Source of the DNA: Wickerhamiella versatilis
Taxonomy: Eukaryota
DNA: 64,000 bases
Assembly: GCA_030867685.1 (NCBI GenBank)
Contig: JAQOWU010000001.1
Coordinates: forward strand, 620,001 to 684,000
Direction: 5' to 3'
Of the stretch, positions 1 to 64,000 are shown in pieces. Position 1 is the first letter of the stretch; each line of letters starts with the position of its first letter. The translations under genes were made by a program, and so were the position numbers. The notes below the pieces were generated by a model. It was given only the letters and a program-made list of their open reading frames with translations, searched no databases and was not told the DNA's origin.

Positions 1-1456
1 TCGGTTCGACAGTTGCATCGGTTGAGGAACTGGGAAGGACTGTAGGTTCATCATTCAAAGAACTTGTACCCTCTCCAATATTAGTCGACTCCGCGGTACC
101 TTGCTCACTAGGTGTTAAATCTGGAGTGCTTTCAGCAGAACTGGGGGTCGGATTACTAGCTGTAACACCTAGCGGGCTTTGAGATAAGTCCGTGGCTGTA
201 TCACTAGAGGTGGGTACAACTCCCAAGGTACTTTGAGGTATATTTGTGGCTTGATCATCAGATGATACAGCCGTGGCTTCACTGTTAGAGTCAACCTCCG
301 TGCTATCACTCGAGCTTGCCAAAATGCTTGTTGCTGTTCCATCAGAATGACCCAAGCTTTCAGTGGTCGCAGTCGGGATGGAAGCTGGAGTGGAGGAGAA
401 CACCGTGGCATCAGCACTGTTGGGAAATGCTGTCGCATCACCTGTACTGGAGGATATGACGGTGGGCTGTCCAACCGCACTTACTTCGGGTTTGCTTTGC
501 AGCAAGGAAGAGCTGGATTCCGTTGCGATCTGCCCTCCTAATTGGATATCACTGCTTGCGGTCAAACTTGACGGCCCCACAGCGGTCGCATCTGAATTTG
601 TCGAGACGGGACCCGATGTTGCTTGCGTTAACGTTGGAGATGCCATCGCACCGTTATTAGTACCATCAACTGTAGAACCTGCTACTGTTGATAAATAAGA
701 GCTCGGGTCATTCTCGGTTGCTGCGCTTTCCGAGCCCTGATCAGGCGAGATTTGTATCTGCGATGACGGCGATGCTAGGGGGGATCCACCGGTGAACAAC
801 GAGGATGTACCCTGCGTCCCTGCTACTGGAATCACTGATGCCGAATCAGATCCTTGGGTAGCCGCTGGTTGCACCGAGGAGGTAGAGTCCTCTGCTAAGG
901 TCCACACCAGAACTGGGAAGGAAACATCTGACGATGAGCTTGTGGAAAGCGGCATCACCGTCCCAGTATCCGGAGCCGATGTCATTGACCACGTGGTTCG
1001 GACATCTAACGAACTTGTGGATGGCCCTTCATTAATGGATGCTGTATCACTGGGTTCACTTTGTGGATACCAACCTGCAGAGGACGTGGCCAACACACCA
1101 CCATCTGTTTGGACCCGAGAGGAGTCCCAAGTATCTGAACTAGGAGCCAAAGTGCTCTGAGCAGCCAAAGAAGTCAGCTGCCAGGCAGAGGAAGAGTAGA
1201 GTTGATATTCGGAAGTTGGTGACGTTACTAGGGGCACCTGCGAGGACATGGACGAAGAGGACTCCTGCGTGGGTATTGTAGTCTGAATCGTGGGCGCCTG
1301 CGTCCAGTCGACCGAGGAGGTGTTTGCTCTCTGGTATTGGTTTCCACCCTGTCCTGCATTTGCGTGTCCTACGCCAGCCGCCATATTCCATGGTCTGTCA
1401 CGTTTTTTTACTGCATCTGCTCCGCCGAGCGCAAGCAGGAGCAGAAAAGAGTGCAT
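1..1456 (-). CDS. Secreted Ser/Thr-rich mucin/cell-surface protein (3' end runs off the window)
   Basis: Own translation from ATG at 1456: MHSFLLLLALGGADA-VKKR-DRPW..., i.e. signal peptide, Kex2-like KR site, then an open Ser/Thr/Pro-rich frame to the window edge. Absent from the ORF track because the stop is outside the window. Confidence 0.8.
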   Translation of the reverse strand, partial: MHSFLLLLALGGADAVKKRDRPWNMAAGVGHANAGQGGNQYQRANTSSVDWTQAPTIQTTIPTQESSSSMSSQVPLVTSPTSEYQLYSSSAWQLTSLAAQSTLAPSSDTWDSSRVQTDGGVLATSSAGWYPQSEPSDTASINEGPSTSSLDVRTTWSMTSAPDTGTVMPLSTSSSSDVSFPVLVWTLAEDSTSSVQPAATQGSDSASVIPVAGTQGTSSLFTGGSPLASPSSQIQISPDQGSESAATENDPSSYLSTVAGSTVDGTNNGAMASPTLTQATSGPVSTNSDATAVGPSSLTASSDIQLGGQIATESSSSLLQSKPEVSAVGQPTVISSSTGDATAFPNSADATVFSSTPASIPTATTESLGHSDGTATSILASSSDSTEVDSNSEATAVSSDDQATNIPQSTLGVVPTSSDTATDLSQSPLGVTASNPTPSSAESTPDLTPSEQGTAESTNIGEGTSSLNDEPTVLPSSSTDATVEP

Positions 1457-1472
1457 GCAAGTTAGAAACAAT

Positions 1473-1533
1473 CTGGAATGGGTTAGTACTGACTTCGGAA
1501 ATTACCATTGTTTTAGCCTGCTAAGGTTCATAC
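1473..1533 (-). other. Putative 61-nt spliceosomal intron in the 5' UTR of the mucin gene
   Basis: Minus strand: GTATGA at 1533, perfect TACTAAC at 1488-1482, CAG ending at 1473, 16 nt before the ATG. Confidence 0.55.
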
Positions 1534-2740
1534 CTAGTAAGTGAGCCCGAAAGAAGGTACAGGACCGAACTTCCTATTAGGGAAAAAATCACTTCACTAG
1601 CCTTGAACCACCAGTTTGAATGTCGAGCGAGTTCACGTTGCCCTCTAGTTGTGGGAAGACCAGACACCCAAATACCGGCATAGCCCCCCTTAATTAAAGC
1701 CAACGCTCCCTGCGCCCTATATCTCTTGTTTGGAAACAGCGGGTGGCTGCAATCCCATCATCATTACTTACCTGTACCACTCTCAAATAAAAAGAGATGA
1801 ATCAAGGGTCGTACCTCGAAAAATGTTGATTTTTGTGAAGTGCGAACGCGGTTAGGTTTTATCTCATTAGTTCCAATTCACCTCAGACACGCATGGATGT
1901 CCCTAACCGCATACCACGAGGAACCCGACGTTTGGGCACAAATACCTTAAAACATGCATGCATACCCACCAAATCATACTAGTGATTCGATTAGTGACTA
2001 GTTGGTCTATTCATATAACCTATCAAGGCAGTAAAAATTTAGCGAGCAGACTAAACGCGTCCCTACTTAATGTACGTGCAGCGACTTATTATAACGCACG
2101 TTTCGAGCTAACCTTGCTAGAAAATCAGTCCAGCGCATTAGTTATTGGGTAGCCAATTCAGTAGGGTTTATCCTCTCATCTGTAATCGGTGTATGTCAGC
2201 ATACCGGATAATTTACTCCTAGATTAACACAGGAGACAAAAACATACCACATCTTATATCCAGGTATTCTTTTGTTATCACCTGGAGATTTGATATCTCA
2301 ATTACGTAGGTTATAGTGAGTTGTGTTAAAAAATCTTGCGATTGCGTATGATACTAGTGGATAATTATATACCCAGTGTTCAGTTGACTCGTGAACCACT
2401 TCATTTGTTATCCCGATTCTACTAATCATTCTTCTTGTATGATCAGCATTCCACAAGCAGAAGTTTTTGACGCAATCGCTATCTATAACGAGAAGTGACT
2501 GGCGGGGGGTGCTATTTAATTAGTCTCGGCGACTCACCGATCACGACTCACCGATCACGATTCGGCTGATGTAAGATACCCCACAATTCGCTCTGTATTT
2601 TTTTTCTCTTGTAAAGTTTAGTGTATCGGAGATGGGCAAAATAAGCCTATTGAGTTGAAACCGACAACGTTTAATTCAACTAAATTTTAGATAGATTAGA
2701 CTACCATCTTACTAATAGGTTTGAATTTACCAGGGCGAAA

Positions 2741-4066
2741 ATGCGTCGGTTCGCTAGCTCGGTGGTGAAGAGGCCTGTCTTGACGCCATTGAAGCAATAC
2801 GAGGCTTTCGTACAAAATGGATACATCAAAGATGATCCACACCAGCGTGAGATACTAAAGCAGCTTGGGAGCACACACAGCGTGCTCGAGACATATCGGC
2901 CAAAGCCGTTGAAGCCGAAAACACAGGTTTCCAAGCTAACCTCGTGGTTTCTTGGTACAAGAAAACAAATAGGACCTTCTGGGGTTTACCTTTATGGTGA
3001 TGTCGGCTCAGGAAAGACAATGATGATGGATCTTTTTTACTCAACAGTACCAGCACATCTGAAGAAAAAAAGAGTGCATTTCCACGCGTTTATGCAGGAA
3101 ATACACAAGAGGGTCCATGTCCTTCGATCAGTGCTGAACAAAGACGAAGATCCAATCCATCATATTACTGATGATATTGCAGCACAATGCAACGTGCTTG
3201 CGCTGGATGAAATGCAGGTAACAGACATTGCAGATGCAATGATTCTTCGGCACTTGCTTGAACAGCTTTATGCAGACGGTGTGGTTACCTTCTTCACGTC
3301 AAATAGGGAACCCAGTGAGCTATACAAGCACGGAGTCCAGCGCAACTCGTTTATTCCTGCAATCAAACTATTAGAACAACGAAACCACGTAATAAAACTT
3401 GACTCTCCCACAGACTACCGCAAGCTTCCCCGGCCAGCAAGTGGGGTTTACTATTTTCCAGATCCCAATCTGCCTGCCGAAGAGCAGGAGGAGAGAGCGC
3501 GTAACCATTGTCAGCGGTGGTTCGACTATTTCGCTGATGGTGTACCTCCTGTCTATAACAGGCAACTAAAAGTCTGGGGTCGCTCAATAACCCTGCCAAA
3601 ATCAGCTGATGATCATGTCATGCAGTTCACGTTCGAGGAACTCTGTGGAGATATGAAAAGTGCTGCGGACTACTTGGAAATGTGTCGCCAGATTGATGCC
3701 TGTGTGATCAGTGATATCCCCGAACTCTCCCTGGAACAGCGGGACATCGCTCGGCGGTTCATAACCTTTCTAGATGCTGCCTACGACGCGCATATAAAGT
3801 TAGCGGCAGTGGCTGCAAAGCCCTTCAACAAACTCTTCAATACCAAACACCTGACTATAGATGCAAAGACCCACAAGGTTGTATTAATTGGCGATGATAC
3901 AGATAATATCACGAACTTATCGAATTTCGCAGGTCATGAGGAGATGTTCGCATTTGCTCGAGCGTTATCGCGCTTGGAGCAGATGGCTTCGATAGAATGG
4001 CTCGAGTGGGAGGCTCCCACAAATCCATTCGCATTGTCTAATAGACCCCGAGGTTCTAGAGAATAA
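2741..4066 (+). CDS. AFG1: Mitochondrial AFG1/LACE1-family ATPase
   Basis: GVYLYGDVGSGKT Walker A, RVHFHAFM, LALDEMQVTDIADAMIL, FAFARALSRL. Confidence 0.93.
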   Translation: MRRFASSVVKRPVLTPLKQYEAFVQNGYIKDDPHQREILKQLGSTHSVLETYRPKPLKPKTQVSKLTSWFLGTRKQIGPSGVYLYGDVGSGKTMMMDLFYSTVPAHLKKKRVHFHAFMQEIHKRVHVLRSVLNKDEDPIHHITDDIAAQCNVLALDEMQVTDIADAMILRHLLEQLYADGVVTFFTSNREPSELYKHGVQRNSFIPAIKLLEQRNHVIKLDSPTDYRKLPRPASGVYYFPDPNLPAEEQEERARNHCQRWFDYFADGVPPVYNRQLKVWGRSITLPKSADDHVMQFTFEELCGDMKSAADYLEMCRQIDACVISDIPELSLEQRDIARRFITFLDAAYDAHIKLAAVAAKPFNKLFNTKHLTIDAKTHKVVLIGDDTDNITNLSNFAGHEEMFAFARALSRLEQMASIEWLEWEAPTNPFALSNRPRGSRE

Positions 4067-4202
4067 TGACTTAAGTAATTTTATCAAGATTAAGGCGAAG
4101 AATGAGAGAGACATATACCTTCTCCACCAACATGTTCTCTACCTCCTTTGGGAATACATGAAATGAAACTACCAAAGTCATCCCGTCAGACGACAAAAAA
4201 CA

Positions 4203-4421
4203 CTAATGACCCTCTCTCCAGTCCTCGGGCTCTGTATCATCAGAATCAGCATGAGGTATCGCTGAAGCCGGCTCGACTATCGGCTCCACGGCTTGACGTG
4301 CATGCCACGCTGCCTGCATAGCATGCCACGCTGCTTGCTGAGCATGCCATGCTGCATTAGGCCTATTACCATCGAATAATGAAAGAAAAGCCTTGGAATC
4401 ACCAGGCAATTTGTCGGCCAT
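4203..4421 (-). CDS. Small 72-aa hypothetical protein with three AAWHAxQ repeats
   Basis: ATG at 4421 (MADKLPG...), in-frame 21-bp repeats, acidic tail; fills the AFG1-VMA8 gap. Confidence 0.45.
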   Translation of the reverse strand: MADKLPGDSKAFLSLFDGNRPNAAWHAQQAAWHAMQAAWHARQAVEPIVEPASAIPHADSDDTEPEDWREGH

Positions 4422-4617
4422 GAGGGATGGAAATAGCCTCACCGTACAATCTGCCCTTACCCTATCTGTAGCTCAAAGAACCTCTTAACTGGCAACAAAA
4501 AAGTAGTCAACGCACACCGTTCTTGGTAAATAATGGTGCCAAACCGCATTATTGAAGAGTTGTTTTAATTTAGTTTTTGTCAGTGTGTTCAAGCTCAACT
4601 TCGGTAGCGACAGGTCA

Positions 4618-5481
4618 CTAAAATACGACATCCTCGTCTTTGTCTTCGCCCAAAAGATCTTGTGGTGCAGTATCATTCTTTTCTGCTTGCTCAGTGCCTT
4701 CAGTCTTTTCTTGAGACTCTGCCTCACCCGATGGGGCCTCTGATTGATTTGTAGGCTCTTCTTTGGCCGTTTCTTTAACTTCAGCTTCATCTTCTTCAAC
4801 CTCCTCATTATGCAGCTCGTCAAGCTTCAACTCTGCCTCGCGCTGCTTGTTATTCTGTATTTTCTTTAAACGGAAGAACTCTTCACGTTCAAGCTCATCA
4901 AGTTCACTCAAAATATAGGATATAGTGTTTTCGGCACGGGGAATTATAACATGCTCAATGGCGTTCACACGCCGATTTGTGACCTTGATAACATCGTCCA
5001 GTGTCATAAATGATGTTTGTAACGACGCAAGCTCCACAAGAGCTTCAACAGCACGTTGATATACCTCTTTAGCTTTTGCGACTTGTTGTCCTCCACGCCC
5101 AAGTCCTGTCATGCGAAAATCATCTATCTCCTTATTGCAAACGACGCTAAATGATGGCAGAAACACACCGCTGACATTCTCACTTTTAGACGCCACGCGG
5201 AACCTCGCAGTTGTTACAGACTCCTGGACCTGGTAAGAAATATTATCTCCTGTGGCATATGCAACCTCAGCCAGAGCAAAACTTGCTGTTTGCATAACCC
5301 GGCCCATCTTACGTTTGGCATCATCAATTAGTTTCGTGATATCCCTGAAACGCTTCGTGAGGGCCTCGCTCTTTCGCTTCAGAAGTGTGTGGCCTTGCGA
5401 AGCACCCTTGAGCTTGGCCTTCATCATGTTGAGCGTCATTCTCGTGGGAAACACTGCCTCCCGATTGGCATTGCCAGACAT
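4618..5481 (-). CDS. VMA8: V-ATPase V1 subunit D with acidic C-terminal extension
   Basis: [53 protein letters not shown] start at 5481. Confidence 0.96.
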
Positions 5482-5712
5482 CCCTGAAGTGTTGCTGACA
5501 AAGGGCAAAGGTTGAGCACAAACTATGCATGAAATGAAATCAGCCTAGAGGCATAATATATACACTAAAAATTAAATAACTTGCCTCAATGAGCTCGATA
5601 TTAGTATTAAGAAATGGCTTCAATGCCACATATTCGAGAATCATTTTTGCAGTACGTGTTGCGGCCGGCTGGGCAAAATAGCTCTCACACAATGGCACAT
5701 AATCACAATTTG

Positions 5713-6771
5713 CTACGTCGCATTCATCAAGATATTTACAGCTCGAGATGCATCCTCTTCCCCTAAGAGATCCGTCAATTCGGTGACCAGCGCATTCCTA
5801 CTTGTGGGAAGCAAATCCTCCAGAAACTCCACTATCTCAGCACGGTCCTCTGCTTCAGACGGATCATCGCCACACACCGCAGAGGCTACCTTTTCGAGAA
5901 CATCGCGCGATGCTGTGACATTTAACTTCAAAACCACTCGAGATCGCTCTTTCTGTTCTGCCTGCCTGTCCTGCTCGTCCCGTTGTACCTCTTCTTTCCG
6001 CTTTTCGTACCATTCTTCGGACAGAGCTCCCGGGAAGGTTTGCATCTCATATTTTTGCATATCCCGGGAGGCATTGATCCGGTTCATGCGTTGGGTAAGT
6101 GCCTCACATCTTTCTCCTAGCTGAACCAGCTCCTCCGATATGCCATGTAGGAATTGATCCCATTTACTGGACTCCGTCTTAGCAGGCGTTTCCTGTGGCT
6201 CGGAAGAGACAGACGGTTGGCTTTTATCTGATAACAAGGCTGCCGCTGCCGCTGCAACTTTCTCCTGATGATTTCTCCGCAACCGCTCAGACTGCAACCT
6301 CCATATGCGAATATCATGCTTCAAGTCATCAATAGGTATCCCCTCCGTATCAAACGAGTCTGTCAGGGTACCGTCTGGTCCCTGAACATTATCATCTGCG
6401 GCTGCGGGTGGCTCGACGACAGTGCCTGCTTCAAGTTTCAAACGGATCCTTCGTGCCGCAAGCTCTGGATTGAGCCGTGGGTCGGCTAAAGTACTCTCCA
6501 GTCGAGCCTTTTTACTGTTATCGCAAGAGCATTGAATGCCCAGATGGCTCAGCACAGCCATCGCACCTTTTACCTGCAAGTCGCCTCGAAAGCCAAGGAA
6601 TCCAAAGCATGTGCTTCCGACGCGATTCCATGCTATAGCCCCAATCTCACCGAATGCTTGAAGAACAGCGTCGTCTGCTACATTAACAGGGATGTTTGTA
6701 ACAAACAGTGTCCGCGAACCATCCATAAAGATTACATAAACAAATTTGTGACGGTGAGACAGAAAAGCCAT
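5713..6771 (-). CDS. N-terminal RRM-like protein with charged coiled coil; possibly Snu71/RBM25-like U1 snRNP protein
   Basis: RTLFVTNIP RNP2-like and CFGFLGF RNP1-like motifs; helical C-terminus (ELTDLLGEEDA) resembling a PWI domain. Confidence 0.5.
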   Translation of the reverse strand: MAFLSHRHKFVYVIFMDGSRTLFVTNIPVNVADDAVLQAFGEIGAIAWNRVGSTCFGFLGFRGDLQVKGAMAVLSHLGIQCSCDNSKKARLESTLADPRLNPELAARRIRLKLEAGTVVEPPAAADDNVQGPDGTLTDSFDTEGIPIDDLKHDIRIWRLQSERLRRNHQEKVAAAAAALLSDKSQPSVSSEPQETPAKTESSKWDQFLHGISEELVQLGERCEALTQRMNRINASRDMQKYEMQTFPGALSEEWYEKRKEEVQRDEQDRQAEQKERSRVVLKLNVTASRDVLEKVASAVCGDDPSEAEDRAEIVEFLEDLLPTSRNALVTELTDLLGEEDASRAVNILMNAT

Positions 6772-7081
6772 CCATCAGCTCTCTCCCACAACCAAGATTT
6801 GCCGTGCAATAAATGGAATTGTTTAGACAATTTTCCTGGGAGATGACGATACAGAATTTGCTTTAATTTTTATGCTTATCGGCTGAGGTCATAATTAGAA
6901 TTAAATTGGTGACCACCTCAAATGTACGTCTTTCGGTCACCGAAAGTGATATGTATGAATGAATTTGAGGGCCTTATGGGTGATGCTCGTTTTCATCGTT
7001 CAAACAAAATTGCGCCATCTCGTCTATAGCGATGAGTCATATAAGGGATCATATCATCATCCTATCACTCTGAAGGTGTGC

Positions 7082-8326
7082 ATGTGTAAGACAGTAAATA
7101 TTATTGGGGCTGGACCCTGTGGTTTTGGTGTTGCACGCGCTTTGTTGGCTGAGAATGCTCAATTCCACATCAGACTCTTTGATGGCAAAAGTAGATTTGG
7201 TGGTGTTTGGGATTACGTTCCTGGCAGTGGACCAATGTATCGGGATCTAGACACAAATATTCCACATAAAATAATGGAATACTCCCATAGACCTTTCTCG
7301 GGGCCCTCGGGGTTATTTCCCACCCGGGATGAGGTACTCAAATATGTCACGCAGTATTCCGAGGAAGTGTCTGATCATCCTGATGTGGATGTCAAACTTG
7401 GCACACCAGTCAGTCGTTTATCAAAGAATGGTGAGAAATGGCTAGTTGAGACACCTTCAGGTAATTATGATAGTGATTATACTGTCATTGCCGCTGGGCA
7501 CTTCCGGGACCCTTACTTCCCGCCCATTCCAGGCCTAAAGGAGTGGGCACAAAAAGACCCTAGTTTTGTCAGGCATTCTATGGACTACGACGCCCCAGAA
7601 GAATTTGCAGACAAGCGCGTCCTAGTAATTGGAAATTCCTCCAGTGGCACGGATGTGACAGTACAGCTATTGAGACACACCGCACCTGTCACCATTTCCC
7701 GCATGCGTGAGAGTCCAACAGATGGTGCTTTCGCTGAGGATCCCGAGGCCATTGTGTGGAAGCCAGAAATAGAGTCAATTTCAGACAAAACAGTATATTT
7801 TAAAGACGGTACACAAGGACATTACGATAGAATCATCGCTTGCACTGGATACCTCTTTGACTTCCCCTTTCTCGATTGGAATCCCAATATACCTTTCCTG
7901 CATCCTAAGCGATCACGCTTAGAAAATATGTATCTGGATACAATACACATTGGCGATCCTACACTAGCAGTCACCACAATGAGCCTCAACATTGTCCCGT
8001 TCCCAATATCTGAGGCACAGGGGTCGATAATCGCAGGATTATGGAGCAACCGTTTGAAAATGCCCCCTCAATCAGAATCATTGGCAGAAGAGGCGCGCCG
8101 TGTGGAGGAGAAAGGTGATGGACGAGAGTTCCCAGTACTCCCACATGGTCAAGATGTCCAGCTCATGCGAAGAATATGGAACTGGAATAGTTCAGTTCCA
8201 GGAGGCTTTGACTGTGAGGTCTGGGACGAGGACAAACTTCAGCTGCGAAGTAAAGTTGCCGAGATCAAGAATCGTCAATTCCACGAGAAAGTTCGTCTGG
8301 CGAGGCAGCAACGGGAAGGTAGGTAG
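7082..8326 (+). CDS. FMO1: Flavin-containing monooxygenase
   Basis: IIGAGPCG FAD motif, GGVWDY, FVRHSMDY FMO motif, VIGNSSSGTD NADPH motif, CTGY. Confidence 0.9.
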   Translation: MCKTVNIIGAGPCGFGVARALLAENAQFHIRLFDGKSRFGGVWDYVPGSGPMYRDLDTNIPHKIMEYSHRPFSGPSGLFPTRDEVLKYVTQYSEEVSDHPDVDVKLGTPVSRLSKNGEKWLVETPSGNYDSDYTVIAAGHFRDPYFPPIPGLKEWAQKDPSFVRHSMDYDAPEEFADKRVLVIGNSSSGTDVTVQLLRHTAPVTISRMRESPTDGAFAEDPEAIVWKPEIESISDKTVYFKDGTQGHYDRIIACTGYLFDFPFLDWNPNIPFLHPKRSRLENMYLDTIHIGDPTLAVTTMSLNIVPFPISEAQGSIIAGLWSNRLKMPPQSESLAEEARRVEEKGDGREFPVLPHGQDVQLMRRIWNWNSSVPGGFDCEVWDEDKLQLRSKVAEIKNRQFHEKVRLARQQREGR

Positions 8327-8387
8327 ACCTCGAGTTCACCGAACCCCAATTAAATTTTACACTAAACACCACTTATCTCAAGAATCT

Positions 8388-9386
8388 CTATGCGTCTCTT
8401 CTATCTAGTAAGGTTGGTACAGAACCATTTTCAAACTCCCCTAGCCAAATGCGACCATTTTTTCCGCCTAACGCCATCCATGCATCCGGTAAAGGTCGGA
8501 TCCGGCGGGTCATGACAGGATGCGCTTCCACTTCTGAAGCTCTAACCACAGTGTAATCGCCGGGAATGGTTTGGATTTCCTCGAGACTGCTATCAAAGAC
8601 ATGCACTCGAGAATCCCACCCTGCAGCCATTAGTCTAGAAACGTTGAATTCCAATGAGCTGATGCCCTTGAAAGAGAGTTTTACCTTGGACACTGTTACG
8701 CTATCCATTGAAAGAACACCTAACGTGCGATCCGCTGCACCACTAAAAACACGTTTGCCGTCACTTGCTAGGCACATTACCGGTTCGGTATGAACCTTTT
8801 CTGCAGTAACTAGTGAACCGTCGGCATCAAATACAGCTATATCACCTGATTCATAGCCAGCGACGAGCCTATCCTCAATCCAAATCAGTGACATCACACT
8901 ATTGGGCGACCCGCCGTCAAAAGGCGTGACTGCTTTCAATGGCCTGGTGAGCGGTGAGATTGTGTAAACGTCGATTTTATCCGACCCTGCAGTAGATGGT
9001 ACGGCAATCGTATTGGGGTCGATCTGCTTTACAGCAACAGCACAGAAATTTAGAGCGTTTACGTCAAGGGAATAGACAAGCCAAGGCTTTGGATAATCAA
9101 TCTCGCGGGCGGCATCATCCAATGGACGGCAGACGTACTCTTGTGGCTGTTTGAAGCTCCATATCCGTATTTTATTATCTCTTCCGTGAGTTAGTGCCTC
9201 GTGTGGGCCACGGCTTTGCACAGCTAACAATGCATGGCTATGGGCTCGCCAAATTGCCGTTGGTCTGCGAATATGCAAGTTCCAGATGACAACCCATCCA
9301 TCTTCATCCCCAGAAATGAGGCTAGCACCTCCACCGGCAAAATTCAGAGCACGAACACTTGCACTATGAGCCCTAAGCGTTGACAT
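8388..9386 (-). CDS. ASA1: WD40 protein, ASTRA-associated protein 1
   Basis: TLRAH, ISGDEDGWVVIWNL..RRP.AIWRAH, LTHGRDNKIRIW, LDVNALNFC; start MSTLRAH. Confidence 0.85.
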   Translation of the reverse strand: MSTLRAHSASVRALNFAGGGASLISGDEDGWVVIWNLHIRRPTAIWRAHSHALLAVQSRGPHEALTHGRDNKIRIWSFKQPQEYVCRPLDDAAREIDYPKPWLVYSLDVNALNFCAVAVKQIDPNTIAVPSTAGSDKIDVYTISPLTRPLKAVTPFDGGSPNSVMSLIWIEDRLVAGYESGDIAVFDADGSLVTAEKVHTEPVMCLASDGKRVFSGAADRTLGVLSMDSVTVSKVKLSFKGISSLEFNVSRLMAAGWDSRVHVFDSSLEEIQTIPGDYTVVRASEVEAHPVMTRRIRPLPDAWMALGGKNGRIWLGEFENGSVPTLLDRRDA

Positions 9387-9440
9387 ACATGGACTAGCAA
9401 TTATAGGGTTAGGAGCTTTGCTACCCAACGTTCGCACACA

Positions 9441-10019
9441 ATGTTGTTCTCGACAACACAAGCATTCTCCGAACAGCTAAAAAAATCAGGTGTGTTCCCT
9501 GATGTGATCAATGAGTTTAACCCTTCTGCAGTGCTACAAATTGATTATGGCAATGGTCATCAGGTAACTATGGGTAACGAGCTTTTGCCCTCTGATACGC
9601 AGGCTCGTCCCACTATCGGCCTTTCATTCACAAAGCCCACTAAAGGCAAGTCTTACACTCTTGTAGTTACCGATCCAGATGCGCCACGTCGGGGTGATCC
9701 CACATGGAGTGAGTTTGCCCATTTCCTTGTCACCGGCATTAAACCAGAGGTTGCTGAGGGTGAGCCCTATATGGTGGACTTCGCTAAGACCGTTCCATTG
9801 CTCACTTACATGGGCCCCGGTCCTCCTCCCGCCACGGGACTTCACCGTTACGTGTTCATCCTGTTCGAGGAGTCTGGTTCACCCAAAGGTCTTCCTTCCG
9901 ATAACAGGGCGAATTGGGGCTTTGGCAGGCCAGGTGCAGGCGTGAGGGACTGGATAAAGGATCAGTCGCTGGTGCCTGTGGGCATAAACTTCTTTGTAGC
10001 TAAGAACGCACAACAGTAG
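9441..10019 (+). CDS. TFS1: PEBP-family carboxypeptidase Y inhibitor
   Basis: YTLVVTDPDAP, WSEFAH, YMGPGPPPATGLHRYVF. Confidence 0.9.
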   Translation: MLFSTTQAFSEQLKKSGVFPDVINEFNPSAVLQIDYGNGHQVTMGNELLPSDTQARPTIGLSFTKPTKGKSYTLVVTDPDAPRRGDPTWSEFAHFLVTGIKPEVAEGEPYMVDFAKTVPLLTYMGPGPPPATGLHRYVFILFEESGSPKGLPSDNRANWGFGRPGAGVRDWIKDQSLVPVGINFFVAKNAQQ

Positions 10020-10331
10020 GAAAGGTAATTCTTGTTTAAAGATAACCTTAAAACTTTATATACGACCTATAAACAATGACCCATATATCTATATCTTTTT
10101 GAATTAAAGGAATTTCTTGAACTTTTTAAGTTGAAAGACCAGATAAAATCTATACATATGGAGGTCAATTAGGAACTCCAATATTTAGCGATTAAGATAT
10201 TAGTTTAGCAGGCATTATTATCACTTTTCTATTATTTAATTACGCAGTACATAAATCGCGATGGCAGTACCTTTATACTTTCTATCTCACCTGAACCTGG
10301 TTAGCCTGCATGGTACATGGTACTTCCAGCA

Positions 10332-11186
10332 CTACATTCCCACCCGCCACATCTTGAGCCGCTCCACAGTCATAAACATTATAATTGTCTGAGGGCCGAG
10401 TCGGATGAACGCAGGGGTCCAGCCTCGAAACAGGAATGCGAGGCCTTCTCTTTTATAGCCACTAGTAATGACTTTGATCGGTGAGACCTTCTCACTCGCA
10501 TTCATGGCACGCGTCTTTATTACATCAACAGGCGAACAAACAGTAGTAGCTACAAAACCAGCCCATATCGATGCTGCGAAAAACAGGCTTTGGGTGCCGG
10601 CCTTCATGTCGAAGTACTTCATTAGGAAATTTTTGCCTGTGTCGTAACTCACAACCTGCCCGGCGGTCATTGCCACACCACGGGTGGCATTAGGTCCAAC
10701 GCCACGCAAGAGGGCCTTGAATCCTTCATCACGGCAGATCTTGATGACGCCATCAACGGCATTACGATATCCTCGGCGTTGGGCCGCCGGAAGTGCACGA
10801 TCATTCTGCATTCGTACATTCACGACATCCGCTGGGTTGCCAACCACCGATCCTGCAAAGCCTGATAACATTGAAAAAGGCAAAAGCACCGAAATGGGAG
10901 GGGTCTTATCACCATCTTGCACCAGACTTTTCAGCTTATCATACAAGCCGAATCTAACCATGGAATACGTCATTTGGCGTAACATTGAAGCACTTAGACC
11001 ATCATAAATTCCAGTGAAGCCTGCAGTTTTTAAAGTATACCAGAGTGTTCCAAGCATTCCTCTTCCGGGGACAGGAGAACTCTGCATACGTGCCTTGGCC
11101 AAATCAAGAGGATGTGTTACCCCGGCACCTACACATGACCCAGCACCTCCGTACCAAAATGGATACTGCTCTTGTTTCACGCTCAT
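10332..11186 (-). CDS. DIC1: Mitochondrial dicarboxylate carrier
   Basis: YPFWYGG, THPLDLAKARMQ, GNPADVVNVRMQND, CSPVDVIKTR. Confidence 0.9.
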   Translation of the reverse strand: MSVKQEQYPFWYGGAGSCVGAGVTHPLDLAKARMQSSPVPGRGMLGTLWYTLKTAGFTGIYDGLSASMLRQMTYSMVRFGLYDKLKSLVQDGDKTPPISVLLPFSMLSGFAGSVVGNPADVVNVRMQNDRALPAAQRRGYRNAVDGVIKICRDEGFKALLRGVGPNATRGVAMTAGQVVSYDTGKNFLMKYFDMKAGTQSLFFAASIWAGFVATTVCSPVDVIKTRAMNASEKVSPIKVITSGYKREGLAFLFRGWTPAFIRLGPQTIIMFMTVERLKMWRVGM

Positions 11187-11733
11187 GGTTCGCTGAGACA
11201 CCAAAAGTTTATGGATTACTCACGCAGGCTTGATCTAAGACGGGTACTGCTGGTGCAAGTGAGCTGAATACCCACCTGAATCATTTTAATTGAACGATTT
11301 TAGTTGGTGCCAAACTTAAAATAGGCTATAAAGACCATGTAATTCCATTTTTTACTGTCTTTTGTTTCGCTTTCACGGATTCGCCGTACTGCTGCGAACT
11401 ACAGCTAATACCGAAAGATTCCGTGTGAATTTTACAGTAGAACCACATTAACTACGGAGTTATCGACCAGTTTGAATTCATCGTTGACTTCAATAGGTCA
11501 CAACTCTTGTTGAGAAGGTCTTAGGTGGCCTGCCATTGTGAGTTTAGGCAATGACACAACCACTATATATGACTACCCAAAACATCTCGAGTGACATCAT
11601 CCCTCTGTCCTATAATTTTGAGAAGCCTTAGCCCTATCAGGCCATAACCCTAATCAAGATACTCCAAGACAATCAACTCAGCCCTGCCACTCCAATTACC
11701 CCTAACCCCGATTTGCTATTATTGCATTGAATT

Positions 11734-12858
11734 ATGCCCTCAGAAGCGACGCGAGAAGTGGGGTCAATGTGGTCATTGCTAGCCATATTTATTGAAATTG
11801 CTGTTCTTGTAGCGCTAGGGCTCGTCACAAGATACACTATCCTTCATCGCAGCGGTCTCAGGGAGCCTGACCGATTGCACCGTATCTGGTCAAAAGCCCC
11901 TGAGATTCGGTACCAGCCCATTGAACATGTTATGATATTTGCAGTTTTTACAAGTTTTGGCGCACAGACAGTAATATTCTCGTTTGTTACAGCGCTCTGC
12001 AGCATTGTTGGCTTGGCTGATGAACATTCCGTGATCCTTGGTGCCATTTTTATGATCCTGAGCACAGGGATCAGCGCAGCTCTAGCAGTTTTAATATACC
12101 GAGCTGGTGGGGGTAAAGATGGCCGCACGGGATATCTGGCATCGTATGCCTTCAATATTGCAATGTACTATTTACTTGCCGTCGACCTGGGATTCTTTTA
12201 TAGACCTGCAAATGGGTTCAATGTTAGTTTCGCAAGCATAATAATATACGTTCTTTTGCCTCCGGTACTCATTATCGGTGCTCAGGCCCCTTTTGCCATT
12301 TGGGCGCTCCACCGTAAGCTGCCTGCCACGGCACGAAAAATGTACAATGAGGGCATAGTTCCGAATTGGGTTAAGCTGGACAGGTCAATTCTAGTGGCAG
12401 CAGCACCGCTCATGGTGTTCCATGTGATTGGACTCAGCATCCAGAACTACATCGGTTCCGAGACCTATCTTTCCCGGGTTGCCAGCTCGCTATCGATATT
12501 AATGCTTCTGTCCATATCCACCATCACATCCATCATAAGTGTGAATCGGGCACTCCTAGCAAATGAATTTCAATGGCAATGGCGAGCTTTCTTAACGCCA
12601 GCGATTCCGTTGGGAGTCCTGGACTTCATTATCCTTTCTTCACGCACGATATTTGGTAAATATCATTTCGTGCGATTCCTTTATCAGCTTCCCCATTTAA
12701 CCTTAAGCTATGGGTCATGTGGTGTCCTAGGTGCTTATATTTATCTCCTCCTCGCCGAACGCTATGTACGGAATCACGTAGATTTCGATGATGAAGCACA
12801 GACAGATCTTCTAAACGAGTATGAAGTCGATGAAGACAATGAAGAGCTTGATATCTAA
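11734..12858 (+). CDS. Multi-pass membrane protein, divergent nonaspanin (TM9SF/Emp70)-like, no luminal domain
   Basis: Many hydrophobic segments; NEFQWQWRAFLTPA resembles the TM9SF YxWxWRSF motif; paralog of the next gene. Confidence 0.6.
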   Translation: MPSEATREVGSMWSLLAIFIEIAVLVALGLVTRYTILHRSGLREPDRLHRIWSKAPEIRYQPIEHVMIFAVFTSFGAQTVIFSFVTALCSIVGLADEHSVILGAIFMILSTGISAALAVLIYRAGGGKDGRTGYLASYAFNIAMYYLLAVDLGFFYRPANGFNVSFASIIIYVLLPPVLIIGAQAPFAIWALHRKLPATARKMYNEGIVPNWVKLDRSILVAAAPLMVFHVIGLSIQNYIGSETYLSRVASSLSILMLLSISTITSIISVNRALLANEFQWQWRAFLTPAIPLGVLDFIILSSRTIFGKYHFVRFLYQLPHLTLSYGSCGVLGAYIYLLLAERYVRNHVDFDDEAQTDLLNEYEVDEDNEELDI

Positions 12859-13131
12859 CCGTGAAGCTAATTACATGCGGCTGAATGCCGCACAGAATAT
12901 ATGAAAGGCTTAACACACGGGTACTCATGATGATATATACACCGTTAACCAGGCATGCACAACTGCATTATTTAGGCTTAATTAGATGTTTTATTCTGAG
13001 AAAGACTGGTCAAGCAATGCACGGTAGCTAACTCCCCTTCTTCGCCATCACTAAGATCTCACTAAGATCGTACCAAGATTCGATTCTTACAAAAAGGGCA
13101 GTTGCCCCATGTGAACAGTGTGTTTAGTAAC

Positions 13132-14295
13132 ATGACCGCAACAATCGAGATACCAGAGGATAAGCCAGTGAATCCTATATGGCCCCTTCTGGCGATTTGT
13201 GTAGAAGCAATTTCCTTGGGATCCCTCCTCTTCTTCCTGAAATATACGGTGCGATACCGAAGTGGGCTGAATGAACCTGATAAGCTCAATCGGATCTGGT
13301 CCCGAGTGGCCCGAATCCGCTCGCAGCCAGTCAATCGGCCGTTGATATTTGCATTAGCGGTAGGATTGGGATCTCAGACCATGCTGGGTGAGCTGGTGAG
13401 CCCTATTTTTGCTGTTTTAGGGCTTTCTCCTGCGCACCCCAATATACTTGTAGGTATTGGACTCGTCATGGGCCTTATTTCACCGCTTATTAGTGCAGCC
13501 GTCGGCGTTTTGGTTTACAAGGCGGTTGGTGGTGAAGGCTGGCGCAACGTGCTCCTAGGAGGCTTTGGTGTTAATATCATTATGATGGCTTTCCTTGCCC
13601 CCACGATTGCCACCACAATGCAGGAGCAGGCTCAAGGTGAGTTGAGCGCACAAGCAATTATACTTATAGTAGCCATGAGCTGTGTCATTGCCGCAGCACT
13701 TATGGTTCTTTTCCAGCTCCCTATTGCAATTTGGGCAGGCCGACGCGAGGTGCCACCCACTGCTGAGTTGATTCCCAGCAGCCCATCCGAGAAGCCTTCT
13801 GCCAAGATGGATAAAACTCTTCTAATCGTTTCAGCTCCCCTTGTCTTGTTTTATTTGTTGGGCCTCGTGACGTATCTCAAGGTGGGATCTGGAACCTACT
13901 TGGCCCGTGTCGCTACCTCGTGCACAAGCTGGATCCATATAGCTGTGGCAAGCATTAGTGCAATCTTTGGAGTGAACCGTGGCCTTTTTGCGAACCAGTA
14001 CCAATGGCAATGGCGGGCATTCTTGACTCCTGCAATCCCCCTGTTTGTTCTGGAATTGGTTTTCGTTATCATAGCTGCATTGTTCAGCAACGCGCCCTTT
14101 GGATTTTTGACAGTCATGCTCTTTAGTGATTTTGCAGTAAATGGTTCATATGGTGTTCTTGGCACGTATGCCTACCTCACCCTTGCCGAGCGCTACGCTA
14201 AGACGAACGCATTTTTATCTGGTGATAACCAACCCCAGCCAGAAATGGCTTCACGTTATGAGACAAGTGAGTATGATGCGCCAACAGGCTGGTAG
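13132..14295 (+). CDS. Tandem paralog, nonaspanin (TM9SF/Emp70)-like membrane protein
   Basis: Shared RSGL.EPD.L.RIWS, TYL.RVA, QWQWRAFLTPAIPL, GVLG.Y.YL.LAERY; ATG at 13132. Confidence 0.6.
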   Translation: MTATIEIPEDKPVNPIWPLLAICVEAISLGSLLFFLKYTVRYRSGLNEPDKLNRIWSRVARIRSQPVNRPLIFALAVGLGSQTMLGELVSPIFAVLGLSPAHPNILVGIGLVMGLISPLISAAVGVLVYKAVGGEGWRNVLLGGFGVNIIMMAFLAPTIATTMQEQAQGELSAQAIILIVAMSCVIAAALMVLFQLPIAIWAGRREVPPTAELIPSSPSEKPSAKMDKTLLIVSAPLVLFYLLGLVTYLKVGSGTYLARVATSCTSWIHIAVASISAIFGVNRGLFANQYQWQWRAFLTPAIPLFVLELVFVIIAALFSNAPFGFLTVMLFSDFAVNGSYGVLGTYAYLTLAERYAKTNAFLSGDNQPQPEMASRYETSEYDAPTGW

Positions 14296-14833
14296 ACTCA
14301 CAACCTTCCAATCCAGCCTTTTAAAACTATTTTAAAATTTCTTATAGTACTACTTATTGTCGTATAAGTCCATACTGACCTGAATTATTCAAGCGCTAGG
14401 CAGGGCCCTCAGGGCCCACTTCTCCCTCCCCATGTCGCTATATGGAATACTAAGTTAAAGAATTTCCTAAGTTTTTTTTTACGTGTCGTATTTTCTTATT
14501 ATTTTAGACGATATTAATAGAAACCATAAACTATGCATCTTAATAATACAGGCACAGACAGGCGATCGATACGCACGTAGGTAATTTTATTTTACCGAGC
14601 GAAGTTGAGAAGTCAGGAACCGCTGGTTTCGCTACTAGTGCACTTGCTATAGACAAAACGATAGTAATTCAGGAGAAGATAACTAAAAAAATAAATACTG
14701 TTTGAAATTAATATATGCTAATGCTAATCTATAAGTTCAAAGACCCACCGAAGTGGAAATAAAATTGTTAGAGCTTCAGCAATGTTCACTAGGGGCACGC
14801 CTCATGCTTCATTCATGATACGAAACTCGTTCT

Positions 14834-14995
14834 TCAACGGAACAACTTCTTAATCTTAGAAGCCAACTTGTTCGGACGCTTGGGCTTGCTCGAGTCCTTC
14901 GACCATGAAGGCGACATCACGCTGTTCAGAGAAGCTTGGTTGTGTGGGGATAGCTTCTGGTTTCGCTCGAGTTGGAAATAGTACTGTGCAATCAT
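14834..14995 (-). CDS. 53-aa microprotein, copy 1: MIAQYYFQLERNQKLSPHNQASLNSVMSPSWSKDSSKPKRPNKLASKIKKLFR
   Basis: ATG in AAAC context, TGA stop; same length as copy 2, no indels, seven synonymous codon changes; TATA-like CATAAAAG ~40 nt upstream. Confidence 0.8.
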   Translation of the reverse strand: MIAQYYFQLERNQKLSPHNQASLNSVMSPSWSKDSSKPKRPNKLASKIKKLFR

Positions 14996-15735
14996 GTTTA
15001 TTTCGATATGCCAAAAAGGCCGGAAAAAGCTCGCCTTTTATGGGGGCGCGCCTCCTACGCGATTGATGAGCTAATCGTGCATGAACCACAGACCTAGCCC
15101 TGGAATATTGACCGTTGCCATTAGCGCTAAAATGGTGCCTGAAAGCCAAATAAATTTTTAGTAGGACTAAAAGGGATACTTATAAAGATAGAATTTTTAT
15201 TTTAAGCTTTTTTATTGCCAGAATAGCGAATTACACTTAGGGGCCACCCCACATGTATATTTGTCAGCGGTGTCACACTATGAAGTCGCTAAAAAAATCT
15301 AAAATACATGGGAAAAAAATATAAATGATCAGAATCTGTTTATATTGTCCATCCCAAATTATAGGCTATTTTTTTTTCCACTTTCGAACTTTCAACCGTC
15401 CACACGGTCGATATCTGGGTAGGGGAAGACGTTTGATGAGGCTGATGAACCAAATGGCTGGTAAATTAACATCCTCCTGGTCCCGCGTGACTATTATAGC
15501 CATAATATTTTATACGTCGAACTTATTCTGGGTTCCTTAAGGTCTATAGTCACTTGATTTGGTCAAGTGCGGTGTGTTCTCCCCTGATTGCTCATGTCAT
15601 CACGTAATGCTAATGCTAATTAGTACATAAAAAGACTATTTATAGGCCCACAAAGTGGAATTAAAATTGTTAGTGTTTTGAGAAACGGTCTTTGTGAGCA
15701 TGCTTCATGCTATATTCGTGATATGCGACTCGTTT

Positions 15736-15897
15736 TCACTGGAACCACTTCTTGACCTTAGAAGCCAATTTCTTCGAGTGCTTCGGCTTGCTTGAGCCCT
15801 TCGACCATGAAGGCGACATCACGCTGTTCAGAGAAGCTTGATTGTTCCGGGATAGCTTCTGGTTGTTCTCGAGTTGAAAATAGTATTGTGCGATCAT
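15736..15897 (-). CDS. 53-aa microprotein, copy 2: MIAQYYFQLENNQKLSRNNQASLNSVMSPSWSKGSSKPKHSKKLASKVKKWFQ
   Basis: 43/53 aa identical to copy 1; start and stop positions conserved. Confidence 0.8.
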   Translation of the reverse strand: MIAQYYFQLENNQKLSRNNQASLNSVMSPSWSKGSSKPKHSKKLASKVKKWFQ

Positions 15898-16371
15898 GAT
15901 TATTTGGATATGCTAAAAACGCCGGAAAAAGCTCGCCTTTTATGGTGCGCGCCACCCACGCGAGCGATGACCTAATCATGCATAAAGTACCGATCCTAGC
16001 CCTGAACTAACGGTCTTCACCATTAGCGCTAAAATGGTGCCTGAAGGCCAAATAAATTTATAGTAGGACTAAAAGGGATACTTATAAAGATAGAATTTTT
16101 ATTTTAAGCTTTCTTATTGCCAGAATAGCGAATTACGCTTAAGAGAACCCCCACGTGTATATTTGTCAGCGGTGTCACGGTATAACGTCGCTAAAAAATC
16201 TAAAATACATGGGAAAAAAATATAAATGATCAGAATATGTTTAAACTGTCCATCCCAAATTATAGGCTATTTTTTTTGCGGGTTTCGTACCCCCAACCTT
16301 CGACACGGTCGACCTCTGAGCAAGAGGGGTCCTTACTGCTGCCACTGAGCCCTCGAATGATCTAAATAATA

Positions 16372-17907
16372 CTATGCACCACCAAATTGCCTCATCATGT
16401 TGCGGAACATCGGATTGTTCTGTACATTTTTCATCATGTCACCAATATTAGGCATGCCACCCTGCCCACCCAGCAGCTGTGACATGTCTGGCATACCATT
16501 TGGACCGCCGCCACCCATCTGTTGCTGCATCTGGGCCATTCTCCGACGCATAAGTTCTGCTTGAGGACCTTTAGCATTCTGCATTTGCCGCATTTTATCC
16601 ATTACTCCACCTTGACCTCCCATCTTGGATGCCATCTTAGCCATCACCTTCTGCTGGTACAAAACCTCCTCCACCTCACGTACCGAAGTACCAGAGCCTC
16701 GTGCAACCCTCACGGTCCGTGTGGGCTGTGTGCGGAACATTGATCCATCCGAGTCCAACTCCTTCTCCGTCATTGAATCCATAATATAAATCATGTTCTT
16801 TAGTCTTGCGTTAGAATCGTCCCCGGACAACTGGTCTGCGAACTGGCTCATGCCTGGAATCATCGATGCCACCTTCGAGAGTGGGCCCATCTTCATGATA
16901 TTCTGCATCTGGCTCCTCAGGTCCCGCAGCGTGAAGATACCCTGCTGAATGTTTTTGAACGTGTCCTTCTGGTCGAGTTTCAGGGTTTGCACATGCTCCA
17001 TTAGACCTTGGATATCACCGATACCCAGGAGCTTGGAGACGAACTGTTGAGGTGCAAACGTCTCGAGGTCGTATATGTGCTCACCGGTTCCGATGAATGC
17101 AATAGGGGTGTGGGTTGCTGCCACGGCAGAGATGGCACCACCACCTTTAGCATGCCCGTCCATTTTTGTCAAAATAAGAGCACCAAAGTCAGCCGCTTCC
17201 TTGAAAGCGAGGGCCTGGGACTCAGCGGCCTGACCGATGGAGGCATCCAGAACCATGAGGGTCTGGGTGGGACGCACAGCCCGGGAGATTTGGATCATTT
17301 CCTCAAACAAGTCGGCCTCCTGACGGTGACGACCTGACGTATCAACAATGATAAAGTCGAACTTATCCTTCTTGAACTTCTCAACACCATCGTGGGCAAC
17401 CACAACCGGGTCTGGCTCCGTGTATGACCCGTAGAATGGGATACGTGCCCGGGTAGCGTTCTGCTTCAGCTGGTCGAATGCACCAGCACGGAAGGTATCT
17501 GCACAAACCAATCCGACCTTGAATCCGCGGCGCTGGTAGTATACCGCCAGCTTCGTACAGGTCGTGGTTTTACCCGCACCTTGCAGACCGACAAACATGA
17601 CCACATTTGGATGATGTTTCTGGGGCTTCCAAGGAGCAACTCCCGTGTCCACCAGGGCCACGAGCTGGTCGAAGACCGCCTTCTGCACCACCCGTTTTCG
17701 CTGCTGGGGCGGAGTTTCAGCAAGGTTTACCGAGCGCTTAATATTTCCCTTCAGCTGGGCAACAAGCTTCAGCCCCACATCGTGCTGCAGCAATGCCAGG
17801 CTCATGTCGTTGAGCATTTTATCCAGAGCAGCATCATCAACGTCACCCTGGCGGCCCAACTGGCCGATCGCCTGGTTAATGCTTCGGCCCAGGTCTGCGA
17901 GCACCAT
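16372..17907 (-). CDS. SRP54: Signal recognition particle 54 kDa subunit
   Basis: [41 protein letters not shown], Met-rich M domain. Confidence 0.98.
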
Positions 17908-18429
17908 TGATTACTAACAGTATAGATGGGAACACTCGTAGTTTTAGATAGAGCAGCGATGTGCCCAAGGGCTTTGCACCCCGGCAATGTCACCCAATTC
18001 ACACATTAAACTATCTTCTGTATGTAAGGCCGTGAATATCTGAACAGGGCCAAAAGCCTGCCTATTGTGCATCACCTGTGCACGCAATCTAATCCCATAG
18101 AAACACTTGTTTCTCCTTTTATGAAACTACATGCAGCTAGCTGGTGCAAACATAACCTGAAAAAGTTAAAGTTCGCGTCACAGAATTTTATTCTTGGCCC
18201 ATTAAGCGACGTAATAATTATATAATTAAGGAGGACCCCGGCACAGCAACTACAAGAGACTTGATAAATTAGATACTCTCGAATAAATAAATATTATTAA
18301 CCAGTAAGCAATCAACAAACAAGGCAAGGAGAAAGAGGACCAATAGTGTGTTCCCGTTCCCGGGGGGGCATAATATAATAACCCTTATTATCTCATCACT
18401 CCTAAAACTCTGAAGATCCAAAAACAGTA

Positions 18430-19225
18430 AACGTTATTCCAGTCCTTTGCCCTTGGGTGCTGAGGCCTCCGGAATGGCGATGAAAGGGTCGTGTCAGCTG
18501 GCGCCCTCTGGCATAATCTTCCAGCCTGCTTCACAGGCTACTGTGCAGACCAACTATCCCCACACCGTACTGCTAGGCCCGGAAGCAACTCTACGCCCCT
18601 CCCATTTTCGAAGACAGTTGATGCGGTCCTCCATAGACTTAACCCGTTTTCATCGCCGCGAACTCATGGACCTCATGATCCAATGCTTCGAAAGCCCTTT
18701 CGAACCACCCAGGAAGCCTAGGGTACCACACACGGCGGTGCGGGTCGAATTGTCGTCGGCCCATGAATCCGTGACAGGCCGATTGCGGCAGCTGATTTCT
18801 CAAAGCTCCTAACGCACAGTACTTCTAGTAAGTGAGGGGCCTGGACCATGTGACCCGCACCGAGCGCTCGTGTCGTAGGTTTCGACGCGGGGTTCCCGCC
18901 CGAGATTGACCTCGCGAGTTCGGCCTCCCTTGCCGGTTTTTTTGCACCCCTGCCTTAAAATAAGTTTTGCGATCTTTGGCAGAATAGAAACCAGGCCTTA
19001 ATTGTGCCTCGGTATGCGCAGGATCCTTGTTTTCATCGTCCTCCTTCTTGACACTGGGCTCGTCAGCGGGGATGACTGGCGTCTTTTTTAGCAGCCCAGG
19101 ACCAGGGAGTTTATCACGATGATGAGGTGTGCATATTCTGTTTGGCGAGCATGGTTCCTGGGGATATTCAAGAACCGCAGCGGGGTTTGACAGCGTCCGC
19201 GCCATCCGGAACGATATTTTTGGGA
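18430..19225 (+). ncRNA. Large structured ncRNA with 3' Sm site; telomerase RNA candidate (ends approximate)
   Basis: Nested complementary segments 18461-68/18993-19000, 18476-85/18648-57, 18659-65/18916-22, 18736-46/18852-62, 19033-39/19116-22, 19054-60/19093-99; ATTTTTGG at 19216-23; GC-rich relative to AT-rich flanks; no convincing ORF. Confidence 0.6.
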
Positions 19226-19649
19226 GAAAGATTACTACTGCTAAGACTGATCGTGTTTTATCTAGGCCCCTCATTGTTACTCTCTTATATAGCGTTTTGT
19301 ATGCATTTTAAGAGTTTATTTTAAAGCAGGCTTTTGGAAGCTCCTATCCACGCACTATTTGTTAATTGCACCGCCCACCACTAAGAACCTGTCACTTAGG
19401 TTGGGTTAGGTCAGAGATATTAACCCCCAAAAAAAGCTCATATGGTTTAGCGGGCTCAGACACACACGAACTGAACCCACATTTTTGCAATAAAATAGTA
19501 GTCCTGCCTGATAAGTTAGCCAAACCCCGACCCACTCTCGTGACCGGTCAACTTTGACTTTTGGTCATAGGATCTTACCCTGGCCCTTGCCTTACCCCAA
19601 GGCGCATGTGACTACTTTAGTGGAAGTTTACCCACGCCACACCCCCAGC

Positions 19650-20669
19650 ATGGCAGAGTCGGATAAAGCAGCGAATTCGCTGCTCCAGGAGTCCGTATTT
19701 CTGCAGCACTTGTCGACGTACCCCGTTGTACAAACTCTCACCAGCTACGTGAATCATTCGTCCCTTGCTGCGCGCGCCGCCGCAGTCTTGCGATGGGGCT
19801 ATGGCTATTCGCAGCCGGTTGTGGACAAGCTCTCATCCTCCGCGCACCCAATTCTGAAAAAATTCGATGTTTTTAGCGATTCCGTGCTGTCAAAAATTGA
19901 TACGCGCTTCCCATCCTTAAAGACCACAAAGCCCAGTGAGGTTTTCGAGTATGCGCAGTCATCGATTGGTTCTGCGCGCGATAAGGCTGTCTCAGGATAC
20001 CATTCTAAGGTCCAGTCGCCCATTTCTAACTATGCTAATGCTGCTAAGAAGCAATATGATGAGATCTTCGATACTCAGGTGGATCCTAGGATTACGCCGC
20101 TCAATAACAAGTTGGAGGCGGCGATCTCAGAGTATTTGCCAGAGCCCGAGAGTCCAAAAGTACTTCCCAACAGAAATGGTCCCCAACTTGAACGCACGAG
20201 AAAGCTTGCTGCCGAAGCAGCTAGCCGGGTTACTCCCTCGATTGTCCAGGCCCGCGATACGGCACAGCATCATATCCTTGAGACATATTCCACAAATTTA
20301 CAGGGTGACAGTCTTTATGCGAAGATTCTCGCGGCTCTAGCAACAGGACGCACCTTATCTACAGAGTCGTACAGCGCTCTGCTGGAAAAGTTTGGCACCT
20401 GTGAGAAAGTTGACGCAGCGGTGGATAAGGTGAAGTCAACTGTGTCTGAATATGCGGGATCAACTGAGAAGGCTGCCGATGCTGTGGTTGCTGCCGCATC
20501 AAAGGCTGACGCTGATGCATCGCAAGCGTTTCATGAGATATCAGAGAAGGTTGAAAAAGAGATTGAAGGTGTCGGTGAGACGGAGTCAAAGCCAGTCGCT
20601 GGTACCGAAGATTCGACGAATAAGGAATCTGTTAGTGAACTTGTTAGCGACCTTCAATCAGAAGCCTAG
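19650..20669 (+). CDS. Perilipin/CAP20-like lipid droplet protein (Pln1/Pet10-like)
   Basis: SVFLQHLSTYPVV, D..LSKIDTRFP.LK motifs; ATG at 19650. Confidence 0.75.
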   Translation: MAESDKAANSLLQESVFLQHLSTYPVVQTLTSYVNHSSLAARAAAVLRWGYGYSQPVVDKLSSSAHPILKKFDVFSDSVLSKIDTRFPSLKTTKPSEVFEYAQSSIGSARDKAVSGYHSKVQSPISNYANAAKKQYDEIFDTQVDPRITPLNNKLEAAISEYLPEPESPKVLPNRNGPQLERTRKLAAEAASRVTPSIVQARDTAQHHILETYSTNLQGDSLYAKILAALATGRTLSTESYSALLEKFGTCEKVDAAVDKVKSTVSEYAGSTEKAADAVVAAASKADADASQAFHEISEKVEKEIEGVGETESKPVAGTEDSTNKESVSELVSDLQSEA

Positions 20670-20936
20670 ATCGGATAAGGCGTTGTTGTGTTATTAATAT
20701 TTTTTAGTATGTCTATATGTTTTAAATGCCAATTGCTGCTTATTCCCACCATCCATAGTAGTTTCCTCTTGGTTATGCCTCGCTCGGCTCGTGCTCGGCG
20801 GTCCTCCGCCAGATGACATAATTACGTCATATTTCCGTAATGAATTTTTGATGAATGGTTACTCATCTTAGGGTACAGGGCCTGTGGGAACTACTCACTC
20901 AGTACTCCATGCTCATCCAGAGCTAGCTATCCACAC

Positions 20937-21455
20937 ATGGGAGGCATGAACGAGTACCAGGTGATCGGCCGCCATTTGCCAACTGAGGCGGCGCCAGAGC
21001 CGAAGCTCTACCGCATGCGCATCTTTGCTCCAAACGTTGTCGTCGCCAAGTCGCGTTTCTGGTACTTCTTGAAGCGTTTGCAGCGTATTAAGAAGGCTAA
21101 CGGTGAGATTGTTTCGCTCAACCAGATCCACGAGAAGCACCCCAAGAAGGTGAAGAACTTCGGCATCTGGCTGCGTTACGACTCCCGCTCCGGAACTCAC
21201 AACATGTACAAGGAGTTCCGTGAGTTGACCCGTGCTGACGCCGTCGAGGCCCTCTACAAGGATATGGCCGGCCGCCACCGCACCCGCTTCGGTAGCATTC
21301 ACATTCTTAAGGTTGTGGAGCTTCAAAAGGCCGACGAGGTCAAGCGTCCCTATCTTCGCCAACTTATTCACAAGGACCTCAAGTTCCCGTTGCCCCACCG
21401 TGTTACGAAGTCACCAACGGTCTACGCACTTCAGCGTCCTTCTACTTTCTACTAA
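20937..21455 (+). CDS. RPL20: 60S ribosomal protein L20 (eL20)
   Basis: [43 protein letters not shown]. Confidence 0.98.
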
Positions 21456-21811
21456 ACGATCTAACAGCCTTTAGCTGTAAGCCCATCCTTATATAATGGA
21501 AAACTCAGATGGATTCTACTATTTGTGCTATTAGTCCTAGATGCAATAAGCAGTGCCACCGTAGTGGTTGGTGATTGTATCAATTATCTATGATTAGAGA
21601 AATATTCGTGGTGTTAGCGCTCAGCCATGCAGACGCAAAATATATCTAATTGAAATAATTTCTGCCACGTCCTTTCCAGCAATGATGTAGTTGGTAGGTT
21701 GGGTCACATTCCTGACCTCTTGAAATTGAGGAGGGGACTGTTGCACTAATCAAAGACATAGAAAAAATGCTGGGAGACAAAGAAAGCAAATTATAATAGA
21801 GAGCATATTAA

Positions 21812-22600
21812 CTAGTTGATCTGCCCGCGCAGAACCCCGTAGTAGTATGGTAAAGTGGTGAGACGCACGACAACATATAATACTGAAGCACTTGCAATTG
21901 GGATACTCAAGTTATCGTCTATCACAGGGTACAATTCCGATATTGCAACAGTGATTCCAGCAAGAATAGCGTAGCCCCAGAGAGGTAGTTTTGAAAGCTC
22001 TTCATGGTATGCAATCGCACTCGGAGGATTATATTGGGGATAAAGTGGGAGAAGGACGCGATATACCAAGTAAGTGCTAGCCACACCTACGACAAAAGCA
22101 GCAGCAGAGCCGGCAAGGCTTTTACCTCCTTTTACCTTAGGGGTGAGATATCCCCACTGACGACCCGCCGTGGACGCGGCAAGATCTGCCCATGACAACA
22201 AAAATATGGATAGGAAACATACATCCCGAGGAAAACAAGTGAAGACGGTAATCAACCCAACAAGATACCAAATCACACCATTAACTGCACCATCCTTCTC
22301 TGTTTTTCTCATGAGAGGTCCCACAACCGCTATATAGGCACGGTTCCATGCGGGAGATCGTAGCCGAAGTATCTCCAGTATTACAATTGGAATCAGACAC
22401 GCGACCAGAATCGGTGTAACCTGATGAAGTACTACTCCTTGAGAGTACAGAAATGTAGAAAAGATTGCAATTCCACCATGGAGTAACTTCCGTGGCACTT
22501 CATTTTTTTGAACCCAACTAGTCTGTTTCACGGGCTTAGCTTCATCCGCTGGAGCTCCATGCTTTTCATGCTCCTTCTCATGCCGCGACAAGTGCGGCAT
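21812..22600 (-). CDS. DGK1: CTP-dependent diacylglycerol kinase
   Basis: EVPRKLLH, NGVIWYLVG, LLSWADLAASTAGR, KSLAGS, DDNLSIP. Confidence 0.9.
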   Translation of the reverse strand: MPHLSRHEKEHEKHGAPADEAKPVKQTSWVQKNEVPRKLLHGGIAIFSTFLYSQGVVLHQVTPILVACLIPIVILEILRLRSPAWNRAYIAVVGPLMRKTEKDGAVNGVIWYLVGLITVFTCFPRDVCFLSIFLLSWADLAASTAGRQWGYLTPKVKGGKSLAGSAAAFVVGVASTYLVYRVLLPLYPQYNPPSAIAYHEELSKLPLWGYAILAGITVAISELYPVIDDNLSIPIASASVLYVVVRLTTLPYYYGVLRGQIN

Positions 22601-22944
22601 AACGCTTATGTCACGCGCCTTCCCTTCGAAAATACTTCTATGGAACCCAACGCGTCTAGAGCTGAACTAACAATGCCTAGAGCTAGCGAGGTGGATAATA
22701 AAAGTCATCGAAACTAACAAAAGCTAACTGTTACTTGGTTTCTCGACCTGCGAAAAAAAAACGGTATTTTAACAAGGTACTGTGGTTTAGCACTTTAACA
22801 GGCCCCAGAATGTATGGATTTAACGTTTTCCAAGGTTGCTAAACGATCTGCATTGTATTTTCATTTTCGATTTCAGCAGAAAATTTTATCAAATCTCATT
22901 ACAGCGAGTAAGTACTTTGAATCGCTTGATCATATCGATTTCAT

Positions 22945-23016
22945 GGTCGTATGGTGTAGTGGTGAGCATCACAGGTTTTGATCCTGTTGACCCCGGTTCG
23001 AACCCGGGTACGACCT
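22945..23016 (+). tRNA. tRNA-Gln (anticodon TTG), intronless
   Basis: Acceptor GGTCGTA/TACGACC, A box TGGTGTAGTGG, anticodon arm ACAGG-TTTTGAT-CCTGT, T loop GGTTCGAACCC, oligo-T terminator follows. Confidence 0.97.
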
Positions 23017-23335
23017 ATTTTTTTTCTTTCTCTGTTTGACCTCTCACCACCATAGCTTTATTCTACAGAATTTTTCATATCATTGGACTTTTTTATAACG
23101 TGAATTATCAGACTGGAAATACAGAATTTTTTTTATTTTGTTCGTGGTGCACAGGAACGCTGATCAGTGTGAAATCAAACAAATACAAACGCTATAACCG
23201 AGGATATCCTATCGAAAAACAAAAGCTTACATCAGGACCAAATATTGTATAGTTTTATAACGCACTAATAGAGTGCTTTGTTGAGTCTGCTCTCTTGTTA
23301 AAACCAACTAAATAACTCGCTGAGTCAGCAAGCCG

Positions 23336-23905
23336 ATGATTCTGTCGACCGTGCTGAGTCGTTGGGCACTGGCTGGTGTTGGTGTCACTAATGCTGGGGT
23401 GGGTCTTGCTGGGGGTATTCTGCCGCGTCTAGGTGACCTTATTCCCTGGTCTTGGGGACGCTCAGCTGAGGTCGATACCAGTGTGCTTGAGGCAGCTCCC
23501 AAAAAGCGCACGTCACATCAGAAAAAGCGTCAGAGACAGTTAGCAGGCAACAACCAGCGTAAGCCGTTGCGAAATATCAACAGATGTCCCTCATGTGGCC
23601 ACTATAAGCGTGCCCATACACTTTGCATGAATTGCGTGCAAGAAATCCAGCGTGTTTGGCGTGCAAAGGAGAGACAGGAGACCGAGTCACAGGTGGACAA
23701 GTCGAAGATATATGATTCTGAGCGTCTTTCTCCCGAAGATACGGCCTTCAACTATCCCTCACGAGTGGAGCGCCCGTCTCTTTACAGCGAAAAGCTGCAA
23801 CGTCGTCACGAGTATGTTTTGAGCTATCCCCGAAGCCTAGTCGCTAAACCACCGCAGAAAAAGGAGCGACAAGTGCCCCTTGTGCAGCGAAAACCTTACG
23901 AATAA
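23336..23905 (+). CDS. MRPL32: Mitochondrial ribosomal protein bL32m
   Basis: Long presequence, then AAPKKRTSHQKKR and CPSCGHYKRAHTLCMNC. Confidence 0.93.
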   Translation: MILSTVLSRWALAGVGVTNAGVGLAGGILPRLGDLIPWSWGRSAEVDTSVLEAAPKKRTSHQKKRQRQLAGNNQRKPLRNINRCPSCGHYKRAHTLCMNCVQEIQRVWRAKERQETESQVDKSKIYDSERLSPEDTAFNYPSRVERPSLYSEKLQRRHEYVLSYPRSLVAKPPQKKERQVPLVQRKPYE

Positions 23906-24099
23906 TGCAAACGAGGGTGATCTATATGTTTATTGATAAATGTTGCAGGGTTTTTTCAGCATTTTTTCCGTTGAAAGCAGTATTCGTGATGCATGCTTCA
24001 TTTTTAAAAAACTAGAAAGATGTACATATGTGTATAATTCCAAGTCGCCGGGTGTATTACATAACAAATTTTTTCATTCACGATAGTGTTGTTCCGCAG

Positions 24100-25380
24100 A
24101 TGAAGCCGCATCCTCTCGGAGTGCTACCAACAGGCAATACTTTCCTAGATGATGAATATAGCAGGACAAAATCAATGGGAATGCTTGGACTTTTGAATGA
24201 TGAATTGCTCATGGTCGTACTTCAGGACCTCCCGCCCAAGGATTTACTCAACGTTGGCTATACATGCAAAGCACTTTATGCGTATGCTTCATTCGATGAG
24301 CTCTGGAAGCATCATGTGTATGCGAACCCCCCTAGCAAGTGGTTTGGAAGCTGGCGTAGTACCTATCTCAGTAGACAAGGCCCACGAATTGATGCTACTG
24401 GGAAAGTTTATTCTGATTTTTTGCATCGACCCTGGGAGCTTAGCCAAATCCAATATAATAAAATCATTACCTCGACTGATAAGAACTTGTTACCTCTTTA
24501 TCAGGAGCAGGAGATGACCCCAGATAAATTTGATGAATTCGGCTACACCAGTCCATTCATGGTTCAATTAAGCAATCCTGTGGCTCGCTGGACAGCTGAT
24601 GACCTAAAAAAGGAGTTTGGAGATGTGGTGTTTCAACAAGAATATATGGACTGGCCACTCTCGCTATATGTGGACTTTATGAGGAATAATGATGACGAAA
24701 CACCATTGTATCTATTTGATTGCAGATCAGAGGCTCATAGTCGACTTGCATGGCAGCCGCCTTGTCCTCATCTCTTCGGTAGGGACAGAGATTATTTTAC
24801 CCTTTTGGAAAACAAGCGACCTGACCATAGATGGTTGATTATAGGTCCACCCCGAAGTGGGTCAAAATTTCACAAGGACCCCAATGCAACTAGCGCATGG
24901 AATGCGGTAATTAGTGGCCACAAATACTGGATTTTCTTTCCTCCATCTAGCCCCCCGCCAGGAGTGACAACTGATGCGGACCAGGGAGAGGTCACTTCCC
25001 CACTGTCGTTAGCAGAATGGTTTGCGTCGGGATTTTATGAGGATGCATTAGAAAGACCAGACTTCAAGCATGCTATTCAAAAGCCAGGCCAATGCATGTA
25101 TGTACCCTCAGGATGGTGGCACTGTGTTGTAAACCTCGATGAGTGCGTTGCGCTTACCGGTAATTTCGTAGCGGAACCACAATTGCGAACAGTTTTAAAA
25201 TTCTTGCGAGATAAACCTGATCAAATAAGCGGTTTCAGCGAGGATGTAGATGCCTTTTCTTTGTTTTATGATGCCGTCCGTACCCGCAAACCAGATTTGG
25301 TAGAGAAACGTCGAAAGCGACATTGGACTGATGTCGTACATACTGATAACGACCAACCCTTTTCCTTCGGGTTTGCTTAG
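24100..25380 (+). CDS. F-box and JmjC domain protein (JMJD6-like)
   Basis: PHPLGVLPTGN, F-box-like L.DELL..VL..L, PLYLFD, WLIIGPPRSGSKFHKDPNATSAWN, VPSGWWH. Confidence 0.85.
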   Translation: MKPHPLGVLPTGNTFLDDEYSRTKSMGMLGLLNDELLMVVLQDLPPKDLLNVGYTCKALYAYASFDELWKHHVYANPPSKWFGSWRSTYLSRQGPRIDATGKVYSDFLHRPWELSQIQYNKIITSTDKNLLPLYQEQEMTPDKFDEFGYTSPFMVQLSNPVARWTADDLKKEFGDVVFQQEYMDWPLSLYVDFMRNNDDETPLYLFDCRSEAHSRLAWQPPCPHLFGRDRDYFTLLENKRPDHRWLIIGPPRSGSKFHKDPNATSAWNAVISGHKYWIFFPPSSPPPGVTTDADQGEVTSPLSLAEWFASGFYEDALERPDFKHAIQKPGQCMYVPSGWWHCVVNLDECVALTGNFVAEPQLRTVLKFLRDKPDQISGFSEDVDAFSLFYDAVRTRKPDLVEKRRKRHWTDVVHTDNDQPFSFGFA

Positions 25381-25479
25381 TGTGCCTTTTCTGCATAAGA
25401 AACGCATTCAAAGAATTAAGGCCTTATTTAGTACATAGCTATAGTACACTAAATTGTGTTCGAGCGTAACAAGAGAAAG

Positions 25480-26895
25480 TTACATCATGCTGCACTTGGA
25501 ACAGCAGCCCTCAGACTCTTTCTCTGCTTCCTGAGCCTTGGATGCAGCGCTATCCTTGGCTGGTGCTCCCTTAGAAGCGCCCTCTCCTTCACCGGCTTTC
25601 TCTTGAATACCCTCGGGAAGCTTAGACTTGGCCTCATCCACCTTACCTTGCGCATCCTTGGGGAGCTTGGACTCTGCCTCGCCAACCTTACCCTGCGCAT
25701 CTTTAGGTACCTTGGATTGCACCTCATCTATCTTCTTCTGAGCACCCTCAGGGATCTTGGCCTCGTCAACCTTCTTCTGAGCACCCTCAGGGAGCTTGGA
25801 CTCAAGGTCATTAACCTGCTTCTGAGCACCTTCTGGGAGCTTAGACTTAGCTTCACCAACAGTTCCTCCAGAGGTGCCAGCAGTATCTGGCTTACTAGAT
25901 GATCCGGCAGCTGATTTGGTGGCATCCTTAGATCCAGAAGCACCAGAGGCACCGGCAGCACCAACACTAGCAGCACCAGCACCGGCAGCACCAACACCGG
26001 CAGCAGCACCAGCACCAGAGCCAGCACCAGAGCCAGCACCATCAATACCAGCACCATCAAGGCCAGCACCGGCAGATTTGCTAGCACCGGCATCTGCACC
26101 TGCACCGAGACCTGCAGACTTGTCAGCAGTAGCATCTGCACCCGCACTTGGAGACTTATCCGTGCCACCAGTAGCAGTAGCATCTGCGCTTGAAGACTTG
26201 TCCTTACCACTAGTAGCAGCAGCACCTGCGCCTGCGGCGCCGGCAGCACCCGCGGCGCCAGCGGTTCCAGCAGCATCGGCATCAGCGGCACCCTCAGTGG
26301 CACTGGATTCAGGGAATGCCTTTGAGACGACTAGAGCAAACTCCTTGCCCTGTGCAAAAGCAATCTCCTTTTCGAGCTTGCTAGGTTTGCGAGAACCGTC
26401 AGCGCCAGCAATTGTACCGGCACCCCAAGGCGATGACCCATGAACCTCTTCGAGATTGGTTAGTTCAAGGAATACGGGCTTATAGCCAAGAGGCACGAAG
26501 TTGATTCCGTGGTGAGCCAAAATACCAACAGTGTTTTTCACGGTCGTCTCCTGACCGCCACCAAGCGTACCTGTGGAGACAAAGACTCCGGCGTACTTAC
26601 CGGCGTACCCCGCAGTGGCCCATTGAGCACCAGTGGCATCAATGAGAGCCTTGAAGGCGTACGGGAAAGTGCCAAAACGAGTGGGAATACCAATCAGAAA
26701 TCCATCGTACTTAGTGATATCTTCAGGAGTTGCGATGGGAAGACCCTCGGCGGCTGAAGCATCAGCTTGCTCCCCTGTGGGGAACTGTAGGAGATCAACC
26801 GACGCTCCAGTGGACTTAATACCCTCAACTTCAGATTCGGCAAGGTCTAGAATGTGACCATATGTCGAATACACAAGAACTGCAAACTTAGCCAT
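25480..26895 (-). CDS. YCP4: Flavodoxin-like NAD(P)H:quinone oxidoreductase, Ycp4 type, with long C-terminal extension
   Basis: YSTYGH, GIPTRFG, GGGQETT, SPWGAGT; ends CCSKCSMM (Cys-rich CaaX-like, as in Ycp4). Confidence 0.8.
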   Translation of the reverse strand: MAKFAVLVYSTYGHILDLAESEVEGIKSTGASVDLLQFPTGEQADASAAEGLPIATPEDITKYDGFLIGIPTRFGTFPYAFKALIDATGAQWATAGYAGKYAGVFVSTGTLGGGQETTVKNTVGILAHHGINFVPLGYKPVFLELTNLEEVHGSSPWGAGTIAGADGSRKPSKLEKEIAFAQGKEFALVVSKAFPESSATEGAADADAAGTAGAAGAAGAAGAGAAATSGKDKSSSADATATGGTDKSPSAGADATADKSAGLGAGADAGASKSAGAGLDGAGIDGAGSGAGSGAGAAAGVGAAGAGAASVGAAGASGASGSKDATKSAAGSSSKPDTAGTSGGTVGEAKSKLPEGAQKQVNDLESKLPEGAQKKVDEAKIPEGAQKKIDEVQSKVPKDAQGKVGEAESKLPKDAQGKVDEAKSKLPEGIQEKAGEGEGASKGAPAKDSAASKAQEAEKESEGCCSKCSMM

Positions 26896-27262
26896 TACTT
26901 CGACGTGTTACCCAAAGGAAACAGATTATTAAAATAAGCAGGAAACTACTGGAAGGGGCGATTAGTTCAGCCATGCGATTATCTAACGATGCATCGCAAT
27001 CCAACCACACGATAGCGGGGTTTCGTGAGCTTCTTCGTAAAGAAATACAGTGATAGGTATATAATTTGCAGGATTGATCGTGTACTGCTCTCTTTAAACT
27101 TTTTCAATGAAGGGATCAATCACACGATGCGGATCACTAGTCTTATTACTGTTACAAATCCGGTAATCCGAGTACTGTTTTGTCATTCAGATTACGTGGC
27201 TATGCCTTGGAGTGACGGTATATAAGGGTACATTTGTAATTGCTGTAAGTACACGTCGAACA

Positions 27263-27871
27263 ATGGCTCCTAAGATCGCAATCGTGTACTATTCTACCTA
27301 CGGGCACATCCGAACAACTGCTCACGCAGTCCAGAAGGGTGTTGAGGCTGCTGGTGGCAAGGCTGATGTCTTCCAGGTGCCTGAGACCCTTTCTTCAGAG
27401 GTTCTCTCTAAGATGGGAGCGCCTCCCAAGTCTGATGACCCAGTTGTTACTGGTGCCGATGTGACTCAGTATGATGGTATCCTCTTCGGTGTACCTACCC
27501 GGTTTGGAACCCTTCCAGCCCAGTGGAAGGCCTGGTGGGATGCTACTGGTGGTCTTTGGGCCTCTGGCGCCTTTGCCGGTAAGTTCGCTGGTTTCTTCGT
27601 CTCCACAAGTACGCCCGGTGGTGGCCAGGAAACCACTATTTCCAACTCCCTCAGTGTGCTGGTCCACCATGGTTTCATCTTTGTCCCACTTGGTTACGCC
27701 TCGGCCTTCCCGCTGTTGACGAACCTTGACGAGGTTCATGGTGGTAGCCCATGGGGTGCAGGCACTTATGCTGGTCCTGACGGCTCCCGGAAACCATCGA
27801 AGCTCGAGCTCGAAATTGCTGAGACTCAGGGCAAGACGTTCTACGAGACTGTTGCTAAGGCAGCTAAATAA
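27263..27871 (+). CDS. PST2: Flavodoxin-like WrbA-family quinone oxidoreductase
   Basis: [32 protein letters not shown]; divergent from YCP4. Confidence 0.88.
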
Positions 27872-28003
27872 ATTAGTTATTTACAAAATGTTCAATAATT
27901 AGGATTCTTATTCGCTCAATTGTCTTCCCCCACCCCCGCAAATTATACAACTAATAGAAAGCAATGGCTACTTTGGTACAAGAATATTATGTAGTGTTTT
28001 GTC

Positions 28004-28516
28004 ATGAAAGAAGATGGGAATTTTTTGCGGGCTGCTGCCAGGGCTTGCTACGGTACATCTTTAAGTCCTTTTCTCGTACGATGGGCTGAAGCTTATCCAG
28101 ATTCTGGGAGCTTTCCACCTGAATTTGCCTGCCCGGAGTGCAAGCAGATCTGGGTTCCTTGTGTAACGTGCTCAGTACGTGTGCAACGACAGGCTCGCAC
28201 GCGAAACAAAAACAAACGAGCTAGAAGCCGTGCTTCTCGTAAAAAGCAAGCCTATATTAGGTTCGTGGAGACGCGCAAGGGCGACGATTTCAGGCCACGA
28301 GACACTGCAATGGTGAGCTATAAATGTTTTAATTGTGGAAATCAGATAGCATTCACAGTGGTGCTAAGAGAAGATCCGAAGAAAAATAGTCGAAGAAAAC
28401 CACCTTCTCAGAAACATGATCCAAAAAGTGAGCAGAGACCGCAAAAGGAAAAGGAGCAAAAGCAAAAGCCACCTCTGTTGAAGCCAAGCCTTTCCCTAAA
28501 TGATTTTCTCCTCTAA
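28004..28516 (+). CDS. RNase P/MRP zinc-ribbon subunit (Rpr2/Snm1/Rpp21 family)
   Basis: NFL..AA, CPEC...PCVTCSVRV, CFNCG, basic tail ending SLNDFL. Confidence 0.65.
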   Translation: MKEDGNFLRAAARACYGTSLSPFLVRWAEAYPDSGSFPPEFACPECKQIWVPCVTCSVRVQRQARTRNKNKRARSRASRKKQAYIRFVETRKGDDFRPRDTAMVSYKCFNCGNQIAFTVVLREDPKKNSRRKPPSQKHDPKSEQRPQKEKEQKQKPPLLKPSLSLNDFLL

Positions 28517-28621
28517 TATTTTATTTTATATTTATAATTGCATATGAATGATATATATAACCTGATATAGATCAAGGTTCGATTTATCTGCAGACAATCA
28601 GAGCGCTGCCTAAGCACTGTG

Positions 28622-29905
28622 ATGCTTGAGGCACTGTCCCGAGTCCTTGCTGAAAGTCCCCAATTTACAGAGTCACGTAAAGCATCATTGTACTCTAACT
28701 TTGGAAGGCTTCAAAAAACAAACCCTGATGGTTTCGATGCCAACATCAAGGCATGGAAGGGTGTGTTGCTTCAGTCGCTAAATCGCGGATGTTTCGAAGA
28801 TAAATGCGCCATTACTGCAGGACAACCACTTCTGGAGGCTTTCTCTGATGTTAAGTGGGGAATTCCTCTTGCACTTAATACGGTATTCGATGAACTGGTG
28901 AAAGATAAAGACTTAGTTTCTTCGGAGATTTTTTTGGGGTCATCCTTACCTGTACTCAAGACATCTTGGCGACCGTGGTCTCTCACAAAGGCAGGTTTAG
29001 GCTGGGTAGCCTCTCACATTATTGATATGAATTGGCATTCAGGCGAACTAGGCACTCTCAGGTCGGAAAAATATATTGTGGTCGAACGACTGGCAGGGAT
29101 AGCAAATGACCTATTAGCGAAACTTAGGGCAGAAATGTATTCTCAAGGAAATTCTTGGTGTTCTCGAGTTTTTTTTGCCGATGATTGCCACAAAATTTAT
29201 CCTGGGTTGTCAGATTTAGACCTTCAGTGCTGTCTTATTTATTTGAGTCGTGAAAAGGGCATTATTGGATACGACAAAACAATCAACACAATAAGTTTGT
29301 CGGGTAACATAACTGAAGACGAGCGTTTTTTGAGTTCTGTCCGACAGCAACTGCGCGAGCTGAATGCACGACATGCGGCCCTCGAACGACAAATTATTTC
29401 TGTCAACGACGAGGCAAAAGCGTACGTCATGAACGATAAAGCCCGAGCAAGGCGCTTATGCCGCTCTAAGGCGACCCTTGAGCGTAGTGCGAAGCACGTT
29501 TCAAATCTTGTTGATCAATTAGAGACAGTTTTGCAGAAGCTCGACGAGTCACATGATAATGTTCGAAGCATTGAGGCACTTAAACAGTCCAACAAACTTT
29601 TGGCTAAATCAACTGCACAAACTGAGCTTGATTCTGTTGATAAATTGATTGATGACCTCCAGGCCAATTTCTCATTAGCCGACGATATGAGTGAAGCAGT
29701 GAGCGGGCTGAATCTTAAGTCGCCCGAAGAAGACATAGAGGAAGAACTGGAGGAAATTGAGCGAGAGGCCATTACAGATGAGCAATTAGACAACCTACCA
29801 AACGCTCCAACCGATAAGCCGATTTCTAATTTGGATGCGGATGCAAATGCAAATGCTAAGCAAGATCTGCCCGAGAAGAAAAAAGCAACGCCTCTTGCCC
29901 TTTAA
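28622..29905 (+). CDS. CHM7: CHMP7-like ESCRT-II/III hybrid protein
   Basis: R.ASLYSNF..L...NPDGFDANIKAW N-terminus; Snf7-like C-terminal half. Confidence 0.85.
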   Translation: MLEALSRVLAESPQFTESRKASLYSNFGRLQKTNPDGFDANIKAWKGVLLQSLNRGCFEDKCAITAGQPLLEAFSDVKWGIPLALNTVFDELVKDKDLVSSEIFLGSSLPVLKTSWRPWSLTKAGLGWVASHIIDMNWHSGELGTLRSEKYIVVERLAGIANDLLAKLRAEMYSQGNSWCSRVFFADDCHKIYPGLSDLDLQCCLIYLSREKGIIGYDKTINTISLSGNITEDERFLSSVRQQLRELNARHAALERQIISVNDEAKAYVMNDKARARRLCRSKATLERSAKHVSNLVDQLETVLQKLDESHDNVRSIEALKQSNKLLAKSTAQTELDSVDKLIDDLQANFSLADDMSEAVSGLNLKSPEEDIEEELEEIEREAITDEQLDNLPNAPTDKPISNLDADANANAKQDLPEKKKATPLAL

Positions 29906-29957
29906 CCAGCATAGGATCATCATATATATTTAGCATAGAAATCTTAATTTAAGCTAT

Positions 29958-31652
29958 TCAAACGTCTGCGAGGAAATTAGAGGGCGCGAGACCGAAACGT
30001 TGGGCCCCGAGAACCTCAGAATCCCACCAACCGTCTTCTTGTAGATATGTTATAAGCAAAATGTCTCCCTTTCGGAAAGAAACCTCTTCTGGAATGGCAG
30101 CACGGTAGTCATATAATGCACGGCTATGCTTGAGCACCCTTCTGCCGTCAGATGTTCGTTGCGGCAGCCTCGGTTGGGAACTTGCCCTTTGCGAAGGACT
30201 AGAAACTTCCTTTCTGGTCGGACGTGCTTCTCTCTGAGCCCGTTTCATTGAATCGTTGCTTGGTGAGGTTACCATGCCATTATTATACGGATTAACATAC
30301 TGGTTCCGTGGTTGCTGTGGTTGGATTGTAGGCTGAGGTGCCATTTGGGGCATACTCTGGGGTCGTGGCTTTTTGGGAGCACTGGATGTCTTCAGCTGCT
30401 CTAGAGCTGCAAGTAAGGGGTCATCTGATGAGGTTTCTGTAGTAGGTGCATAGCTCACTGGCCGTGGGGCTAACTCAGGTTGGATCTGGGTGCGCAGCAA
30501 ACCTGCAGAGCTTGATGTTGGCACATGGTTGGGCTCTGCAGATACAGATGACCGGGATGGATGGTTGAGATGCAAATCTGGTGAACTCTGACGTTTGAAT
30601 GGCATCGCCCACGAGCGTCGCTTCTCAGTCCTAGGAGAATTGCTCGACACAGACGTTCCCTCAGAGCTGTATACGCTCATAGTAGGCGAAGACATAGCTG
30701 GAGAGGATGCTTGTGACGAATTAGCATAAGGCTGTAGATCTGGAATTTTTGTCGATGAAAAGTTTGCAACTTTGTAGTGGCCATCGTCCTCTCTGCTGAA
30801 TCGCCCAAGGAAATTTGTGAATTCCGGTGCATCTTGCATTTGAGAACCAGTCCCAAATTGCTGTGCGTAATGCTCAATATCCTTTTCCGCTTCGCATCGC
30901 TCTAGTGCGACACGAATACGCTCGCAGCATTCATCATCATTCACGCATACTGTTGATACAGCATTCGCATAGGCCCACAGGTTCGACTTGAAGAACTTGA
31001 TTCGCTCTTCCTCAAGTTCTTGGAGCCGATCACAGCTGTCCTTCCATTCCCGATTCCATTGATCAATACTTTGTGCCAAAACTTTTAGCGCTCCCCGGTA
31101 CTGAGCTTCCAGGCCTTCCACGTTGAACTTAGCCTTATCGAGTTTCTGGTTATTCTTCTCAAGTTGCTGACCCATTAGCAAGTTTTGCTGTGCCTGGTGA
31201 CCAGTGATCTTATGACACTCAGTTTCATAGCGCGCTCTAGCCTTCTTGGCCGTGGCATTATGGGCTTCCTTGGCCTTGGTGAGCTGAGCCATGTTATCTT
31301 CAATCGTCTTTCTTCGATCTCTTAGTGATGCGGACACTTTCTCTAGTGGTGCATTTAGTTGTTCCGCTATCTGACGAGCCGTTGCTTCGTGGGAGCGAGA
31401 CATTGTTTCTGTGGTTGCACGGACAGTGTCAAGGGACAGCCTAAGTGAACCTGTCTCATTCTGTCCAAGCGGCTTTTTAGCCAAGGCAGATAATTTACGA
31501 GAGTATTCCTGCTCTATATTCATTCGTTCGCGATAATAGGACGTCAATTCTTCACACGTCTGCTTCGACTGGTGCATACGCTGAATGAGCCGGTGGTACC
31601 CGGCATCATCCTTCCCCCAGAATCTATTTGAAAATGTGAGCGCAGGTTCCAT
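29958..31652 (-). CDS. HOF1: F-BAR + SH3 cytokinesis protein (Hof1/Cdc15 family)
   Basis: FSNRFWGKDDAG, ERMNIEQEYSRKL, C-terminal SH3 ALYDY...DGWW...PSNF. Confidence 0.88.
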   Translation of the reverse strand: MEPALTFSNRFWGKDDAGYHRLIQRMHQSKQTCEELTSYYRERMNIEQEYSRKLSALAKKPLGQNETGSLRLSLDTVRATTETMSRSHEATARQIAEQLNAPLEKVSASLRDRRKTIEDNMAQLTKAKEAHNATAKKARARYETECHKITGHQAQQNLLMGQQLEKNNQKLDKAKFNVEGLEAQYRGALKVLAQSIDQWNREWKDSCDRLQELEEERIKFFKSNLWAYANAVSTVCVNDDECCERIRVALERCEAEKDIEHYAQQFGTGSQMQDAPEFTNFLGRFSREDDGHYKVANFSSTKIPDLQPYANSSQASSPAMSSPTMSVYSSEGTSVSSNSPRTEKRRSWAMPFKRQSSPDLHLNHPSRSSVSAEPNHVPTSSSAGLLRTQIQPELAPRPVSYAPTTETSSDDPLLAALEQLKTSSAPKKPRPQSMPQMAPQPTIQPQQPRNQYVNPYNNGMVTSPSNDSMKRAQREARPTRKEVSSPSQRASSQPRLPQRTSDGRRVLKHSRALYDYRAAIPEEVSFRKGDILLITYLQEDGWWDSEVLGAQRFGLAPSNFLADV

Positions 31653-31837
31653 CGCTTAGTTGGAGTGGCGACGGTGGCTGGGAAAATGATCTGTGCATCT
31701 TGCACTGTTGACACATTACCCAATGCGGTAATGCCAGCCACAGCAGTAATTAGCTTCATATGTTATGTAATATAGGGCTTCAGCCCTTGGGATGGTGCAC
31801 TCATCTCACCTCTGGCAGCTCGAATTGGATCGACATC

Positions 31838-32182
31838 ATGGCTGGGAAGTCGGCATTGAACGAGGTCGTCACGCGCGACTATACGATCCACATGAACAAG
31901 CGGATCCACGGTACGCAGTTCAAGCGCCGGGCACCAAAGGCGGTGCGCGTCGTGAAGGCGTTCGCTACCAAGGAGATGGGCACCAAGGACGTTCGTCTTG
32001 ACCCACTCCTCAACAAGGCTCTCTGGGCACAGGGCGTTCAGGGTGTGCCTAGGCGTATTCGTGTGCGTATCAGCCGCAAGCGTAACGACGAGGAGGACGC
32101 AAAGGAGAAGCTGTTCTCCTACGTGCAGGCTGTAAACGTTGACTCAACCAAGGGCCTCCACACCACCACCGTTGACGAGTAA
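31838..32182 (+). CDS. RPL31: 60S ribosomal protein L31 (eL31)
   Basis: EVVTRDYTIH, FKRRAPKAV, RIRVRISRKRNDEEDAKE; ATG at 31838. Confidence 0.97.
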   Translation: MAGKSALNEVVTRDYTIHMNKRIHGTQFKRRAPKAVRVVKAFATKEMGTKDVRLDPLLNKALWAQGVQGVPRRIRVRISRKRNDEEDAKEKLFSYVQAVNVDSTKGLHTTTVDE

Positions 32183-32349
32183 ATTAATCTCTATTACCCT
32201 TAAAAGTATGGCATGCGCTTGCCGCATGGTAAAGAGCTGAGTTAGCATTGTCGATAAGAGAGTATCCCGAAATCATGCGGGCTAGCTGCTGGTTTCACTG
32301 TCTAGTGTAGACTATATTTTAGCGAGTCAGCTTATGTTATTTTTTAGTA

Positions 32350-33444
32350 ATGGAGTACGAGCTGGGCCTCATTGAGGTCCCTCTCGAATCGCAGAGATTG
32401 GTTCTTAAAAAACTAAGGCTCGGCATAGAGAAGGAACTTCATGCTCTGAAAAGTGTTAAAGATCATGATCATGCGGTGAGGCGCATTTCGAAGCTAAAGG
32501 GGCGTTTGCAATCCCTAAAAGCCGAATACACGCGGGGATGCGCTCAATTGAAAGCTCGTGCGAATTTTCTCATGCGCATGCAGAATATGCTTGCTTCCAA
32601 TGATCCTGAAATTGTAAGAGCTGCAGTCAGCAGCCACTTGGATGTCCTTATTTGCGACTACCTCCTGAGCCGTGGACACACTCATGCGGCTGAGTTGCTT
32701 GCCGAGGATAACCACATTGAAGATCTGGTCGATTTCGATTTATATCGTCAGGAAGCCATGATAGTCACCTCTCTGGCATCGGGTGATACGCAGACTGCTC
32801 TAAAGTGGTGTCACGACAATCAGGCGTACCTCAAGAAGTTTCGCAGCCCGCTTGAGTTCGAACTCCGCCTTTATGAATTCGAAAAACTTGCTGCAAGTTC
32901 CCCGATGGAAGCCGTAATTTATTCCCGTACACATCTTGCTAAGGTTTCTGATCTCCACATAGCCAAGCTTGTGGCCGCTGCCGGTGCACTGGTGCGACCA
33001 CCCAACCTTGAGAAACATACCTCAAGTGTAATACAGCTCTTTCAGGAGACCTTTAAGGAAATGCATGGCCGCCCTGCCCCTCTGCTCATGGGTCGCATTG
33101 GCCTGGGACTTGCTGCCATGAGGACCCGTACGTGTTCACATGGAGGATATGAAGCGGTATCAAGAAAGGCCCCGAAACCAACAATTGCTGCATTTGATTT
33201 CCAGCGTGCCCGGAGCTGTCCGGCTTGCTCTAATGAACTCGGTAAGCTAGCTGAGGCTGTGCCTTATGCTCAACATTGGAAAAATGTACTTGAGCACGAC
33301 CCTGTAGTACTTCCCAACGGCTATGCATATAGTCGAGAGAAATTAATACGATTCAGTCGTTCAGCGAATACAGATAAGATTGTGGACCCGATGACTTTAG
33401 AGTTATTCGAAAATGGCGAGGCAGAAAAGATATTTCCGCTCTAG
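32350..33444 (+). CDS. FYV10: GID/CTLH complex subunit Fyv10 (MAEA)
   Basis: LisH (ICDYLLSRGH), CTLH (ALKWCHDN..LKK..SPLEFELR), CPAC, PVVLPNG. Confidence 0.85.
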   Translation: MEYELGLIEVPLESQRLVLKKLRLGIEKELHALKSVKDHDHAVRRISKLKGRLQSLKAEYTRGCAQLKARANFLMRMQNMLASNDPEIVRAAVSSHLDVLICDYLLSRGHTHAAELLAEDNHIEDLVDFDLYRQEAMIVTSLASGDTQTALKWCHDNQAYLKKFRSPLEFELRLYEFEKLAASSPMEAVIYSRTHLAKVSDLHIAKLVAAAGALVRPPNLEKHTSSVIQLFQETFKEMHGRPAPLLMGRIGLGLAAMRTRTCSHGGYEAVSRKAPKPTIAAFDFQRARSCPACSNELGKLAEAVPYAQHWKNVLEHDPVVLPNGYAYSREKLIRFSRSANTDKIVDPMTLELFENGEAEKIFPL

Positions 33445-33597
33445 TCTGGATAATTTGGTATCAATAAATAGAACAGCGACCAGTTATTCTCCGAAAGATA
33501 CTTTTTAACTGTATTACGTATGAAAAAAATATGAAAAAATGCTTAAATATATTACGGCCTAACTAAAATATAATGAATTGATTTTATGACTGAATAT

Positions 33598-34308
33598 TCA
33601 ATCGATTGTATCTACCAGAACTACCTCCGAATCTTCAAGAGCAGTCACTTTTAAGACATCAGTATCCTTTATCGCTGCACCATCTCTTGCATTCACCACC
33701 ACATTCCCAATTTCCACTTTACCAGCAGCCGGAACGAGATATGCAAGGTGCTTGGGACCTAATGGGAATTCAATTGTTTGTCCCTTATTGATGGTAGCTC
33801 CTGCAACACGTCCATCGGTATGTAACTCGATTGCATCCTTATCATCCTCGAAGCCACTGGCGAAGATTTCAAATCTGTTCGCACGGTCACCCTTTGGGAA
33901 ACGTCGCTGCTCAAAAGATGCTGGGTGTCCCCGAGTGGTAGGTGTGATCCATATCTGGAAGAACCTGCTATCTGTATCTTCCAGATTATATTCGCTATGT
34001 ACAACTCCAGTCCCTGCAGTCATAACTTGCACATCACCGGCAGCCGTTCGACCCACGTTGCCTAAATGATCGCCATGGGAAATGGCACCTTTATAAACGT
34101 ACGATATGATTTCCATATTAGCATGGGGGTGGGCACCAAATCCTCTTTTAGCGGAGACAATATCATCATTCCAAACGCGTAGTTTACCCCAATTAAGACG
34201 CTTGGGGTCGAAGTAATCCGCGAAACTGAAATGATGGTGGGTATCCAACCAGCCGTAGTTTGCCGAACCAAGTTGCGAAAAAGGTCGCAATTCAACCTTC
34301 GAGCTCAT
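33598..34308 (-). CDS. Pirin/YhhW-type cupin (quercetinase-like), bacterial type
   Basis: GWLDTHHHFSFADYFDP, LRVWNDD, HPHANMEIISYV, GDVQVMTAGTGVVHSEYN; start MSSKVELRPF. Confidence 0.9.
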   Translation of the reverse strand: MSSKVELRPFSQLGSANYGWLDTHHHFSFADYFDPKRLNWGKLRVWNDDIVSAKRGFGAHPHANMEIISYVYKGAISHGDHLGNVGRTAAGDVQVMTAGTGVVHSEYNLEDTDSRFFQIWITPTTRGHPASFEQRRFPKGDRANRFEIFASGFEDDKDAIELHTDGRVAGATINKGQTIEFPLGPKHLAYLVPAAGKVEIGNVVVNARDGAAIKDTDVLKVTALEDSEVVLVDTID

Positions 34309-34965
34309 CAGGTGTATTAGTTTAATTTTTGGGTGCACTAACATCCGTAAATAAGAAACCGCATATATATAGTTCTCCTACCTAAGCTTATGCAATTCAT
34401 TGTCTCGTATGGGATTAATTATGATAAGATTTTCCATCTTGGACTGGAACCTCAAGAAGCTAAAAAGTCATTCTATTAGAACCCAGTCTCAGTTAGTGCT
34501 TGTTTTTCTAAAATTAACCTAAAACCCCTTATTTGAGCCCTTCTTACGCGTTTGGCAGTGTCTACGGATCAGCGTGATCTCAGCGAATGACATCATATAT
34601 CGGAGCACCGATTTGATTTAGATCAGCAGATTCGACCTTTCACATCTGAAACCATTACGAGTGGTTAAGGAAAAAGGAATACTGGCAGGATGGGGACCAT
34701 AGTATGCATAAATTGACAGATAAGGTGATATATACGTAAATCTTATATGCATATAGATATATATTATAGAAGGTTAACAGCAATATCCAAGCAATTACTG
34801 CAATAATAGAAGTTCAGTCAACGACTCTATTTAGAACATTTAACTTGAGTCTTTTTGATATATATTGACTACCAACACAATTACACAATCTAATTAACTA
34901 ACATATGAAGAGGTAGTGAATATGCTGACCGCCAGCATGTTTACAGTTAAATTAGGTATAAAAAT

Positions 34966-35793
34966 TCATTCAGAGTCTGATTGATCCTTTTTCTGTCGTT
35001 TTGCACCCGTGCTTGTCTCAGTTGTGAAAACATACGACCTGGCTGGTCTTTTAGCCTGGGGCTTTGATGTAGATGCATTGGCCTTGTTCGTGAGTTGATG
35101 GTGATATCCCTCATAAAGATCCCAGGCGAAGTGTGTAGAGTATCTCAATTGCAGGCCTTGGGTGCGGCCAAGTCGTTTAAGACACCATGAATCGTATGGT
35201 TCTCCTTCGAATAAGCTCACAACGATGTCGCAATGCTGTACCAACTCTTTTGCCTCATGGAAGAACGAAACCATTAAATTCTGATGTTGGGTTATATTGC
35301 GGTCCCTGTCGCTGATTGAGTTTCCCAAGTGAGGAAAGTTGAAAACAAATACTATTTTCTGCTTGTACCCTCGATTTGCGAGAACCTGGCGAAGCTTTTT
35401 GTACCTTGTCATCTTAGTGGCATCAATTCCATGGAGCACCCCAAGTACTCGTGGGTCTGATTCCAGATAGCTGAGATTTTTTGCTGCACTCGTCTCATAT
35501 CTTTTTTCCACCTCCTCGCGGGTGTCTAAGCCTGTGGCTATAACATAGTCACAAAGACAGTTTTCAACAATAGATTTTGCAAAACCAAAATCACCCTCGC
35601 CTATAAGCACCACTAAATCCTCTGGAGCCCAGGGTTGGCTAGGCGGCCTGGCAGGACCCGCGGTTTTAGACTTCTTTGCCTTGTTGAAAGGGTTAGACTC
35701 ACCGGCCTTACGCTTTGCTGCCAGTTTAGCCTCAGAAGAAGCCTTGGAACGCTGCAGAGCCGCCTTGAGGCCGTGGTGTTTGGCCCTAGCCAT
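34966..35793 (-). CDS. BMT5: 25S rRNA uridine-N3 methyltransferase (DUF2431)
   Basis: LIGEGDFGFA, HGIDAT, FNFPHLG, LFEGEPYDSW. Confidence 0.88.
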   Translation of the reverse strand: MARAKHHGLKAALQRSKASSEAKLAAKRKAGESNPFNKAKKSKTAGPARPPSQPWAPEDLVVLIGEGDFGFAKSIVENCLCDYVIATGLDTREEVEKRYETSAAKNLSYLESDPRVLGVLHGIDATKMTRYKKLRQVLANRGYKQKIVFVFNFPHLGNSISDRDRNITQHQNLMVSFFHEAKELVQHCDIVVSLFEGEPYDSWCLKRLGRTQGLQLRYSTHFAWDLYEGYHHQLTNKANASTSKPQAKRPARSYVFTTETSTGAKRQKKDQSDSE

Positions 35794-36224
35794 TTCTTCA
35801 CACCTAAGTCACGTGATAAATATGGATTCTTAACGGGACACTGGGCTACCAAGGTCTAAACTAGTGCATATACACCGAACTGCACCTAAACTATAGAGAA
35901 ATTATAATAGGTTTTAATCCTCGTTTGATGCAAGCAACACAACCCCAAAGGCCCGCACAAACACGAGGTTGGGTGTGGATTTGTGAAGCCTCAGCGCTGA
36001 CTTGTGGGCGCTGGAACTGCTCCACGCCAATAATGCGTTAACAACTAGCTCGATAACTCCTAATTATACACAAAAGAAAAATTCAATTCCGGATATCGTC
36101 AAACATACTCTCTTATTGGCATCTCTGATCCATATGCAATCTGTATTCTCTCGAACATTACTAACCGACATAAACGAGCTACAATATATAGAGCCAGGAA
36201 AATCCGATTGTCGACGCGATTAAG

Positions 36225-37199
36225 ATGGATATGCATACACGAATGAAGAATATGCTGCTTGAGCAGCAAGCGCGTATAGTCTCGTCTCTTGAGGCTCTGG
36301 ACCCTTCGACAAAATTCTTTATAGATAACTGGGATCGTCCTGATGGAAATGGTGGGGGTGTTAGTGCTGTAATTGAAAAAGGCGAAGTTATTGAGCGAGG
36401 TGCTGCAAACATATCCTACATTGCCGGGGTTATTCCCAAGGCAGGTATTCTTAAAATGCGCGAAAACCATGCTTCCATGAGTGGACCTGGAATTCCTGAT
36501 AATTTGCCGTTTCGTGTTGCAGGATTGAGTCTTATTATGCATCCTGTGAATCCGTTTGCGCCCACTGTTCATTTGAATTACCGCTATTTTGAGACCCAGA
36601 ATGAGGATGGCACACCGTTGTCTTGGTGGTTTGGAGGTGGCTCGGATCTCACTCCTTACTATCTCATAGAGGAGGATGCCGTGGCTTTTCACCAGATACT
36701 GAAAAATGTATGCGATAAATACAGTCCTAAATATTATCCTGAGTTTAAGGGATGGTGCGATCGCTACTTCTTCAATCATCACCGTGGGGAGTCTCGTGGC
36801 ATTGGTGGGATCTTTTTTGATGACCTCGATGGCCCAGATCCCATGCCCATCTTTGAGTTCTGCAGAGATGCTCTTTCTTCTTTCGTCGACATATATGTGC
36901 CAATCCTTAAGAACCGTATGAGCAAGCCCTACACACCGGAAGAAAAAGAGTGGCAGGAAATTCGCCGGGGTCGTTATGTGGAATTCAATCTAGTGCATGA
37001 CCGGGGAACTGCCTTTGGGTTGCAAACCCCTGGGGCCCGCATTGAAAGCATTCTAGTCTCGATGCCACTCCGAGCCCAATGGCGCTACGATTACCACCCC
37101 CCTCCAGGATCCCCAGAGGACACGCTGGTGAAGACGTTGCACTCGACTAGGGACTGGGCAGCTGAGCCCCAGTCGACTTATAATGTTACTGTGAAATAA
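36225..37199 (+). CDS. HEM13: Oxygen-dependent coproporphyrinogen III oxidase
   Basis: HPVNPFAPTVHLNYRYFE, WWFGGGSDLTP, RRGRYVEFNL.HDRGT.FGL. Confidence 0.97.
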   Translation: MDMHTRMKNMLLEQQARIVSSLEALDPSTKFFIDNWDRPDGNGGGVSAVIEKGEVIERGAANISYIAGVIPKAGILKMRENHASMSGPGIPDNLPFRVAGLSLIMHPVNPFAPTVHLNYRYFETQNEDGTPLSWWFGGGSDLTPYYLIEEDAVAFHQILKNVCDKYSPKYYPEFKGWCDRYFFNHHRGESRGIGGIFFDDLDGPDPMPIFEFCRDALSSFVDIYVPILKNRMSKPYTPEEKEWQEIRRGRYVEFNLVHDRGTAFGLQTPGARIESILVSMPLRAQWRYDYHPPPGSPEDTLVKTLHSTRDWAAEPQSTYNVTVK

Positions 37200-37281
37200 T
37201 TTAATGCAGTGACGTGTCTCGCCGAACCAGCGAGTAAAAGACAAATAGCAGTTTCCCAAACCCCCTCGGGACAGATTATGG

Positions 37282-37479
37282 CTATCTCCCCATACGCTGC
37301 TTCAAGACTTCAGGCTTCGGACAGCTCGGATTGGTAGCGTCATTTCCGTTGCGCTCATAGAACCGCCAGCAGCAATCGTAAAGACTTGTGATCTCCTCCA
37401 AACATTTGGAGTCGTCAAATGAGTGTAATTTCAGACAGTCCTGGATGGCACATGCACGTTGGCGACATGCATTTGGCAT
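37282..37479 (-). CDS. CMC4: Twin Cx9C protein (Cmc4/MTCP1 family)
   Basis: C...ACAIQDCL...DDSKC...I.SLYDCC..FY...CP. Confidence 0.85.
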   Translation of the reverse strand: MPNACRQRACAIQDCLKLHSFDDSKCLEEITSLYDCCWRFYERNGNDATNPSCPKPEVLKQRMGR

Positions 37480-37968
37480 CTTGTGAACGCCGCGCTACTT
37501 TTACCGGACCGGGATATTCTCCTGCAGGATTATTGACGTAGCTAACCCGAACCCAGAGATATGAAATATCCCTGTTGGCCACAGTAAATATGGTATTATC
37601 TTTTTTCCATCTAGGAAATTAGACTTTCTCTATATTCCCTAAATTAAAACAAATGCCCCATTATTCGCACGGCAATATATTACAAGGACGTGTTTTGTAT
37701 TACATCATAAGTAAACGTCATGATTTGATAACATGTTTGTAGTGATGATTCCGAGACACATGTGCACGGAAATCTAAGCTTGGAAACTTCGACCCTGCTA
37801 GATCAAACGAGTTTACTCTGTTATTCTATGTAATAAAGCCGCAGGTGCGTCAACTCTGTTTGGGAGCTGAACGAGGTTATATACTATACCCTAACATCGA
37901 GCATATTGCTGTCAGCTCATAAGAGCGATGGTGTTCCCCAATTACGTTTCAAGACCATTACAAAAAAA

Positions 37969-39105
37969 ATGCCTACTCCTCAAGAGAGACTTGCTCAGTT
38001 GCGTGGAAATCAAGACGCACCAGCATCGGTAGCATCCAAATATAACAAAAGGTTCCGTGTAGGTGTCATTGGTTCTGGTAACTGGGGTACGGCAGTCGCG
38101 AAGATTGTCGCCGAAAACTGCCTGGAAAAGCCATATTTGTTCCACCGTGATGTGAAGATGTGGGTTCGTGAGGAAGAGGTCTCTGACATGAAGCTGACGG
38201 ACATCATTAATTCCTACCATGAGAACGTGAAGTACTTGCCGGAGGTAACTCTGCCATTTAATCTGTTTGCTGAGCCAGACATTCGCAAGGTTGCTGATGG
38301 TGCAGACCTGCTGGTTATCAATCTGCCCCACCAGTTCTTGGGGTCAGTATGCGACCAGATGAAGGGCATCGACTTCTCTAAGTCCTCAGCCATTTCTTGT
38401 CTAAAGGGTATCAATGTATCTGCAGATGGTGTGGAGCTTCTTCATGATGTCGTGGAAAAGAAGCTTGGCTTGCATTGCGGTGTCCTGAGTGGTGCGAATA
38501 TTGCGTCCGAGGTGGCCCGTGAACGTTGGTCTGAGACCACCATTGCCTTCCCATTGCCTTCGTGGTACCAGCAGGGCGATGCTGATGAGAATCTTATCAA
38601 GGAGTTGTTCTACAGGCCCTATTTCCATGTCCAAGTATCAGATGATGTGTGTGGTGCGTCAATTAGCGGTGCACTTAAGAACGTGGTCGCTCTTGGCGCA
38701 GGTCTTGTTGAGGGCGCAGGCTGGGGTGATAATGCCAAGGCTGCTGTCATGCGTCGTGGCTTGCTCGAAATGATCAAGTTCGGTAACGTTTTCTTCCCAG
38801 GTAAGTGCCGCCCAGAGACCTTCACCACTGAATCGGCAGGTGTGGCCGATTTGATCACCTCGTGTGCTGGTGGACGTAACGTCAAGGTTGGACGTGCATT
38901 TGCTCGTACAGGCAAGCCACTTGAGGTCATCGAGAAGGAGCTCCTGAACGGCCAGTCAGCCCAGGGTATTATCACCGGACGTGAGGTGATGGAGCTTCTA
39001 ACGGCAACCAAGAAGGAGGACGAGTTCCCTCTGCTCGGTGCTATTTACGATATTGTGCATAACAAGTTGCACATCTCAAATCTGCCAGAGCGGATCGCAG
39101 ACTAA
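37969..39105 (+). CDS. GPD1: NAD-dependent glycerol-3-phosphate dehydrogenase, copy 1
   Basis: VIGSGNWGTAVAK, GALKNVVALGAG, GVADLITSC.GGRN, LLNGQSAQG; ATG at 37969. Confidence 0.93.
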   Translation: MPTPQERLAQLRGNQDAPASVASKYNKRFRVGVIGSGNWGTAVAKIVAENCLEKPYLFHRDVKMWVREEEVSDMKLTDIINSYHENVKYLPEVTLPFNLFAEPDIRKVADGADLLVINLPHQFLGSVCDQMKGIDFSKSSAISCLKGINVSADGVELLHDVVEKKLGLHCGVLSGANIASEVARERWSETTIAFPLPSWYQQGDADENLIKELFYRPYFHVQVSDDVCGASISGALKNVVALGAGLVEGAGWGDNAKAAVMRRGLLEMIKFGNVFFPGKCRPETFTTESAGVADLITSCAGGRNVKVGRAFARTGKPLEVIEKELLNGQSAQGIITGREVMELLTATKKEDEFPLLGAIYDIVHNKLHISNLPERIAD

Positions 39106-39363
39106 GAACTCTATATATAAAAGATTAAAAAAGTCACAGGTTCTAGCTACAAACACGGAATAAGTCAAATTTTTCTCTGCCCCCAAAATAATGGTCCAAC
39201 AGACTCGGAATTCAGGTTTTATTTTGGTGGCTGCATGATCGGGTAAAATCGGCCGAATACATTAGGTAGACCCCTATGTCGTCACTACCCTTGCCCAATC
39301 CGAAAAGACATAAGGGTGGGGAGATACCAACCCGACTTCATAATCAGAACTAATTGATACAAA

Positions 39364-40500
39364 ATGGTTTCTACAGCTCTTGAGAGACTACAAGCATTGC
39401 AAGGGAGCTTGCGGGCAGTTGACAATGTTGCTAAAAACTATCGTAAGAAGTTTCGGATAGCCGTTATTGGCTCAGGCAACTGGGGTACTGCCGTTGCAAA
39501 GATCGTGGCCGAGAATGCGGCTGAGAAGAAGTCGTTGTTCGAGCACGAGGTTCGTATGTGGGTACGTCAGGAGAAAGTTGGTGATATGAATCTCACAGAT
39601 ATCATCAACCTGCATCACGAAAATGTTAGATACCTCCCAGAGGTGAGGCTTCCTGATAACCTTGTTGCTGATCCCGAAATTCGAAACGTTGCTGAGGGTG
39701 CGGACCTCCTAGTTTTTAACCTGCCTCACCAGTTCCTAGGGTCAGTCTGCGATCAGATGAAGGGAATCGACTTCTCTAGATCCTCCGCGATATCATGCCT
39801 CAAAGGTCTCAATGTCTCTGCACAGGGTGTGGAGCTTCTTAGCAATGTTGTTGAGGAAAAATTGGGCCTTCATTGTGGTGTTTTGAGCGGTGCCAACATC
39901 GCCTCCGAGGTGGCCCGTGAGAAATGGTGTGAAACCACTGTGGCCTACCCGTTACCTAAGTGGTATAAGCCAGGCGAAATTGATGAAGACCTCATTAAGG
40001 CGCTCTTCCACCGACCTTATTTCCATGTGCAGGTATCCTCAGACACTGCAGGTGTTTCCATTGGTGGTGCGCTGAAGAACGTGGTGGCCATTGGAGCTGG
40101 TCTTGTGGAAGGTGCAGGTTGGGGTGACAATGCCAAAGCTGCTGTCATGCGACGTGGAATTCTTGAGATGATCAAGTTTGGCGTAACGTTTTTCCCTGGA
40201 ACTCTCCCAGAGACCTTTACGAACGAGTCCGCCGGTGTTGCCGATCTAATCACGTCATGTGCAGGAGGTCGCAACGTGAAGGTTGGTCGCGCATTTGCTC
40301 GTACCGGTAAGCCTCTGGAGGAAATCGAGAAAGAACTTCTGAATGGACAATCTGCCCAGGGAATAATTACAGCCCGTGAAGTACATGAGCTCCTGAGTGA
40401 AAAGAACATGCTTAACGAATTTCCACTTCTTGTTGCTATCTACGAAGTAGCTCATGGAAAGTTGCATATATCCCAACTTCCTGATCGCATAGCGGACTGA
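39364..40500 (+). CDS. NAD-dependent glycerol-3-phosphate dehydrogenase, tandem copy 2
   Basis: Same motifs; closely similar to the upstream copy. Confidence 0.93.
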   Translation: MVSTALERLQALQGSLRAVDNVAKNYRKKFRIAVIGSGNWGTAVAKIVAENAAEKKSLFEHEVRMWVRQEKVGDMNLTDIINLHHENVRYLPEVRLPDNLVADPEIRNVAEGADLLVFNLPHQFLGSVCDQMKGIDFSRSSAISCLKGLNVSAQGVELLSNVVEEKLGLHCGVLSGANIASEVAREKWCETTVAYPLPKWYKPGEIDEDLIKALFHRPYFHVQVSSDTAGVSIGGALKNVVAIGAGLVEGAGWGDNAKAAVMRRGILEMIKFGVTFFPGTLPETFTNESAGVADLITSCAGGRNVKVGRAFARTGKPLEEIEKELLNGQSAQGIITAREVHELLSEKNMLNEFPLLVAIYEVAHGKLHISQLPDRIAD

Positions 40501-40784
40501 CTTGGAAGTTAGTTAGCCGGAATATTTATAACCTTCCATAGTTTCTTTTACAATATAATTGGGTACAAAGAGTTCGTCCCCCAATACATAGATGAATCCC
40601 AATTACTTGCTATCATTATTCTAGTGTGGCTGGCCTGACTTCGTATTACTAGTGGAAGTGGACGAGCATACGCATCCGTATCCACATACGCATTTTATCA
40701 GAAGCATTACCGACCATAGGGAACAAGCATTGTTTACGTTAAATAAGACATTAAGGAGCAGGGACGGGGAGCCATTACTGTTGT

Positions 40785-41198
40785 TTAAGCTTCCATGTTT
40801 TTCAGGATTTTTTGCTTTATTTCATCGAGTGAAGTACCTGCGGTATGCTTGAACTCGTTGATACCTGCATTTTCCACCCTCCGGGCAGCTTTTCTGGATT
40901 TATGCGGATTAGGCATAGGTACTTTTGAAGGCTCTGATGGCGGCTCTTCAGGTTGCTGTGGAAGCGACTCAAGAAGTTGTTCCATAGAGGCCCCACCAAG
41001 GTTCGAGCGTTGCTTTCGGTTTGCTCTTTTACGGGCAGATTTTGACACAGCACCTATTGGCTTCGCGATGCTCCCTTCTTTCAATTGAGGTGTCGATTTT
41101 TCCTTTCTCACACCATTCAAAGATTTCATGACCTGTGACGAGGCCGCATGGAGCTCCTGCTTCGTGTAACCGCCTTTAGCCACGCGGAGACGACCCAT
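40785..41198 (-). CDS. Small basic protein, possibly ribosome biogenesis factor Slx9/Alb1-like
   Basis: SKSARKRANRK..SNL...MEQLLESLP; PAC-like CTCATC just upstream. Confidence 0.55.
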   Translation of the reverse strand: MGRLRVAKGGYTKQELHAASSQVMKSLNGVRKEKSTPQLKEGSIAKPIGAVSKSARKRANRKQRSNLGGASMEQLLESLPQQPEEPPSEPSKVPMPNPHKSRKAARRVENAGINEFKHTAGTSLDEIKQKILKNMEA

Positions 41199-41250
41199 TA
41201 CAACTTTTTGCCAGAATAAATTTCTTACTCATCAAACTTAATATTTGGAG

Positions 41251-41592
41251 ATGTCTAGCGACAATCCGCGACCGGAGACGCAAAGTGAGCCTGCAGGGCC
41301 TCCTCAGGAACGATTGCAGGGTTCAGAGGATCAGAAAGCCTATTTGGAAGCGCGGAAGTACCTGAAAGATCTTCTTCGTCGCAAGGAAAAAGTGGAAACT
41401 GACCTTGAGAATACCCAGGACGAAATTTACAGGGAAGAGGGTGCTTATTTGATCGAGGCGTCGGCGGGGAATGTGGCCCGGGGTTTCGAATACTACACAA
41501 AGTCAAGCCAGAATCGCAGAAGGTCCACGTTGGTTGAAGGGGACCGAATTTTCTCCCAGAGTGCACGTTCTGGCTTGGATGACCTTGCATAA
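41251..41592 (+). CDS. EAF6: NuA4/NuA3 subunit Eaf6
   Basis: IY..EGAYL, GNVARGFEYY, DRIFSQS. Confidence 0.88.
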   Translation: MSSDNPRPETQSEPAGPPQERLQGSEDQKAYLEARKYLKDLLRRKEKVETDLENTQDEIYREEGAYLIEASAGNVARGFEYYTKSSQNRRRSTLVEGDRIFSQSARSGLDDLA

Positions 41593-41850
41593 CTTGACTA
41601 TTTTTAATTATATTATGACGACTTGTATAACGAATGGTGGATAAACATGAACTGGATGGTATGCACAGTAATGCTGGGCAGGCTTTTATCTGACACTAGT
41701 TCCAGAGATAAGCTTACATCACTAAGGGTTAAAAGAAAAATTCCATAGTAGCTATCTTGTGAAATGACTGGTTTATCGTAGGAGTATTAAGCTACATGTT
41801 TGTGATAAACAGAGTGGACGAGATTACCCTAACCACCACTGTGTGATTCA

Positions 41851-42708
41851 ATGGTTCAACGTGCCGAACCAATAGACGCTGCTGAGAGAAGGGCCAAAAA
41901 ACCCGTGGTGGTATATCCGGTAGGAACTTTACCACTTCCTGATCTCACGCTCCTGAGAAAAGCCCGAGAAACATGTACACAAAGCGGACATGTTGTCGTT
42001 CCTCCTAGAGATGCACGCACTTTCAGGGTTCCTAAGGGGAGCTTTTTCCGCATAACATGCCCCGAGGGTTATCAGGTTGGTGATCTGGATCTTTGGAACG
42101 CTAATGAGCTATCTGAATCTTTCTACTCGGGTAAGACGAGAGCCTTACATGGCACCCACGTCAAAACAGGGGACCAACTCTGGAGTAGCTTTCCCTCTAT
42201 GAGACCAATGGCCACAATAACTGAAGATTCACTAGCTTGGTATGGTTTTGATGAGGATGGTGGAAGTGTGCATGATGTCATAGGTACTCGGTGTGATCCC
42301 TATACCAATCGGATTTTGAGCCAAACTGACTATGACAACTGCTGTCATTCCAATTTAGTGAGAGCTCTATCTCGTGAATTGGGCAAGCCTGCCGTGGAGG
42401 TCGAGCCTTTCGTACATGACGTTTTGAATGTCTTCATGTGTACGGGATTCACAAAAGACACGCATCAGTATTTTATGAAGGCAAGTCCCGTTCGTCCAGG
42501 TGATTTTATCGAGTTATTTGCGGAAATTGACCTGTTAGGAGCACTCAGTGCTTGTCCCGGTGGAGATTGTGGCTCCTCGCATTCTAGTGACTCTGCTGTA
42601 TGCCACCCGCTTGTCGTGGATATATGGACTCCTGATAAGAGTGCACTAGGCCATTGGGAATCACCGGCACGCAGTGCATACCCCCGTACCCATGGGATTG
42701 AAAAGTAG
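41851..42708 (+). CDS. DUF1989 (urea carboxylase-associated family) protein, bacterial type
   Basis: EG.QVGDL, FYSGKTRALHGTH, HDVIGTRCDPY, CCHSNL, HDVLNVFMCTGF, ALSACPGGDC. Confidence 0.85.
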   Translation: MVQRAEPIDAAERRAKKPVVVYPVGTLPLPDLTLLRKARETCTQSGHVVVPPRDARTFRVPKGSFFRITCPEGYQVGDLDLWNANELSESFYSGKTRALHGTHVKTGDQLWSSFPSMRPMATITEDSLAWYGFDEDGGSVHDVIGTRCDPYTNRILSQTDYDNCCHSNLVRALSRELGKPAVEVEPFVHDVLNVFMCTGFTKDTHQYFMKASPVRPGDFIELFAEIDLLGALSACPGGDCGSSHSSDSAVCHPLVVDIWTPDKSALGHWESPARSAYPRTHGIEK

Positions 42709-42893
42709 AAGAACTCTTACGCAAGGATTCTGTTACCACTGGTTAGCATGTATCAGGCAAATAGAATTGGGAAACGAGATTCTCTATAGTGATACACGTT
42801 AGCATAGTCTTATTCTTATACCGTGGTGCCTCTTTACTCCCCTATATTACTGAACCTCTACTGAAAGATTAGTTTGTCATCATCATATAGTGG

Positions 42894-43412
42894 ATGCTTT
42901 TCCTTAGGCCTGGGCTTCGTGCCTCCTATGCCACATCTGCGGGCAAAGTTGTGAAAGATCAGATGAGCTGGGAGAAGTTCTTTAAGTTGAGGCAGCAGCG
43001 GCGCCGTCTAGGACAGTTGTGCTCCGTTGGCACGACAGCGGCAGCTACAGCGGCAGCTTACAACTACTTCGCAAACCTCGAAATTGACATGGAAAAAAGA
43101 ATCTTCGGGCTCGAAATGATTTACGTTTACGGCATAGGCATTGTGGCTGCTGGTTTCGGCGGATGGCTTGCGGGTCCCTCTGTTGGGAATGCGTTGTTCC
43201 GCGTTTATTTAGGCCGTAATACAGCAGATTGGCTCGTAAAAGACCGCATATTCTTGAAACATGTATTCCGCAACCGCCCGGATCCTCGCAGAACTTCTCA
43301 AACCAACCCGGTTACGGACTTTTACGGTGAAAAGATAGGGTCTAAGCATGATTACCGTCGCTGGCTTCGTGAATCGCGACTTTATAAGCGCAAGGCCGAA
43401 CAGTTCCTGTAA
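42894..43412 (+). CDS. PAM17: Presequence translocase-associated motor subunit Pam17
   Basis: W..FF.LR..RR, GWLAGP..G, NRPDP...S..NPV.DFYGEKIGS..DYRRWLR. Confidence 0.93.
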   Translation: MLFLRPGLRASYATSAGKVVKDQMSWEKFFKLRQQRRRLGQLCSVGTTAAATAAAYNYFANLEIDMEKRIFGLEMIYVYGIGIVAAGFGGWLAGPSVGNALFRVYLGRNTADWLVKDRIFLKHVFRNRPDPRRTSQTNPVTDFYGEKIGSKHDYRRWLRESRLYKRKAEQFL

Positions 43413-43626
43413 CAAAGTATCTGTTTGATATGTTTAGCCACTTGATTCACCCTGTATATAGGTAGTGGGCTCCAATATTCGTAGCTCTTCATAGAGGGAG
43501 AAGGTGCCCCTAGGGATTCTATGTCAGTGATAGGCTCATTGAGATAATATACGCCAATATAAAAGGATAGTTGGGGACTTAAATGAGAATTTATCTTTGT
43601 AAATAAATATCTAAAGAGACTCGATT

Positions 43627-44775
43627 TCAGGTCGTGATGAACATTTCGCACAACTGCCTACCAGTCTCTGTGTCTACTTCCGTGCCATCCCTAGCAACCT
43701 TCACGGGCTTGTTTAGGTTGCAAGAATTTTTGAGATTTTTTGTACGGAGGAATGATACCACTGAGGATGGGGGTGAGAGCCAGTGTATGCGGCATGGTGT
43801 TGTCCACTTATCTGTCTCCTCATCCGCTTCTGGACAACCGACACACTTCCAGAATAAACACGCACGCACTCTATCTTCTACAATAGTACCTGCAGGACAT
43901 ACCACGCCATCCAAGGGGTTTTCTGACAGCTCAGTGGGCGTGATACTAATATCTTCCTTGGGGGGTCCCTGATAAGGCGGGAAGTCCTGATCTTCCTCGG
44001 AAAATAGGGACTCCATGCGGGCGTAGCCATAAAATGCTGATGTACGATTGGCACTGAAGATAAGATAAGTATTTCTGCTCGTAAGAAAGGCTTGATTGAG
44101 CTTTTCGCGGTTTCTCACTTTTGTGGACCACTCACATGTGATTTGGGCGGATTGGAGATCAGCCAACGTCAAAGACTTACAAATGAAATAGCGATTCTCA
44201 ACGAATCTTAGCGGCTCTGTGGTTGTCTGTGGAGATAAAGCTGGCACAATTTCAGGTTTTTGTGCCTTAATGACAAGATGATTGTCCTTGATTCTACACC
44301 CTCGTGCCTCGACAGTGGTAATAGCCTGCTCCATGTCAGATTCACTGGCGTAGTTCACGAATGCACATCCAGTGCGGTGGATCAAATAAATACTCTGAAG
44401 GCCTGGTGTTCCAAATAACCAGCACAAATCTCGCAGAGTTGCCCGGCCGGGTAAGTTACCAACCCACAGACTATAACCGCTTTTGGCTGGTTGAGCTGCC
44501 GGATTGGGCCAGCGATTCTTTGTCGGCATCTCGGGTGGGGTGATCGGTCTTTCGATTGGCCTCCATGGGGACAACAAAAGGCCTGGCAGTGCCCTCTCCA
44601 ATGTCAATGGCATTGCAGGTTTCTGTGGTGGCCATACTGCCCATCTTTCACTAAGTGTCATTACTTTTCTTGCGATCGAGCTCTGCAGGTTGTAGGTACT
44701 TGGGGTACTAATATAGGCAGGCAGGATAGGCGATGCGGTTCTGACGCATATGTCTGCATGTCGATACTGACACAT
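43627..44775 (-). CDS. RRM + YTH domain RNA-binding protein
   Basis: SLWVGNLP and CAFVNY (RRM); RYFICKSLT, WST...N..KLNQAF, YLIFSAN...FYGYARM, PVKVARDGTEV (YTH). Confidence 0.85.
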   Translation of the reverse strand: MCQYRHADICVRTASPILPAYISTPSTYNLQSSIARKVMTLSERWAVWPPQKPAMPLTLERALPGLLLSPWRPIERPITPPEMPTKNRWPNPAAQPAKSGYSLWVGNLPGRATLRDLCWLFGTPGLQSIYLIHRTGCAFVNYASESDMEQAITTVEARGCRIKDNHLVIKAQKPEIVPALSPQTTTEPLRFVENRYFICKSLTLADLQSAQITCEWSTKVRNREKLNQAFLTSRNTYLIFSANRTSAFYGYARMESLFSEEDQDFPPYQGPPKEDISITPTELSENPLDGVVCPAGTIVEDRVRACLFWKCVGCPEADEETDKWTTPCRIHWLSPPSSVVSFLRTKNLKNSCNLNKPVKVARDGTEVDTETGRQLCEMFITT

Positions 44776-45590
44776 ATGGCTATACTTCGATTATTGCAGG
44801 GTATCATTGGCAAACAAAATCAATTTCCACATTTTTAAGGGATATAAGGTCATTGAATAATGATTGGACCCTTTCTAATGGCTATATAGTGCCCTTATGC
44901 ACTAATGTGCTGAACCACCTTGGTTTAGGGTCAAACTAAAGGTTCACTATGACAGCACCCTGGTGGCTGCCAATGATCCCTACCACAAAGGAAAACACTC
45001 TAAGAAGAGCTATTTAGTATGCGGAGCTCAAATCGACGTTATTAGAGTGCTATAAAACAAAAAGCACCCCTTGGGTTATGGGTACTCTACAATGATGAGT
45101 ACCCTAGCGGTAACAAAATACGGGCCTAAACTTACCAAACGAAATTGCATAATATCACGGCACTGCCCATGCCCATGTAAATTGCCAGAAATATTGGCAG
45201 CTACAGTGTGGAACTACTCTTGGCATATTCTTTGGCTCTGACATTTCCGAAGAATACAAAAGCTCGGAATCTTTTCAAATCTTGTCACTTGAAAATCTGG
45301 ATATATTTGATTTCAATTGCAAGCAGGAAGAGAATGAATGGGCGATAGAGAAAGCAAAATGCTAGTACTTTTCTAGTGATTTATGCATTGTTGTGATGTA
45401 GTGTTGCAGCTTTTCTTTAGCTTTTTTTTAACAAACAGAGGGCATTTGTGTTCAAGCTTAAAATGCACCAAAAAAAGCGGAACAATCATATTCTTTGCCT
45501 AAATTATATCTCTAGATCCTCTTTTCGACAGGATGATTTAGTCCCGACATTCTACCAAAAAATATCTGACTCAGCTCCGTCGAGGCAGAG

Positions 45591-46550
45591 ATGCCAGAAT
45601 TCGCCTTTTCAGCTGAAGGCACACACCAGCCGGTGCTTGTGGGGTATAAGCCATCAATATGGGACGTAGTCTTTGCTGGGGGAATAGGTGGCTCCACTGG
45701 AGACTCTGCGATGTATCCTTTGGATATGATAAAAACCCGGCAGCAGGGTGCACCTCCGGGTAATGTCAAGTATTCGTCTATGTTGCGGGCAGCAAAAACA
45801 ATTTTATCTGAGGAGGGTATAAGGTATGGTGTCTTTAGAGGTTATTCTGCCATGATACTTGGTAGTCTCCCCTCTACGATGCTTTTCTTTGGAACTTACG
45901 AGACGCTTAAGCGACAGCTTTTTGCAAAAACTCCATTTGACGAAACTTTCGTTCACCTTGCGTCGGGATTTCTGGGTGACTTTGCGTCCTCGATTATCTA
46001 TGTGCCAAGTGAAGTTCTGAAAGCCCGATTCCAACTCCAGGGACCTTACAACAACGTGCATTTTAACAGTGGATATAATTATCGGGGATTGATAGATGCG
46101 ACACGAACAATAGTTCGTGAAGAGGGATGGGAGGCTTTATTTTATGGTTATAGAGCGACCCTAATAAGAGATCTACCCTTTTCTGCACTTCAGTTTGCAT
46201 TCTACGAAAGGTTCCACAAAATGGCAAGGGAATGGCGAGGATCTAGGGATATTGGCATCGACTTAGAGATTGGTACAGGTGCGGCGGCTGGGGGTCTCGC
46301 TGGAGTGATCACGACACCCCTGGACGTGATCAAGACGCGTATTCAGACTCAGACAGACGGACAAATCAGAAGTACCCTTAGCGGCTTGCGGTTCGTTGCA
46401 CGTACAGAGGGCATGGCAGGACTCTTTCAAGGGGTAGGTCCTCGATTGGTCTGGACAAGTGTGCAGACGAGCCTCATGTTTGTACTTTATCAGGCAGCTC
46501 TAAGGTTTCTTGAGGGCGAGCGGGCTCGCTTTGTACATAATAATGATTGA
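45591..46550 (+). CDS. MME1: Mitochondrial carrier, Mme1 (YMR166C)-like
   Basis: GDSAM.PLD.IKTRQQG, YVPSEVLKAR.QLQG..NN..F.SGYNY, RDLPFSALQFAFYE. Confidence 0.85.
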   Translation: MPEFAFSAEGTHQPVLVGYKPSIWDVVFAGGIGGSTGDSAMYPLDMIKTRQQGAPPGNVKYSSMLRAAKTILSEEGIRYGVFRGYSAMILGSLPSTMLFFGTYETLKRQLFAKTPFDETFVHLASGFLGDFASSIIYVPSEVLKARFQLQGPYNNVHFNSGYNYRGLIDATRTIVREEGWEALFYGYRATLIRDLPFSALQFAFYERFHKMAREWRGSRDIGIDLEIGTGAAAGGLAGVITTPLDVIKTRIQTQTDGQIRSTLSGLRFVARTEGMAGLFQGVGPRLVWTSVQTSLMFVLYQAALRFLEGERARFVHNND

Positions 46551-46596
46551 TATTGCTTAAAGTAGAAACAAAGCATCTAGTAATGAAAAGTGTTGC

Positions 46597-47157
46597 TTAA
46601 TCGTCTTCCTCCTCTGCTCCCTTCTTCTTCTTCTTCCAAAATGCTCCCTTCTTCTTCTTTTTCGTACCAGAACCTGGTGGCGGAGGTGGGGGGAAGTAGA
46701 TTTCCTTCTTGCGATCCTCCTCTATAGCGACATTAGGATCACCGAAACTGATGATACCCTGGTCGTTCGCGTATGGATTTGATTCGTAGTGTGGCATTGA
46801 CGAGAAATTATCCCGAGGCCTGAAACCGAGGTTACCAGTCTCATACGTATCCTTCAGGCGCTCGTCACCTGTGGTCTGAAATTCAAATGATCGGATTGTA
46901 TCAAGCGGTCGCTCCTCCCGCTGACGCGCTGGATTAGACAAATCTGCATTATCGACAATATTGCCATATATATCACGCAGCCGTCCAGAGGGGGTCATGG
47001 AAGCTCCATGGTGATCATTGGCCTGTTGAAACGGTTGTTCCTCCTGCACCGCTTTTAAAATAGGATCGTGCATTTCACTTGATGAGGGTAGCTTCTCATG
47101 GCCATATCCCTCATTGCTGTCCTTTTGACTGCTCTTCTTCTTGCCAAACAGACCCAT
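46597..47157 (-). CDS. DUF2406 family protein (YMR295C-like)
   Basis: DPILKAVQEEQPF, DLSNPARQREERPLDTIRSFE. Confidence 0.8.
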   Translation of the reverse strand: MGLFGKKKSSQKDSNEGYGHEKLPSSSEMHDPILKAVQEEQPFQQANDHHGASMTPSGRLRDIYGNIVDNADLSNPARQREERPLDTIRSFEFQTTGDERLKDTYETGNLGFRPRDNFSSMPHYESNPYANDQGIISFGDPNVAIEEDRKKEIYFPPPPPPGSGTKKKKKGAFWKKKKKGAEEEDD

Positions 47158-47496
47158 ATTTGAGCCAAAGAGGCCGATGTAGAAAGAGTAAGAGGCTTGG
47201 TGTTACAACGGGGCTAGGTACCTGTCGCGTCCCAATGATTATATAATCCAGACATTCCCTGGCATGGGCATGAGATACCGTACTGTTTATAGAAACAAAT
47301 AGTGCTTAATCGTACTTAATTCGTTGTATAAGAGAGATCATTTTAGTGAGTAGCTCGCTAATATTCTATACAAATCTTATGCGACTTCTTGTTTGCTTGT
47401 TACTCTTACACCTAGACGTGGACCGTGACTGCCCGTATACTTGACTTTTAGTCCCACTCAAAATAATTTGTCAGCGTATTGAAATCTCGAGCGACG

Positions 47497-50400
47497 ATGG
47501 AGCCTGCACTCCGGCAGGTCCGGGGGTGGAAAACTTCAAAGATTTCTATTCAAACACAGCAGTATGCCTTACTTGATGCTGTAGAGTCGGCTTTGGTCGA
47601 GGATTCGCAACCGTTGGAACCTGCTGCTTATCTGGCGGGGTTGTTGCAGGTGCTGCACAATCGCAGTGTGGCGGCACCTGCAACATTGCTGTTGTCCACT
47701 GTGGTTCCTCATGTATCCCCCGCATTGCTTGGTGCTAAACTTGATGTTCTGATTGGTAGAATGGCCCCTGTCTTGGTTGACGGCGAGGCAGATACCTCAG
47801 TGATCCGGGCGAGCATCCAGGTGCTTCAGCATGTTCTCTGTATTGTTGAACCCGCAGCATGGGGTATTCCGGTTTCGGAACTAGGACCTCTCCGTGTAGT
47901 TCGTGGTATCCTTGCTATGGTCCACGACAGTAGGCCCAAAGTTAGGAGACGGGCTTTAGAGGCCATTTCCGCGATCTTGGAAAGTACTGATCGGAAGGAA
48001 CCAGCTCTATTGGCTGCAGATACGGCTATTGATATGCTAGAAAGTGCTAGCGAGCGGCCGCAGCTAATGCATGCCCTCCAACTATGCCAGGTGGTAGCGC
48101 CATCGTGGCCTTCCCTGCGTGTGCCATCTCTTTGCGAAGGTCTGTTGGACGTATGCAGATCCTCGGAACAATTTGTTGTTACCCTGGCATTTTCAGTGCT
48201 CCAGACTGTGGTGCAGTCGGGCTGCGACCCCGCTTTGTTGGCAGGCGCTCTAACAAAACTAGCGCCGAACCCGCAAGACAAACAGCTTGCACCAGCGTGG
48301 CTTGCTGCTTTGGCACAAATCTGGACCATTTGGGATAAGGCTTGGGAAAACCTCCCTGGTCTCATTCAGGAACTCAGTGCCTACCTTGCGGGTCCACCTG
48401 ATGTCGCAGAGTCGGCATCTCAAGTTCTCGTTGCCATATTTTCGGAGTCACCCCCAACCACCAATATCAAGGAGGTGGGTACACTGCTTTTTGGGCTGCT
48501 CCACATCAAGTATCGTGAGGCGTGGGGTCCTGTCTGTTCTGCCTGCGCAGCCTATTTCGATGCCTGCGGTCCCAAGGCTTGCGCTGATGATATTGTGAAA
48601 GTTATGGGAGTATTGAGAGATGATGCGCCGAGTGCACCGGCAGATGCCGTCATGGCTGCCGCTATACGTAATTTAGGACCGTCAAAGGTATTAGACCTTG
48701 TTCCCCTTGATCTCGATCCTACTACAGGCGGAGGACGTGCTTGGCTACTTCCACTACTTCGTGAGAATGTGCAGCATGCATATCTCAAGCAATTTTCGTC
48801 GCAGCTATTACCTCTTTCCGAGTCTTTTGCTAACCGTGCTCAGAAAATGAAGAATCCCCGACACGCAAAGGTGCTTATGACGGTATCTGACCAGCTTTTT
48901 AGCCTTTGGCCGCGATACTGTGATCTACCGGCGGATCTTCCAGAGGCGCTTACCAGGGATCTTGTTGAGACCGTATTAGCCAAGATGTACACAAAGCCCG
49001 AGGTAAGACCGGTGATCTCTCAAGGGTTCCGCCTGCTAGTCGAATCTAATGTTGCATACTCTGAAGGAGATATCGAGATTCCGGACTTCCCCCCTCGTAA
49101 AGCATCCGAGTCTGTGAAGTTTTTGGCGAAGAATTTTGGAGTGAGCATCCTTCGTGCGTTACTGAATGTGTTCACACAGGCGCCGGTAGACAGTCGTGGC
49201 TATCTTCTTGATTCAATTAATGTTTACTTGGCAATCATTGATTCAAGTGCCGTCGTTGAGCTATTCGATCAGGTATCTAAAACATTGGCAGACCACATGA
49301 CAGACGAGCTTGGGCCAACCATGCTTGATATAATAGTGGCGATTGTTCCTTACTTACCATCGGAGAGCCATCCTGTTTTTCTCAACATCTTCAAAGCAGT
49401 GGTGCCTCACAAAGAGCCTTTACTGCAGAAGAAAGCCTATCGTGCTTTCACACGGCTGGCCACGACAGAGGAGGGGCGTAACACCATAGTCGGAAACATT
49501 TCGGACATACAGGAGTTTCTTTTAGAGCAACAAAATACAGTGGTACCTGCTGCAAAGAGGACACGGATACAGACATTGGCCTACGTAATTGAACTTTCAG
49601 ATCTTTGGTTTGTATTCAATGTTCTTCCAGAAGTTATTCTCGCTACTAGAGATGTTAATGAGAGGACACGGGAAGCCGCTTTCAACCTACTAATATCTAT
49701 GGGTCGTCGATTCTCTGAGGATGGTGCAGTTATAGACCATTCCAAGATCGAAGAGCTCGATGATGATGATGTCGTCCCCGCATCTTTAGAGACGTTCTTT
49801 GAAATGGCCATGGCTGGCCTCGCATCGACAAATCAACATATGGTCGCTGCCACGATTACGGCTCTTAGCAGTATTTTACACGAATTTGGTCCAGAGCTTT
49901 CGAGCGCAGTTGTTGGTGAATACGTTGAGACAGTTTGGCTTTTCCTTGAGTCCCAGTCGCGAGAGATTGTTGGTGCGGTCTTGGGATTTGTGAAAGTAAG
50001 TGTCTTGTTGTTGCCAACATCGGAACTTGAGAAACGCCTTCCTGATCTCCTGAGTCGTCTTCTTGAGTGGTCAGCGGAGCACAAGCAGCATTTCAAATCT
50101 CGGGTACGGCACATCGTAGAACGACTACTTCGCAAATGTGGCTACGAAGTCCTGGCTGCTGCGTTTCCCCCAGAGCATCAGAAACTTCTTCAAAATATTC
50201 ATAAGAGCAAGGAACGAGCCCGTCGCAAGGGCAAGACCCCTGGCGAGACAGATGATTCAAATGGACCTCGTGAACGGAAGTTCGACAATGAATTTGATGA
50301 GGCGCTGTATGGTTCCGAGTCAGAGTCAGAGTCTGAATCCGAACCTGAGCAGACAAAGAAGAAGGCTTCGAAATCCCGGGATCAGGTTATTGTTGGGTCC

Positions 50401-50730
50401 GAGGAACCTCTTGATCTGCTTGATGAGCGTGCATTGACGCATATTACTTCGCAACAGTCTCATAATCATAGAAAGGCATTGAAGGGTAATATGAAGGAGA
50501 GGGACGGTAAGCTGGTGCTGAAGGATGACGCGGAGGACGAAGCACCTAAGGATGCCTTGTCTGCTTATGCGGAAGCCGTTCGCCAAAAGCCTTTGCGCAC
50601 TCAGCAAGGTAAGCTGAAGTTTAAGCGGGGTAAACGTGCCCAGCCGGAGTCGGACGATGAGCAGCCAATGACAAAAGCTCCTCCAGCACGTAAAAAGGCT
50701 AAGTTGCCAAAGAGGAGAGCATTGCGCTGA
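47497..50730 (+). CDS. RRP12: HEAT-repeat ribosome export factor Rrp12
   Basis: DSRPKVRRRA, GRAWLLPLLR, HFKSRVRHIVERLLRK.G, EEPLDLLD. Confidence 0.93.
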   Translation: MEPALRQVRGWKTSKISIQTQQYALLDAVESALVEDSQPLEPAAYLAGLLQVLHNRSVAAPATLLLSTVVPHVSPALLGAKLDVLIGRMAPVLVDGEADTSVIRASIQVLQHVLCIVEPAAWGIPVSELGPLRVVRGILAMVHDSRPKVRRRALEAISAILESTDRKEPALLAADTAIDMLESASERPQLMHALQLCQVVAPSWPSLRVPSLCEGLLDVCRSSEQFVVTLAFSVLQTVVQSGCDPALLAGALTKLAPNPQDKQLAPAWLAALAQIWTIWDKAWENLPGLIQELSAYLAGPPDVAESASQVLVAIFSESPPTTNIKEVGTLLFGLLHIKYREAWGPVCSACAAYFDACGPKACADDIVKVMGVLRDDAPSAPADAVMAAAIRNLGPSKVLDLVPLDLDPTTGGGRAWLLPLLRENVQHAYLKQFSSQLLPLSESFANRAQKMKNPRHAKVLMTVSDQLFSLWPRYCDLPADLPEALTRDLVETVLAKMYTKPEVRPVISQGFRLLVESNVAYSEGDIEIPDFPPRKASESVKFLAKNFGVSILRALLNVFTQAPVDSRGYLLDSINVYLAIIDSSAVVELFDQVSKTLADHMTDELGPTMLDIIVAIVPYLPSESHPVFLNIFKAVVPHKEPLLQKKAYRAFTRLATTEEGRNTIVGNISDIQEFLLEQQNTVVPAAKRTRIQTLAYVIELSDLWFVFNVLPEVILATRDVNERTREAAFNLLISMGRRFSEDGAVIDHSKIEELDDDDVVPASLETFFEMAMAGLASTNQHMVAATITALSSILHEFGPELSSAVVGEYVETVWLFLESQSREIVGAVLGFVKVSVLLLPTSELEKRLPDLLSRLLEWSAEHKQHFKSRVRHIVERLLRKCGYEVLAAAFPPEHQKLLQNIHKSKERARRKGKTPGETDDSNGPRERKFDNEFDEALYGSESESESESEPEQTKKKASKSRDQVIVGSEEPLDLLDERALTHITSQQSHNHRKALKGNMKERDGKLVLKDDAEDEAPKDALSAYAEAVRQKPLRTQQGKLKFKRGKRAQPESDDEQPMTKAPPARKKAKLPKRRALR

Positions 50731-50974
50731 TATATGTACATTCTTACTCTTCATATAATGATTTTTTGCATTTAAAATGCTTGAAATAGGTAAAATCGAC
50801 TCTATGACCATAAATAGTTATCTAAAGTGTGAAGCAACTCTAAAGCCGTTTATCAGCAAACTGATTGCATCAATATATTTGCAGAAACCTGACATCTCCT
50901 ACGATGATTTTTATTTCTTGTCGACGCCACCTTCATGAATTTATTTAGGCCCATCAGTGAATAATCATTACATA

Positions 50975-53900
50975 ATGCCCTGGCCAGATGTTCAGAGGCG
51001 GGTATTTGCATATATTCTGGACCGGTTGAATCTATTTTCGGATTTTGACCCAGAAAAGCTTGAAGTGTCAATCTGGGCTACCTCTGCGCTGCGATTGCAG
51101 GATGTGGCGTTGGACCCTGTGCGTCTGAGCAATCGTGGGGTCAATGTTAGGAGTGCCATTTTGCGCGAGATACGTGTACAGCTTTCAACCAATGGCGTAC
51201 AAGTAGATGCGAGTGGATTAGAAGTCGACGCGGAACTTTGTGAACCACAGCCGGACCTAGGCCTGTCAATGCTTTTAGATCCTTTAGACCCCGACTTGTC
51301 CATTTCAGATGATCAGGTGGGATACGGGATGGGCGACACATCAGGGATTGTCACAAAGATAGCTGATATGGCCCTTGCTCAATTGACCTGTAACATTAAT
51401 AAAATCACCATAAATTTGACAATTCGTGCACAAGAGGTTTTAGTTCAAGCGGAGGCTGCATCCCTTACGTCGAATAAAGTTCTCCATATTGAGGCATTAT
51501 CTGTAGCGCCCAACGAGGTCTATGCATCTACAAATCTGGCTGAATCTACATATTTTGACACCCAGGAGCAAGCCACACCGGAGTTTTTGCGCATCGACAA
51601 CCTAGTCGCGGAAGTTAAAGATAAGTACATCAGTTTGGCCGTTGACAATGTATGTATAGAGGCCATTCCATATCTCGAGTTATTCCTTGGGCTGATTGAC
51701 AGTTTCTTCCTTCAACAAGACAACCAAACTTCTGATAATACTGAGAGTTCAGAGGAGACTATATTTATTGGGAAAGCGAAAGTTGACAAAGTAACGTTTT
51801 TAGATGGAGGTCATCAATTCAGTCTTTGCCAGATTTGTTACGAAAACGGACATTTGGTCATTGATGAATTACATGTTCCTGGAATTGCTCACTGCCAACC
51901 GTTTTTAATTGTTAAACCTGGCCTAATGATAGAGATTCCACTGCCGATTGCTGCACAAGTAGAGTCCATGGATTATGCGCGCTCGTTGATCGAGCGGCTT
52001 AAATTGGTTCTGAATGGCCTGAAACCTCCACCGGCTGCTGAACCTACACCATTTTCCGTGAAACTCCCTGATTTGCGAGTAGCATTTGGGGACTTTATTA
52101 TTGTTATTGCTCCACAAAATATAACACACGAGAAGCTAGCAATAAGTCAACTCTCTATCGTTTTTCCTAACGGGAGAGCAGTGGTCGATGGAATTGAGTG
52201 GGTTTGGACTGATGTGCTACATTTGAATGATTTAAATGTAATGCTGACCTCAGATTACAGTGTCGAGAGCTCGAACCATTCCGATACCGGCCCACCCACT
52301 TTTGATGAGCTACCAGTGGTAAGACAAAATATCGTCGTCGACCATTTTTCGGTTGAAAATGCAACGTTCCAATGTGTAGGCTCCTTGGCAACTAATAATG
52401 GAAAATTGAAGGCGGAATTAGAGGGAAAGTTTAATAAATCATGGTTGCGATGCTCTATAAATGCTACTATGGGTCCATGGGAAATTAATATTTCTGAAAC
52501 TGATGGAGTTATCCAGCTTGAAGATCTCGCGCTCCAAGTAGGCTCGAATTCGGGTGAGCATTCTTCAACTGGGGTGGGGGGTTTGAAATCACGATTGAAG
52601 GCTTCGATAAATGGCAGCATCATATTGAAACATGAGTTGGCAACTCTTCGCGTCCCTCTTGAGATTTCTGGACGTTACAGCAAGGGACGTTGGGCAATAC
52701 ACATACCAACAATTCGCGTTTATCTAGTTGATGACTCTGAAATAGAAATTGTCAAAGCTCGACAGCTCGTACTAACCACAAATGGTGGTAGAGTGTCTCG
52801 GATAAATGTGAGCGCATGTGCAGATTCCTGGGAGAGAATACATCGTTTGGTAGATTCACTGAGTCCTGATAGTCCTAAGAGACATTACAATGTCCAGCCC
52901 TCAGAGATTAATATAATGGAGGATATTGATAATCTCACATTTACCGATATTCCCGCTGAGGAAGATACACCGGTGTCCACAGTTCTGGGCCCTGAACTTG
53001 TTGTGGTTGAGGATTATATGGATAGATCACGCCACAATACCCACAAAACTGATGCTTGGACAATGGTTATAGACCACTTGAGTTGGCAACTTTTTGATGG
53101 TTTCGATCTGAAGAATACCCGCAATGACTTAGGAACAGCCATACGCCGTGTCGAGACTGATCCTGCAACGACTTCTCCTGCATCTCCTGATGAAGTTGTG
53201 GGCGATATCATGTACGAATCCATATTTGTCGGTGGCAGACCCCATGAAGATCTTCAGAAACGCGTTAGGGAGGAACTAGGCGGCAAAGGGTTTGGGAGGA
53301 GTATGCAGCCCAAGGTTAAGCTTACCGCGTGGGGGACAAGCATTGCAATACAAAGATCTGCTCTAAGGTTTCAGGTTGCAGCTTTGAAAGTTGCAGATCT
53401 CTTATCCTCGTCAAGCTTTCAGCACGTAATGGAGATTCAGGGCCCTGCATCGGCGTTGAAGATTGATGTGGAGAGTGTGGGTGAAAACCCTGAGTTACGT
53501 TTGGTATTCAAGTCTGAGCCTATCAGTGTATCACTTGACCAGGATATGCTGGAATTCTTAATGCGCTTTTTCCAATTCACGGCTCTGCCTCCCAAAAACG
53601 CGCCATTGGTGGAAGCCGAAAAGCCATATTTTCAAAGGGTTGAGATTATGGACGTATTACTGCGTATATCCTATAAACCAAAGAAAATCGACTATCGTGG
53701 ACTTCGGACAAGTTATGCCGAACTTCTTAATCTATTTTCCATCGATCGCGCAAGGGTCACTTTGAAACATTGTGTATTGTACGGAATACTGGGGGTTGAC
53801 CGCCTCTCAGATAAGCTTGGTGCAGTCTGGGGCCCCGAAATAACACATAACCAGCTATTAAGGGTGCTTACGAGGGTTGGACCCTTGAGAAGTGTTGCTC

Positions 53901-54010
53901 GATTGGGCTATTCAGTAAAAGATGGTGCTGGCGTGTCAACGGTCAAAAAGACAGCATCAGGTTTGTACAAAGTAGGATCACGACTCCGGCAGTCTCGACC
54001 ACGCCAGTAA
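50975..54010 (+). CDS. ATG2: Autophagy lipid-transfer protein Atg2 (short form)
   Basis: Chorein-N-like Q.RVF.YIL.RL, WQLFDGFD, DQDMLEFLMRFF, YKPKKIDY. Confidence 0.85.
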   Translation: MPWPDVQRRVFAYILDRLNLFSDFDPEKLEVSIWATSALRLQDVALDPVRLSNRGVNVRSAILREIRVQLSTNGVQVDASGLEVDAELCEPQPDLGLSMLLDPLDPDLSISDDQVGYGMGDTSGIVTKIADMALAQLTCNINKITINLTIRAQEVLVQAEAASLTSNKVLHIEALSVAPNEVYASTNLAESTYFDTQEQATPEFLRIDNLVAEVKDKYISLAVDNVCIEAIPYLELFLGLIDSFFLQQDNQTSDNTESSEETIFIGKAKVDKVTFLDGGHQFSLCQICYENGHLVIDELHVPGIAHCQPFLIVKPGLMIEIPLPIAAQVESMDYARSLIERLKLVLNGLKPPPAAEPTPFSVKLPDLRVAFGDFIIVIAPQNITHEKLAISQLSIVFPNGRAVVDGIEWVWTDVLHLNDLNVMLTSDYSVESSNHSDTGPPTFDELPVVRQNIVVDHFSVENATFQCVGSLATNNGKLKAELEGKFNKSWLRCSINATMGPWEINISETDGVIQLEDLALQVGSNSGEHSSTGVGGLKSRLKASINGSIILKHELATLRVPLEISGRYSKGRWAIHIPTIRVYLVDDSEIEIVKARQLVLTTNGGRVSRINVSACADSWERIHRLVDSLSPDSPKRHYNVQPSEINIMEDIDNLTFTDIPAEEDTPVSTVLGPELVVVEDYMDRSRHNTHKTDAWTMVIDHLSWQLFDGFDLKNTRNDLGTAIRRVETDPATTSPASPDEVVGDIMYESIFVGGRPHEDLQKRVREELGGKGFGRSMQPKVKLTAWGTSIAIQRSALRFQVAALKVADLLSSSSFQHVMEIQGPASALKIDVESVGENPELRLVFKSEPISVSLDQDMLEFLMRFFQFTALPPKNAPLVEAEKPYFQRVEIMDVLLRISYKPKKIDYRGLRTSYAELLNLFSIDRARVTLKHCVLYGILGVDRLSDKLGAVWGPEITHNQLLRVLTRVGPLRSVARLGYSVKDGAGVSTVKKTASGLYKVGSRLRQSRPRQ

Positions 54011-54393
54011 CCGACCGCATATACATTTATTTATTGCTAAGTATTGCGAAAAGCAGCAGCACATTACAAGCTGTAGATATTTATTGGATAAAGAAACACC
54101 TACAATTCAACGAATAAAAATTTAAGAGAGAGAATCTTAGAGTATAGGGAGCGAACGAATCGCAAGACAAAAGAACCATCGGGCACTACCTGAGTCTGGG
54201 TCAAGGGCTGTGCGGGACAAGAGAATCTACCGCTGAGACCAGCACTGTCAGGATGCTTGATAAAATTTGCTAAATTACTTGAGCTGGGCCTCTGTCTACC
54301 CCTGTTCATTTTTTTGATGTTCTCAGAATATGCACAGATAGTGGGACTTCCCACCTCTGAGGGTTAGGAGTTCCAAGTAGGTGTGTGGCTGTC

Positions 54394-55548
54394 ATGATTG
54401 TGAGTGTTACCAGCGATTGCCGCTACATAGCGCGCATTGAAACAAACAAGCTTATAATAAGTGAATTTGCAGATCTAGATGATGTATTTATCGAGATATT
54501 GCTACCTAAAAACACTGACGTGCGTAGGGCATATTGGGACCCCTCCGCTATATGGTCAGAGAGATTCCTGGCCTTGGAAGGATCAGCATCGATCCTCATC
54601 GTAAAAATTGAGTCTGATGGAACATTTACGGTCGAGAATATGGGGCCATTCGAGTGCTTGAAAAAGTTTCAATGGTTATCTCGGGCAGAAAGCCCGTCAC
54701 CTGCAGTACTAACTGCCCTGGGACTGTATGTTCATGGTGCAATAGGCGCACGTCCAAAGCAATTACCCGTGTATTTCTCTGCCATTGGTGGATGGCTGCT
54801 TCTGTGCCGTGAAAATCACCGTGACATTGTCAGTATTATAAACTCAACAAATTGGGTTGATTTTTGGAAACTTCCTGGGAAAAATGCAACTTGCCTGGCT
54901 GCACACTACTCCCAGCCTATTTACTCGTACTATGACGACATCCTTAGCCAGCTAGTTGTGGCCTCCCCGACGCAGTCATTAGCTCGGCGTAAATCACTTT
55001 CGGTACGGCATATGTCCTGGGTTCAGGGGCCTGGCTTGGGTTTTATATTGAGCATTGAGGCCGAGGCCGTACTCTTGAGGACTGCCGACCTTCAGGTGGC
55101 ACAGCAGCTACCTGATACCTGGTCAGGTGAAGTCTGGTCCATGTGTGAAAATAACTCCGAATATGTTATTACCGAGGTTAACTCCTTGAAGCTTACCGAC
55201 GAGAATATGAGGATCTCAGTGTCGCCGAAGGGCGACCAATACGTGGTGATTTCTCGCAACGTCTTAATCCTTTATCAGTCTCCTTGTATACTAAATACGG
55301 TTGTAAAACACCCTGGTCCCATATTACAAGTGAACTGGCATAGTGATGGTCTCACCGCACTGGGCGAGGAATTCGTAGGTCTTCTTCGCCCAGCTTACGC
55401 CAATCCCCTGGCGATCCACATCAGAAAACCTAAAGGCACGGCTTATGGTAGAGGTCGTCTAATTACTTGGTCACTTGACGAGTTAGCGTACGATGATATC
55501 CAGCCCCTTTATGACGTCACCACTGGGCCAACGTTCATCCCGACCTAG
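54394..55548 (+). CDS. Divergent beta-propeller protein, possibly Wdr8/WRAP73-like
   Basis: Long ATG-initiated ORF; weak WD-like segments (SDCRYIA, VSPKGDQY, ILQVNWHSDG). Confidence 0.45.
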   Translation: MIVSVTSDCRYIARIETNKLIISEFADLDDVFIEILLPKNTDVRRAYWDPSAIWSERFLALEGSASILIVKIESDGTFTVENMGPFECLKKFQWLSRAESPSPAVLTALGLYVHGAIGARPKQLPVYFSAIGGWLLLCRENHRDIVSIINSTNWVDFWKLPGKNATCLAAHYSQPIYSYYDDILSQLVVASPTQSLARRKSLSVRHMSWVQGPGLGFILSIEAEAVLLRTADLQVAQQLPDTWSGEVWSMCENNSEYVITEVNSLKLTDENMRISVSPKGDQYVVISRNVLILYQSPCILNTVVKHPGPILQVNWHSDGLTALGEEFVGLLRPAYANPLAIHIRKPKGTAYGRGRLITWSLDELAYDDIQPLYDVTTGPTFIPT

Positions 55549-55778
55549 ATATGTTGTACCAAGTTGGAAGGTCACAGGCACTGGGTTAGGTAAATTACTT
55601 CAATGGCAAGAAGCGTGACTTAAACTCACCAGGATGGAGAGTGACCCTTCTAATACACAAATATTAGCATATATATTGGTTTGTGGGTCAGTCTGTACGC
55701 GCTTTGACTTCGTAGATCTTAACAACTTGGCGGACTTTCATTCCAGCTTACATATACGTGTTCTGTATATAGCACCAG

Positions 55779-58340
55779 ATGGTGGCCTCGCCAGCGGCCA
55801 CACCTACTTGTTGGGCTGAAAACCAAGAAGAGTGGTTTACGCCAATGCAAGGCACGCCCACAGGAGCTTCACCTGCACATATGCCCAACCCGGGTATGTC
55901 TCCCTTGCAGGTGCGTCAGTGCGCGAAATGCGGGCGGCGGATTCAAGGCCATTTTGTGCGTGCGCTTGGTGTAGCATTCCATTTGGAATGCTTTGTGTGC
56001 GGCGACTGTGGGAAGCAATGTGCCGCGAAGTTTTTCCCAGTGGAGCCTGTCAAAGGCCATCCGCTACCCTTGTGCGAGACATGCTATTTCAAACGTCAAA
56101 ACTTGCTGTGCCATCGCTGTAATGGATCCTTGAGAGGCTCCTATATAACTGCATTGGGACGAAAGTACCATATAGAGCACTTCACGTGTTCTCTTTGTCC
56201 TGTGGTATTTGGCCCAGACGATTCATATTTCGAACACGACGATGACGTTTATTGCAGGTATCATTACGGTCGTCTATATGCCTCAAAGTGCGAAGGTTGT
56301 TCTACAGGCATTCTTAAACAATTCGTAGAGACCTACCGGGGCGGAAAGCAACAGCAATGGCATCCCGAGTGCTACATGATATTTAAATTCTGGAATGTTA
56401 AGCTTGTGGAGTCGCAAAATATTTTGCCTCCCATGCTTTCGAATGATCCCAAAGAAAATCCGTCTCCCGAACAGAGGCTGGAGACCCAAAAGCGAGAAGA
56501 TAAGGTCGATGCTCTTATACTGAGAGTTTGGACCACGCTTTGCGGCTTTGAGGAGGCTGCTGCTGGTACAGTCAGTGAAATGGTTCAAGCTGCACACAAA
56601 GGTGATTATCAAGCCGCTCAAAAAATGACTGTAGAGCTGGTACTTTCAGTAAAAGCATTGTTTGCCGCTATTGAAGGCGTCAAGTTTCATAAGGAGCCGA
56701 AAACACTCTGTCGCAAAATTGTTGCCTATATGTCGCTGATCTCAAAGACTCGACAAATGATTTCAACCCAGAGGGTTCGTCAACTTGCACCAGACTTATT
56801 ACAGCTTGCCAGTGGCATCGCACACTATCTCAAAGTGCTTATTCGCGAAGGATTAGCACACACATTAGCATCAGGAACTTTGCTTAATTTTTTGGATACT
56901 ATCTCCAAAAAGCAAGAACTTAATTCAGAGGTTTCTGCCTTTTCATCGGACAAGTGTCAGACTTGTGGTAAAAATGTGGAGAGTGAGTGTTTCCGACGCA
57001 AAAAGCTAATTTGGCATAATAAGTGCTTCGTTTGCACCATTTGTGGGTCAGATTTGGCCGAAAATGTCAGCAACGCTGGGTTAAATGAATCCGAATTGGT
57101 CTGTCTTAATTGTGGGGGTAAATCTTGCAATTTTGTGCCTGTTACTCGCCTAGAACAGTACGTGGGGCTACTCCACGTTGCATTGGCACGCTTGAGCCTT
57201 GTATTACAACAGAGGGCTCGCTCAACTCCTACCCTTCAGCAACCCGCGCAGTCGCCAGCGGGAGTATCTTCTCCTGTGGTCAGCTCTCAAGCAGCATCGA
57301 GCGAAGATCTCAAGGGCACCACCTTAACAGCTGCTCTTGAAAGGACCTCAGGTGCGCTTCACTCTAAATCCTCAGTGACATTAGATGATATTCGCCGGAT
57401 TGTTGCCGCCGAACAGACTAGGCATCCACGAAAAGCTGTATATTTTGGTCAGCTCAACTCAGAGAAGCTCGGATGGGTTCAAGAGATAGTTCACGTACTA
57501 CTTGAGCCTACAGCCACGGCAGAAAAAAAGGCGACGATTTGGTCAAAAGTTGGCAAGGCTTTAGTGCAGCAGTCTGCAAAGAAACCAAAGGAAGCCGTAT
57601 TTGGTGTTCCGCTCGACACGCTGGTCGATCGATGCGGTGTAGCTCACGAATGCGAGGGTGGTTACGACTTACAGATCCCAGGATTTTTCGAAGATCTTCT
57701 CAACGCAATGCGTCAGAAGGATATGTCCATGGAAGGCATATTTCGCAAGAATGGAAACATTCGAAAGTTGCGTGAAACCATTGAAAGTGTTGACAAGTCT
57801 CCAAATTCACCCGCGCAACTTGCTGATGAGACGCCAGTACAGCTTGCTGCTCTTTTAAAGCGGTTTCTAAGAGAGTTACCCGACCCACTACTTGGTGGGT
57901 CTCGACTGACCAAGATTTGGCTTTCTACTGCTCAGATGGATCTCAACAGAAGAATAAGGACTGTGCAGTTACTTGTATGCATGCTGCCCAAGCCCAAAAG
58001 AGACTTGCTGGAAGTACTGGTAACATTTTTGTCGTGGGTTTCTCTATTTGCCCACGTCGATGAGGAAACAGGATCTAAGATGGATTTGCATAATCTTGCT
58101 ACCGTCATAGCGCCTAACATATTACTTGCTGAAGACTCTGCGCCGGAGCTCGCATCGGCAGCAATAGTACCGGTGGAATTGATGCTTGAGCAGCATTCTT
58201 TAGTTTCACAGGTCCCCAGCGATATTGTTGAAGTGCTGGAAAAAGCTGAGCGGCTAAAGGCAGAACGCAAAGTGGAGCGTCTCTCACCAAAAGATGTTGT
58301 AGAACTAGCTCGCAATTCTAATGTCATTCCGACCGGTTAG
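55779..58340 (+). CDS. LRG1: LIM-domain Rho GAP
   Basis: Multiple LIM domains; EGIFRKNGNIR; GSKMDLHNLATVIAPNIL. Confidence 0.92.
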   Translation: MVASPAATPTCWAENQEEWFTPMQGTPTGASPAHMPNPGMSPLQVRQCAKCGRRIQGHFVRALGVAFHLECFVCGDCGKQCAAKFFPVEPVKGHPLPLCETCYFKRQNLLCHRCNGSLRGSYITALGRKYHIEHFTCSLCPVVFGPDDSYFEHDDDVYCRYHYGRLYASKCEGCSTGILKQFVETYRGGKQQQWHPECYMIFKFWNVKLVESQNILPPMLSNDPKENPSPEQRLETQKREDKVDALILRVWTTLCGFEEAAAGTVSEMVQAAHKGDYQAAQKMTVELVLSVKALFAAIEGVKFHKEPKTLCRKIVAYMSLISKTRQMISTQRVRQLAPDLLQLASGIAHYLKVLIREGLAHTLASGTLLNFLDTISKKQELNSEVSAFSSDKCQTCGKNVESECFRRKKLIWHNKCFVCTICGSDLAENVSNAGLNESELVCLNCGGKSCNFVPVTRLEQYVGLLHVALARLSLVLQQRARSTPTLQQPAQSPAGVSSPVVSSQAASSEDLKGTTLTAALERTSGALHSKSSVTLDDIRRIVAAEQTRHPRKAVYFGQLNSEKLGWVQEIVHVLLEPTATAEKKATIWSKVGKALVQQSAKKPKEAVFGVPLDTLVDRCGVAHECEGGYDLQIPGFFEDLLNAMRQKDMSMEGIFRKNGNIRKLRETIESVDKSPNSPAQLADETPVQLAALLKRFLRELPDPLLGGSRLTKIWLSTAQMDLNRRIRTVQLLVCMLPKPKRDLLEVLVTFLSWVSLFAHVDEETGSKMDLHNLATVIAPNILLAEDSAPELASAAIVPVELMLEQHSLVSQVPSDIVEVLEKAERLKAERKVERLSPKDVVELARNSNVIPTG

Positions 58341-58464
58341 TGCTCGCTTGGATCGACATATTTTTTAATCTACCTGTGATGACTGTGATGAGCAGATGAT
58401 TATTCTATTAGGACTCCATATAGAGACTTGTCTCATGCTTGATATAAGTTTCGATTCTTATTTA

Positions 58465-61400
58465 CTAAATCAATACTATTAATGAAATTAAGATTGCGGT
58501 GAACCGAGTGGTTCTAAGCGAATTTGCTCCATTGGCTTGAGCTGGGGCACTAGACTCGATGAGCTGCTGTGCGATACTGAATGAGCTGTAAGTGCCAGTT
58601 TGGGAATTAAAATTCTGGTGGCTACTCACGGAGTGGACAGAACTAGTTCTTGACTGTTCAGATGTCGCTGTAACAGATGGATATGATGTCTCCTCAGCGG
58701 AAACTGCAGTAGTCGCCGGCTGGGTTGCAGACTTGTCTGTGGTCACTATGACTGCAGAGTCTGTACCGATGCTAGATAGAGTTCCAGCTGCGCCTTCTGT
58801 ATTTAAACTTTTTGATGCAGACTGGTAAGTATAAGGAGGCTGTCTATGAGTGCTTTGAAGGCTACTACACGAGAGAGTCAGGGTGGTAGGAGCTGTGACT
58901 GTGTAAGTCTCACTTCCGAATGGTATTACTGTGGGAGATGAACATACCGTTGTAAAAACAGTTATCTCTGTATTGAACGATGAAGATTTCGGGGCAGAAC
59001 TCTCGCTGGTCGAAGACACAAGCCTAATTTCACTTGTCGATGCCACTGGCTCTGTATTCTGGATAGTTGAAGTTGAAGATTGGAGTTCAGTAAGCTCACT
59101 GCCTGTAGATGCATATGATGCAGTTGGTAACGGTTGAGAAGGTTTACTGCACGGAATTACCAAAGTAGTGGCAGTAGAAACGGTATAAGTGGACTTTCCA
59201 TATGTGAAAGTAGTCGGAGAGGGGCAGAATGTTGTGAAAAAGGTACTAAATCCATTATTGGAACTCATAGGTTCTACGTGACGATCTGAAGACGCCAGAT
59301 TAGAACTCTCGCTAGTCGAAGACACGAGCCTAGTTTCGCTTGTCGATGCCACTGGCTCTGTATTCTGGCTAGTTGAAGTTGAAGATTGGAGTTCAGTAAG
59401 CTCACTGCCTGTAGATGCATATGATGCAGTTGGTAACGGTTGAGAAGATTTACTGCACGGAATTACCAAAGTAGTGGCAGTAGAAACGGTATAAGTGGAC
59501 TTTCCATATGTAAAAGTAGTCGGAGAGGGGCAGAATGTTGTGAAAAAGGTACTAAATCCATTATTGGAACTCATAGGTTCTACGTGACGATCTGAAGACG
59601 CCAGATTAGAACTCTCGCTAGTCGAAGACACGAGCCTAGTTTCGCTTGTCGATGCCACTGGCTCTGTATTCTGGCTAGTTGAAGTTGAAGATTGGAGTAC
59701 AGTAAGCTCACTGCCTGTAGATGCATATGATGCAGTTGGTAACGGTTGAGAAGATTTACTGCACGGAATTACCAAAGTAGTGGCAGTAGAAACGGTATAA
59801 GTGGACTTTCCATATGTGAAAGTAGTTGGAGAGGGGCAGAAAGTTGTGAAAAAGGTACTAAATCCGTTATTGGAATTAGTGGATACGAGATGACGATCTG
59901 TCAAAGACGGCGAGGAAACTAGGATCTCGCTACTACGAGGCGTGAAAGGGGAAGCCTGTGGAAACTTTGCTGAGGAAGATCTGTCGAATGGATACGAAAA
60001 ATCAATTCCGGACGTAGATGATGAAGAGGAAATTGTGCTCCGCGGAGAAGCCACGCTGGAATATGACGTCGGAAAAGGACCACTAAAACCAGTAAAGTAT
60101 GTGGAAGTAGATCCAGCCAAACACTTACTACATGTTATTGTGAGCGTTGTCGCACTAGTCACAGAGTAGACAGAACTCTCTAAGGTGAAAACAGTAGAAG
60201 ATGGGCAGAATGTAGTAAAAACTGTATTAACATCACTAGAGTTATGATCGACAATTGATTGAGAGGTAGATGTGGAATGGACAGTCTGATGTATGTCTCT
60301 AGTGTGATGTGACGGATTTTTCGACAGTGACGATGTATGGGGAACATTAGTGCTGTCTTGAACCACTGGGTGACTCTGCTCCGACTCCTTTTCAGTAGAG
60401 GTTGATCCCAGGTAAAAGTGGCTTGAATCCGATTGTCGTGAAGGAGGAAACGTAGTAATGGTTGGTAATGATAACATACTAGAGCTAGAAAATGAAGATT
60501 CTTCACATTTTCTGCAAGAAATAGTCAAGGTGGAGGCGCTTGTTATGGTGTACGCAGAGTTCTCAATAGTGAAGGTTGTTGGCGATGGACAGAAAGTAGT
60601 AAATATACTTCGTGGCGCAACGAGCTCATTTGTACTTTTAAAGCTAGATTCAGAAGCATTGTTTGAAGAAGCATATAACGACTGAGATTTAGTAGAGCTT
60701 GCCACAGAAACCTCAGAGAATTTTATAGTGGACGTAGCACCCTGTAAAGAAGGTGCGTTCTTACCAGATGAGGTGAGTGCTTCCGATGTTGAAGTTCGCT
60801 CTTCGACTGGTTGATGGCTTGGCAAAGCTGAAGGTTTAGAAGTATATGAGCTGGGAAGACAATGGCAAGAAATTGTCAAAGTTGTAGGCGAGGATACAGA
60901 GTAGACAGATCCGTCAACAGCAAAAGTTGTGGGCGATGGACAATACGTAGTAAATAAAGTAAGAGGTAGGCCTGGCATTCTAGCGGACGCTGTTCCTGTA
61001 GAAATTGGGGAACTTGAAGTAATTTTCTGTGTAGAGAATGTTGAATTGATTTGAGAGGGAGCTGAGCTATGCTGAAGTGTATCAGCTGGCTCAGGACTTT
61101 GGAATGAAGTAGGTGAACTACTTGGATGATACTGAGAGGCACTCGAAACATCTGGAGTCGTGGGCACACCACTTTTTGAGGATAGAATCTTGGTACTACT
61201 TTTCGTTTTCGTGCGCAGATTTTTGCCTGGCGATGTAACCGAATCGGAAAACGTGGAACTCACGAAAATGCTAGTCCCCGAAGAAAGCAGAGGCGGAGAG
61301 TTGACTTCTGCATTCGAGCTTATATTTGTCGATATAGGTATCTTCGTACCAGTCTGAAAACTAAAGATTGACAATGATGCGGCAGAAGATAGCTTCTTAC

Positions 61401-62076
61401 TGGGTGCTGTCGCAGAAGACGTATATGTGATTGCCAAAGAAGACGGAGATGAGTTCGTCAAAGAAGGTGATGATGTGGTTCCCGAAGAGGACACCGATTT
61501 TTTAGAAGGAAATGTAATGGAGAGAGATGCAGTTGAATGAAACTTGGTAGAGTATGATGCAGTAAAAGGAAATTTTGTAGAAGAATATGTTGACATGCTG
61601 TATGGAGGTGAATAGGATTTGGTAGGGAGAGACCCCATAGAAATAAGTGGGGTAGAGGAGGATTTAACTGAGGAAGGCGCATTTGGAGAAGGAGAAGACT
61701 TTGAGCCGGAAAATTGCTGAGTCGTTATAGCTGTCACTTCAAATGAAGAAGATGACACAGAAGAATCAACTAATGTACTTGTCGAACTGGCTATTGATTT
61801 TGTGCTTCGCTTTTGATCATCCGTGAAGGAATTGGTATTGCTCGAGGTAATGACAGAACTGGTAGTAGTTGAATCGTGGGAATTCGTAGGGCTCAGCAGC
61901 GTTACAGAAGAGTCAAAGCTACTACTATGTTGCCAGCCTGGTGTGAACGAAACCGAACTCGTATAAATAGAAGTTTGAGATTTGGCTGGGACTGAAGTTA
62001 CCGTTGTAGGTGTGGTAGAGTTGGACCATCTTACGGTGGTCGATGCAATCACAGACGCTACAAAGAATATTATCAT
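58465..62076 (-). CDS. GPI-anchored Ser/Thr-rich cell wall protein/adhesin-like
   Basis: Signal peptide; seven TT(F/Y/V)C(P/S)..T...T(V/I)...TTL.I.C modules; AQANGAN omega-like site and hydrophobic C-terminus. Confidence 0.88.
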   Translation of the reverse strand: MIIFFVASVIASTTVRWSNSTTPTTVTSVPAKSQTSIYTSSVSFTPGWQHSSSFDSSVTLLSPTNSHDSTTTSSVITSSNTNSFTDDQKRSTKSIASSTSTLVDSSVSSSSFEVTAITTQQFSGSKSSPSPNAPSSVKSSSTPLISMGSLPTKSYSPPYSMSTYSSTKFPFTASYSTKFHSTASLSITFPSKKSVSSSGTTSSPSLTNSSPSSLAITYTSSATAPSKKLSSAASLSIFSFQTGTKIPISTNISSNAEVNSPPLLSSGTSIFVSSTFSDSVTSPGKNLRTKTKSSTKILSSKSGVPTTPDVSSASQYHPSSSPTSFQSPEPADTLQHSSAPSQINSTFSTQKITSSSPISTGTASARMPGLPLTLFTTYCPSPTTFAVDGSVYSVSSPTTLTISCHCLPSSYTSKPSALPSHQPVEERTSTSEALTSSGKNAPSLQGATSTIKFSEVSVASSTKSQSLYASSNNASESSFKSTNELVAPRSIFTTFCPSPTTFTIENSAYTITSASTLTISCRKCEESSFSSSSMLSLPTITTFPPSRQSDSSHFYLGSTSTEKESEQSHPVVQDSTNVPHTSSLSKNPSHHTRDIHQTVHSTSTSQSIVDHNSSDVNTVFTTFCPSSTVFTLESSVYSVTSATTLTITCSKCLAGSTSTYFTGFSGPFPTSYSSVASPRSTISSSSSTSGIDFSYPFDRSSSAKFPQASPFTPRSSEILVSSPSLTDRHLVSTNSNNGFSTFFTTFCPSPTTFTYGKSTYTVSTATTLVIPCSKSSQPLPTASYASTGSELTVLQSSTSTSQNTEPVASTSETRLVSSTSESSNLASSDRHVEPMSSNNGFSTFFTTFCPSPTTFTYGKSTYTVSTATTLVIPCSKSSQPLPTASYASTGSELTELQSSTSTSQNTEPVASTSETRLVSSTSESSNLASSDRHVEPMSSNNGFSTFFTTFCPSPTTFTYGKSTYTVSTATTLVIPCSKPSQPLPTASYASTGSELTELQSSTSTIQNTEPVASTSEIRLVSSTSESSAPKSSSFNTEITVFTTVCSSPTVIPFGSETYTVTAPTTLTLSCSSLQSTHRQPPYTYQSASKSLNTEGAAGTLSSIGTDSAVIVTTDKSATQPATTAVSAEETSYPSVTATSEQSRTSSVHSVSSHQNFNSQTGTYSSFSIAQQLIESSAPAQANGANSLRTTRFTAILISLIVLI
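59000..59895 (-). repeat. Intragenic tandem repeat, 306-bp (102-aa) period, ~3 near-identical copies
   Basis: ggggcagaa..ttgtgaaaaaggtactaaa recurs at 59221, 59527 and 59833. Confidence 0.93.
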
Positions 62077-62343
62077 GCGTGGTTTGAAGAGATTTTGAAC
62101 ATCCCACCTTAGTATTTATGTATAACGGTTGGTGGTTCAGACAGTCATCCAACCCACCGCACCCTTAACTACATGCTATTTAAAACTATCCCCGATTGAA
62201 CCGTAACCTGTAGCTTGAAAAGAAAGAGTAGGTGATTTAGATACCCATAATATAAACATAAATAACACAAGCAGGATACGTTCGTCCTACCTGGCTAAAC
62301 ATAAAGGTACATTATTTTTACAATTGGCTCATTACGCTGCTCA

Positions 62344-63225
62344 CTACTTGACTTCCTGAGCATAAAATTCCTCAATTGACGATGGACCGCCTTCAATATT
62401 GCAATCACTTTGCGCCGCTGGTCCAAACTCTGTAGCCCAAAATCTTTTCTCGTGACCCATGAGAATCTGCTGCTTGACTAGACTTTTGACCCAATCATCT
62501 CTTTGTAGTTGCCGGGAAAGATCTGAAAGTCCCATCGGTGTATTTTCTAATGCTGAGCCTGCCGATGCTTGAGGCGCTACTGGTACGGATCCGGCCAGTG
62601 TAGCACCCTGTGTAACTTGCTGCTGCTGAGGCTGTTGAATTGGTTGCTGTGATGGATTCTGCGATGGATGTGGTGGAATAAGCTGTTGCTGACCTTGTTG
62701 CGATAAAGCTACCTGCTGGGCACCATCCGAGGTGGGCCGAGGTTGAGAACGTAATTGAGATGGCATACTTGGTGGTAATATTGGAGCTACGCCAGAGGGA
62801 GGGGGACCAAGTAGTCCAGGAATATTAGGAGGAGGTATTCCAGCTATCGGAGCTCCAGCAGAAGCAGGTGCACCAAGACCAAGGGTGTTAATCTGGAACC
62901 GCTGCATTCGTGCGGTTTGAAGTGCTCGCTGGTTTGCTGGCCCACGCAACCATTCAATGAATTCTTCCAGATCTTGTGCATCTTCATCAGGTAACCGGGC
63001 CCCAACAACTTGGCATTCCGTAAGGACCAAAACAGCATCCTCGAAACTAACGCTGCGCCCGCGCAATTCAGCTGCCTGTGCTGCTGTTGTGGCTACAAAT
63101 AGAAGGTGCCTAATCAAGACATCATTAAGACAGTCTAATGCATCCCGAGAAGAACGATCCAGTCCTGCTGCTCGGCATAGTTGAGCAGTTGTCACGCGGG
63201 CCACTGCCCGGTGCCAGTCGCTCAT
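62344..63225 (-). CDS. Bromodomain-associated histone-fold protein, TAF3-like
   Basis: AVARVTTAQLCRAAG.D....ALD.L.DV..RHL......A...AEL.GR; Pro/Gln-rich middle. Confidence 0.7.
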   Translation of the reverse strand: MSDWHRAVARVTTAQLCRAAGLDRSSRDALDCLNDVLIRHLLFVATTAAQAAELRGRSVSFEDAVLVLTECQVVGARLPDEDAQDLEEFIEWLRGPANQRALQTARMQRFQINTLGLGAPASAGAPIAGIPPPNIPGLLGPPPSGVAPILPPSMPSQLRSQPRPTSDGAQQVALSQQGQQQLIPPHPSQNPSQQPIQQPQQQQVTQGATLAGSVPVAPQASAGSALENTPMGLSDLSRQLQRDDWVKSLVKQQILMGHEKRFWATEFGPAAQSDCNIEGGPSSIEEFYAQEVK

Positions 63226-63361
63226 TTGAGTATTACTAAGATCACAGAAATCCAATGCATTCACTGACTTGTTTTCAAAGGTATCGACCAAGCCAGTGTG
63301 TATAAAAATACTCTAAATTGAAATATGAATGAAAATATTTATATAAAAATTACTCAAAAAA

Positions 63362-64000
63362 TTACTTTTGAGGTGCATTCTCCTGTAAGTTGAGGTCCCT
63401 GATTTTCTCTTCAAGGTCCTTTTCAAGCTTGTCATCAATCTTATCATCGGTAGTGTTCGGTTTTTCAGCCGGTTTGGGTTTACTCTCAACTTTAGCGTGT
63501 ACCTGATTGTCACCTCCTTCCTGTTTTTCCTTTGGCGCATCCTTCTTCTTGCTTGGTTTCGAAGGTGAAGATGACTCTGTTTCTGCATTGAATACATACT
63601 TCGCATTTCCATCTTTTTCAGTCACCAGGACACCCTCAATCTCAGGGAATTCACCCAATGAGCCGAGTACCAACGTGTCGTTTTTACGATCACCAAAAGA
63701 TCCCACTCTTTCCATGTTGAAAAGCCAACGCGGGACATGCGATTCAACTAATTCTGGGAGCTGAGCAAATGGAAACACTTGCAACGAAGTTCCTGCGACA
63801 ATGCACAGGTCGACATCATCATCGAAGTCTTCATCAATACAGTCAAAGTATCGAGCAGGCAATGCTTCACCAAAGAATACGATATCCGGCTTTACAAGGC
63901 CGCCGCATGCAGGACAACGACACGGCTTTTCCTCTTCCACAGCTTTTTTCACAGTGTCACCATCGACAGTCTTCCCACATTCTATACAATGATTCTCTGC
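63362..64000 (-). CDS. HST2: Sirtuin deacetylase, C-terminal part (5' end outside window)
   Basis: Frame open to the edge (HCIEC...CPAC zinc site), GLVKPDIVFFGE.LP, GTSLQVFPFA. Confidence 0.85.
   Translation of the reverse strand, partial: AENHCIECGKTVDGDTVKKAVEEEKPCRCPACGGLVKPDIVFFGEALPARYFDCIDEDFDDDVDLCIVAGTSLQVFPFAQLPELVESHVPRWLFNMERVGSFGDRKNDTLVLGSLGEFPEIEGVLVTEKDGNAKYVFNAETESSSPSKPSKKKDAPKEKQEGGDNQVHAKVESKPKPAEKPNTTDDKIDDKLEKDLEEKIRDLNLQENAPQK

Follow-up and report, generated by a model that had tools for sequence, protein, structure and literature searches.

The window analysed here is a stretch of 64,000 nucleotides from the genome of Wickerhamiella versatilis. Two short genes lie in tandem on its minus strand, flanked by a pair of EMP70-like genes and by SRP54, and each has the coding capacity for a microprotein of 53 amino acids (Table 1). 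The original prediction described two ATG-to-TGA frames of 162 nt without indels. Both were located, and a recount returned exactly the 43 identical residues out of 53 and the seven silent codons that it had named; the indels that it reported for the flanks are also seen in our alignment of the duplicated units.

Table 1. Coordinates of the microprotein genes and associated features (positions in the window unless a contig is given)
Feature	Position	Strand	Details
Copy 1 CDS	14834..14995	-	162 nt, ATG to TGA, 53 aa (P0001), pI 10.6, net charge +9
Copy 2 CDS	15736..15897	-	162 nt, ATG to TGA, 53 aa (P0002), pI 10.4, net charge +9
Copy 3 CDS	G000:C7:39213-39374 (L008:214-375)	+	intact 53-codon ORF
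Copy 1, codons 36-53	14837..14890	-	basic cluster, then amphipathic helix 43-52
Copy 1 transcript	14711..15013	-	5′ ends 15009 and 15013 (598 and 757 loose-end reads)
Copy 2 transcript	15603..15911	-	5′ ends 15909 and 15911 (126 and 2981 reads)
TATA-like box, copy 1	15036..15042	-	CATAAAA, 47 nt before ATG, ~30 nt before 5′ ends
TATA-like box, copy 2	15938..15944	-	47 nt before ATG
Upstream block, copy 1	15301..15340	-	-345 to -306, 40 bp
Upstream block, copy 2	16202..16241	-	beneath the 3′ end of the SRP54 transcript
Upstream block, copy 3	G000:C7 ~38870-38910		
Duplicated unit 1	14741..15417		gene plus ~420 bp of upstream DNA; 84.7% identity to unit 2 over 679 columns
Duplicated unit 2	15644..16318		offset 901-902 bp from unit 1
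SRP54	16372..17907	-	neighbour, expression yardstick; outside the duplicated unit

The EMP70 (TM9)-like genes that adjoin the microprotein pair (11734-12858 and 13132-14295, plus strand) form a second tandem duplication at the locus. They are short, divergent and 37% identical to each other, and their match to the Pfam model is confined to its membrane half. Further along the window, two genes for a 378-aa NAD-dependent glycerol-3-phosphate dehydrogenase lie 258 bp apart (37969-39105 and 39364-40500, plus strand); such a pair would fit the salt-tolerant Candida (Wickerhamiella) versatilis. Elsewhere in the genome, a bacterial-type entE scores above the curated cut-off (G000:C1:802578-804155), and this horizontally acquired siderophore gene has been described as characteristic of yeasts in the Wickerhamiella/Starmerella clade (bioRxiv 10.1101/399394).

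Gene copies and selection on the reading frame

The alignment of copies 1 and 2 is gapless across the ORF. They differ at 23 nucleotides, with 4, 6 and 13 changes at the first, second and third codon positions respectively, and at 17 codons, seven of which (codons 2, 4, 7, 19, 35, 38 and 43) differ purely silently. A paralog search over the species' own genome (9.88 Mb in 8 contigs) returned the same three matches for each of the queries P0001 and P0003, so that on the scoring of the best candidates the family has at least three copies. Copy 3 is 62-66% identical to the tandem copies (62% to copy 1) and also carries ~420 bp of homologous upstream DNA; the unit that hosts it (G000:C7:38789-39352) is 71.6% identical to unit 2 over 571 columns. 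It sits 39 kb from a contig end, with a GNAT acetyltransferase gene on one side and, on the other, a gene that reads from its sequence as zinc-cluster-like. Nearby, an 84-aa ORF (L007:8084-8338) and several short ORFs (L007:1-2292) resemble the fragments of decayed genes. The best explanation for this arrangement is that copy 3 derives from an old duplication and the tandem pair from a younger one, which copied the gene together with its promoter.

How well is the frame conserved? Nei-Gojobori dN/dS is 0.24 for copies 1 and 2, 0.29 for copies 1 and 3 and 0.32 for copies 2 and 3 (Fisher p 0.0018, 0.0008 and 0.0027; dS 0.44, 1.14 and 0.88), estimates that come from paralogs of one genome and from pairs that are not independent of each other. 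All three pairs bear the mark of purifying selection, the three copies are equal in length, and the values correspond to modest constraint. The other five frames of the tandem pair have dN/dS of 0.45-3.2. When the observed substitutions were placed at random, the frame stayed intact and the identity as high as observed in 0.4%, 0.005% and 0 of 20,000 trials for the three pairs (for copies 1 and 2 this meant an unbroken frame with at least 43 identities). GC3 is 0.67 and 0.69 in copies 1 and 2, higher than in 33 of the 34 genes in the window, and the flanks have 35-40% GC. The constraint is not significant for the C-terminal third alone when compared with copy 3 (p 0.10 and 0.18). Among the differences listed for other strains, at least eight fall within the ORFs, and of these eight four are silent and four residue-changing. 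The listing also has eight indels, all of them outside the two ORFs, and none of the listed differences places a stop inside either ORF. An antisense ORF, also of 53 aa (14905-15066, plus strand), was considered and rejected, as it is only 30 aa long in unit 2 and has a dN/dS of 0.99.

Between copies 1 and 2, some stretches of the upstream flank are more similar than the ORF is, with 45-49 identities per 50 nucleotides versus 43-44, so an argument of the form 'ORF conserved, flanks not' does not carry the case at this locus. The case for coding rests instead on how the codons differ and on the RNA evidence. Taken together, the gene is very probably protein-coding, and the codon comparison indicates that purifying selection keeps all three copies intact.

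Transcripts, promoters and the upstream block

Four of 17 sequencing runs were mapped, X3, X11, X12 and X15 among them. X12 and X15, from two studies, are raw-read RNA runs, and in both of them separate peaks lie over the two ORFs, with a depth near zero in between. Each tandem copy has a transcript of ~300 nt without a splice joint. The far end of the copy 1 transcript falls at ~14711 (X15) or 14777 (X12), with thin coverage to ~14620, and those of copy 2 fall at ~15638 and 15603 (X15) and 15591 (X12). Although the libraries carry no strand information, loose ends on the reads of X15, which we take to be the template-switch oligo, assign the 5′ ends to the minus strand. The 5′ ends of both copies lie 12-18 nt ahead of an ATG that is the first in its transcript and has an A at -3. 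Copies 1 and 2 are therefore each represented by a transcript of their own with the ORF at its first ATG, an outcome that 1.7% of shuffled transcripts reproduce.

Relative to the SRP54 coding bins, the two peaks in X15 reach a depth of 24x and 52x, and those in X12 a depth of 1.7x and 2.4x. This difference is confounded by strain, library type and the shortness of the transcripts, and regulation of the tandem copies is only hinted at. In addition, a 226-nt contig from X3, a food-fermentation metatranscriptome, spans 15684-15896 with zero differences; it is the sole contig placed on a 2.5-kb stretch, and it may derive from DNA.

The TATA-like boxes of the tandem copies (Table 1) have a counterpart at -49 in the C7 copy. 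A spacing of ~30 nt between TATA and the 5′ ends matches the classic-model, Yarrowia-type initiation outlined in PMC7849388. The SRP54 transcript extends ~250-280 nt beyond its stop (16090-16372), into the upstream region of copy 2, and this read-through may interfere with the copy 2 promoter. A short TAATGC repeat lies near the 3′ ends of both microprotein transcripts (15605-15620 and 14715-14727) and is perhaps part of a 3′ processing signal. A joint from 15044 to 15955, skipping 910 nt, was seen in X11 and X15. We rejected splicing as its cause because the joint is also present in a contig run and both ORFs are covered in the runs that show it. It probably reflects reads from alleles of unit 2 that resemble unit 1, although other strains may carry a recombinant or a deletion allele.

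The most conserved DNA in the three units lies further upstream. A block of 40 bp is identical at 39, 38 and 37 positions between the copies, compared with 139, 110 and 116 of 162 positions for the ORF. It exceeds the identity of the ORF, and greatly exceeds that of the synonymous sites (binomial p ~4e-4 with the identity of the ORF as baseline and 11 windows allowed for). A 28-mer from the block occurs at three loci only in the genome, allowing for up to 3 mismatches, and an upstream pattern has 0 matches in metagenome contigs. An 11-nt motif from the block shows no genome-wide enrichment (6 matches versus 11 control matches). The block includes a sequence that fits the S. cerevisiae origin consensus, for which the window has 5 matches. 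We consider the block to be probably cis-regulatory and most likely an upstream activating sequence, although it could possibly be an origin, a terminator or the product of local gene conversion. The block also provides a lead to an uncharacterised regulon.

Could the DNA or a non-coding RNA be the functional unit here, for example a duplicated cis-element, an origin or a lncRNA, with the ORF as a passenger? The identity of the block, above that of the ORF in all pairs, is what one would expect in that case, as is the stretch of codons 25-31, which is DNA-identical in the three copies. That said, another strain has a silent change at codon 26, within the identical stretch, and dN/dS is below 0.35 in every pair for this frame only. 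RNA is found over the ORF and not over the block, where the depth in unit 1 is 2-9, almost no coverage, although RNAs without poly(A) may escape the libraries used. The block has no Rfam match (0 at E 5) and no covariation support: 1 of 46 predicted pairs covaries among the three sequences, and the covariation term is unfavourable. We regard a non-coding function of this kind as very improbable, and continue with the frame as a gene for a protein.

Peptide anatomy and the search for relatives

The three proteins have masses of 6.1-6.2 kDa and a pI of 9.5-10.6. In copies 1 and 2 the hydropathy of the best 19-residue stretch is -0.58 and -0.69, which leaves neither a signal-peptide core nor a membrane span, and these two copies are free of Cys and hence of a CaaX box. 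No internal repeat was found in a check for pheromone-like architecture, so the features of fungal peptide pheromones, either CaaX or a signal peptide with repeated mature units, are lacking. This agrees with the original prediction, which had excluded a signal peptide and CaaX.

That prediction also named invariant blocks, and here the third copy calls for a revision. The conserved N-terminal and middle stretches hold up, but copy 3 narrows them to 12 of residues 1-14, including YYF at 5-7, and to every residue of 25-32. The middle motif is SVMSPSWS, with Ser28-Pro29 present in all copies. The tail, unlike these near-invariant stretches, conserves a pattern rather than letters. In copy 1 the helix at 43-52 places L44, I48, L51 and F52 on one face and lysines on the opposite one. 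The hydrophobic moment of the last 11 residues is 0.76, 0.68 and 0.70 in copies 1, 2 and 3 (shuffle p 0.01-0.03), and the last 18 residues have a net charge of +8, +7 and +4. The tail of copy 3 is the weaker one, with Asp50 and His51. A comparable tail profile is reached by 0 of 41 ORFs longer than 150 aa in the window and by 3 of 182 ORFs of 40-70 aa, two of which are the genes described here, under thresholds that were chosen after the peptides were known. AF2, run with three sequences, predicts helices at 2-14, 17-26 and 43-51 and coil at 27-42, with a mean pLDDT of 64 and a pTM of 0.25. A homodimer prediction that used no alignment (score 0.00) is counted neither for nor against self-association, and a Foldseek search with the low-confidence model gave 0 matches. 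The cationic amphipathic helix proposed for the C-terminus is thus upheld as a property of the sequence, with modest confidence in the AF2 helix.

Such a helix would also suit a membrane-active antimicrobial peptide, exported without a signal peptide. We think this most unlikely: the helix is only ~10 residues long, the strongest conservation lies outside it, and copies 1 and 2 have neither a signal-peptide core nor Cys.

Alternatively, the product could be a bulk protectant, an abundant disordered stress peptide of the hydrophilin or Hsp12 kind that shields membranes or proteins in a high-salt or high-sugar niche and has no specific partner. Copies 1 and 2 are very hydrophilic (GRAVY -1.0 and -1.03; -0.54 in copy 3), the mRNA is abundant, and one contig comes from a food-fermentation metatranscriptome. 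The transcript level relative to SRP54 also differs 10-20-fold across the two studies, though strain and library type confound that difference. Hydrophilins are defined by a Gly content above ~6% together with high hydrophilicity, and at 0-1.9% Gly the peptides fall far below this and outside the class. STRE-type sites common to all three promoters were not found, and the two motifs conserved by letter point to specific binding. On balance a protectant role is improbable.

Database searches with the peptides returned no relatives. There were 0 families in Pfam for the three proteins (E 0.1), 0 matches in NCBIfam and 0 among PDB sequences at E 10. A word-index search of 5.8 billion clustered proteins gave 1 candidate near the right length and 163 longer ones, none at E 10, and a HMMER profile found 0 matches at E 0.001 among 1.84 billion representatives. 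The best Atlas score, 0.75, is below the lead threshold, with no usable named match. Pattern matches in metagenome contigs (402) and viral contigs (133) yielded 0 confirmed cases each, and there was no match in plasmids. Of 23 candidates in prokaryote genomes one remained, matching over 16 residues in a Bacillota MAG (L012); we judged it to be a chance hit, as its E-value takes only the candidates selected beforehand into account.

A query of 53 aa has little search power. None of the three proteins is in a collection of 15 billion proteins that holds all 12 of the neighbouring proteins looked up, as expected for genes under its length cut-off. The collections are poor in yeast genomes and in called small ORFs, and absence from other yeasts does not follow from these results. 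In the literature we found no mention of three motifs from the peptides, although subscription papers or bioRxiv supplements could list the gene, and one motif had 0 matches in the 11 searchable supplementary files (16 in total) of a paper on the clade (PMC13376923).

The suggestion that this is a real and previously undescribed microprotein family is therefore borne out by selection in three paralogs, by the separate transcripts of the two tandem copies and by the lack of a family match, the check for a characterised family in Pfam, NCBIfam, PDB and the protein collections having come back empty. It is very probably a real new family, inside the known class of small yeast proteins missed by annotation.

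Possible function and comparison with known systems

What might such a peptide do? We propose, by analogy, that the mRNA is translated into an intracellular 53-aa peptide that would be disordered over most of its length. At its free C-terminus, the basic cluster and the amphipathic helix would grip an anionic membrane, in all likelihood the plasma membrane on its inner face. The N-terminal aromatic motif and SVMSPSWS would dock a protein partner, and Ser28-Pro29 may serve as a kinase switch. Tethered to the membrane in this way, and with its transcription tightly controlled, the small peptide could act as an adaptor or an inhibitor. That the N-terminal and middle motifs are conserved letter by letter speaks for a specific partner. 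A lone short basic helix might, however, bind membrane weakly, and its pattern may fit other targets too. We hold this scheme as a whole to be plausible but tentative.

A narrower version, in which a clade-specific, free-standing and membrane-anchored switch peptide combines an Ist2/Seg1-like tail with a new docking motif, is retained in three copies along with the unusually constrained upstream block and tunes a plasma-membrane or stress-signalling protein, is speculative and on present evidence unlikely. If true, the switch peptide would underlie part of the salt or sugar tolerance of the osmotolerant Wickerhamiella and Starmerella yeasts.

Basic amphipathic helices also serve as import or nucleic-acid-binding signals. 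The microprotein may be real and act inside an organelle, its tail being a nuclear, nucleolar, ribosome/RNA or C-terminal mitochondrial signal. The net charge of +9, the two lysine clusters within residues 33-50 and the disordered middle region in the AF2 model are all compatible with this. A plain basic nuclear signal has no need of the alternating hydrophobic and basic faces that are found in all three copies, and the first basic cluster is partly gone in copy 3. We consider this reading rather doubtful.

Another option is a soluble regulatory peptide with a C-terminal helix that binds protein and not lipid, either as a calmodulin-type ligand or as a pseudosubstrate of a kinase, phosphatase or ubiquitin ligase. 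The invariant YYF at residues 5-7 is loosely like Roq1, a protein that is not known to have a basic C-terminal helix. In Roq1 a YYFV motif binds Ubr1, and recognisable homologs are confined to closely related fungi (PMC11914429). Calmodulin and lipids are both described as possible ligands of basic amphipathic helices (PMC3814058). The Roq1 motif is preceded by a cleavage-exposed Arg and a linker (32 residues, with 15 still sufficient in vitro; PMC11914429); in the microproteins the motif begins at residue 5 with no preceding Arg, and a three-letter match is weak. A soluble regulator is, in our view, rather unlikely.

The membrane-binding scheme that we favour has its closest models in yeast proteins with basic tails. 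In Seg1, a basic stretch made up of the last 18-20 residues binds anionic liposomes and directs targeting to the plasma membrane (PMC3413353). The lipid-binding signal of Ist2 depends on an amphipathic helix, which is essential (PMC3814058). As described there, Seg1/Seg2, S. pombe Sle1 and Ist2 share with the microproteins a free basic C-terminus, and Ist2 also a short amphipathic helix. The basic cluster, amphipathic helix and free C-terminus are all present here, in a weaker form in copy 3. No sequence homology to these proteins was found, and the likeness is one of sequence pattern only. The microproteins contain no Eisosome1 or anoctamin domain (Pfam, E 0.1), and the genome's members of these families lie elsewhere. 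Its Ist2-like anoctamin, a 626-codon open frame (L017:1423-3303, G000:C8), ends without a long basic tail, and its Eisosome1-domain protein (L016:727-3519, G000:C8) has an acidic end, so the comparison with Ist2 and Seg1 is without in-genome support. There is also a difference in architecture. The tails of Seg1/Seg2, Sle1 and Ist2 end a large coiled-coil or membrane protein, whereas here the tail makes up one third of a free 53-aa peptide.

Other known systems resemble the microproteins in part. Hydrophilins and Hsp12 are likewise short, hydrophilic and probably disordered, with an abundant mRNA and a possible amphipathic helix; the microproteins differ in their low Gly content, their strongly basic character and their lack of a Pfam match. 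Roq1 (YJL144W), as described in PMC11914429, is also small, disordered and narrowly distributed and contains a YYF-bearing hydrophobic motif, but the microproteins are half its length, and their motif is preceded by neither a cleavage site nor an N-terminal Arg.

No principle is overturned by these genes, which are known here from sequence and RNA. They are nevertheless among the strongest transcripts at the locus, under selection and present in three copies, yet were missed by annotation, and at 53 aa they offer a small testable case of lineage-restricted microproteins gaining function in non-model yeasts. Unannotated small-ORF proteins under purifying selection are a known class in yeast (PMC12482700). 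Like the members described there, the microproteins have fewer than 100 codons, escape gene callers, evolve under purifying selection and show homology only at close range. What sets them apart is that the family has three copies, with promoters of their own, in a clade outside the model yeasts.
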